Shown: one piece after another, positions 1 to 25,470 of the stretch
Numbering within the stretch: position 1 is the first letter of the stretch
Layout: every line of letters starts with the position of its first letter
Assembly (NCBI GenBank): GCA_964606035.1
Contig: CAZSFB010000002.1
Coordinates: 1 to 25,470 of the forward strand
Length of the DNA stretch: 25,470 bases
Reading direction: 5' to 3'
Source: an uncultured bacterium
GTDB taxonomy: Bacteria > JAGRBM01 > JAHCIT01
The notes under the pieces: model-generated
Seen by the model: only the letters and a program-made list of their open reading frames with translations
What the model was told of the DNA's origin: nothing
Database searches by the model: none
Position numbers and translations under genes: made by a program

Positions 1-1
1 C

Positions 2-439
2 GTGCTCAAATGTTCCCATGGCTATCTCAAGCGGGCAGTGCTGTTCGTCGTCAAGCGTGACATTGCATTCGGCTGGGCGGGATATGGCGACAGGATATCG
101 CCCGAAACAGTCAGGGGGCTGATGCTCCCGCTATCGCAGCCCTCCATTTTCCAGCTGGTCTGGAAAAGCCACGGCCACTACCTGGGAACGGTTGCCAGTT
201 CTCCGATTAACAACCGGTTTTTCAGCGCCCTAGGTGACGTTCACCCTCTGACAGTGATTGTCCTCCCGATACTCTATAACAACAGCCTGATCGCCCTGCT
301 TTATGGCGACAACGGCGAAGGCAAGGGCGTGAGCCCCTCCCGGGCAGGAGACATGCAGATGCTCACAACGCAGGTCGCCGGTGGTTTCGAGATTCTCCTG
401 AAAAACCTGCGGGAAACCCGCTCAACTGCCTCTTCATGA
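2..439 (+). CDS. C-terminal part of a protein with a GAF-like domain (5'-truncated by the window edge)
   Basis: Open frame from the window start to TGA at 437-439. The pattern 'RAVLFVVKRD...VIVLPILYNNSLIALLYGDN' resembles GAF beta-strands seen at the C-terminus of deltaproteobacterial signalling proteins. The true start lies outside the window. Confidence 0.5.
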   Translation: MLKCSHGYLKRAVLFVVKRDIAFGWAGYGDRISPETVRGLMLPLSQPSIFQLVWKSHGHYLGTVASSPINNRFFSALGDVHPLTVIVLPILYNNSLIALLYGDNGEGKGVSPSRAGDMQMLTTQVAGGFEILLKNLRETRSTASS

Positions 440-460
440 CAATCGTGCGGGTAACAGTCC

Positions 461-1810
461 ATGCCCCGTGATTACCAGGAAACCCCGGTAATTTCTGTTG
501 CCGACTTCGTGCGGCAGGTGAACGACATCCTTCATTCCGGCCTGCCGAGCGCATGGGTGGAGGGTGAGATATCCAGTTGGAAGGTCTGGCCAAGCGGCCA
601 TGCCTACTTCACCCTCAAGGACCGTGACGCAATCCTTGAATGTGTCATGTTCGCCCCCGGTCCCAGGTATCTCAGGTTCCAACCACGGACCGGACTCGCG
701 GTGCTTGTGCATGGCCGCCCCGATATCTATGCCCCGCGGGGCCAGTTCAAGCTCGTCACCGACCGAATGCTCCCACAGGGTGAGGGACTGCTACAACTTC
801 AGTTCCAACAGCTCGTGGAAAGCCTCAAGGCCGAAGGTCTTTTCGATGACCGGTGGAAACGCCCGGTGCCCGCCGTCCCGGAGAGGATCGGGGTCGTCAC
901 TTCGGTGCGTGGAGCTGCCATTCGCGATTTTTTCAGAACCCTGTTCGGACGGTGGCCTGCGGCAACTGTCGTGATCGCGGACACCCCCGTTCAAGGACAG
1001 GGAGCGGCCAGACGTATCACCGATGCGGTCGTGTCACTCGCCACCCACGGCGACGTGGATGTGATTGCGCTTGTCCGCGGCGGAGGCTCGATCGAGGATC
1101 TCTGGGCATTTAATGACGAGCATCTTGCCCGTGCAATCAGATCCTCTCCCGTCCCTATCGTCACAGGCATCGGGCATGAAACCGACACCACGGTCGCCGA
1201 CTTGGCGGCGGATCTACGGGCGTCAACTCCAACGCAGGCTGCCGTCATCCTGTCCCGGAGCATCGCGGATGTGTTTGACGGAATCCACAAGTGCCGACAG
1301 GCGCTGAGTGGCTCAATGGGGGCGAGAATCCGCGACTCAAGGCTCCGCATCATCTCGGCCCAGCGTGAACTCGGTGACCCCCGCCATCTCATTGGCTCCC
1401 GGAAGGAAAAACTGGCTGCGCTCCGGAAACGTATGGAACTGGGCCTGAACGGACGTATGGCACATGCCTCACGCCAGCTAAGCCTGACCAGAACCCGGCT
1501 CGAGCAGGCTGAACCGGCCCAGCGGATTTCCAGGCAAAACCGAAAGGTGGAACTGATCCGGGAACAGCTCACCCGCCGGACACTGGAGATTCTGGCCGAT
1601 CGCCGCAACCGTTTCGTTGAGCTTCCGGCCCGTCTGGATGCGATGAGCCCCCTGAAAGTACTGTCAAGAGGGTATTCGGTCCTGACGACCGCCAGAGGGA
1701 ATGCCGTCCGGGAAGCCGAAGGCGTATCGCCCGGCGAAACCCTCACCGCCAGACTTCACCGGGGGCAGTTAACCGTGATAGTGAAGGACCGAAAGCCTGA
1801 GAGATCCTGA
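461..1810 (+). CDS. xseA: Exodeoxyribonuclease VII large subunit
   Basis: N-terminal OB-fold 'WVEGEISS..PSGHAYFTLKD', then 'RGGGSIEDLWAFN', 'GIGHETD', 'ASTPTQAA' and C-terminal 'SPLKVLSRGYS'. 449 aa. Confidence 0.97.
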   Translation: MPRDYQETPVISVADFVRQVNDILHSGLPSAWVEGEISSWKVWPSGHAYFTLKDRDAILECVMFAPGPRYLRFQPRTGLAVLVHGRPDIYAPRGQFKLVTDRMLPQGEGLLQLQFQQLVESLKAEGLFDDRWKRPVPAVPERIGVVTSVRGAAIRDFFRTLFGRWPAATVVIADTPVQGQGAARRITDAVVSLATHGDVDVIALVRGGGSIEDLWAFNDEHLARAIRSSPVPIVTGIGHETDTTVADLAADLRASTPTQAAVILSRSIADVFDGIHKCRQALSGSMGARIRDSRLRIISAQRELGDPRHLIGSRKEKLAALRKRMELGLNGRMAHASRQLSLTRTRLEQAEPAQRISRQNRKVELIREQLTRRTLEILADRRNRFVELPARLDAMSPLKVLSRGYSVLTTARGNAVREAEGVSPGETLTARLHRGQLTVIVKDRKPERS

Positions 1811-1825
1811 AGGCCTGATGCATCT

Positions 1826-2776
1826 GTGAAAATCGCCAACGCAAAAAAGATCGGTTCCCGGTTTTTCGAACGCTCAGTGCTGGCTATCGGAAACTTCGAT
1901 GGCGTCCACCGCGGACACCATGCCATCCTGAACGAAGCGGTGAGGCTATCCAGGGAGCTTGGGGCCCCGTCGATCATTTACACTTTCCAGCCCCACCCGC
2001 GGAAAGTCCTTTTCGGGCCCGACTCAACACGCCTGCTTACCGATTTTGGTACCAAAGCCCGGCTTCTGTCCCGGTTCGATATTGACTGGCTTGTATGGGA
2101 TGAATTCACCCGGGATTTTTCGGAGCAGACCGCCGAACAGTTCGTGGAGCGCAGGCTCGTCGGAGTATTCCACGTTAACCATGTGCTGCTCGGGTATGAC
2201 AGCCATTTCGGGAAAGACCGCTCCGGCGGTGCCTCTGAACTCGTCGATCTGGGACGCAGGTTCAACTTCACGGTCGATCAGCTGGGTCCGGTCCACATGG
2301 GAGAAAGGCCAATCAGCTCGAGCTGGATCCGAGAGCGGATTGAGGCCGGCGATCTGGCTGCCGCCAACGATCTTCTCGGCTATCACTTTTTCCTGAACGG
2401 GATCGTCTGGCAGGGTCAGAAACGGGGCAGGACCATCGGCTTCCCGACGGCGAACCTGCTCACGCAGGCGGAGATCCTCCCCGCCATTGGGGTTTATGCC
2501 ACGAGGACCCGGCTGGATGGGACCGTCTACGACAGCGTGACCAATGTCGGCATCAATCCGACTGTCAACCCGAATGCCGGCGGTGTCAGCGTCGAAACCC
2601 ACATCTTTGGCTTGGATGACGACATCTATGGGCGCCGGATCGACGTGATTTTCTATAAAAGAATCCGCGACGAGCAGAAATTTTCCGGGCTGGATGAACT
2701 GAAATCGCAAATCGCGCGCGACGTCAGCCGGTCAAAGGAACTCCTGTCGGGGCACCTTCCGCCGGAGGAATTCTGA
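1826..2776 (+). CDS. ribF: Bifunctional riboflavin kinase/FAD synthetase
   Basis: 'GNFDGVHRGH' adenylyltransferase motif, 'GRTIGFPTAN' kinase motif and 'ETHIF'. GTG start, 316 aa. Confidence 0.97.
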   Translation: MKIANAKKIGSRFFERSVLAIGNFDGVHRGHHAILNEAVRLSRELGAPSIIYTFQPHPRKVLFGPDSTRLLTDFGTKARLLSRFDIDWLVWDEFTRDFSEQTAEQFVERRLVGVFHVNHVLLGYDSHFGKDRSGGASELVDLGRRFNFTVDQLGPVHMGERPISSSWIRERIEAGDLAAANDLLGYHFFLNGIVWQGQKRGRTIGFPTANLLTQAEILPAIGVYATRTRLDGTVYDSVTNVGINPTVNPNAGGVSVETHIFGLDDDIYGRRIDVIFYKRIRDEQKFSGLDELKSQIARDVSRSKELLSGHLPPEEF

Positions 2777-2777
2777 A

Positions 2778-3656
2778 ATGGTGAAGCCGAATCTGGCCGT
2801 TCTCGGCCACCCGGTGGCCCATTCGCTCAGTCCAGCCATGCACAATGCAGCGATCGAGTCTCTGGGGCTGTCCAGTCAATACCACTACATCGCCATGGAT
2901 GTCCGGCCGGGGGATCTCGCCACTACACTCGACAGTCTCCGCAACAGTGGCTTTGTCGGCGTCAACCTGACCGTACCCCATAAGGAAGCTGGCTACAGGT
3001 GGGCGATGGAAACCTTTGGCCCGAACGGAGTTTCTGTTACCGCCCGGCTGTGCAAGGCCGTCAACACGCTGGTCTTCAGCGGCGACAGACCCCTTGTTCC
3101 GTGGGCTGACAACACTGACGGAACAGGTTTGTTCAACTATCTGCGCATCGAACAAAAGGCGGATGTTGCCGGAAAATCGGTAATGGTCATTGGCGCAGGT
3201 GGTACGGCGAGATCAATCATTGCCGTTGCCTGCGAAAAAGCCCGCCACATCCATGTTGCCAACCGTACTCCGGACAAGGCGTATTCACTCGAAAGTGAAT
3301 TCAAAGGTGGCGGCGCAACCATCACGTCATCGGGACTCGACCCGCAAGCCCTTGCCTCGCATGTCACGGAAGCGGACCTGATCGTCAACACAACCAGTGC
3401 GGGGCTTCAGGATACCGCCATTCCAGATTTCCCCTGGAACTGGGTGAAGCGGAACTGCCTGGTTGTGGACGTCATGTATGGTAAGGAAACGCCATTCCTC
3501 CGGGAAGCCCGCCACCATGGCTTGAAAGCTGTGGATGGCCTTGGAATGCTCGTATACCAAGGAGCCTTGGCATTCCCCCACTGGACCGGGCAGAAGCCCG
3601 ATACATCCGTCATGTTCCGGGCGGCGTTCACGGTACTGGAGGTGCGCAAGCTGTGA
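2778..3656 (+). CDS. aroE: Shikimate dehydrogenase
   Basis: 'HSLSP', 'NLTVPHKE', 'AVNT', 'NTDG', 'GAGG', 'NRT', 'DGLGMLVYQG'. Starts 1 nt after the ribF stop. Confidence 0.96.
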   Translation: MVKPNLAVLGHPVAHSLSPAMHNAAIESLGLSSQYHYIAMDVRPGDLATTLDSLRNSGFVGVNLTVPHKEAGYRWAMETFGPNGVSVTARLCKAVNTLVFSGDRPLVPWADNTDGTGLFNYLRIEQKADVAGKSVMVIGAGGTARSIIAVACEKARHIHVANRTPDKAYSLESEFKGGGATITSSGLDPQALASHVTEADLIVNTTSAGLQDTAIPDFPWNWVKRNCLVVDVMYGKETPFLREARHHGLKAVDGLGMLVYQGALAFPHWTGQKPDTSVMFRAAFTVLEVRKL

Positions 3657-3674
3657 CGCCAGAGGAACGATCTG

Positions 3675-3703
3675 TTGACCAGTTCCCACCAGGCTCATAG
3701 GGT
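3675..3703 (+). promoter_or_regulatory. Candidate sigma70-type promoter for the MMPL gene
   Basis: TTGACC (3675-3680), 17-nt spacer, TAGGGT (3698-3703; TA---T conserved) in the 80-nt gap before the ATG at 3737. An alternative -10, TAGAAT, lies at 3711-3716. Pattern match only. Confidence 0.3.
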
Positions 3704-3736
3704 GCCCCGGTAGAATCGAGAAAGCGTTTTCCGTAA

Positions 3737-6217
3737 ATGTCCGAAAGCCCGATTCAAAGTATATCCCGGAACTGGACTGCCCTGGTTCACCGGCATCCGG
3801 GAAAGATTTTTCTGCTGGTCCTGGGAGTGACCCTCTTAGCCGGATGGTACGCATCCGGGCTCAGGCTCAGGTCCGACTTTAAGGAATTGCTACCCCAGAC
3901 CTCGCAAGCCGTGAGGGACTATGACCGCTATCGCAACCGCATCGGCGGCACCGGCAGCTTCGTCATCGTCGTCGAGAACCAGAACTACGAAAAGGCCCGC
4001 GAATATGTGGATGCGGTCGTGTCGGCCCTTGAAGAGAAGGTTCCGCCTGGAATCATCCGCTATGTCGACTACCGGGTCACAGCCCAGAGGCAGTTTTTCG
4101 AGAAAAACAAATACCTCTTTGTCAGCGTGGAAGACCTCATCCATATCCACGACCGCCTGCAGACCAAGATCGAGTGGGAGATCAAGTGCAACAACCCGGC
4201 CTACTTCGACCTTGAAGGTGAATGCGAGACCGATCCAAAGTTTGACCTTTCAGACATAGAAAAGCGGTATTCCGGCCAGGGAAAGCGATACACCCACTAC
4301 CGGGATGACTATTACACCTCCGAGGAAGGCGACCTGATAGCGGTCCTCGTGAAACCCGCCGCCGACGGTGCCAAACTCACGGAAGTCGCCAGATTCCTGA
4401 AAGTCGTCGACCCAGTCATCCGGTCGGTCAATCCAGCCTCGTTCGACCCGTCAATCCACGTCCAGTACACGGGCGCGTTTATTGGTCCGTACGAAGAGTA
4501 TAAGGTGATGCGGAGGGACGTGGCCTCAACTGCCGTCATCTGTGTCGTCCTCGTCCTTGCCTCGCTCGTCATCTACTACCGGCGTTTCCGGACCATCTAT
4601 TTCATTTTTCTCGGGACGATTTTCGGACTAGTCTGGATGTTTGCCTTCACAATGTGGTTGTACGGATTCCTGAACTCCGTTACGGCATTCCTCGGCACCA
4701 TTGTGCTGGGCAACGGGATCAACAACGCCATCGTATACGTGGCCAGGTACCTTGAAGAGCGGCGCAAGGGGAATCCGCTAGAGGACGCCCTGCGCACCTC
4801 CATGGAAACAACCGTCCGGGCGACGTTTGTGGCTGCATTCACCACAGCCGCCTCCTACGCGACCCTGTTCATGTCTGATATGCAGGGTCACAAGCAGTTC
4901 GGAGTGATCGGCTCCTTCGGCATGGCGGCCTGCTGGCTGGCCACCTATCTGGCCCTGCCACCCCTCATCTGCCTGATCGAGCGCGTCAAGCCGATCGACG
5001 CTGCCGAGTTCAGGGAAAGCCGGATAAAAGTCGGTGACTGGATCTATTCGGCCATCCGGAAGAAACCCGGAGCATGGATTGCCGGAGGTACGGTGCTGAC
5101 CATCACCGGCGCGGTATGCCTTGCCCTTTTTCTCAGAAATCCATGGGAAGAGGATTTCACGAAGATCCGTTCGGCCGCTTCCCTCAAGACCGGTCATCAG
5201 CATGCCAACCGGCTGATCATGGAAAAGATCTTTGATCTGTCACTGACCCCTGCAGTGATCCTCTTGGACGATCCCACCGACGCCGGCGCGGTCGCCGAAG
5301 AACTCGAACGCCGGCAATCGCTGCCCGGATCAATCATCGATACGGTCAAATACGCCGGCAACATCCTGCCGGATCAGCAGGAGGAAAAGCTTGAAATATT
5401 GGGGCGGATCCGGAATCTGCTCGAAGGGCAGGCCCTCAGGTTCCTTTCAGCGGAGCAGCGGAAAGAGGTCCAGCGGATCAGGGAATCCATCGAGCTGACC
5501 CCTATTGGACTTGAGGACATTCCCGAGGAAGTCGTCCGGAATTTCCGTGAAAAGGACGGCAGCCTGGACAAGGTGATGTATGTTTTCCCGGATAACCGCC
5601 GGGAACTGTCACAGAAAGCCAACCTTCAGGCGTTTGTGGAAGCCACCCGTGAGATTCAGCTTCCTGATGGCCGCACGATTACTTCAGCCAGCGAGCAGAC
5701 GCTGATTCTCGATACCATCAACCTGACGATCGCGACCGCGCCACGTGTCATACTATTTGCCTGGGTGGCCGTCCTGCTTCTGGTCTGGATCTCATTCCCT
5801 TCACTCAGGGCCACATTCACCCTCATGCTCACGCTGACCGCGTCGCTATTGATGGTTTTCATGGGGTTCTATGGGCTTGACCAGAAACTGACCTTCTTCA
5901 ACTTCATCGCCCTGCCGCTCACCATCGGAATCGGCATCGACTACGGATCGAACATATACAGCCGCTACCAGCTTGACGGCGAAGGTTCTATTCGGTCCGT
6001 GCTTCGGACGACCGGCGGTGCAGTCATCCTCTGCTCGGTGACAACCCTGATCGGCTATCTGTCCCTCCTGGTCGCCAATAACCTGATGCTTGTCTACTTC
6101 GGCTGGCTCTGCCTGATTGGCGAAGTAACAACGGTTTTTACCGCTATCGTCTTTTTGCCAGCTTTCCTACTCTGGAGGGAAAGAAAACTGACTGGAATCA
6201 GCCCTTCTGGCGGCTGA
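3737..6217 (+). CDS. MMPL/RND-family lipid transporter (two MMPL repeats)
   Basis: 826 aa. One N-terminal TM, a large loop, 5 TMs, then the architecture repeats. 'GIGIDYG' RND/MMPL motif in the second half and 'GNGINNA' in the first. Confidence 0.9.
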   Translation: MSESPIQSISRNWTALVHRHPGKIFLLVLGVTLLAGWYASGLRLRSDFKELLPQTSQAVRDYDRYRNRIGGTGSFVIVVENQNYEKAREYVDAVVSALEEKVPPGIIRYVDYRVTAQRQFFEKNKYLFVSVEDLIHIHDRLQTKIEWEIKCNNPAYFDLEGECETDPKFDLSDIEKRYSGQGKRYTHYRDDYYTSEEGDLIAVLVKPAADGAKLTEVARFLKVVDPVIRSVNPASFDPSIHVQYTGAFIGPYEEYKVMRRDVASTAVICVVLVLASLVIYYRRFRTIYFIFLGTIFGLVWMFAFTMWLYGFLNSVTAFLGTIVLGNGINNAIVYVARYLEERRKGNPLEDALRTSMETTVRATFVAAFTTAASYATLFMSDMQGHKQFGVIGSFGMAACWLATYLALPPLICLIERVKPIDAAEFRESRIKVGDWIYSAIRKKPGAWIAGGTVLTITGAVCLALFLRNPWEEDFTKIRSAASLKTGHQHANRLIMEKIFDLSLTPAVILLDDPTDAGAVAEELERRQSLPGSIIDTVKYAGNILPDQQEEKLEILGRIRNLLEGQALRFLSAEQRKEVQRIRESIELTPIGLEDIPEEVVRNFREKDGSLDKVMYVFPDNRRELSQKANLQAFVEATREIQLPDGRTITSASEQTLILDTINLTIATAPRVILFAWVAVLLLVWISFPSLRATFTLMLTLTASLLMVFMGFYGLDQKLTFFNFIALPLTIGIGIDYGSNIYSRYQLDGEGSIRSVLRTTGGAVILCSVTTLIGYLSLLVANNLMLVYFGWLCLIGEVTTVFTAIVFLPAFLLWRERKLTGISPSGG

Positions 6218-6313
6218 TTCATGCTAGATACGGCCGGACTGGAAACTCGCCTCCCGGCCGGATATGCCTAGACACCGCCGCGTCAGGCGGCTTGAACGAA
6301 CGAGGTATTTCAG

Positions 6314-8155
6314 ATGGAACTTCAACGCGCTGTATTTGGCCTGTGGAATGGTGGACATTTTCTCCACTTTGGCGAGGATATCGGCGCCCAGCGTCTGAAG
6401 GACCTGATCCGCCGGTCGTATGACCTTGGTATCCGCACGTTCGTCACGGCCGATGTGTACGGCGAGGGCGAAGCCGACACGATTGCCGGGGAAGTGCTGA
6501 GTGCCTATCCGCGCGACAGTTATTGCCTCGTGGGCGGGATCGGCCACGATTTTGTCAAGGGTGTCCGGCAAGGAGAGAAGGGATACCCCCGCTTCACCGA
6601 TCCTGCGCTCCGCACGGCTTCGGAGTTCAGGGACTATATACAGAGCGCCGTGGACAGCTCTCTTAAACGGTGCCGGACAGACCACTTCGACCTGCTGTTC
6701 CTGCACAACCCGGATCACACCGGTTACACCAGCCCCGCCATCTGGGATTCGCTCGCTGCGGTCAAGGCTTCAGGCAAAGCCCGGATGCTCGGCCTCGCCC
6801 CCGGCCCTGCCAATGGTTTCACCCTCGATATCATCAACTGCTTTGAGAAATACGGCGACAGGATTGACTGGGCCATGATCATCCTGAATCCACTGGAGCC
6901 CTGGCCGGGGAGTTATTGCTTCAAGGCCGCCAAGCAGCACAACATCAAGGTCCTGACCCGCGTGGTGGACTATGGCGGATTGTTCCACGGCTATATCCGG
7001 CCGGGACACCGGTTCTCCCGGTCCGATCATCGGGCCTTCCGCCCTGCCGGCTGGGTGGAAGAAGGGCTGAAGAAAGTCGACCTGATGCGGCCGATTGCGG
7101 AGCGCCACAACCTTTCCCTGCTCCAGTTTGCTTGCCAGTGGACTCTCGGCCATGAGCCGGTGGAGGCCTGTGTACCGACCTTGCTCCAGGAGGCCGGTCC
7201 TGATGCACGGCCTATCGAGAGCCAGCTTGAGGACCTTTCCAAGCTGCCTGAAAAGAAGCTTCTTTCCCCGGAAGAAGTCCGCGAAGTCACCGCCATCGGG
7301 GACAACAAGGGCTGCATGTCCCTGAAGGGAGGCTCCCGGCAGTACAACGGACCGCCGCAGGCCGATCAGTGGGCGATGACCCCTGAGCTTGAGGCTGTTG
7401 CCAAACGATGGGGATTCGAGCCGGACCGGGATTTCTACTTCGCACACGACCCCCGAGACATGCGCGAACGGGGCATGCCAGCCCGAGGCATCCCACAACT
7501 CATGGACCGCCGTCTCTATGTGCAGCTCCAGTGCTTTACCGGAGCCAACGGCACCGGACCGCTGGCGGAGGCACTCAAGAAAAGTGGTCTTGAGTCCGTC
7601 CTGTACATCAGTGCGAATGACCCTCACGGTGTCGGTGTAATTATTATCAGCGAGGACGAAAATACGTTCGTCACCCAGTCACGCGATCTGTTCAACAGCG
7701 AGCCGTTCTCGAAACTCACTCTCCTCCGCGAGTATACCATGTTCGGCCGCACCTACGGTTCTGGCCGGGAAGCCGATCTCGAGGATTGGCTGCTCCGCCA
7801 TGCACGGCGGAACGCCATGAACGAGGAAAGCCCCTGGGCAATCTGGTATCCGCTCCGCCGCAAGGGTGCATTCTACAAGCTTCCGGAAAGCGAGCAGGGA
7901 AAAATCCTGTTTGAACACGGGGTGATCGGTCGCAACTACGGAGCGGCCGGCCTTGCAAACGATATCCGGCTTGAAAGTTTCGGGATTGATTCCGATGACA
8001 ATGAGTTCGTCATCGGTCTGGTTGGTCCCAGACTCCAGCCGCTCTCGAGGCTGATCAAGGACATGCGATCAACAACCCAGACAGCGGAATACATGGATAA
8101 ACTGGGACCGTTCTTTGTTGGCAAAAAAGTCTGGCAGTCAGGTTACAGGGGCTAA
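6314..8155 (+). CDS. Aldo/keto-reductase-fold domain fused to a chlorite dismutase/coproheme decarboxylase (Cld/ChdC)-fold domain
   Basis: aa 1-~375 are AKR-like ('GIRTFVTADVYG', 'SLKRCRTDHFDLLFLHNPD', 'KARMLG', 'LLQFACQWTL'). aa ~383-613 are Cld/ChdC-like ('WYPLRRKGAFYKLPESEQGKILFEHGVIGR', 'FGIDSDDNEFVIGL'). No stop between the domains. Confidence 0.82.
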   Translation: MELQRAVFGLWNGGHFLHFGEDIGAQRLKDLIRRSYDLGIRTFVTADVYGEGEADTIAGEVLSAYPRDSYCLVGGIGHDFVKGVRQGEKGYPRFTDPALRTASEFRDYIQSAVDSSLKRCRTDHFDLLFLHNPDHTGYTSPAIWDSLAAVKASGKARMLGLAPGPANGFTLDIINCFEKYGDRIDWAMIILNPLEPWPGSYCFKAAKQHNIKVLTRVVDYGGLFHGYIRPGHRFSRSDHRAFRPAGWVEEGLKKVDLMRPIAERHNLSLLQFACQWTLGHEPVEACVPTLLQEAGPDARPIESQLEDLSKLPEKKLLSPEEVREVTAIGDNKGCMSLKGGSRQYNGPPQADQWAMTPELEAVAKRWGFEPDRDFYFAHDPRDMRERGMPARGIPQLMDRRLYVQLQCFTGANGTGPLAEALKKSGLESVLYISANDPHGVGVIIISEDENTFVTQSRDLFNSEPFSKLTLLREYTMFGRTYGSGREADLEDWLLRHARRNAMNEESPWAIWYPLRRKGAFYKLPESEQGKILFEHGVIGRNYGAAGLANDIRLESFGIDSDDNEFVIGLVGPRLQPLSRLIKDMRSTTQTAEYMDKLGPFFVGKKVWQSGYRG

Positions 8156-8208
8156 ATTGCGCCTGATGTATTCCATGTAGGGCGTAAACATCCTAAACTC
8201 GGCCCGTC

Positions 8209-9678
8209 ATGCCGACTTATGGCCTTGCGCCCATCCATCCCGTCACGAAGAACGAGATACTCACATTCAACCGCTGGGAAGTTTCCCTTGCCAGGGACCG
8301 GGCCCTTCGGCCCCACCGGCTCTCGCCAATCCAGTACGACCAAGTCAGGTACCTGATCAACTTCGCACGTCTCACCCGATTCCGGCCGGGCTGCGCCGGC
8401 AGGATCGGTCAGATGACATCCATCCGGCATGATGTTGACCTGACCCAGGAGCTCACCGTTTTCCGCACACGTGTGCACCGGGTCCTCTCGGGTGCCTTTT
8501 CCGGCAGCTACATCAGCTACCACCAGCTTCTCAATGGCGTCCTGCGCATCTGGCCTGATCTCGTCAATATCCGCAGGCAGGTCATCACGCAGCATGGAGA
8601 TGAAATGACCGAGGAGGAACTGGATGCCGAGGTCTGCCGAAAGACCTGGGTCAGCGTTGCCGGGGGCGGCGGTGGTGCCGGGTATGTGTACATTGGCGCT
8701 TATGCTGAAATGAACGATGCGGGCCTTGAGCCGGGATATATTGTCGGGTCGTCCATCGGATCGATCATGGGACTGTTCCGGGCCCGCGACGTAAAGCCGG
8801 ATTTCCAGCGCATGCTTGATCTGGCCTATGCAATGAAATGGGACAATATTTTCCGGGCGATCAGCGTGAAGCGCCGTTATGGTCTTCCGGGGCTGCTGCG
8901 GCTTTTCCTCAGGGCAGGCATCAGCTCATTCTTCACCAAACCCGACGGTGCGCCCATGCGGCTCACGGATTTAGGCATCCCCTACGAAGCTGTCGTGGCC
9001 GGGATTCCCAAGGGCGCGCTCCGCGAATCCATAGACGAGTTCGAGCAGCACCTGCATCCCTTTTCACACAAAGTTCCTGCGTGGCAGCTGCGGGCCAATG
9101 TGGCCAAGCAGCTTATCAAGCTCGTCGCCTACATGAACCCTTTGCTCTGCAAGGAGCTCACCATTGGTGCGGACGAGACAACACGAGAATTTGATGCCGT
9201 GGATGCCGCCGGTTTCTCCTCTGCGGTGCCGGGCATCCTTCATTATGACGTGACACGGGACGACCCGCACATGCATGACATCCTGTCCGAGCTCATGCGA
9301 CGGGAAGAGCTGGCGGCACTGGTGGACGGAGGTGTTGCCAACAATGTGGCCTGCCGGACCGCCTTCCTGAGGGTTCTGGATGGCAATATCGGCACACGGA
9401 ATGTCTTTATCCTCGGCTATGACTGCTTCGCGCCAAAATATACCCAGGACCTCTACCTTCATGGGATCATGCGGATTATCCAATTACAGGTGGCCTTAAA
9501 CCGGCCATTTTCGGGCACGGTGATCGAATTCCCAAAAACCCTCTCGCCGCTCAACCTTGTTCCGGCCCGCTCCCAGATCGATTGGGCCGTGAGCGAAGGA
9601 CGGCGGGTCATGCGCAAGGAAATGCCCTGGATCCGGATCCTGATGAGCCCGGTGGAACGTGGCCAGCTCGGCCTGTAG
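8209..9678 (+). CDS. Patatin-like phospholipase
   Basis: Glycine-rich 'GGGGGAG' oxyanion loop, nucleophile elbow 'GSSIG' (GxSxG) and 'DGG' catalytic Asp motif, in the correct order. Confidence 0.9.
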   Translation: MPTYGLAPIHPVTKNEILTFNRWEVSLARDRALRPHRLSPIQYDQVRYLINFARLTRFRPGCAGRIGQMTSIRHDVDLTQELTVFRTRVHRVLSGAFSGSYISYHQLLNGVLRIWPDLVNIRRQVITQHGDEMTEEELDAEVCRKTWVSVAGGGGGAGYVYIGAYAEMNDAGLEPGYIVGSSIGSIMGLFRARDVKPDFQRMLDLAYAMKWDNIFRAISVKRRYGLPGLLRLFLRAGISSFFTKPDGAPMRLTDLGIPYEAVVAGIPKGALRESIDEFEQHLHPFSHKVPAWQLRANVAKQLIKLVAYMNPLLCKELTIGADETTREFDAVDAAGFSSAVPGILHYDVTRDDPHMHDILSELMRREELAALVDGGVANNVACRTAFLRVLDGNIGTRNVFILGYDCFAPKYTQDLYLHGIMRIIQLQVALNRPFSGTVIEFPKTLSPLNLVPARSQIDWAVSEGRRVMRKEMPWIRILMSPVERGQLGL

Positions 9679-9683
9679 GCACA

Positions 9684-10484
9684 TCAATGGCTATGCGCGA
9701 TGGCGTGCACATGATGATGGATTGATGCGCCAACCGAACGAAGCGCCCCGGCGGCCATATCCGCCGGTGTCATCCCGGCAAAGTCCACCCCGTCCAGCCA
9801 GATATCATAGGACGAGCCCGTGTTCACGGAATATGCCTGGACTTCAGAAAGAACGAGCGGGGCGGGGTTGCCGTCCTCGTTCCGGAATACGACCGTCACC
9901 ACGAGCGTGTCGTCCGACTCAATAACAAAGGGCACCTCCCCTTCGTCATCATAGTAGCCTGACAGATAGAGACTCCTGCCCACCATATCCGGATCTTCGG
10001 GAAGTCCTTCCGCATCCGGATCAGCCGGACCGATTTCGACTTTCATTGAACAGTATTCTCCAGGAGGCGGCTGGAGGTCCGCGATCAGCGACGGTTCTTC
10101 CATCGCCCCACCCGCATCCACGACAAAAGGCACCCCGCTCTGAGTGGGAGTGCTGCTGGAGTGGGCATGGGCGGTACGGACAGGGAAAATCAGGTAAAGC
10201 AGTTTCGCCACAGGTCCGTCATCACAGGGAACCAGTTCCGTCCCGGAGACAGTGATATATGCCTGCTCCAGCGTGACCACATACCCCTCGTCATTTTCAA
10301 ACGGACCGGCATGAATCTGAACGTCATGTTTCACCTGCATGCCACCCCCCTCAAGCACCGTGGGAGATGGATGCACATAAAGCCCCACTTCCAGGGAAAT
10401 CCCCAAATGCTCCGACGTACAGCCCGCAAGAAGCGCACAAAGGGCCATTACCGCAAAACGGAGCCTCTTAAATGCTGATGTCAT
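9684..10484 (-). CDS. His-rich lipoprotein of unknown function (putative metal-binding)
   Basis: GGAGG Shine-Dalgarno 8 nt upstream of the ATG at 10484, preferred over the ORF-track start at 10505. Basic N-terminus, hydrophobic core and lipobox LAG|C. C-terminus HHHVHAIAHSH. Confidence 0.8.
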   Translation of the reverse strand: MTSAFKRLRFAVMALCALLAGCTSEHLGISLEVGLYVHPSPTVLEGGGMQVKHDVQIHAGPFENDEGYVVTLEQAYITVSGTELVPCDDGPVAKLLYLIFPVRTAHAHSSSTPTQSGVPFVVDAGGAMEEPSLIADLQPPPGEYCSMKVEIGPADPDAEGLPEDPDMVGRSLYLSGYYDDEGEVPFVIESDDTLVVTVVFRNEDGNPAPLVLSEVQAYSVNTGSSYDIWLDGVDFAGMTPADMAAGALRSVGASIHHHVHAIAHSH

Positions 10485-11367
10485 AAGTGATGCCTCCAAG
10501 GGCATTTACGCCCTCGCTGTGATTTCCTCTAAGGCCGTTGATCACCGGGATCCTCACGAGAGCATGGACAATCAGGCTTTCTGACGGGCTCCAGATCAAC
10601 CCCGGAGACGCGAAAACGATCGAGCCGCCGGTGTCAGGCACTCTTGTGCCCGCCTGGTAATCGGCAGCACTCCACCGGGAATCGAAGCCCGCCTGAAGCG
10701 CAAATTTCTGGGAAATCTGATACTGGCCAGAAACTGTCCAGAGGACGGAAGCTCCCGGTTCATAGGCCTGATGGCCCTCGGAGGACACCTGCACATAGCC
10801 AGTTGCATACAGTGACCATGGGTACCGGTAATATCCGTACCAGAGCCCCATGTTTCCCGCCCATGCGCCGATTCCCGGCTGGGCCTCAACGGCCAGCGGA
10901 TTACCGGCTGTGGACTTTCCCTCTCGCGAGACAGGAAGTTTGATGCCCGCGAGCACCGCCGCCAGATGGCGCCGGGACCTGCCCCTGTCGCCCAGAAAAA
11001 AATATTTTCCGTTCAGCTCAACATCACCAAGACCGAAGGAGCTTTCCTCCGCAAGATTCGGCAAAACATATTCCTTGCGTACGAGGGGCACGGAGAGACC
11101 AACAAACAGCCATGACGCCGGTGCCCAGGCGGACCCCAATGCAAACCGGTCCTCGGTCACCTCGGTCCGGCTGATCCCCGGTATGCCAGATTTCTCCGAC
11201 CTCCGGCGGTATTCTAGAGAAACGCGGATAAGGTTCTCGAAGGGTTTCTCGTTGCCAAGCAGCGTCAGGGTAGGATCTCCGCAGGCACAGGATGCACAGG
11301 CGGCTGCAGAACCCGCCGCCGCGGCACAGATACCCAGAACCAGGATGAATACGTATGTCGCCCGCAT
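10468..11367 (-). CDS. Secreted outer-membrane beta-barrel-like protein ('transporter'/MetA-pathway-like) with N-terminal CxxCxC
   Basis: Signal peptide MRATYVFILVLGICAAAAGSAAA followed by CASCACGDP. Amphipathic beta-strand pattern throughout, ending in 'GGITYDISI'. The ATG at 11367 is preferred over 11505, which lies inside regA. The stop overlaps the lipoprotein start by 17 nt. Confidence 0.72.
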   Translation of the reverse strand: MRATYVFILVLGICAAAAGSAAACASCACGDPTLTLLGNEKPFENLIRVSLEYRRRSEKSGIPGISRTEVTEDRFALGSAWAPASWLFVGLSVPLVRKEYVLPNLAEESSFGLGDVELNGKYFFLGDRGRSRRHLAAVLAGIKLPVSREGKSTAGNPLAVEAQPGIGAWAGNMGLWYGYYRYPWSLYATGYVQVSSEGHQAYEPGASVLWTVSGQYQISQKFALQAGFDSRWSAADYQAGTRVPDTGGSIVFASPGLIWSPSESLIVHALVRIPVINGLRGNHSEGVNALGGITYDISI

Positions 11368-11405
11368 TGCCGGGATGTTTAGCGGACCCCGGACGGACCG
11401 GGAAT

Positions 11406-11420
11406 GCGGCAATTTGTCGC
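11406..11420. promoter_or_regulatory. RegA/PrrA/RegR binding box
   Basis: GCGGC-AATTT-GTCGC exactly matches the established RegR/RegA-family consensus GCGGC-N5-GTCGC. It sits in the 55-nt gap between the regA stop and the barrel gene start. Confidence 0.7.
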
Positions 11421-11422
11421 AG

Positions 11423-11992
11423 CTACTTCTGGACCGGAAACTTGACGAGTTTCCGCTGGAGCGATCGCCGGTGAATCCCCAAAAGCCGGGCGGCCTGAGA
11501 CACATTGCCTCCGCAGTCCGCCAGCACCCGGTTAATATGTTCCCACTCCACCCGGGCCAGCGACGGGACAGAGCTCGTCACAGGGGGGACCTCGCCCGCG
11601 GGTCCGGAAGTACCATTTCCCACTCGGGAAAATGCGGCAATGATTTCCTCGATATCCGCCGGCTTCGTCAGGTAGTGCTTTGCTCCCAGCCTGACTGCCT
11701 CGATGGCCGTGGCGATGCTCCCGTACCCCGTCAGTACAACGATATTAGTCAGGGGATCAATGGCCTTCAGTTCCCTGACCAGGTCAAGCCCGCCGCCATC
11801 CGGCATACGCAAATCCACAATCGCCAGTTCAGGAAACTCGGCCCTCGCAAATGCCAGCGCCTCGGCCACATTGGCCGCCGCGCTCACCTCATATCCCCTA
11901 GAACGGAACGCCCGGGCAAGGCGGTTCCGGAACGGTTCGTCATCGTCAGCAATCAATAATGTCAGACCGGTTTCAGCCGTTGAAATGTCCAT
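11423..11992 (-). CDS. regA: RegA/PrrA/ActR-family response regulator
   Basis: Receiver domain ('LLIADDD', 'AIVDLRMPD', 'LTGYGSIATA', 'YLTKP') plus the family-diagnostic Fis-type HTH 'SLARVEWEHINRVLADCGGNVSQAARLLGIHRRSLQRKL'. Confidence 0.95.
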   Translation of the reverse strand: MDISTAETGLTLLIADDDEPFRNRLARAFRSRGYEVSAAANVAEALAFARAEFPELAIVDLRMPDGGGLDLVRELKAIDPLTNIVVLTGYGSIATAIEAVRLGAKHYLTKPADIEEIIAAFSRVGNGTSGPAGEVPPVTSSVPSLARVEWEHINRVLADCGGNVSQAARLLGIHRRSLQRKLVKFPVQK

Positions 11993-13286
11993 ATGCCGAA
12001 TCTCCCGAAGCTGTCACCGTCAACTTCACGAGCGTCCCGCCGCCGGTAACCGAATCAATGTCGACGCTCCCACTCAGCCGTTCCGCCAGTCCTCTCACGA
12101 GGAACAGCCCGAGCCCCATCCCCTGCCCGGCAGGTTTTGTCGTGAAAAACGGCTCCCCCGCCCGCGATCGCACCCCCGGAGACATCCCCGGACCATCGTC
12201 GCGGACGGCAAAGCAGACCTGACGCCCGCTCCGGGCGGCTTCAACCTCAACCTGCCCTTCCGGTCCGGCGGCATCCACCGCATTCCTGACCAGATTTGCA
12301 ACCGCCTGGGCCACCGCATTGTATGGAAGCAGGACGGTAAACGGCTCAATAGACACCCTGATGCGCGGATCGCCGTCATATCCCGCTTTCAACAGGGCCG
12401 CATTCACCAGCTCAGTCGCATTGCACTGCCGGGGCATCTCCCCAGATGATTCCCCGGCCTCGGTGCTCATCCGGCCAAGGATCTCCCGGCAACGCTTGAC
12501 CTCCTGCCGGATCAGGTTTGCGTCATCCAGAAGCCCGGACTTCTCCGGGAGCATGCCGATGGACCGCTCCAGTTCCCCCGCCGCCACCGCAATGGTCGCC
12601 AGCGGTGAGCCAAGCTCATGTGCCGCACCAGCTGCAAGTGTAGCCAGCGATGCAAGTCGCTCGTTACGTGCCGCTATTTCCCGGGTTTTCTCAAGTTCCT
12701 GCTCCCGGCGCCGGAGCCGTTCGGAGACATCCACCACGAACCAGGCTATGAGTGCTGCTGTCAGCGCATATGCGACCCACATTCCCTGCAGATGCAGGGA
12801 AAACGTCTCTCCGGGGCCATGATGGTGCATGTCAGGATGACCACCACCAGATTCCCCCGCAGGCCCGGAGAGAGGCACATGCCAGAAGAAAAGGACTCCG
12901 AAACCCGCCACCGACAGCACGACCAGAGCCAGTGCCCACCGGGGAGAAAGCATCGCCGCTGACAGGGTCACATGGACCAGATACAGGACGCTAAAGGGGT
13001 TGCTGGGGCCGCCGGTCCAATAAAGAAGGGCCGTGAGCAGGCACACGTCCAGCGCCATGACGGAGCCAGTGAGAGCTTCGCGATCCTGTATCTCTCCGGG
13101 AAGACGAACCAGCCAGAGATTCGATCCGACGGTAATCAGAAGGATAATGGCCAGCGAAATACCCGGCAGTTAAGAAACCAGCCAGTACCGGAAGACAAGC
13201 GCGGCGATGACCTGACCGCCGGCTGCACCCCAGCGCAGCCCGGTCAGCCATTCAAGGCCGCTGTCTTTCCGGGGTTTTAGGCTCAC
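11973..13286 (-). pseudogene. regB: RegB/PrrB-family sensor histidine kinase interrupted by an in-frame TAA at codon 39 (pseudogene or sequence error); intact downstream ORF 13058->11973
   Basis: GTG at 13286 with GGAGG 9 nt upstream reads MSLKPRKDSGLEWLTGLRWGAAGGQVIAALVFRYWLVS*LPGISLAIILL...MALDV, all in one frame. The stop is at 13172-13170. Downstream are the GGPSNPF quinone motif, H-box 'AAHELGSPL', 'RCREIL' redox Cys, N-box 'NLVRNA' and G-boxes. Confidence 0.8.
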
Positions 13287-13421
13287 TCGCCGGGACCTCC
13301 GCCGCCGCTTCTGTCATATCCGGTGCAGCCAGTCATCAGGGCAGATGGGTTCTAGCGGATTGACTTATTCGATGCCACGAATGATTACACCGGGCAGTTC
13401 AACTAGCAGAGGCAACTGAAC

Positions 13422-14033
13422 ATGACCATGAAACTGTATTATGCACCCCGCACCCGCTCGAGCCGCGTCCGCTGGATCCTGGAAGAGGCCGGAATCCCCT
13501 ACGAATTGGAACGCATTGACATGGCCGCAGGGGGCCATAAAAAGCCCGAATATCTATCCGTGCACCCCCTGGGTTCGGTACCAGCTTTCAAGGACGGCGA
13601 CCGCACCCTGATCGAATCCGCAGCCATCTGCATGTATATCGCGGACAAGTTCCCCGAAAAGAAACTGGCGCCGGCTCCCGGAACTCTCGAGCGCGGGGAG
13701 TATTACCAGTGGATCATGTATGGCATGGCAACGATGGAGCCACCAGTCGCCACAGTATTCATGCAGACCGTCATGCTGCCGCCGGAGAAGCGAAATCCGC
13801 ATGTGCTTGACGAGGCCAAAACGAGATACAAAACGGTTCTGGATGTCCTTCAGAATGGGCTCAAGGGGAAAGAGTTCATCGCGGGTGGTCAGTTCTCAGT
13901 GGCAGACGTGATTATCGCCTCGATCCTGTCGTGGTCGAAAGCGCTCGGCCTGCTGGAACATCACCCGGATCTGGTCAACTACAGCAAGGCGATGACCTCG
14001 CGTCCGGCCTTCAAGCGGGCGATAGCCGACTGA
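13422..14033 (+). CDS. Glutathione S-transferase family protein
   Basis: 'KLYYAPRTRSSRVRWILEE', 'HPLGSVP', 'LIESAAICMY', 'FSVADV', 'RPAF'. 203 aa. Confidence 0.95.
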   Translation: MTMKLYYAPRTRSSRVRWILEEAGIPYELERIDMAAGGHKKPEYLSVHPLGSVPAFKDGDRTLIESAAICMYIADKFPEKKLAPAPGTLERGEYYQWIMYGMATMEPPVATVFMQTVMLPPEKRNPHVLDEAKTRYKTVLDVLQNGLKGKEFIAGGQFSVADVIIASILSWSKALGLLEHHPDLVNYSKAMTSRPAFKRAIAD

Positions 14034-14046
14034 CCGTTCCCGGTTC

Positions 14047-15465
14047 CTAGAGCAGGTTCGCGGATTTCTCCGCGAGCTCAGACCGTTCCCCCTGCGTGAG
14101 CACCATGGCGCCGGCGATCTGTTGGCCACGGAACTTTTCTATCACATACGTGAGGCCGTTGGACCGCGAATCCACATAGGGATTGTCAATCTGGTAGGGA
14201 TCGCCCGTCAGGACAATCTTGGTCCCCTCACCGGCCCGGGTCAGGATCGTCTTGATCTCGTGGGGTGTCAGGTTCTGGGCCTCGTCCACGATGATAAACT
14301 GGTGGGGGATGGTCCGCCCGCGGATGTAGGTCAGCGGCTCTATTTCCAGTATCCCCAGGTCAATCAGGTCCTGGTACCGGCGTCTCTTGTGCGCCCCTCG
14401 TCCGTATTCCGAACCCCGGCGGCCGCTCTGCGGGGTCTCCGAGTCGGCCGACAGCAGGTATTCAATATTGTCGAAGATTGGCTGCATCCACGGCTTCAGC
14501 TTTTCCTCTACATCGCCGGGGAGGTACCCCAAGTCCCGGCCCAACGGAAAGATCGGCCTCGACACCAGAAGTTTCTGGTACCGGTGCTCGTCCGCGGTCC
14601 GCATCAGCGCACAGGCGATGGCGAGAAGCGTTTTTCCGGTACCGGCCTTGCCGACCAGCGTCACCAGCGGAATGCGGTCGTCCAGCAGCAGGTCCATGGC
14701 GAACACCTGCTCCCGGTTCCGGGGCCTGACGCCCCAGATCGCCTCCTTGGGAGGCTTGACCAGGAACAGCCCACTGGTCCCGTTCTCGCGGTGCCGTGCC
14801 AGCGCAGAGTGGCTCGGGACATATCGGTCCACGAGGACAATACATTCGTTCGCCTCCAGCGGAGGCTCACCCTCCCCCGGGGTGAACTGCATCTGCCCCT
14901 CCCGATAAATACGGTCAATGACATCCGGCTCGACCTCGACGGTCCGCAGATGGCGGTACAGGTCATCCAGATTCCGCTCGGGTCCCGTGTGGTAGTCCAC
15001 TGCCTTGAGGCCCAGCGCATCGGCCTTAATCCTCAGGTTCACGTCACGAGAGACCACCCATACCTCAGGGCGCACATTCGAGAACAATCCGCCCTCAGGC
15101 CCCAGCAGTTTCCCGATCAGGTTCCCCTGCTGGATGGATAGTGCCACCGACAGGATACGGTTGTCCGCCTTGTGGCTGTCCAGATCATCCGGCAGCAGCC
15201 GGAGATCGGTCTCAAACCCCACGGCAACAACCAGCTTGCCGCCACCTTCGAGATCCACGCCCTTTGATAGGAGCCCCTTGGACCGGAGACTGTCCAGATA
15301 GCGCATGACCATGCGGGCGTTGCGACCAAGCTCGGTCTGGTCCCGCTTGAACGTGTCCAGTTCCTCAAGAACCGTAATCGGCACTACCACATATTCTGAC
15401 GAGAACTTCGAGATGCACTGGGGATCAAAAAGAAGGACGTTCGTATCAATGACGTAACACTTCAA
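14047..15465 (-). CDS. PIN-PhoH (PhoH2/YlaK-like) protein
   Basis: PIN motifs 'YVIDTNVLL', 'EELD', 'DNRIL', 'SRDVNLRIKA'. PhoH ATPase motifs 'GKAGTGKT', 'RGRT', 'DEAQN', 'GDPYQID'. TTG at 15465 has GGAGG 10 nt upstream (ORF-track start 15504). Confidence 0.93.
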   Translation of the reverse strand: MKCYVIDTNVLLFDPQCISKFSSEYVVVPITVLEELDTFKRDQTELGRNARMVMRYLDSLRSKGLLSKGVDLEGGGKLVVAVGFETDLRLLPDDLDSHKADNRILSVALSIQQGNLIGKLLGPEGGLFSNVRPEVWVVSRDVNLRIKADALGLKAVDYHTGPERNLDDLYRHLRTVEVEPDVIDRIYREGQMQFTPGEGEPPLEANECIVLVDRYVPSHSALARHRENGTSGLFLVKPPKEAIWGVRPRNREQVFAMDLLLDDRIPLVTLVGKAGTGKTLLAIACALMRTADEHRYQKLLVSRPIFPLGRDLGYLPGDVEEKLKPWMQPIFDNIEYLLSADSETPQSGRRGSEYGRGAHKRRRYQDLIDLGILEIEPLTYIRGRTIPHQFIIVDEAQNLTPHEIKTILTRAGEGTKIVLTGDPYQIDNPYVDSRSNGLTYVIEKFRGQQIAGAMVLTQGERSELAEKSANLL

Positions 15466-15546
15466 AAGTCTGAAACCTCCGCCGCCGTCAGCATCCCTTC
15501 GCATTCACCAATGCTGCGAGACTGGAACTGCCCGCAAGCGGCCTGT

Positions 15547-16203
15547 TCATCCCTGAACACCCACGCTGTCGAACAGTTTCCGGTAAACACTGACCGGCTG
15601 CACTCCTAAAGCCCTCAGCCCCCCGGCAAGAATCGTCGGTACCCCGGTGACCAGTTCGTCGTAACCAGCCTCCCGGTTCGCCTCAACCGCATCAAAATGG
15701 ACGCGATCCTCAAGGACCTGGCACATGCGCCCCGCATCCGCACCGGCGTCCCGGGCCAGATCAACCAGCACGGCCCAGTTTCCGATATCGGCTCCATTGA
15801 TGAAATATGCGTCGAAAACATTGCGGCGGAACCGCTCCGCCAGCCCGTTCTGCCCCAGTTCCCAAGCCGCCTCCAGAGCCAGATGCGTGTTCGGAATCAC
15901 CGGGGGAGGATTGATGGTAATGGAATATTCCGCTGCTGTTTTTGCGACTGCGTTCCATATCCCGGACAGCACCCCTCCACCAGCCTGCCCCGGCCGGATT
16001 CCGGCCTCGGGGATTTCAGGATGAAGCTCGAATCCGGTCCAGTAGATATCGAACCGGTAGTCATCTCGCAGCCGGTCCAGCTGCTTCTCGGCGAGGAAAC
16101 AGTAGGGACAGAGAAAATCCGAATAGATGCGGAGCGGAATCGGCTTCGTCACTACTCTGCCATTCTTCGGGCCATGCCACCCCCGAAGCTGCTGTTTGGA
16201 CAA
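15547..16203 (-). CDS. DsbA-family oxidoreductase (FrnE/HCCA-isomerase-like)
   Basis: 'IYSDFLCPYC' CxxC, 'FELHPE', 'PNTHLA' and 'GVPT' cis-Pro loop. Start uncertain (TTG 16203 or GTG 16152). Confidence 0.9.
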   Translation of the reverse strand: MSKQQLRGWHGPKNGRVVTKPIPLRIYSDFLCPYCFLAEKQLDRLRDDYRFDIYWTGFELHPEIPEAGIRPGQAGGGVLSGIWNAVAKTAAEYSITINPPPVIPNTHLALEAAWELGQNGLAERFRRNVFDAYFINGADIGNWAVLVDLARDAGADAGRMCQVLEDRVHFDAVEANREAGYDELVTGVPTILAGGLRALGVQPVSVYRKLFDSVGVQG

Positions 16204-16235
16204 CTTCGCGCCGACCAGCCACGTTATTGTTTGGA

Positions 16236-16270
16236 ATTATACCGGTAATCCGAAGCGTTTCACAACGCTT
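16236..16270 (-). promoter_or_regulatory. Candidate sigma70 promoter with an overlapping palindromic operator upstream of the DsbA-family gene
   Basis: Minus strand TTGTGA (16265-16260), 18-nt spacer, TATAAT (16241-16236). A perfect inverted repeat AAGCGTT-tcac-AACGCTT (16253-16270) covers the -35. Confidence 0.45.
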
Positions 16271-16287
16271 TTTATCGATACTGGCAA

Positions 16288-16316
16288 CGGCACGGTGACA
16301 AATACCTACCGTGCCG
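16288..16316 (-). terminator. Hairpin just after the small HTH gene stop (possible weak terminator or processing stem)
   Basis: 9-bp perfect stem CGGCACGGT / ACCGTGCCG with an 11-nt loop, starting 1 nt after the TGA at 16318. There is no strong U-tract on the minus strand, so confidence is low. Confidence 0.3.
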
Positions 16317-16317
16317 C

Positions 16318-16515
16318 TCAATCGGGGTCAAAGGCTGTGAGGGCTTCGTATTTCTCCTCAAGCCATTTCTTCAGATCGACTTCGTGGAAGTAGCGGACTC
16401 CGCCCTCCACCCGGTACGGTACCATCCCGGAATCAATCCACGAATTCACGGTTTCCACTGAAACCCCGAGTATCATGGCCAGTTCCTCCGGGGAAATATT
16501 CCTGGGTGATTCCAT
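16318..16515 (-). CDS. Small helix-turn-helix DNA-binding protein (HTH_17/excisionase/MerR-like)
   Basis: 65 aa 'MESPRNISPEELAMILGVSVETVNSWIDSGMVPYRVEGGVRYFHEVDLKKWL'. GGAAGGA SD-like sequence before the ATG at 16515. Confidence 0.8.
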   Translation of the reverse strand: MESPRNISPEELAMILGVSVETVNSWIDSGMVPYRVEGGVRYFHEVDLKKWLEEKYEALTAFDPD

Positions 16516-16612
16516 AAACTGTCCTTCCCCGGCACAGGCACCACATGAAAAGCTGGTTACCCGCAGGCGTTTGAAGTATAAGGAAGCCGGGGAACGAGGC
16601 AACCCGAAATCC

Positions 16613-17164
16613 ATGGCCCGGCAGAAAAAACGCCCAAGACCGCTTGCCCTGCTGTCGAACCTCCGCCAGATCGGGCAGACTCTTTCCCGGCGGGATCTCC
16701 CTCCCGCCGAACGCGCCCGGAAAGCCTTCAGCCAGATAGCGCCCGGCGAATACGAGCGGTTTCAGCGCCGGATACGGATGTTCGAGGAAGTAGCTCGCAG
16801 CGAATACAACAAGATCAGGCTTGACCCGAACTCCCCCGAGCAGGAAGTCGAAGCCTTTGTTGCCATGCTTCGGGCCAGCGTCAAGACATTCCAGCAAGAG
16901 CCCCCGCGTACGCGGACCGGCCGGAAGGTACTGGATTGGGTCTCCAAAAACCTTGGGGAGATGGAGCATGCCCTGCTCCCATCACGCCAGGAGGCATTCA
17001 CAATGCTGGGAGTTCAGGTTTCAGACGATCTGGAAACCATCAAGATCCGGTTCCGGATGCTTGCCAGAGAAGCTCATCCCGACAAGCCGGGCGGTAGTCA
17101 CGCCCGCATGCAGAAACTGAACGAAGCGTACAGGACTGTTCTCCGGATCAAGGGAACGAACTGA
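16613..17164 (+). CDS. Protein with C-terminal DnaJ (J) domain
   Basis: C-terminal 'AFTMLGV...IKIRFRMLAREAHPDKPGG....MQKLNEAY' with intact HPD. The ATG at 16613 avoids overlap with the HTH gene. Confidence 0.85.
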   Translation: MARQKKRPRPLALLSNLRQIGQTLSRRDLPPAERARKAFSQIAPGEYERFQRRIRMFEEVARSEYNKIRLDPNSPEQEVEAFVAMLRASVKTFQQEPPRTRTGRKVLDWVSKNLGEMEHALLPSRQEAFTMLGVQVSDDLETIKIRFRMLAREAHPDKPGGSHARMQKLNEAYRTVLRIKGTN

Positions 17165-17165
17165 T

Positions 17166-19859
17166 CTATATCCGAAAGTTCTTGACAGTTTGTTCCAATG
17201 TGCGGGCCTCTGCCGCCAGAAGCTGGATCACCTCATTGAGTTCAAGCACCCTGTCAAGGTTCGTTCGCGTTGATTCGCTGATCGACGTGGCGGCCCAGGA
17301 TATTTCCCTTGCGCCGGCGCCCTGTTCCCTCGATGCACGGTCAATGTTTTCCACCAGTTGAGCGATCCGGTTGATCCTTTCGGCTATGCGGCTCGTCAGG
17401 CGTTTCTGCTCTGTGGTGGTTTCCAGAACATGATCCGCGGTTCCCTGCATCGCCTCAGATGCACGGGTGATCTGGTCGGCACCCCGTTGCTGTTCTTCAG
17501 TGGCCCGGGCAATACTATCAATCATTTCAACTGTCCGGCCGATGGACTTGGTAATATCCCCAGCCCCCTTGGCCTGCTCCTCGGTCGCCCTTGCGATTCG
17601 CTTGATCCGCTCTGAAATCTCGACTGTCGAAAACTGGATCTGTTCCAGAGCAGCACCGGCTTCTGCCGATACCTCAACGCCACGACCGATTTCCTGGTCA
17701 CCCTGCAGCACCAGGTGCACGGCCTGCTCGGCTTCCTTCAATATTCCCTGGATCCTCTCACCGATATCCCGCGCACTCCGCTGGGTCCGCCCGGCAAGCT
17801 GTTTGATCTGCGTTGCCACCACTGAAAACCCGGCGCCCTCTTCACCCGCCTGCGCAGCAATAATAGCGGCATTCAATGACAGCAGGTTCGTTTTCGAAGC
17901 CACTTCCTGGATGACCTGCACGATTTCACGAATTTCGTTCAGGCTCTTCGACAGGTGCTGCATCGTCATTGTCGCCTGCATGGAAGTCTCACGGATCGCT
18001 TCCATTGTATGAAGGTTCTGCTGAACAGCCTTTGCGCCCAGATCCGCGTCCGATAACACCCTGCCCGCCGTTTCGACTGAATCATTCGCGAGATCCCGCA
18101 CACTCTGAATTGAGGTTTCCATCTCACGGACGCTTTCTGCGGTTTCGTTTGCGGCCACAGAAAGCACGTCGACATTGTCGACAACCGACCGGATCGAGGC
18201 CGCCACCTGAAAGATGGAGCTGTTGGTCTCCTCAATCTTTCCTGAAAGCAGATCGACAGACTGCTCTACCCGGCTGGCGCCCTGATTCACCTCCTCGACT
18301 TCTGCAATGGCAGACCGGCCTTCATCAATAAGGCCGCTGACAGTCCGCGCGACTTCGCCCAGGCTTCTGCCTATCTGTTCAATAGAAGCAGAAGCCACAT
18401 CAACGGCCTTTGCCTGCTCTTCAGTAGAGCTGCGTACATCGCCCGATGAACGGCTCACGCGTGTCGAAATCTCTCCCAATTGCGTACTCGATTGTCCAAT
18501 GCGGCCAACCAGAGAGCGCAGCCCGTCGCGCATCAGCTGCACAGCACTGCTGACCCGCCCCACCTCGTTATAGGCAGCCACGTTTATGGGCTTTGACAGG
18601 TCACCTTCCGCAATGCCTGCTAGAGATGACGACAACCGCAACAGCGGCTTGGTTATCCCTTCGGTGGAAAAAACGATAATCCGCCAGAGCAGAATCCCCG
18701 TCGTCAGGAAAAGTGCTGTTACCGTCAGAACCGTGGTCCGATCCTGCTCTATGTCCTCCCGGGGGAATACGACTGTGATAGCGCCTCCATGCGTCAACGG
18801 AATCCAGACCCAGAGATCAAGCTTCCGGCTCAACATCCGCCGGTAGTCGAATTCACGACCGGCTTCACCGGCCACGTCGTCGGGTTCAATAATCATCTTG
18901 CGCAAAGTGGTTTTCCCGGCCAGTGCAGGGTCCAGGATTCGTTCCATTTCATCCTGTCCAAGAGGAGTCCGGGCAAGCTGACGTCCCAGATCCGTCTCCT
19001 CACCGACCGCCTTGCCACTTTTGTCGATCCAGAGGACAGCACCATGTGGTGATGGCCTGAACATTGCTATCTGCACACCGATAGTCTCCACATAATCAGG
19101 AATCGTGGAGGGGTCGGCTCCGGCGCTTTCCAGTGCCTGATGCCAGCCCGAAAGCCGGAAAGCAGCCAGCCGTTCCATTGTCGAACGAACCGTCTTTTCC
19201 CCTTGGGCGAATCCGAAAATAATCCCGTATCCAACAAGGATCACAAGCAACCATGCGACGGGCCAGCCAATCGTCCAGCGCATCGACTGGAGCCGGGGCC
19301 GGAATACCGGGTCTTCCAGAGAAAGCCCGCCATTCACCCGGAAATACTGGAAAACCGGCTCCAGCCGCTTTTCAGTAAGTGCTCTCTGGTATATGGAAAG
19401 CATCACCCCAACCGAGACCGAGACGAATACGATCATGCTTTTCTCGAGCATCCCAACTGAATAGGTCTGCCGGAAACCGTAAATCACTGCCGTCCCCAGT
19501 CCGCCGATCGGCCACGCGAGCAGTATCCAGCGGTTGGACTGGACAACTGCACGGTTAAGACTGCCGATCAACATCCGGGCGTAGTCAGGAGTCAGCGGGG
19601 TGCCGCCTTCGTCATCCTCGTAGTCAAGAACTGGCCTGAGCCATCGCCGGGCGACTATAAAATGGATTGCAAGCAATGACGTGAACATGAGCATGAACTG
19701 CCCAAGTGCCACAGGTTCAAAAATAAGCTCTACACTGAGTTCCGTGACGGCAAGAAGTGCGCTTGCGCCCAGCGAAACACCTACCAGCGAATAAACGATA
19801 TACCAGACGAATAAACTGGTAAAACTTTTGCGTATCACGCGGTACAAGTCCCTCAGCAA
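17166..19859 (-). CDS. Methyl-accepting chemotaxis protein (multi-TM, HAMP, extended signalling domain)
   Basis: About 6 hydrophobic segments, HAMP 'ITKPLLRLSSSLAGIAEGDLS...NEVGRV', tip 'TNLLSLNAAIIAAQAGEEGAGFSVVA' and several EEQ/EQ methylation-type motifs. TTG start. Confidence 0.93.
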   Translation of the reverse strand: MLRDLYRVIRKSFTSLFVWYIVYSLVGVSLGASALLAVTELSVELIFEPVALGQFMLMFTSLLAIHFIVARRWLRPVLDYEDDEGGTPLTPDYARMLIGSLNRAVVQSNRWILLAWPIGGLGTAVIYGFRQTYSVGMLEKSMIVFVSVSVGVMLSIYQRALTEKRLEPVFQYFRVNGGLSLEDPVFRPRLQSMRWTIGWPVAWLLVILVGYGIIFGFAQGEKTVRSTMERLAAFRLSGWHQALESAGADPSTIPDYVETIGVQIAMFRPSPHGAVLWIDKSGKAVGEETDLGRQLARTPLGQDEMERILDPALAGKTTLRKMIIEPDDVAGEAGREFDYRRMLSRKLDLWVWIPLTHGGAITVVFPREDIEQDRTTVLTVTALFLTTGILLWRIIVFSTEGITKPLLRLSSSLAGIAEGDLSKPINVAAYNEVGRVSSAVQLMRDGLRSLVGRIGQSSTQLGEISTRVSRSSGDVRSSTEEQAKAVDVASASIEQIGRSLGEVARTVSGLIDEGRSAIAEVEEVNQGASRVEQSVDLLSGKIEETNSSIFQVAASIRSVVDNVDVLSVAANETAESVREMETSIQSVRDLANDSVETAGRVLSDADLGAKAVQQNLHTMEAIRETSMQATMTMQHLSKSLNEIREIVQVIQEVASKTNLLSLNAAIIAAQAGEEGAGFSVVATQIKQLAGRTQRSARDIGERIQGILKEAEQAVHLVLQGDQEIGRGVEVSAEAGAALEQIQFSTVEISERIKRIARATEEQAKGAGDITKSIGRTVEMIDSIARATEEQQRGADQITRASEAMQGTADHVLETTTEQKRLTSRIAERINRIAQLVENIDRASREQGAGAREISWAATSISESTRTNLDRVLELNEVIQLLAAEARTLEQTVKNFRI

Positions 19860-19963
19860 GCGGGGACGACCCTCTCGCTTGCTTACTGCTAGCTCTTATA
19901 AGCCCATGGTATCCGAAATCACAGGAACCACCAAGGCCGTATGTACCGTCAGCAGCCCTTAAT

Positions 19964-20713
19964 TCAGCCGGTTTGTCTTCTGACGACTTTCAGGTTCGGG
20001 ACCGAGGCTTCTGAAAGCCCTGCTGCCTCCAGCAGGGGTTCGACAACCGATTCCGGCACTTTAAGCCGCGACAATGCCCCCCGGGCCTCGCTTTCGGGAA
20101 TCTGGTCCACCCGGCAGTTGCGGGATTTCAGCGATGGCAGGTCATCACTCGGGGGGAAAAGCCACTTGAGACTCTCCAGCCGGATCGCCTCCAGCTCACC
20201 TTCCGGGTAAAGTGCCGGGTCGTACTGGTACAGGGCCGTATTGTCTTCCGGCCGGTAATAAGCAGCCCAGGCAGCCGGTGAAAAGTTCACATAACCCCAT
20301 TCACGCTCGGAGGGTCGGCTGATCGGCTTTCCAGAACGGTCGGCCAGGTCTGCAAACTCGCCATCAATCCGGCGACGGAACTCGGCCAGATGCGCCCCAA
20401 GTCTCATCCGGGCCTCCCGGTTGTCGAGCAGGCCACTGGAGTCAAAAGTCGCCTCGAACGGTGTCAGACCGATGATCCGGCCCACCCGCTCCAGGTACAG
20501 CAGAAGGTCCCGGTTGTCGCTGCGCACCGGCAGGGGCAACTCTGTGCCTGAACGGGTGATCCTCGGAAGGTAGCGGTGGCAAAGGACCCAGGGATCCGGG
20601 GTCGGTTTCCGGGGAGTCCCCCTCCCGTACCTGAGCGCGCGGGTCGCCGACCAGGCGGCGAGCCCCAATGTCAGGATCACGACGAAATATACAGCCAGGG
20701 AAGCTATTTGCAT
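19964..20713 (-). CDS. Hypothetical membrane-anchored protein
   Basis: ATG at 20713 is followed by a 20-aa hydrophobic anchor (IASLAVYFVVILTLGLAAWSA) and about 220 aa of globular-looking sequence. The longer ORF-track start at 20980 would overlap the methyltransferase. Confidence 0.6.
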   Translation of the reverse strand: MQIASLAVYFVVILTLGLAAWSATRALRYGRGTPRKPTPDPWVLCHRYLPRITRSGTELPLPVRSDNRDLLLYLERVGRIIGLTPFEATFDSSGLLDNREARMRLGAHLAEFRRRIDGEFADLADRSGKPISRPSEREWGYVNFSPAAWAAYYRPEDNTALYQYDPALYPEGELEAIRLESLKWLFPPSDDLPSLKSRNCRVDQIPESEARGALSRLKVPESVVEPLLEAAGLSEASVPNLKVVRRQTG

Positions 20714-20802
20714 GATTTGCTGGCCGGCATCCTCTTTAACTTCCCGATTCTCCGCTTTTCTGGACGGGGGGTCAACCGGTATGCTTGGAAAATGGTACGG
20801 AT

Positions 20803-21573
20803 ATGAGTGGACAGCACTCCCAGCCAGCGTTCTTTTCGCCACGGCTCGGTCATGACTACCAGACCTTCTGGAGTTCCATGGCCGCCACCCCGGAGGGCGC
20901 ACGTCTCGCTGTGGCGGGGCATCCGTTCGGGCGCTATCCCGATGATCGCCTCGTTGAACTGCAGGGCATTCCGGTTGCACGGCTGATCGTCGAATGTCTC
21001 GGGCTAACGGATTCGGATACAGTTCTTGAAGTCGGCTGCGGTATCGGACGCCTTGCGCGCCATATCGTACCGCTCGTTCACGAGTATCACGGTGCCGACA
21101 TCTCCCCCGTCATGTGCATGCGGGCGGCGGAACAGCTCAGCAGGTTTCCCAATGCCTTCCTGCACTGGCTGCCCGACTGCAGCCTGCGGACATTTGAAGA
21201 CGAGTCAGTGGATGCCGTCTTCATCCAGCACGTGCTGGTACATCTCGAACTGCCGGACATCGTGAACTATCTCAGGGAAGCCCACAGGGTCCTGCTTCCC
21301 GGCGGGCGGATCTATACGCAGTTCTATAACCGCAATCACCCCCAGGGGTTCGACGAGACCGTCCACGCCGTTGACCAGCGCATCCGGGACGGCATCCAGC
21401 AGCGGGGACGTGTCTATTGCCATTCCGCCCGCGAGGTTGAGGAGTTTCTGACCGGCGCGGGCTTTGAACTGGACCCCGGGAGAAGCCATCTGGAACCCTG
21501 CTGCCAAAGGCGGGACTGGTGGCCTGACAATGATTTCTTTTTCTGGTTGATCGGGACCGGCATTAAGCGCTAA
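20803..21573 (+). CDS. Class I SAM-dependent methyltransferase
   Basis: Motif I 'VLEVGCGIG', 'YHGADISP', 'SVDAVF' and 'HRVLLPGG'. Start at ATG 20803 or TTG 20785. Confidence 0.88.
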   Translation: MSGQHSQPAFFSPRLGHDYQTFWSSMAATPEGARLAVAGHPFGRYPDDRLVELQGIPVARLIVECLGLTDSDTVLEVGCGIGRLARHIVPLVHEYHGADISPVMCMRAAEQLSRFPNAFLHWLPDCSLRTFEDESVDAVFIQHVLVHLELPDIVNYLREAHRVLLPGGRIYTQFYNRNHPQGFDETVHAVDQRIRDGIQQRGRVYCHSAREVEEFLTGAGFELDPGRSHLEPCCQRRDWWPDNDFFFWLIGTGIKR

Positions 21574-21585
21574 AAGCGCGCCGCC

Positions 21586-22590
21586 TTGTTTGTGCCCAAA
21601 GCCTACTACTTCGATGTCCATGCGCCTGAAGCGGGGATGAGACTGGACCGGCTCATCCGCAAACTGCTGCCGGATGATTCCCTTTCGAATATCCACCAGA
21701 TGATCCGGACCGGCGTCATCCAGGTGGGAACTCGCCGGGAAGCCAACAACTATCGACTGTGTGAGGGCGACGTGATTGTGCTGCCCAGACCCCCCGCAAT
21801 CCGGCGGACGAAGGCCCCTCCGCCAGAGACCCGTGACTGGACCGCCCCGAAGCCAAAAATCATCACTGAGAACGAGGACTGGGTGGCGATCTGGAAGCCC
21901 GGCGGCCTTTCCGTCCAGGGCGGAACGGGCCAGGGACCGTGGAGCGTCGTTAACTGGCTGAAAAACCAGTACCCGGACGCCGAGTTTCCCCCTGCTCCCG
22001 TGCACCGAATTGACCTTGACACCACCGGCCTGCTGATCGCCGCGAAATCACCACAGGCCGCCCGCTGGTTCCAACTCCACCTGAGCTCCCGCACCATGCG
22101 GAAATACTATCTTGCGCTGGTGGAAAGCCGGCCGCGGGAAGAACACTTTTTTATCGACGGCCCCCTGTTCCGGGCGACTTCAGGAAGAATCAAGATGGCC
22201 ATCGATCCGCGTGGAGTAGACGCGCTGACTGAGGTCTGGACGCTTTCTACCGGCCCCAAGGCCTCACTTGTAATGGCCTTCCCCCATACGGGCCGGACCC
22301 ACCAGATACGGGCCCACCTTGCCCATATCGGCTGCCCCATCCTCATGGATGAGCGGTATGGCTCCACCCAGCGGCTCCCGGAGGACCTCCGCCTTTTCGA
22401 GCGGATCTACCTCCATGCGTGGAGGCTGGACTTCGCGGTGCCGGACGGCGCCGATGAGCCGGGCAAGGAACTCCGCAAGCAGGTCGAGGCCCCACCGGAC
22501 GATATTTTCATGAAAGCGATCAAACACACCGGCAACCGGCTGCCGGAAGTCCCCTGGGGTCTGGGCACGAAAAAACGCCTGAGTGCATAG
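21586..22590 (+). CDS. RluA-family (RluC/RluD-like) pseudouridine synthase with S4 domain
   Basis: S4-like 'MRLDRLIRKLL', 'KPGGL', catalytic 'VHRIDLDTTGLL', 'KYYLALV', 'TGRTHQIRAH' and 'YLHA'. Confidence 0.93.
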   Translation: MFVPKAYYFDVHAPEAGMRLDRLIRKLLPDDSLSNIHQMIRTGVIQVGTRREANNYRLCEGDVIVLPRPPAIRRTKAPPPETRDWTAPKPKIITENEDWVAIWKPGGLSVQGGTGQGPWSVVNWLKNQYPDAEFPPAPVHRIDLDTTGLLIAAKSPQAARWFQLHLSSRTMRKYYLALVESRPREEHFFIDGPLFRATSGRIKMAIDPRGVDALTEVWTLSTGPKASLVMAFPHTGRTHQIRAHLAHIGCPILMDERYGSTQRLPEDLRLFERIYLHAWRLDFAVPDGADEPGKELRKQVEAPPDDIFMKAIKHTGNRLPEVPWGLGTKKRLSA

Positions 22591-22602
22591 GTGCATGACT
22601 CC

Positions 22603-22902
22603 ATGAGCAATGTGCTAACCTCCGGCGCTGTCATGCCGGTCTACCAGCAGAACCTCGACATCGCCTGGCGGGAAGTGGACCATGAAGCTGTACTGGTTGA
22701 TCCCGTCGCCCGCATGCTCAGAGTCTTGAACCCCGCAGGCACATTCCTCTGGAGTGCCATGGCGGTCCCTTCAACTCCGGAGGAACTGGCCGGACAGCTT
22801 TCACGGGAGTTCGGTATCGATACGGAAACCGCCCGCAAGGATGTGGATGCCTTCCTCCGGGTCCTTCTGGAACGCAAACTGGTCCGCGAGGTCACTCCCT
22901 GA
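22603..22902 (+). CDS. PqqD-family protein / RiPP recognition element
   Basis: Beta-strands 'IAWREVDHEAVLVD', then 'LNPAGTFLWSAM', 'EELAGQLSREFGID..TARKDVDAFLRVLLERKLV', which is the classic PqqD winged-helix pattern. Start uncertain (22591, 22603 or 22633). Confidence 0.9.
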   Translation: MSNVLTSGAVMPVYQQNLDIAWREVDHEAVLVDPVARMLRVLNPAGTFLWSAMAVPSTPEELAGQLSREFGIDTETARKDVDAFLRVLLERKLVREVTP

Positions 22903-22903
22903 C

Positions 22904-23353
22904 ATGGCGTCCAGACCGGAAATGCTCAAGGCGGTCGGAGACATTCTCCGGGAAGAAGTCATCCGCCGCGGCAGGCTCAACTTCAAGGTGACGGGAAAAT
23001 CCATGGCGCCGCTGCTCAGACCCGGCGACATGGTGACCGTGGAAAGGATCCGGCAGAGATGGCGGCTCATGCCGGGGGACTTGGTAGTCCTCTCCAATGA
23101 TGGCCCGGTTATCGTCCATCATTTCCTCTACTGGACCCTCGCCGATGGCGAAATCCACTTGCGTACGGTGGGCCGGAACAGTAAGGCGCTGGACCAGTTG
23201 TGGCCCCGCCGGTCACTGATCGGGCGTGTTACCCTGCGGGAACGCGGCCAGGTAAACCTCGAGGGACCCACTGCGCCGCTCTGGCTGGCCAGTTCCCTGT
23301 TCACGGCCATGGGCGGAATCATCCAATCCCGACTGGAGCGTCTGCTCAGGTGA
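22904..23353 (+). CDS. S24/S26-family peptidase
   Basis: 'FKVTGKSMAPLLRPGD' Ser motif, 'PGDLVV', 'IVHH', 'GRV' and a C-terminal amphipathic helix. ATG lies 1 nt after the PqqD stop. Confidence 0.82.
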   Translation: MASRPEMLKAVGDILREEVIRRGRLNFKVTGKSMAPLLRPGDMVTVERIRQRWRLMPGDLVVLSNDGPVIVHHFLYWTLADGEIHLRTVGRNSKALDQLWPRRSLIGRVTLRERGQVNLEGPTAPLWLASSLFTAMGGIIQSRLERLLR

Positions 23354-24171
23354 CCGATAATCTTCGACCGACTCTGGCTGGGCACCCTTTCGACGTGGCG
23401 GCGGCCCCCCGCCTCATTGAAGCCATGAACCGGATACTGGGCCCCGGCGTGGAACCAACTGGACGCGCCTACCGGCTCATGATCGTCGAAAAACGGACAT
23501 TGAACTATTCGGACCCCTACAAGGTGGCCGTTTCGCGGCGGGAACACGGATTTTCAGCCGGATCGTCCGCCTTCCGTGCGGACATCGAGTTCCCCGGCCG
23601 CAATATCCGGATCGAGATTGCTCCTCCGCCGGAGCGCTCCAGCACGGACCGCGACAACGCACTGGAAAACGCCCTCCGTCTGGTCACTCAGTGGCTCGCA
23701 TGGGAGCACCGGGGTTTCATTCTGCATGCCTGCGCCTTCGTGAGAAAGTCCGGTGGTGCAGTGGTTGCTTTCGGTCCTTCCGGAGCCGGAAAAAGCACAT
23801 TGGCTCGCCGGGCGCTGGAAAGCGGACGCCCTGTACTCGGCGACGATCTCGTCATCGTACGCGTTGAAAAGGGAGACCTCTCGGTGGAAGGGACCCCATT
23901 CTCCGGGTCCACGCCCCGGATCCCGTTCACTGCCGGCAAACGTCCCGTGACCATGCTGGTTAGCCTAGAGAAGGGCCCGGAGGTGCGACTTATGTCACAG
24001 TCTCCGGCGGAAAGGCTCTCGGCGCTCATGGCCCAGATCCAGGGAATCCCCGACCGTTCCAAAACGGAAACAGATTCACTCATGGATGCCCTCATTCCTG
24101 CGATTGACAGGACACCCGGAGGCACACTGGTCTTTGATCTGACCGGAGACCTCTGGCAAACTCTGGACTAG
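23350..24171 (+). CDS. HPr-kinase-related P-loop kinase
   Basis: 'GFILHACAF', Walker A 'GPSGAGKST' and 'LGDD' acidic motif. GTG at 23350 overlaps the peptidase TGA (GTGA). Confidence 0.82.
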   Translation: MTDNLRPTLAGHPFDVAAAPRLIEAMNRILGPGVEPTGRAYRLMIVEKRTLNYSDPYKVAVSRREHGFSAGSSAFRADIEFPGRNIRIEIAPPPERSSTDRDNALENALRLVTQWLAWEHRGFILHACAFVRKSGGAVVAFGPSGAGKSTLARRALESGRPVLGDDLVIVRVEKGDLSVEGTPFSGSTPRIPFTAGKRPVTMLVSLEKGPEVRLMSQSPAERLSALMAQIQGIPDRSKTETDSLMDALIPAIDRTPGGTLVFDLTGDLWQTLD

Positions 24172-25175
24172 TGTCCACGTTCAATGAAATCCGCGACAGG
24201 ATGGTCGCGAACCACCGGTTCGTAACGACCCAGCTCGAGCTCACCTATCGGTGCAACTACCACTGTTTGCATTGCTACTGTGTGGAGCAGCCCGAACGCC
24301 CGGAACTTTCAACCGAAGCCTTCAAAAATGTCATTGACCAGCTCTACGGGCTGGGTTGCATGAACATCACGTTCACAGGTGGCGAGGCCATCATCCGGAA
24401 GGACTTTTTTGAGCTCGCCACCTACGCCCGCTCAAAACGTTTCGTCATCCGGCTGTTTTCGAACGGGCATCTGCTCGACGGCGGCCGGCTTGAAAACCTG
24501 CTGGAACTGAAACCCATCTCGGTTGATATTTCCCTCTACGGCGCCAGCGACAGGACCTACGCGGCCGTCACCGGTGACGGTGAGAGATACTCCCGTGTCA
24601 AGCGCAACATCGAGAAACTGGCAGAGCGGGGCCAGCGGGTGATTGTGAAAATCCCGCTGATGCACGAGAGTTATCACGATCTCGACCGGATGATCCGATG
24701 GTGCAGGGAAATCGGCGTTCCATATCTCACCGACGTTTGGATGACCCCGAAAGATGACGGCTCCGTAAAGCCCACCAATCACGCACTGACCGACGACGAA
24801 CTCCGGGATTTTTTCAGCCGCTACGGGACCCGTGCGAAAAACCTCGTCCGGCATGATGACGAGGCGATCTGCACGGCGGCCTGCTCCTCGCCGATTATCT
24901 CCCCGAACGGCGACGTGTTCGCCTGTACCCAGAACAAGTTGCCCGCCGGGAATGTGCTGAACCAGCCGCTCGCGGAAATCTGGAAGGATTCCCCGTGGCT
25001 CAGGGAGGTCCGGTCGGTGAAGTGGCACCGTTTCACCGAGTGCCACACCTGCGAGTTCAGGGAAACCTGCTTCATCTGCCCGGCCATCAGCCTGTACGAA
25101 AACGGCCGCCTGGAAGGCCCCAATAGCCATGCCTGCCGGGTCGCCCGGATCCGGCATGAGCTGGGCCAAGTCTGA
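24171..25175 (+). CDS. Radical SAM/SPASM-domain protein
   Basis: CxxxCxxC 'CNYHCLHC', 'TGGEA' and 'SLYG'. SPASM cysteines 'CTAAC....PNGDVFAC' and 'CHTCEFRETCFICP...C'. GTG overlaps the kinase TAG by 1 nt. Confidence 0.95.
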   Translation: MSTFNEIRDRMVANHRFVTTQLELTYRCNYHCLHCYCVEQPERPELSTEAFKNVIDQLYGLGCMNITFTGGEAIIRKDFFELATYARSKRFVIRLFSNGHLLDGGRLENLLELKPISVDISLYGASDRTYAAVTGDGERYSRVKRNIEKLAERGQRVIVKIPLMHESYHDLDRMIRWCREIGVPYLTDVWMTPKDDGSVKPTNHALTDDELRDFFSRYGTRAKNLVRHDDEAICTAACSSPIISPNGDVFACTQNKLPAGNVLNQPLAEIWKDSPWLREVRSVKWHRFTECHTCEFRETCFICPAISLYENGRLEGPNSHACRVARIRHELGQV

Positions 25176-25177
25176 CG

Positions 25178-25470
25178 CTAGGCTGCAGCCAGTATTCCTA
25201 GCAGTTCGTCGCGGGTCGCCCCGCCCTCCATGACCCGGACCGCCACCCGGTCAATCGTTCGTGGGTGTTTTTTCAGCAACTCTCGCCAGTGGATTCCATA
25301 CTGCTCCACCGCCTCTGTGAGTGCTTTCGCCTTCCTCTTGAGGAGTGGCATTTTCCCAAAGCTGTTGATGACCGCGCCGGTCCTCCGGCTGTGGATCATC
25401 CAGTCGCCAGTGCTCATGTCTGGTATTGAACCCGCTGGAACGCCCACGATTCGGCGGGCTTCCTCAATGG
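25178..25470 (-). CDS. C-terminal part of a hypothetical protein (5'-truncated by the window edge)
   Basis: The frame stays open from the TAG at 25178-25180 to the window end (…IEEARRIVGVPAGSIPD…LLGILAAA). Convergent with the rSAM gene. No family recognised. Confidence 0.5.
   Translation of the reverse strand, partial: IEEARRIVGVPAGSIPDMSTGDWMIHSRRTGAVINSFGKMPLLKRKAKALTEAVEQYGIHWRELLKKHPRTIDRVAVRVMEGGATRDELLGILAAA

Follow-up and report, generated by a model that had tools for sequence, protein, structure and literature searches.

An aldo-keto-reductase-like barrel fused to a coproheme-decarboxylase-type domain in bacterial genomes without a detected ferrochelatase

The window analysed here is a stretch of 25,470 nucleotides (contig CAZSFB010000002.1 of assembly GCA_964606035.1, positions 1 to 25,470) from an uncultured bacterium, whose source genome is a fragmented, 84%-complete MAG of 568 contigs. 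A forward-strand gene in this window encodes a 613-residue protein in which an aldo-keto-reductase (AKR)-like half is joined to a half of the coproheme decarboxylase (ChdC/HemQ) type. Its open reading frame starts with ATG, with GAGG located 9 nt upstream, and it lies between two co-directional genes. The features used below are as follows.

3737–6217, co-directional with the fusion gene: MMPL/HpnN-like transporter
6314–8155, + strand: fusion gene, 613 aa plus stop (ORF list, Pfam, orthologues, AlphaFold2)
6356–7180, + strand: divergent AKR (beta/alpha)8 barrel, residues 15–289 (PF00248, Foldseek)
6458–6460, + strand: Tyr49, the retained AKR catalytic Tyr (IolS alignment; invariant)
6704–6706, + strand: His131, the retained AKR catalytic His, inside an invariant H-N-P-D motif (IolS alignment; invariant)
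7181–7453, + strand: C-terminal extension of the AKR half, residues 290–380 (structured, pLDDT 84–96)
7454–8152, + strand: complete ChdC/HemQ-type domain with two ferredoxin-like halves, residues 381–613 (AlphaFold2, Foldseek)
7847–7849, + strand: Tyr512 (WYPLRR), counterpart of the ChdC catalytic Tyr, i.e., Tyr147 of Listeria monocytogenes and Tyr135 of Corynebacterium diphtheriae (alignments)
7916–7918, + strand: His535 (EHG), counterpart of the proximal iron ligand, His174 of L. monocytogenes (alignments)
7961–7969, + strand: Asp550-Ile551-Arg552 (ANDIR), aligned by sequence and placed on strand 549–554 of the AlphaFold2 model
8209–9678, co-directional with the fusion gene: patatin

The original prediction described a single 613-aa ORF at 6314–8155, and its coordinates and residues were as described when re-derived (M383 at nt 7460, Y512 at 7847–7849, H535 at 7916–7918, and D550 at 7961–7963). 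The two Pfam domains that it anticipated were both found, PF00248 at residues 15–289 (E = 8.8e-26, 91.1 bits; gathering score 24) and PF06778 at residues 497–605 (E = 6.9e-16, 58.9 bits; cut-off 25). AlphaFold2 modelled the whole protein with a pLDDT of 92.5 and a pTM of 0.87. A MAG in 568 fragments is the kind of source in which an assembly or gene-calling error could merge two adjacent genes, but here the frame is unbroken across the AKR/ChdC junction, which is itself confidently modelled, and the identical end-to-start fusion recurs elsewhere. Full-length orthologues of the fusion make up about 98 protein clusters (50–99% identity) from independent assemblies. Of the 80 best species genomes, 15 contain a fused locus, and the clusters and genomes stem from independent projects and span at least six phyla; relatives are present in more than 579 GTDB species. 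Given these independent clusters and species loci, the AKR-ChdC fusion is genuine and conserved rather than an assembly artefact, and a merging error has a negligible probability. A literature search turned up no paper on this fusion, in agreement with the original prediction, to which no characterisation of it was known.

The ChdC half, modelled alone (residues 381–613; pLDDT 94.5), matched ChdC structures from Listeria, Corynebacterium, Geobacillus, and Streptomyces in Foldseek searches (E = 1e-12 to 1e-13, TM 0.66–0.73 over 220–248 columns), with 14–21% sequence identity to these characterised proteins. In an HMM alignment to Listeria ChdC, Y512 falls on Tyr147 (FYPM), H535 on His174, and D550 on Gln187, the last being the column of the chlorite-dismutase (Cld) distal Arg. 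The chain of the C. diphtheriae Y135A mutant scored 4–5 bits below the wild type in both searches, which fits Y135 aligning with Y512. Tyr512 and His535 are invariant in 55 fusions and 41 domains, and Asp550 and Arg552 likewise do not vary, whether the member is fused or stand-alone. The original prediction placed a Cld/ChdC-family domain at the C-terminus, with Tyr and His as in ChdC, and PF06778, Foldseek, and the alignments agree on it. Arg552 lies two residues past Asp550 on the same modelled strand, and the two residues, which we infer to be oriented toward the distal pocket, probably serve as a distal acid-base pair. Against the HemQ equivalog models of NCBIfam (NF042928 and NF008913), the protein stayed far short of the cut-offs (43 vs 235 and 34.6 vs 253 bits); it belongs to a separate clade outside the Firmicute and Actinobacterial equivalogs.

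A functional chlorite dismutase that detoxifies chlorite would also match PF06778, and Arg552 is just two positions beyond the canonical distal site. However, the Cld distal Arg is expected 13 residues past the proximal His, where this protein has Ala548, and the aligned column is occupied by the invariant Asp550. An Asp in this column was part of the original prediction and is what makes chlorite dismutation unlikely. With the profile, moreover, ChdCs were matched at E = 1e-8 and Nitrospira Cld at no better than about 0.1, and no (per)chlorate reductase context was found in the window, so that we regard a chlorite dismutase as very improbable.

Compared with the ChdC/HemQ structures of L. monocytogenes (5LOQ), C. 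diphtheriae (6XUC), Geobacillus (5T2K), and Thermus (1VDH), the ChdC half shares the fold of the whole subunit, the proximal His, the catalytic Tyr in an F/W-Y-P motif, a basic residue in the Lys151 column (Arg516 here), and the absence of Arg from the Cld distal column. Unlike Firmicute ChdC, which has a distal Gln, it has the invariant Asp followed by the invariant Arg, and the His distal base of Actinobacterial ChdC is at another sequence location. It further differs from known ChdC in being fused to an AKR-like half of 380 residues, and in coming from a genome without cpfC, cgoX, or uroD.

The ChdC half is part of a large family of stand-alone proteins of 230–270 aa (more than 2,200 clusters), which start at query residue 377–382. 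As with known ChdC, stand-alone orthologues of the half are encoded in hemE-cgoX-cpfC operons. Such genes lie within hemD/E-cgoX-cpfC operons in Omnitrophota, Planctomycetales, and one uncultured lineage, and the operon-encoded proteins are 53–61% identical to the ChdC half, with the same invariant residues. For example, the gene for the stand-alone protein P0327 (58% identical; locus L127) is in an operon of hemD-hemE, cgoX, cpfC, an NAD_binding_10 gene, and the chdC-family gene, and the gene orders at two other loci are chdC-hemDE-cgoX-cpfC (L081) and chdC...hemDE-cgoX (L068). In 24 of 24 genomes tested, the family member was the sole PF06778 protein. Given this operon context in three lineages, we conclude that the stand-alone family is coproheme decarboxylase. 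The broader proposal of a "heme/coproheme enzyme or sensor" holds for a haem-type enzyme, and the operon-encoded orthologues narrow it to coproheme decarboxylase. In the literature, HemQ has been placed in Acidobacteria and Planctomycetes (PMC5095920).

The fused and stand-alone domains are intermixed in the tree and, judged by sequence, are one family. A single clade of fused forms was rejected, as at least two changes are forced and four are most parsimonious on the gene tree.

For the AKR half, the nearest solved structure is IolS/AKR11A (1pyf; 24% identity, Foldseek E = 9e-18, TM 0.81 on the target). Like AKRs of families 11, 14, and 6 (IolS/AKR11A 1PYF, YghZ/AKR14A1, and Kv-beta), it has a (beta/alpha)8 barrel and the Tyr and His of the catalytic tetrad, i.e., Tyr49 and His131. 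Unlike them, it lacks the tetrad Asp (Val44) and Lys (Gly75), and it differs at two of the three usual nicotinamide-contact positions (Ser replaced by Ala162 and Gln by Met188; Asn167 retained). The replacements of Asp and Lys are family-wide, with V/L/M/I in the Asp column and A/M/G/L in the Lys column of 55 orthologues in which Tyr49 and His131 are invariant. The half instead has an invariant set of its own (D47, D55, H78, D79, R93, D238-H239-R240, R243, and E293), and its conserved extension of 90 residues has further invariant positions (G329, N331, K338, D351, and W353). This extension is also present in AKR-only orthologues, whose C-terminus corresponds to query residues 379–382. The predicted "AKR barrel" agrees in fold with PF00248 and the Foldseek match to 1pyf. 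The "NAD(P)H-binding module" was an assumption and is not supported in that form, given the missing Asp and Lys and the two changed nicotinamide-contact positions. The AKR-like half is autonomous and strongly conserved, and its barrel is non-canonical.

We compared the number of fused loci with that of loci where the two genes might be adjacent, as the original prediction had proposed. There were 15 fused and 65 stand-alone ChdC loci; none of the latter adjoined an AKR gene, and none had one within 8 kb on either side. Likewise, no Cld-like gene followed the AKR-only genes, and a 444-aa neighbour of one of them showed no conservation. A split form with adjacent genes was therefore rejected, since neither type of locus has the partner nearby. 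Co-occurrence of the separate halves in the Rosetta-stone sense was rejected as well. No AKR-half orthologue was found in 20 stand-alone ChdC genomes, and among 301 Verrucomicrobiota genomes (with only four candidates scored per genome) 1 had the fusion, 2 had the AKR half only, 17 had ChdC only, and none had both halves separately. Some genomes encode the AKR half but no relative of ChdC, and others ChdC but no AKR half, a pattern that does not support an obligate partnership of the two.

The transporter and patatin genes that flank the fusion are shared only with the closest relative (L016) and are missing at the other 14 fused loci, and the neighbourhoods of the fusion gene in other phyla are unrelated. 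We thus rejected the reading of the transporter, fusion, and patatin genes as an operon or functional unit. A radical-SAM/SPASM gene at 24171–25175 of the window was considered as AhbD and rejected, because its best score is of the peptide-maturase type (mycofactocin-like, 120 bits) and it is beside an HprK-like gene.

The genes uroD, cgoX, and cpfC had been named in the original prediction as those to look for in the source genome. None was detected by profile search, i.e., there were no matches above cut-off to PF01208 (uroD), TIGR00562 (cgoX), or PF00762 (ferrochelatase/cpfC), and coproheme would therefore have to come via the siroheme (Ahb) route. The genome encodes ALAD (hemB), a SUMT-HemD fusion (cobA-hemD) adjoined by hemC, an AhbC/NirJ1-like gene (contig C29; 520 and 478 bits), and an AhbD-like fragment at the edge of contig C543. 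A NirJ-like cluster and c-type cytochromes (contig C62) are also present. AhbA/B were not located in the 84%-complete assembly. A crude motif scan of the same incomplete genome, run with no control, found no motif of an aa3 or bd oxidase, a catalase, or an Fe/Mn-SOD, which counts as no evidence.

Ferrochelatase was detected in none of 16 fusion genomes, compared to about 20 of 22 genomes with the stand-alone gene. The raw Fisher test gives p = 7e-9, which overstates the independence of the genomes; with phylogenetic correction only 2–4 independent contrasts on the gene tree remain, all in the expected direction and far from significance. All 22 stand-alone genomes have a strong UroD, whose gene adjoins that of ferrochelatase in some of them. 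A total of 10 fusion genomes have both full-length AhbC/NirJ1-like (405–531 bits) and AhbD-like radical-SAM genes, which are side by side in four of them (G022, G027, G030, and G031). These AhbC-like and AhbD-like matches do not reach the curated thresholds of TIGR04546 and TIGR04545, and the two AhbD-like copies that were classified both belong to TIGR04053. In G022 and G025, the neighbourhoods of the AhbC/D-like genes contain moaA, NnrS, nar genes, DUF2249, and PNPOx-like genes, with no AhbA/B beside them. The AhbC-like and AhbD-like genes could instead belong to the haem d1 pathway or to another one. In the other six fusion genomes, ferrochelatase and AhbC/D-like genes are both missing, and no coproheme source is evident; these genomes are a complete Latescibacterota chromosome (G021), two Verrucomicrobiales, and three Actinomycetes MAGs.

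There is a precedent in Haloferax volcanii for a fused ChdC in a cell that also has AhbD. Its PitA is a ChdC-ABM fusion that, by genetics, is needed aerobically, while AhbD is needed anaerobically (PMC5746218). The protein analysed here is like PitA in joining a ChdC domain to a second domain, in the presence of an AhbD-type enzyme, and in the siroheme/Ahb origin that we propose for its coproheme. It is unlike PitA in that its partner is an N-terminal AKR-like TIM barrel instead of a C-terminal ABM ferredoxin-like domain, in that the two halves abut directly instead of being connected by a His-rich linker, and in being bacterial instead of haloarchaeal. The resemblance to PitA is thus physiological only. 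In Cutibacterium acnes, ChdC is likewise fused to a second protein, but this partner is ferrochelatase itself (HemH-HemQ), and that fusion served historically as a Rosetta-stone clue. The present fusion, in contrast, was found only in ferrochelatase-free genomes (16 tested), and no role of its AKR partner in haem synthesis is known.

That the fusions occur in ferrochelatase-free genomes suggests that the siroheme route to haem may end here with a step that tolerates oxygen. We consider it somewhat likelier than the contrary that the fusion is a ChdC whose coproheme derives from siroheme, and that it is an oxidant-using alternative to AhbD in the manner of Haloferax PitA. The C-terminal 233 residues would then be a ChdC/HemQ of a clade that we saw mostly in diderm phyla of Gram-negative type. 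The domain would bind Fe-coproporphyrin III through His535, a Tyr512 radical would arise after reaction with the oxidant (H2O2 in known ChdCs), and propionates 2 and 4 would be converted to vinyl groups to give haem b. In the source genome, the coproheme would most likely be supplied by the siroheme (Ahb) route, given the presence of hemB, hemC, cobA-hemD, and AhbC/NirJ1-type and AhbD-like genes and the absence of ferrochelatase, UroD, and CgoX. Through the fusion, the last step to haem could then proceed with oxygen or peroxide, in place of the radical-SAM haem synthase AhbD. Several findings count against this reading, namely the six fusion genomes with no evident coproheme source, the low HemQ scores and the 14–21% identity to characterised ChdCs, the small number of independent contrasts, AhbC-like and AhbD-like matches that fall short of their cut-offs, the AhbA/B genes that were not located, and the existence of each half by itself.

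The six fusion genomes without an evident coproheme source would also suit a Cld-like domain that keeps haem b and acts on a small molecule as a peroxidase- or oxygenase-type catalyst, with the AKR barrel performing a neighbouring carbonyl or alcohol step in a two-step metabolic or detoxifying enzyme outside haem synthesis. The invariant Asp550 and Arg552 near the distal position recall the Asp/Arg pair of DyP peroxidases (PMC7611857), and the AKR half is autonomous, conserved, and also occurs alone. However, the orthologues within hemD/E-cgoX-cpfC operons have the same invariant residues, the ChdC-specific Tyr shows no variation, ordinary carbonyl reduction by an AKR would require the Lys and Asp that are missing here, and no conserved neighbour gene points to a substrate. 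We regard such an enzyme as unlikely. The same six genomes may belong to haem auxotrophs, in which a non-catalytic Cld-like domain could bind, store, or sense haem or coproheme and regulate the AKR-like enzyme or pass it the tetrapyrrole. Haem binding is weak and reversible in Cld-family proteins, and the haem of PitA sat in the second domain rather than in the ChdC domain, and a hand-over role was proposed (PMC5746218). The strict invariance of Tyr512, Asp550, and Arg552 exceeds what binding alone would need, however, and ChdCs encoded in hem operons are orthologues of this domain, so we consider a purely binding or sensing role quite doubtful.

For a fusion that acts as ChdC, the contribution of the AKR barrel has to be considered along with the oxidant. 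The acceptors of ChdC given in the literature are H2O2 or FMN, and in the coproporphyrin pathway the assumed oxidant is peroxide derived from HemY. As our preferred guess, we infer that the barrel may supply or handle the oxidant or electron acceptor, or receive the product, where no CgoX makes H2O2. A specific form of this idea is that the AKR half makes ChdC self-sufficient in bacteria whose coproheme comes from siroheme and which for that reason lack a CgoX to pass on H2O2, using a pyridine nucleotide or a bound redox molecule to generate the oxidant or to remove electrons at the coproheme site, which we offer as a speculative and rather improbable possibility.

The coproporphyrin route to haem ends with ChdC, the in vivo oxidant of which is disputed, the candidates being CgoX-derived H2O2, FMN, or another molecule. 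A ChdC fused to a redox-type barrel in genomes that, in every case tested, are free of ferrochelatase, and most of which have siroheme-route enzymes, is thus a natural experiment on this oxidant. The operon data also provide genomic-context support for the re-annotation of more than 2,000 clusters of "chlorite dismutase family protein" as coproheme decarboxylases, and the AKR half defines a conserved AKR-like family without the tetrad Asp and Lys. If the fusion is an alternative to AhbD, the arrangement of an aerobic ChdC plus an anaerobic AhbD, a division so far shown only in a haloarchaeon, would reach Planctomycetota, Sumerlaeota, Bdellovibrionota-like, and other uncultured bacteria. If the AKR half does make ChdC self-sufficient, the fusion would show which oxidant or acceptor ChdC uses physiologically, a matter of long debate, and would define a hybrid, oxygen-tolerant route from siroheme via coproheme to haem in at least six bacterial phyla.

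The fusion gene is read in a single frame, in which Pfam detected both the aldo-keto reductase (AKR) and the chlorite dismutase (Cld) family domains expected from the original prediction; its residues and coordinates (M383 at nt 7460, Y512 in WYPLRR, H535 in EHG and D550 in ANDIR) were all correct. An HpnN/MMPL-type RND transporter gene precedes it and a patatin-like lipase gene follows, and the three share one strand.

6314..8155, + strand: fusion gene, 613 aa, ATG start, GAGG 9 nt upstream of the ATG
Fusion residues 15-289, + strand: aldo/keto reductase domain (PF00248, E 8.8e-26)
Fusion residues 497-605, + strand: chlorite dismutase family domain (PF06778, E 6.9e-16)
3737-6217: RND transporter of HpnN / MMPL / HAE3 type, directly upstream of the fusion gene, 826 aa (TIGR03480, 224 bits, below cut-off)
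8209-9678: patatin-like lipase, downstream of the fusion gene

The PF06778 match is confined to the latter half of the Pfam model. AlphaFold2 modelling with 55 orthologues gave a confident structure for the whole protein (pLDDT 92.5, pTM 0.87) with no disordered linker, and residues 381-613 modelled separately reached a pLDDT of 94.5. In Foldseek searches, this second model aligned with full-length coproheme decarboxylase (ChdC/HemQ) subunits of Listeria, Corynebacterium, Geobacillus, Streptomyces, Thermus and Thermoplasma (E 1e-10 to 3e-13, TM 0.66-0.75), with Nitrospira Cld at a lower rank, so the C-terminal 233 residues make up a complete two-lobed ChdC-type subunit rather than half a domain.

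A search of 5.8 billion proteins recovered about 98 clusters of full-length relatives (590-680 aa, 50-99% identity), all with both Pfam domains, from Planctomycetota, Verrucomicrobiota, Gemmatimonadota, Latescibacterota, Bdellovibrionota, Omnitrophota, Sumerlaeota and Actinomycetota. In assemblies sampled at one genome per species, relatives of the ChdC half turned up in at least 579 species, and the fused form occurs in 15 of the best 80. Given these recurrent fusions, an artefact of the window's assembly at the junction is excluded, and the fusion is a genuine single gene. Only the closest relative's locus (L016; fusion protein 87% identical) has the same transporter-fusion-patatin trio. Elsewhere the flanking genes are unrelated, and an operon-level link was not seen.

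The remaining 65 of the best 80 species encode the ChdC half alone, as proteins of 230-270 aa that start at query residue 377-382, and no AKR gene lies within 8 kb at any of these 65 loci. Such stand-alone proteins form >2,200 clusters named merely 'chlorite dismutase family protein'. The AKR half also occurs alone, in proteins of 378-384 aa (56-59% identical to fusion residues 1-380) whose match stops at query residue 379-382 and in which all family-invariant residues are retained. The two halves are two autonomous families joined end to start. Separate genes for both did not co-occur in the genomes sampled: no AKR-half orthologue was found in 20 stand-alone-ChdC genomes searched, and 301 sampled Verrucomicrobiota genomes included 1 fused, 2 AKR-only and 17 ChdC-only. 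Some genomes that lack any relative of ChdC still encode the AKR half on its own, which is therefore no obligate ChdC subunit. Fused forms are scattered on the ChdC-domain tree (at least 2 changes forced, 4 most parsimonious), which rules out a single clade.

The N-terminal half is unquestionably an AKR-fold barrel. Val44 stands in place of the canonical Asp (V/L/M/I across the family) and Gly75 in place of the canonical Lys (A/M/G/L), and Tyr49 and His131 are invariant. At the nicotinamide-amide positions Asn167 is kept, with Ala162 in the Ser column and Met188 in the Gln column. The further invariant set (D47, D55, H78, D79, R93, T95, D126, D238-H239-R240, R243, W247 and E293), together with a conserved 90-residue extension, shows that this half has a real, conserved site.

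A profile of 41 ChdC-half domains, used for matching and residue alignment, matched ChdCs of Thermus (1VDH, E 1.6e-8), Geobacillus, Listeria and Corynebacterium, and Nitrospira Cld at E about 0.1 only. The key residues aligned with Listeria ChdC as follows.

Tyr512: aligned to Tyr147, the catalytic Tyr
Arg516: aligned to Lys151, a basic residue
His535: aligned to His174, the proximal ligand
Asp550: aligned to Gln187, in the column of the Cld distal Arg

The alignment bears out the Asp predicted at the Cld distal Arg position. No variation was seen at Tyr512, His535, Asp550 or Arg552 in either fused or stand-alone members. The C. diphtheriae Y135A chain scored 4-5 bits under the wild type. A stand-alone orthologue from Omnitrophota (58% identical; locus L127) closes the operon hemD-hemE / cgoX / cpfC / NAD_binding_10 / chdC, a Planctomycetales locus has the order chdC-hemDE-cgoX-cpfC, and another locus (L068) has chdC followed by hemDE-cgoX. 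The domain is the sole PF06778 protein in 24 of 24 genomes tested; among stand-alone-ChdC genomes, about 20 of 22 have ferrochelatase and all 22 a strong UroD, which adjoins ferrochelatase in some. Based on this genomic context, we conclude that the ChdC-half family is a coproheme decarboxylase clade, seen here mainly in Gram-negative-type phyla. It misses the NCBIfam cut-offs of the Firmicute and Actinobacterial HemQ equivalogs by far and is separate from both. HemQ was already reported in Acidobacteria and Planctomycetes (PMC5095920).

Stand-alone ChdC genes had other neighbors. At L127 (5158-5994), a Rossmann protein of 278 aa (NAD_binding_10 / epimerase-like) is encoded between cpfC, with which its gene shares 4 nt, and chdC; it is a second, independent case of a nucleotide-binding protein beside this clade. 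In Vicinamibacterales an Nramp-type metal transporter follows directly (L126 4163-8258 and 14 Vicinamibacterales loci, e.g., L040 8772-10250); at L126, a 608-aa GMC-oxidoreductase-like flavoprotein, of a class capable of making H2O2, is also encoded 12 nt upstream. In Poribacteria a putative DUF420-like membrane protein, recognized by sequence inspection, is encoded just upstream (e.g., L062 7397-7816) and two membrane proteins (about 240 and 560 aa) downstream, a neighborhood kept in 11-13 loci.

Ferrochelatase was found in none of 16 fusion genomes (the window's and 15 others from at least six phyla, including a complete Latescibacterota chromosome). The raw association of fusion with ferrochelatase absence (Fisher p about 7e-9) dwindles once the gene tree is taken into account, to 2-4 contrasts that are independent, although the carriers are spread over many phyla. 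The uroD, cgoX and cpfC genes, for which a check had been proposed, were not found in the window's genome (84% complete; CgoX judged by cut-off). Ten of the 16 have both an AhbD-like gene and a radical-SAM gene of AhbC/NirJ1 type at full length (405-531 bits), which lie side by side in four (G022, G027, G030 and G031); the two AhbD-like copies classified were both TIGR04053, above its cut-off. The window's genome has an AhbC/NirJ1-like gene (contig C29) and, at the edge of contig C543, the C-terminal part of an AhbD-like gene (71% identical to the closest relative's copy). It also has ALAD, a hemC-cobA/hemD operon feeding precorrin-2 and siroheme, and c-type cytochromes, so the organism makes tetrapyrroles and needs haem. 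The only haem route visible there is the siroheme route, whose penultimate product, coproheme, is the ChdC substrate.

Other genes were noted in these surveys. Contig C62 of the window's genome (3214-10482) carries a possible haem d1 / cd1-nitrite-reductase-type cluster, in which a NirJ-like radical-SAM gene (TIGR04051, 345 bits) is grouped with genes for beta-propeller proteins, a MoxR/NorQ-like AAA ATPase and dihaem c-type cytochromes. Two NC10 / Methylomirabilota genomes combine stand-alone ChdC with AhbC/AhbD-like genes and 19-22 URO-D-family paralogues; one (G019) lacks ferrochelatase, and the other (G024) has only fragments of it, spread over several frames. In the window, a radical-SAM/SPASM gene was rejected as AhbD, as its best score was to a mycofactocin-type maturase model; its cassette (22754-25175) looks like a peptide-maturation one (SCM/HprK-type). 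A PIN-PhoH gene is adjoined by a GST (13422-14033) and a DsbA-like gene (15547-16203).

22754-23353: S24-peptidase-like gene, first of the three-gene cassette
23200-24171: HprK-related-kinase/ScmC-like gene, second of the cassette
24171-25175: radical-SAM/SPASM gene, third of the cassette (mycofactocin-type maturase model, 120 bits, below cut-off)
14047-15504, - strand: PIN-PhoH fusion gene (PhoH2-type)

Six of the 16 fusion genomes (G021, G028, G033, G034, G035 and G037) lack both ferrochelatase and AhbC/D-like genes: one Latescibacterota, with a complete 5.7-Mb chromosome, two Verrucomicrobiales and three Actinomycetes. Haem or coproheme uptake, an unrecognised route, or a function of the fusion outside haem synthesis are possible explanations. 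With no evident coproheme source, these genomes keep alive the readings that the fusion is a peroxidase-type enzyme, or its ChdC half a binding module, rather than an enzyme of haem synthesis.

Beyond the observed fold, ligand and catalytic residues, family-level operons, absence here of a coproporphyrin pathway and presence of siroheme-route genes, we propose a role in haem synthesis. The C-terminal domain would decarboxylate AhbC-derived coproheme to haem b, using oxygen or peroxide to do so, as an alternative to the AhbD-type enzyme, a radical-SAM protein. The precedent for a fusion sharing labour with AhbD is genetic: in Haloferax volcanii, PitA (a ChdC-ABM fusion) is needed aerobically and AhbD anaerobically, and haem rescues both defects (PMC5746218). 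Asp550 and Arg552 lie on one strand, two residues apart, at and just past the distal column, and may act as a DyP-like acid-base pair activating peroxide. In the coproporphyrin pathway the peroxide of ChdC is thought to be CgoX-derived, and FMN substitutes in vitro. The siroheme route has no such peroxide source, a gap that the fused redox-type domain could fill; alternatively, the product could be passed to the AKR half, a role suggested for the ABM domain of PitA (PMC5746218). We hold both roles loosely.

ChdC, the ChdC-ferrochelatase fusion of C. acnes, the ChdC-ABM fusion and the AKR fold are already known. No description of the AKR-like::ChdC fusion was found in the literature searched, in line with the original prediction, and databases give it generic labels only. 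The testable hypothesis is that it would be a peroxide-independent or self-supplied coproheme decarboxylase finishing the siroheme route; a by-product of the analysis is a context-based function for a large 'chlorite dismutase family' clade.

Follow-up and report, generated by a model that had tools for sequence, protein, structure and literature searches.

Organization and conservation of the locus

The window, i.e., the whole stretch of 25,470 nt analyzed here (contig CAZSFB010000002.1, assembly GCA_964606035.1), originates from a sludge bacterium and carries on its forward strand four tightly packed genes, g1 to g4, spanning positions 22603–25175. Their boundaries were taken straight from the sequence, and separate gene calling on the source contig gave the identical four genes. 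The features of the cassette and of its upstream neighbors are as follows:

20878–21573, + strand: class-I SAM methyltransferase, upstream neighbor of the cassette (Pfam assignment)
21586–22590, + strand: RluA-type pseudouridine synthase, upstream neighbor of the cassette (Pfam assignment)
22603–22902, + strand: g1, discrete PqqD-family RiPP recognition element (RRE), 99 aa, ATG start (Pfam PqqD)
22904–23353, + strand: g2, SpI-like (S26B-like) leader peptidase, 149 aa (Pfam, NCBIfam, AF2 fold)
23000–23002, 23117–23119 and 23192–23194, + strand: codons of the g2 catalytic triad Ser33, His72 and Asp97, respectively (conservation in homologs)
23350–24171, + strand: g3, HprK/PEPCK-fold P-loop kinase, putatively of the ScmC family, 273 aa, GTG start (annotation, AF2 fold)
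23773–23799, + strand: g3 Walker A motif G142PSGAGKST150, invariant in 17 homologs
23842–23847, + strand: g3 metal-binding pair D165-D166, invariant in 17 homologs
24171–25175, + strand: g4, radical-SAM/SPASM enzyme and putative peptide maturase, 334 aa, GTG start (Pfam)
24252–24275, + strand: g4 radical-SAM cluster motif C28-x3-C32-x2-C35 (sequence; invariant in the homolog alignment)
24870–25136, + strand: g4 SPASM region with seven conserved cysteines (C234, C252, C291, C294, C300, C303 and C322)

A single base (22903) separates the stop codon of g1 from the ATG of g2, while g2 and g3 overlap by 4 nt (GTGA) and g3 and g4 by 1 nt (TAGTG). The four open reading frames, these junctions and the catalytic motifs given in a preliminary description of the locus were all confirmed in the sequence.

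The same four genes occur in the same order in four further contigs, with 56–86% amino-acid identity; the five loci are referred to below as the window clade. In these five independent contigs all four open reading frames are intact, the catalytic residues are all retained and the translational coupling of the cassette is preserved. The dN/dS ratios range from 0.09 to 0.47 across g1–g4, with synonymous sites near saturation. The four genes are under purifying selection and their order is not a chance arrangement. Fragments of g2 and g4 were also found in two sludge metatranscriptome assemblies, as contigs only, for which DNA carry-over is possible. The methyltransferase and RluA genes precede the cassette in L001 and L099 as well, separated from the PqqD gene in L099 by a DUF6923 gene on the minus strand, and an RluA gene stands at the start of L097. 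Both are missing from the more distant cassettes; they are syntenic neighbors that probably do not belong to the cassette.

The RRE protein and the three enzymes

The g1 product is a lasso-type PqqD/RRE protein. It scores 57.7 bits against Pfam PqqD, and its top NCBIfam matches are lasso B1-type chaperones, every one of them under its cut-off. Two alternative starts are available (GTG at 22591 and ATG at 22633), the second of which fits the 88–89-aa homologs in L001, L097 and L099; g1 shares 56–63% identity with these homologs, with dN/dS values of 0.09–0.27.

The g2 product matches Pfam Peptidase_S24 (26.1 bits, cut-off 23.3), the S26 match being weak, and scores 30 bits, under the cut-off, against the NCBIfam model sigpep_I_arch. 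The closest PDB folds to its AF2 model (pLDDT 88.4) are human SEC11C/SEC11A, Streptococcus pyogenes SipA and SpsB. The triad S33/H72/D97 is invariant among the cassette-linked homologs; in 32 broader relatives S33 and H72 are again invariant and D97 is kept in at least 90%. The spacing of the triad (39 and 25 residues) is that of S29/H68/D93 in LppS, residues found experimentally to be essential (PMC13381572). The N-terminal anchor typical of true signal peptidases is lacking in g2, and no segment of transmembrane-strength hydrophobicity was detected in any of the g1–g4 proteins (maximum 19-residue Kyte-Doolittle mean 1.19–1.36). In two relatives the peptidase is fused to the kinase (L002, 419 aa; L015/P0036, 441 aa), and since this kinase uses ATP, the fusions place g2 in the cytoplasm. 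The g2 product is a cytoplasmic ER/archaeal-type signal-peptidase-like protease, and the earlier proposal that a peptide or secreted protein is processed at the membrane is not supported.

For g3, the Pfam scan gave only weak P-loop and Hpr_kinase_C matches, the PF27840 model being absent from its results; in the precomputed annotation PF27840 (ScmC) is flagged as weak for g3 and unflagged for several relatives. The top PDB folds for its AF2 model (pLDDT 85, pTM 0.84) are HprK/P (1ko7, 1knx and 1kkl) and ATP-PEPCK, and a profile search of PDB sequences also led to PEPCK. The pair D165-D166 is the counterpart of the residues whose combined replacement (D158A/D159A) inactivates the lasso kinase PsmK (PMC6993621). 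The catalytic core of g3 is 47% identical to that of the kinase from a Planktotalea lasso cluster, the precursor of which likewise terminates in Ser.

The g4 protein scores 83.1 bits against Pfam Radical_SAM and 39.3 bits against SPASM. It carries GGE70, and its seven SPASM cysteines are enough for two auxiliary Fe-S clusters. By sequence, the closest relative with a solved structure is SkfB, a thioether-forming enzyme (6efn, E 2.6e-18), and PqqE comes next. The top named NCBIfam families are a mixture of MftC, AhbD, NirJ2 and PqqE, the best being MftC, which aligns over the full length (120.5 bits against a cut-off of 265, E 8e-35). Among the general features of radical-SAM/SPASM maturases, g4 shows the CX3CX2C motif, the seven-Cys SPASM domain and a nearby RRE (g1), and a precursor gene beside the radical-SAM gene occurs in the relatives only.

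Related cassettes and their precursor peptides

Genes for PqqD, ScmC-like, SpI-like and NTP_transf_5 proteins are repeatedly found near the radical-SAM gene in relatives of g4 and g3. In a census of 80 metagenome loci carrying related radical-SAM enzymes, PqqD was present in 47, ScmC in 41, SpI in 29 and NTP_transf_5 in 27, and all five genes occurred together in 17. NTP_transf_5 was found in L003, L007, L016 and many metagenome loci, and is fused to the peptidase in some of the peptidase relatives. Next to PqqD, the L016 cassette has a lasso B2-type Transglut_core3 protease, which takes the place of the SpI-like peptidase, none being found there. The relatives are labeled Planctomycetota and Bdellovibrionota and come from sludge and soil metagenomes.

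In relatives outside the window clade, a precursor gene of 50–75 aa adjoins the radical-SAM gene. In these precursors the leader carries YxxPx(I/L), the first Cys follows the Tyr at a distance of about 18 residues and the C-terminal residue is usually Ser, although some end in neither Ser nor Thr. The Planctomycetota-type precursor ends in ...YEPPAIILERRIEAVANTCAFDPPLTKSNAGEGCTGLTFS at the stop codon (39 family members were found); its core is near-invariant over dozens of contigs and its C-terminal TFS is invariant. The soil-type precursor is MATQEKRPYEKPTLEPSSIFGADTTTCCRATNGTCSTAQRTSMGKGSRTSTTS, again up to the stop codon. L015 and L016 each have a precursor type of their own, and the core looks very different in the family's other branches.

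A motif scan and a family HMM search run with the filters off detected no precursor in the 31-kb source contig, L001 (21 kb), L097, L098, L099 or L002, and no small open reading frame is conserved between the window and L001. The window thus contains no substrate gene, a point on which the preliminary description was silent. NTP_transf_5 was not found in any of the five clade loci, and both a nucleotidyltransferase and an MsbA-like or dedicated exporter are absent from the window and the 31-kb source contig. Since the precursor, the nucleotidyltransferase and the exporter are not located beside the cassette in the window clade, the substrate would be supplied in trans.

Comparison with known systems

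The closest characterized system is that of the linear polyphosphorylated peptides (LPP), made in Bacillota by LppA/K/B/S/D/N (Popov et al., Nat Commun 2026, PMC13381572). Three of the four functions correspond to this pathway, the radical-SAM/SPASM enzyme being added. In LPP, the RRE LppB, the HprK-like kinase LppK and the SpI-like LppS work together, leader cleavage is RRE-dependent and occurs 16 residues past the Tyr of YxxP, and a phosphorylated linear peptide is the only product observed (PMC13381572). The window cassette likewise has a discrete lasso-type RRE (g1), an HprK-like kinase (g3) and, in g2, a SipW/archaeal-type signal-peptidase-like leader peptidase with the identical triad spacing. 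The relatives of the window cassette add an NTP_transf_5 nucleotidyltransferase and a precursor leader of the form YxxPx(V/I/L), in which the Tyr precedes the inferred cleavage site by 16 residues. The earlier statement that groupings of this kind have no characterized product is therefore outdated for the trio of RRE, kinase and SpI-like peptidase, i.e., for three of the four functions.

The differences are nevertheless substantial. A radical-SAM/SPASM gene is coupled to the kinase gene in the window, whereas the LPP paper mentions no radical-SAM enzyme and phosphorylation is the primary LPP modification, occurring without any other core-modifying enzyme. Core position 3 is a Cys in the related precursors and the phospho-acceptor Ser3 in LPP; the related leaders share the YxxP spacing with LPP but not the sequence, and most of these precursors end in Ser. 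No open reading frame with the LPP precursor leader YxxPxVLxHQxIxFETxxS (PMC13381572) occurs in the window clade, and the window has neither an MsbA-like exporter nor a nucleotidyltransferase. In addition, the hosts are not Bacillota, and the window kinase is probably of the ScmC type (PF27840, an annotation that is weak for g3).

Phosphorylated lasso peptides also combine an RRE with an HprK-like kinase and, optionally, an NTP-transferase, and they have a YxxPxL leader and a C-terminal Ser acting as the phospho-acceptor. They include paeninodin, pseudomycoidin and the proteobacterial A-C-K-B1 clusters (PMC6993621, PMC5067487), and the C-terminal Ser of lasso precursors is the target of the kinases PsmK and PadeK, for which the DD motif is essential (PMC6993621). 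In the window, in contrast, cross-linking by the radical-SAM enzyme would replace macrolactam formation. Neither an Asn-synthetase-like cyclase nor a B2 transglutaminase-type protease was found among the genes called on the source contig and the larger open reading frames of the window, while Asn_synthase, as a positive control, was detected in L011. The view that this is not a lasso cluster was thus borne out.

The sactipeptide and ranthipeptide maturases SkfB, AlbA and StsB resemble g4 in having a radical-SAM domain with a full SPASM domain, in their dependence on an RRE and in acting on Cys-containing cores. In these maturases, however, the RRE is usually fused to the enzyme, whereas it is a separate protein in the window; they have no kinase or SpI-like peptidase as a partner, and g4 falls far under the cut-offs of their families.

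The SynChlorMet, HPr-rel-A and GeoRSP systems, which were defined bioinformatically in NCBIfam/TIGRFAM, share with the window a ScmC/HprK-related P-loop protein and a PqqD relative, and the first and third of these also include a radical-SAM/SPASM enzyme. To our knowledge, the definitions of these three systems include no SpI-like peptidase. The g1–g4 proteins all stay below the curated cut-offs of every NCBIfam system, SynChlorMet, HPr-rel-A, GeoRSP, mycofactocin, PQQ and AhbD/NirJ included, and the soil-type relatives likewise fail the SynChlorMet, HPr-rel-A and GeoRSP equivalog models. For SynChlorMet (TIGR04248–04251), the scores and cut-offs were 21.1 and 125 (ScmC), 27.4 and 100 (ScmD), 69.7 and 400 (ScmE) and 58.3 and 400 (ScmF); for HPr-rel-A (TIGR04352/04353), 24.9 and 200 (HprK_rel_A) and 19.1 and 35 (PqqD_rel_X). 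The proposed grouping of the cassette with the SynChlorMet- and HPr-rel-type systems was consequently rejected. The radical-SAM enzymes of haem and haem d1 synthesis gave 107.6 against 500 (AhbD), 105.7 against 500 (NirJ2), 87 against 515 (NirJ) and 86.5 against 650 (AhbC).

Proposed function of the cassette

The g1–g4 genes are likely to constitute a cassette that matures a ribosomally made peptide in the cytoplasm, the substrate being encoded in trans. The analysis demonstrates the gene structure, the folds, the catalytic residues, the co-occurrence and fusion of the genes, the purifying selection and the precursor family of the relatives. The earlier view of an RRE-dependent, RiPP-type peptide modification cassette is supported.

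From homology and the relatives' precursors, we infer what chemistry each step involves, in which order the steps occur and where the peptide is modified. The g1 protein would bind a leader carrying a (Y/W)xxPx(I/L/V) motif and offer the peptide to the enzymes. The Cys-containing core would be cross-linked by g4 via SAM-derived radical chemistry; our guess is that the product is most likely a Cys-derived thioether and that the target is the conserved first Cys about 18 residues past the leader Tyr, i.e., at core position 3. A Ser residue of the core may be phosphorylated by g3, possibly several times, the best guess for the site being the conserved C-terminal Ser, as in the phosphorylated lasso peptides. 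Lastly, g2 would cut the leader in an RRE-dependent manner about 16 residues past the Tyr, which in the relatives corresponds to cleavage after AVA, ADT or SVA.

Whether the product might instead be a peptide-derived small molecule or cofactor was considered in the light of mycofactocin and PQQ: the residues at the C-terminus of a small precursor would be altered by the RRE and the radical-SAM/SPASM enzyme, trimming would fall to the peptidase, and a phosphate group would serve to activate or tag what is made. The MftB/MftC/MftE and PqqD/PqqE/PqqF sets have the same logic of an RRE, a radical-SAM/SPASM enzyme and a peptidase, in which a stand-alone PqqD-type chaperone serves a small precursor. 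The full-length MftC match of g4 and the high rank of PqqE are in keeping with this, as is the near-invariant Planctomycetota-type core, which fits a cofactor or a signal better than an antibiotic under diversifying selection. On the other hand, the MftC score is less than its cut-off, as stated above, and so are those of PqqE (89.6 against 381) and PqqD (14.7 against 46); the companion genes MftA/D/E/F and PqqA/B/C are absent from the window and the source contig, in line with the earlier conclusion that this is not PQQ biosynthesis. Furthermore, the window has a kinase, the relatives' precursors are unrelated to MftA and PqqA, and the cores differ greatly between branches of the family. The nearest characterized trio of RRE, kinase and SpI-like peptidase, moreover, yields the phosphorylated linear peptide as its sole observed product (PMC13381572). 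A cofactor of this kind is therefore unlikely.

The clade may also have lost its precursor, nucleotidyltransferase and exporter, leaving four idle or decaying genes, since precursor and NTP_transf_5 are both absent from the five clade loci and both present in relatives outside the clade. This is still less probable in view of the intact, coupled reading frames with their catalytic residues, the low dN/dS values and the transcript fragments. A substrate other than a RiPP precursor, involving either AhbD/NirJ-like tetrapyrrole chemistry or a full-length or secreted protein processed at the membrane, is very improbable indeed: AhbD and NirJ2 rank second and third among the NCBIfam matches of g4, but with about 105–108 bits against cut-offs of 500, and g2 belongs to the signal-peptidase superfamily, but transmembrane-strength segments are lacking, the peptidase-kinase fusions occur in L002 and L015, small precursor genes directly adjoin the radical-SAM gene in homologous cassettes, and a discrete RRE is a hallmark of peptide substrates (PMC13381572). 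That g4 lies outside AhbC/D and NirJ and that the four genes are conserved together also agree with the RiPP reading already put forward in the preliminary description.

Implications

The SpI-like leader peptidases and the LPP-type machinery have been part of the RiPP literature only since 2026, and their description limited them to Bacillota. The present cassettes carry the RRE/kinase/SpI module in other bacterial lineages, where it is wired to a radical-SAM/SPASM enzyme. It is tempting, if somewhat short of an even bet, to regard them as an undescribed and widespread class of RiPPs, in which lasso/LPP-type recognition would be combined with phosphorylation, SpI-like cleavage and a radical-SAM/SPASM cross-link at Cys3, and the product would be a conserved signaling or cofactor-like phosphopeptide, not an antibiotic, made in the window clade from trans-encoded substrates or substrates of a new kind. 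Cores that hardly vary and an invariant Ser at the C-terminus would point to such a phosphopeptide and not to an antibiotic.

The predicted product, a radically cross-linked phosphorylated peptide that may also be decorated by a nucleotidyltransferase, is of a type not reported before, and the precursor sequences of the relatives allow concrete predictions about it, which concern the point of leader cleavage, core Cys3 and the Ser at the C-terminus. Since the enzymes of the window clade are under selection without any neighboring precursor, their substrates would be either encoded in trans or of a new kind, and this orphan yet selected clade raises the question as to how enzymes that rely on an RRE reach a substrate whose gene lies in another part of the genome.

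Organization and conservation of the cassette

The four genes of the cassette, designated here g1 to g4, were read from the sequence at the positions proposed in the preliminary description, and the same four genes resulted when genes were called independently on the source contig (31,363 bp), which comes from an activated-sludge bacterium.

Genes of the cassette (window coordinates)
22603-22902, + strand: g1, PqqD/RRE protein, ATG start, 99 aa
22904-23353, + strand: g2, signal-peptidase-like (SpI-like) peptidase, ATG start, 149 aa; 1-nt gap (base 22903) after g1
23350-24171, + strand: g3, ScmC/HprK-like kinase, GTG start, 273 aa; 4-nt overlap (GTGA) with g2
24171-25175, + strand: g4, radical SAM (rSAM)/SPASM enzyme, GTG start, 334 aa; 1-nt overlap (TAGTG) with g3

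The start of g1 is uncertain: GTG 22591 and ATG 22633 are alternatives, and the latter agrees with the length of the homologues (88-89 aa). The clade to which the window belongs comprises five loci (the window, L001 from GCA_964565925.1, L097/L098, and L099), all of which share the order PqqD-SpI-ScmC-rSAM, with amino-acid identities of 56-86%. The dN/dS values range from 0.09 to 0.47 across the four genes, with synonymous sites near saturation. All four genes are intact and remain coupled, with purifying selection acting on each, and the cassette is a real, conserved system of RiPP-type maturation. No further members of this clade were obtained in a scan of metagenome contigs, where the best match was 38% identical.

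Upstream of the cassette, the window shares with L001 and L099 a syntenic pair of genes, for a methyltransferase and an RluA-type pseudouridine synthase; the start of L097 has the RluA gene too. Since in L099 a minus-strand gene is inserted between this pair and g1, the pair was not counted as part of the cassette. In the window, 12 nt separate the end of the RluA gene (21586-22590) from g1, and the two genes are therefore probably co-transcribed there, the RluA gene still lying outside the cassette; its product carries a conserved C-terminal tail, EAPPDD(I/L)FMKA(I/L)(K/R)HTGNRLP, as at the start of L097. Downstream, the window shows an insertion relative to L001 and L097 (25178-25470 onward; L006:11008-13595), consisting of a minus-strand Coq4-like gene, the stop codon of which is 2 nt from that of g4, then a MarR regulator and an AurF-like di-iron oxygenase. 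This insertion separates the rSAM gene from a hydrolase/AI-2E/cNMP-binding block, which directly follows it in L001 and L097. Elsewhere in the window (6314-8155, + strand), a 613-aa ORF combines an N-terminal aldo/keto reductase with a C-terminal chlorite-dismutase-family domain, which is an unusual fusion.

Characteristics of the four proteins

The g1 protein matches PqqD (Pfam, 57.7 bits), and its best named relatives in NCBIfam are lasso-peptide B1 chaperones. The g2 protein matches Peptidase_S24 (Pfam, 26.1 bits versus a cut-off of 23.3). All six homologues that are linked to a cassette have its Ser33, His72, and Asp97 unchanged; in a broader set of 32 relatives, the first two are invariant and Asp97 is kept in at least 90%. 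The folds nearest to its AF2 model (pLDDT 88.4) are those of SEC11C and SEC11A, the catalytic subunits of the human signal peptidase complex, Streptococcus pyogenes SipA, and Staphylococcus aureus SpsB. Because of these residues and closest folds, g2 is a signal-peptidase-like enzyme of the ER/archaeal (Ser/His/Asp) type rather than a Ser/Lys enzyme of the LepB type. A helix occupies the place of the membrane anchor at its N-terminus, and no 19-residue stretch reaches transmembrane hydrophobicity (maximum Kyte-Doolittle mean 1.19).

With g3, the Pfam scan gave weak P-loop and Hpr_kinase_C matches, and the precomputed annotation is PF27840 (ScmC). Its AF2 model (pLDDT 85, pTM 0.84) has as its top fold matches ATP-dependent PEP carboxykinase and HPr kinase/phosphorylase, which are the two members of a single P-loop fold, and PEP carboxykinase was also found in the PDB by the g3 sequence profile. 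Its homologues retain N107, R110, H126, the Walker A stretch G142-T150, and D165-D166. The g4 protein matches Radical_SAM (83.1 bits) and SPASM (39.3 bits) in Pfam and carries the C28x3C32x2C35 and GGE motifs and seven conserved SPASM cysteines; among proteins of solved structure, SkfB, which forms thioethers, is nearest to it in sequence, and PqqE comes next.

All four cassette proteins fall short of the curated cut-offs of every NCBIfam model, including those of SynChlorMet ScmC/D/E/F, HPr-rel-A, and GeoRSP, and so does one representative soil-type relative. Filing the cassette with the SynChlorMet- or HPr-rel-type groupings, with which it had been associated in the preliminary description, is not supported. 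A cofactor-like product, as in mycofactocin or PQQ, is unlikely, since g4 scores 120 against the MftC cut-off of 265 and is also below that of PqqE. Searches of the literature for SynChlorMet, and for HPr kinase or HprK together with radical SAM, returned nothing. The chemistry of phospeptin reportedly appears to be of the lanthipeptide type. As this chemistry appears different, phospeptin (PMC9259500) was set aside as a comparison.

Relatives of the cassette and their precursors

A word-indexed search of 5.8 billion proteins gave 27 relatives of g4 at E <= 1e-10, a looser metagenome scan gave several hundred more distant rSAM relatives, and a kinase-profile search of genome contigs gave at least five distant loci among the matches listed. 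The next clade out consists of L002 and L015 (rSAM 49-51% identical); an rSAM nearly identical to that of L002 is labelled Bdellovibrionota. At both loci the peptidase and kinase are fused (L002:237-1496, 419 aa; L015:213-1538, 441 aa), which strongly indicates that they work together, on the cytoplasmic side. All four proteins appear to be cytoplasmic, and the location at the membrane suggested in the preliminary description, with a secreted protein as a possible substrate, is not supported.

Farther out, L003-5 (43% identity) and L007/8 (39%, labelled Planctomycetota) show the order NTP_transf_5-PqqD-ScmC-rSAM-small ORF-SpI, and at L016 a lasso B2-type Transglut_core3 protease takes the place of the SpI-like peptidase. 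Among 1.84 billion representative proteins, the family of the SpI-like peptidase counts 920 relatives at E <= 1e-3, in some of which NTP_transf_5 is fused to the peptidase. A census covered 80 loci from metagenomes that hold related rSAMs (27-38% identity).

Genes found beside the rSAM gene at the 80 metagenome loci (lower bounds, because many contigs are short)
PqqD: 47/80
ScmC: 41/80
SpI: 29/80
NTP_transf_5: 27/80
PqqD, ScmC, SpI, and NTP_transf_5 together: 17/80

In most complete cassettes, a small ORF encoding the precursor directly adjoins the rSAM gene. The Planctomycetota-type precursors (53-93 aa; 39 family members found) have the consensus ...YEPPAII(L/F)E(R/K)(R/V)IEAVANTC(A/N)FDPPLTKSNAGEGCTG(L/M)TFS, ending at the stop, with a nearly invariant core. 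The L015-type precursor (...PYEAPRIVHEETVQSVAVACDPS...FCQNGFLNS, ending at the stop) is convergent to the rSAM gene and immediately downstream of it, that of L016 has five Cys and the C-terminus ...WS, and the soil type reads MATQEKRPYEKPTLEPSSIFGADTTTCCRATNGTCSTAQRTSMGKGSRTSTTS up to the stop. Several further types occur, including those at L022, L024-27, L034, L054, and L061. All these sequences bear the lasso/LPP-type (Y/W)xxPx(I/L/V) RRE-binding motif (LPP: linear polyphosphorylated peptide). The first Cys is the 19th residue counting from Tyr in most of them, and the C-terminal residue is Ser in most, Thr in some, and another residue in a minority. No NCBIfam model was matched by the precursors.

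Several loci show particular arrangements. At L016 (2147-7205), the precursor, which is 75 aa long and ends in Ser, is followed by genes for a PRMT-like methyltransferase and an ABC transporter. Two or three tandem rSAM/SPASM paralogues surround one precursor at L022:4135-7524 (...KPYAPPAIKFEKRIEAFASACTCNTEQ...GADNYS at the stop) and L025:2197-4567; these paired genes resemble the two-rSAM layout of SynChlorMet, and the L022 rSAM, which was scanned, lies far below the NCBIfam cut-offs. L031:2150-11160 carries a tandem pair of complete cassettes with unrelated precursors ending in ...ATYICP and ...SYCCENHT. Soil-type cassettes have an additional gene between the SpI-like peptidase and ScmC (about 287 aa; L049:6421-7284), which matches nothing in Pfam; since the ScmC HMM weakly matches at this position in L073, this gene may be a divergent second kinase-like paralogue. 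P0125 (129 aa, 598-bp contig) is an apparent fusion of PqqD/RRE to a Planctomycetota-type precursor (...YSPPAIIFAKQIEAVAASCAFDPPLTKAGGGDGCTGLTFS), which may be genuine or may result from a gene call that read through.

Substrate of the window copy

No precursor, nucleotidyltransferase, or exporter was recognizable near the cassette at any of the five loci of the window clade. Six-frame regular-expression scans of the clade (YEPP, GCTG, (Y/W/F)xxPx(LIVMFA)) gave no credible precursor candidate. Nor did a profile HMM, for which 37 of the 39 family precursors were used, when it was run with --max over all stop-to-stop segments of at least 15 aa in the 31-kb contig, L001, L002, and L009, and the comparison of every window ORF fragment with L001 by tblastn gave no credible conserved small ORF. 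A 56-aa TTG-start ORF (WVCPKI...PPSVS; L006:11256-11426, window 25426 onward), antisense in the Coq4-like gene, fits the loose motif and was rejected as a chance match, since it lacks conservation and neither L001 nor L097 has the region in which it lies. No embedded substrate with the motif was present in the RluA C-terminal tail, the methyltransferase, or the N- or C-terminal extensions of g1, g3, and g4.

The missing partners would be expected of an idle remnant without a substrate, but this explanation is distinctly improbable, since purifying selection maintains all four genes in an intact, coupled state; two metatranscriptome assemblies from sludge contain fragments of g2 and g4, which is weak evidence of transcription. 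For the same reason, a precursor encoded elsewhere in the genome, beyond the loci searched near the cassette, is favoured over decay. The window copy is an orphan member of the family.

Relationship to known phosphorylated peptides and proposed pathway

Linear polyphosphorylated peptides have been described in Bacillota (Popov et al., Nat Commun 2026; PMC13381572). In that pathway the kinase LppK puts several phosphates on core Ser3, and the SpI-like peptidase LppS (S29/H68/D93) cleaves after T-1 only with the RRE protein LppB (PMC13381572). The Ser-to-His and His-to-Asp spacings, 39 and 25, are identical in LppS and g2. If the 16 residues from Tyr to the LPP cleavage site also applied to the relatives, their leaders would be cut after AVA (Planctomycetota type), ADT (soil type), or SVA (L015 type), and the conserved Cys would fall at core position 3, the site of the LPP phospho-Ser. 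According to the same paper, LPPs are restricted to Bacillota, and neither radical SAM nor Planctomycetes are mentioned there (PMC13381572).

In lasso systems, the C-terminal Ser is phosphorylated by the HprK-like kinases PadeK and PsmK, the D158A/D159A double mutant of PsmK is dead, and the NTP-transferase PsmN adds a hexose to the phosphate (PMC6993621). This DD pair is kept in g3, the catalytic core of which shares 47% identity with the kinase from a lasso cluster of Planktotalea, where the precursor ends in Ser. That cluster (Planktotalea sp. MAG, L011:5344-8911), used here to link g3 to the lasso-tailoring kinases, comprises the precursor (PYEAPKL...FFQMS at the stop), an Asn-synthetase-like cyclase, the HprK-like kinase, and a PqqD B1 protein.

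From these likenesses we infer the order and chemistry of the steps. The g1 RRE would capture the YxxPx(I/L/V) leader, and g4 would cross-link the Cys-containing core, a thioether being the best guess because the cysteines are conserved and g4 resembles SkfB. A Ser would be phosphorylated by g3, most plausibly the conserved C-terminal one, by analogy with the lasso kinases, or alternatively one near the core N-terminus, as in LPP; g2 would cut off the leader while the RRE holds it. A non-peptide or membrane-protein substrate is very unlikely. The AhbC, AhbD, and NirJ cut-offs are not reached; membership of g4 in these heme-related families, together with a lack of joint conservation of the four genes, had been named in the preliminary description as evidence against a RiPP-like system, and the genes are in fact conserved together.

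The cassette thus joins recognition, phosphorylation, and leader cleavage of the LPP/phospho-lasso type to an rSAM/SPASM enzyme. The wider rSAM-containing family, of which no description was found in the literature searched or in NCBIfam, is a more interesting result than the window copy itself.
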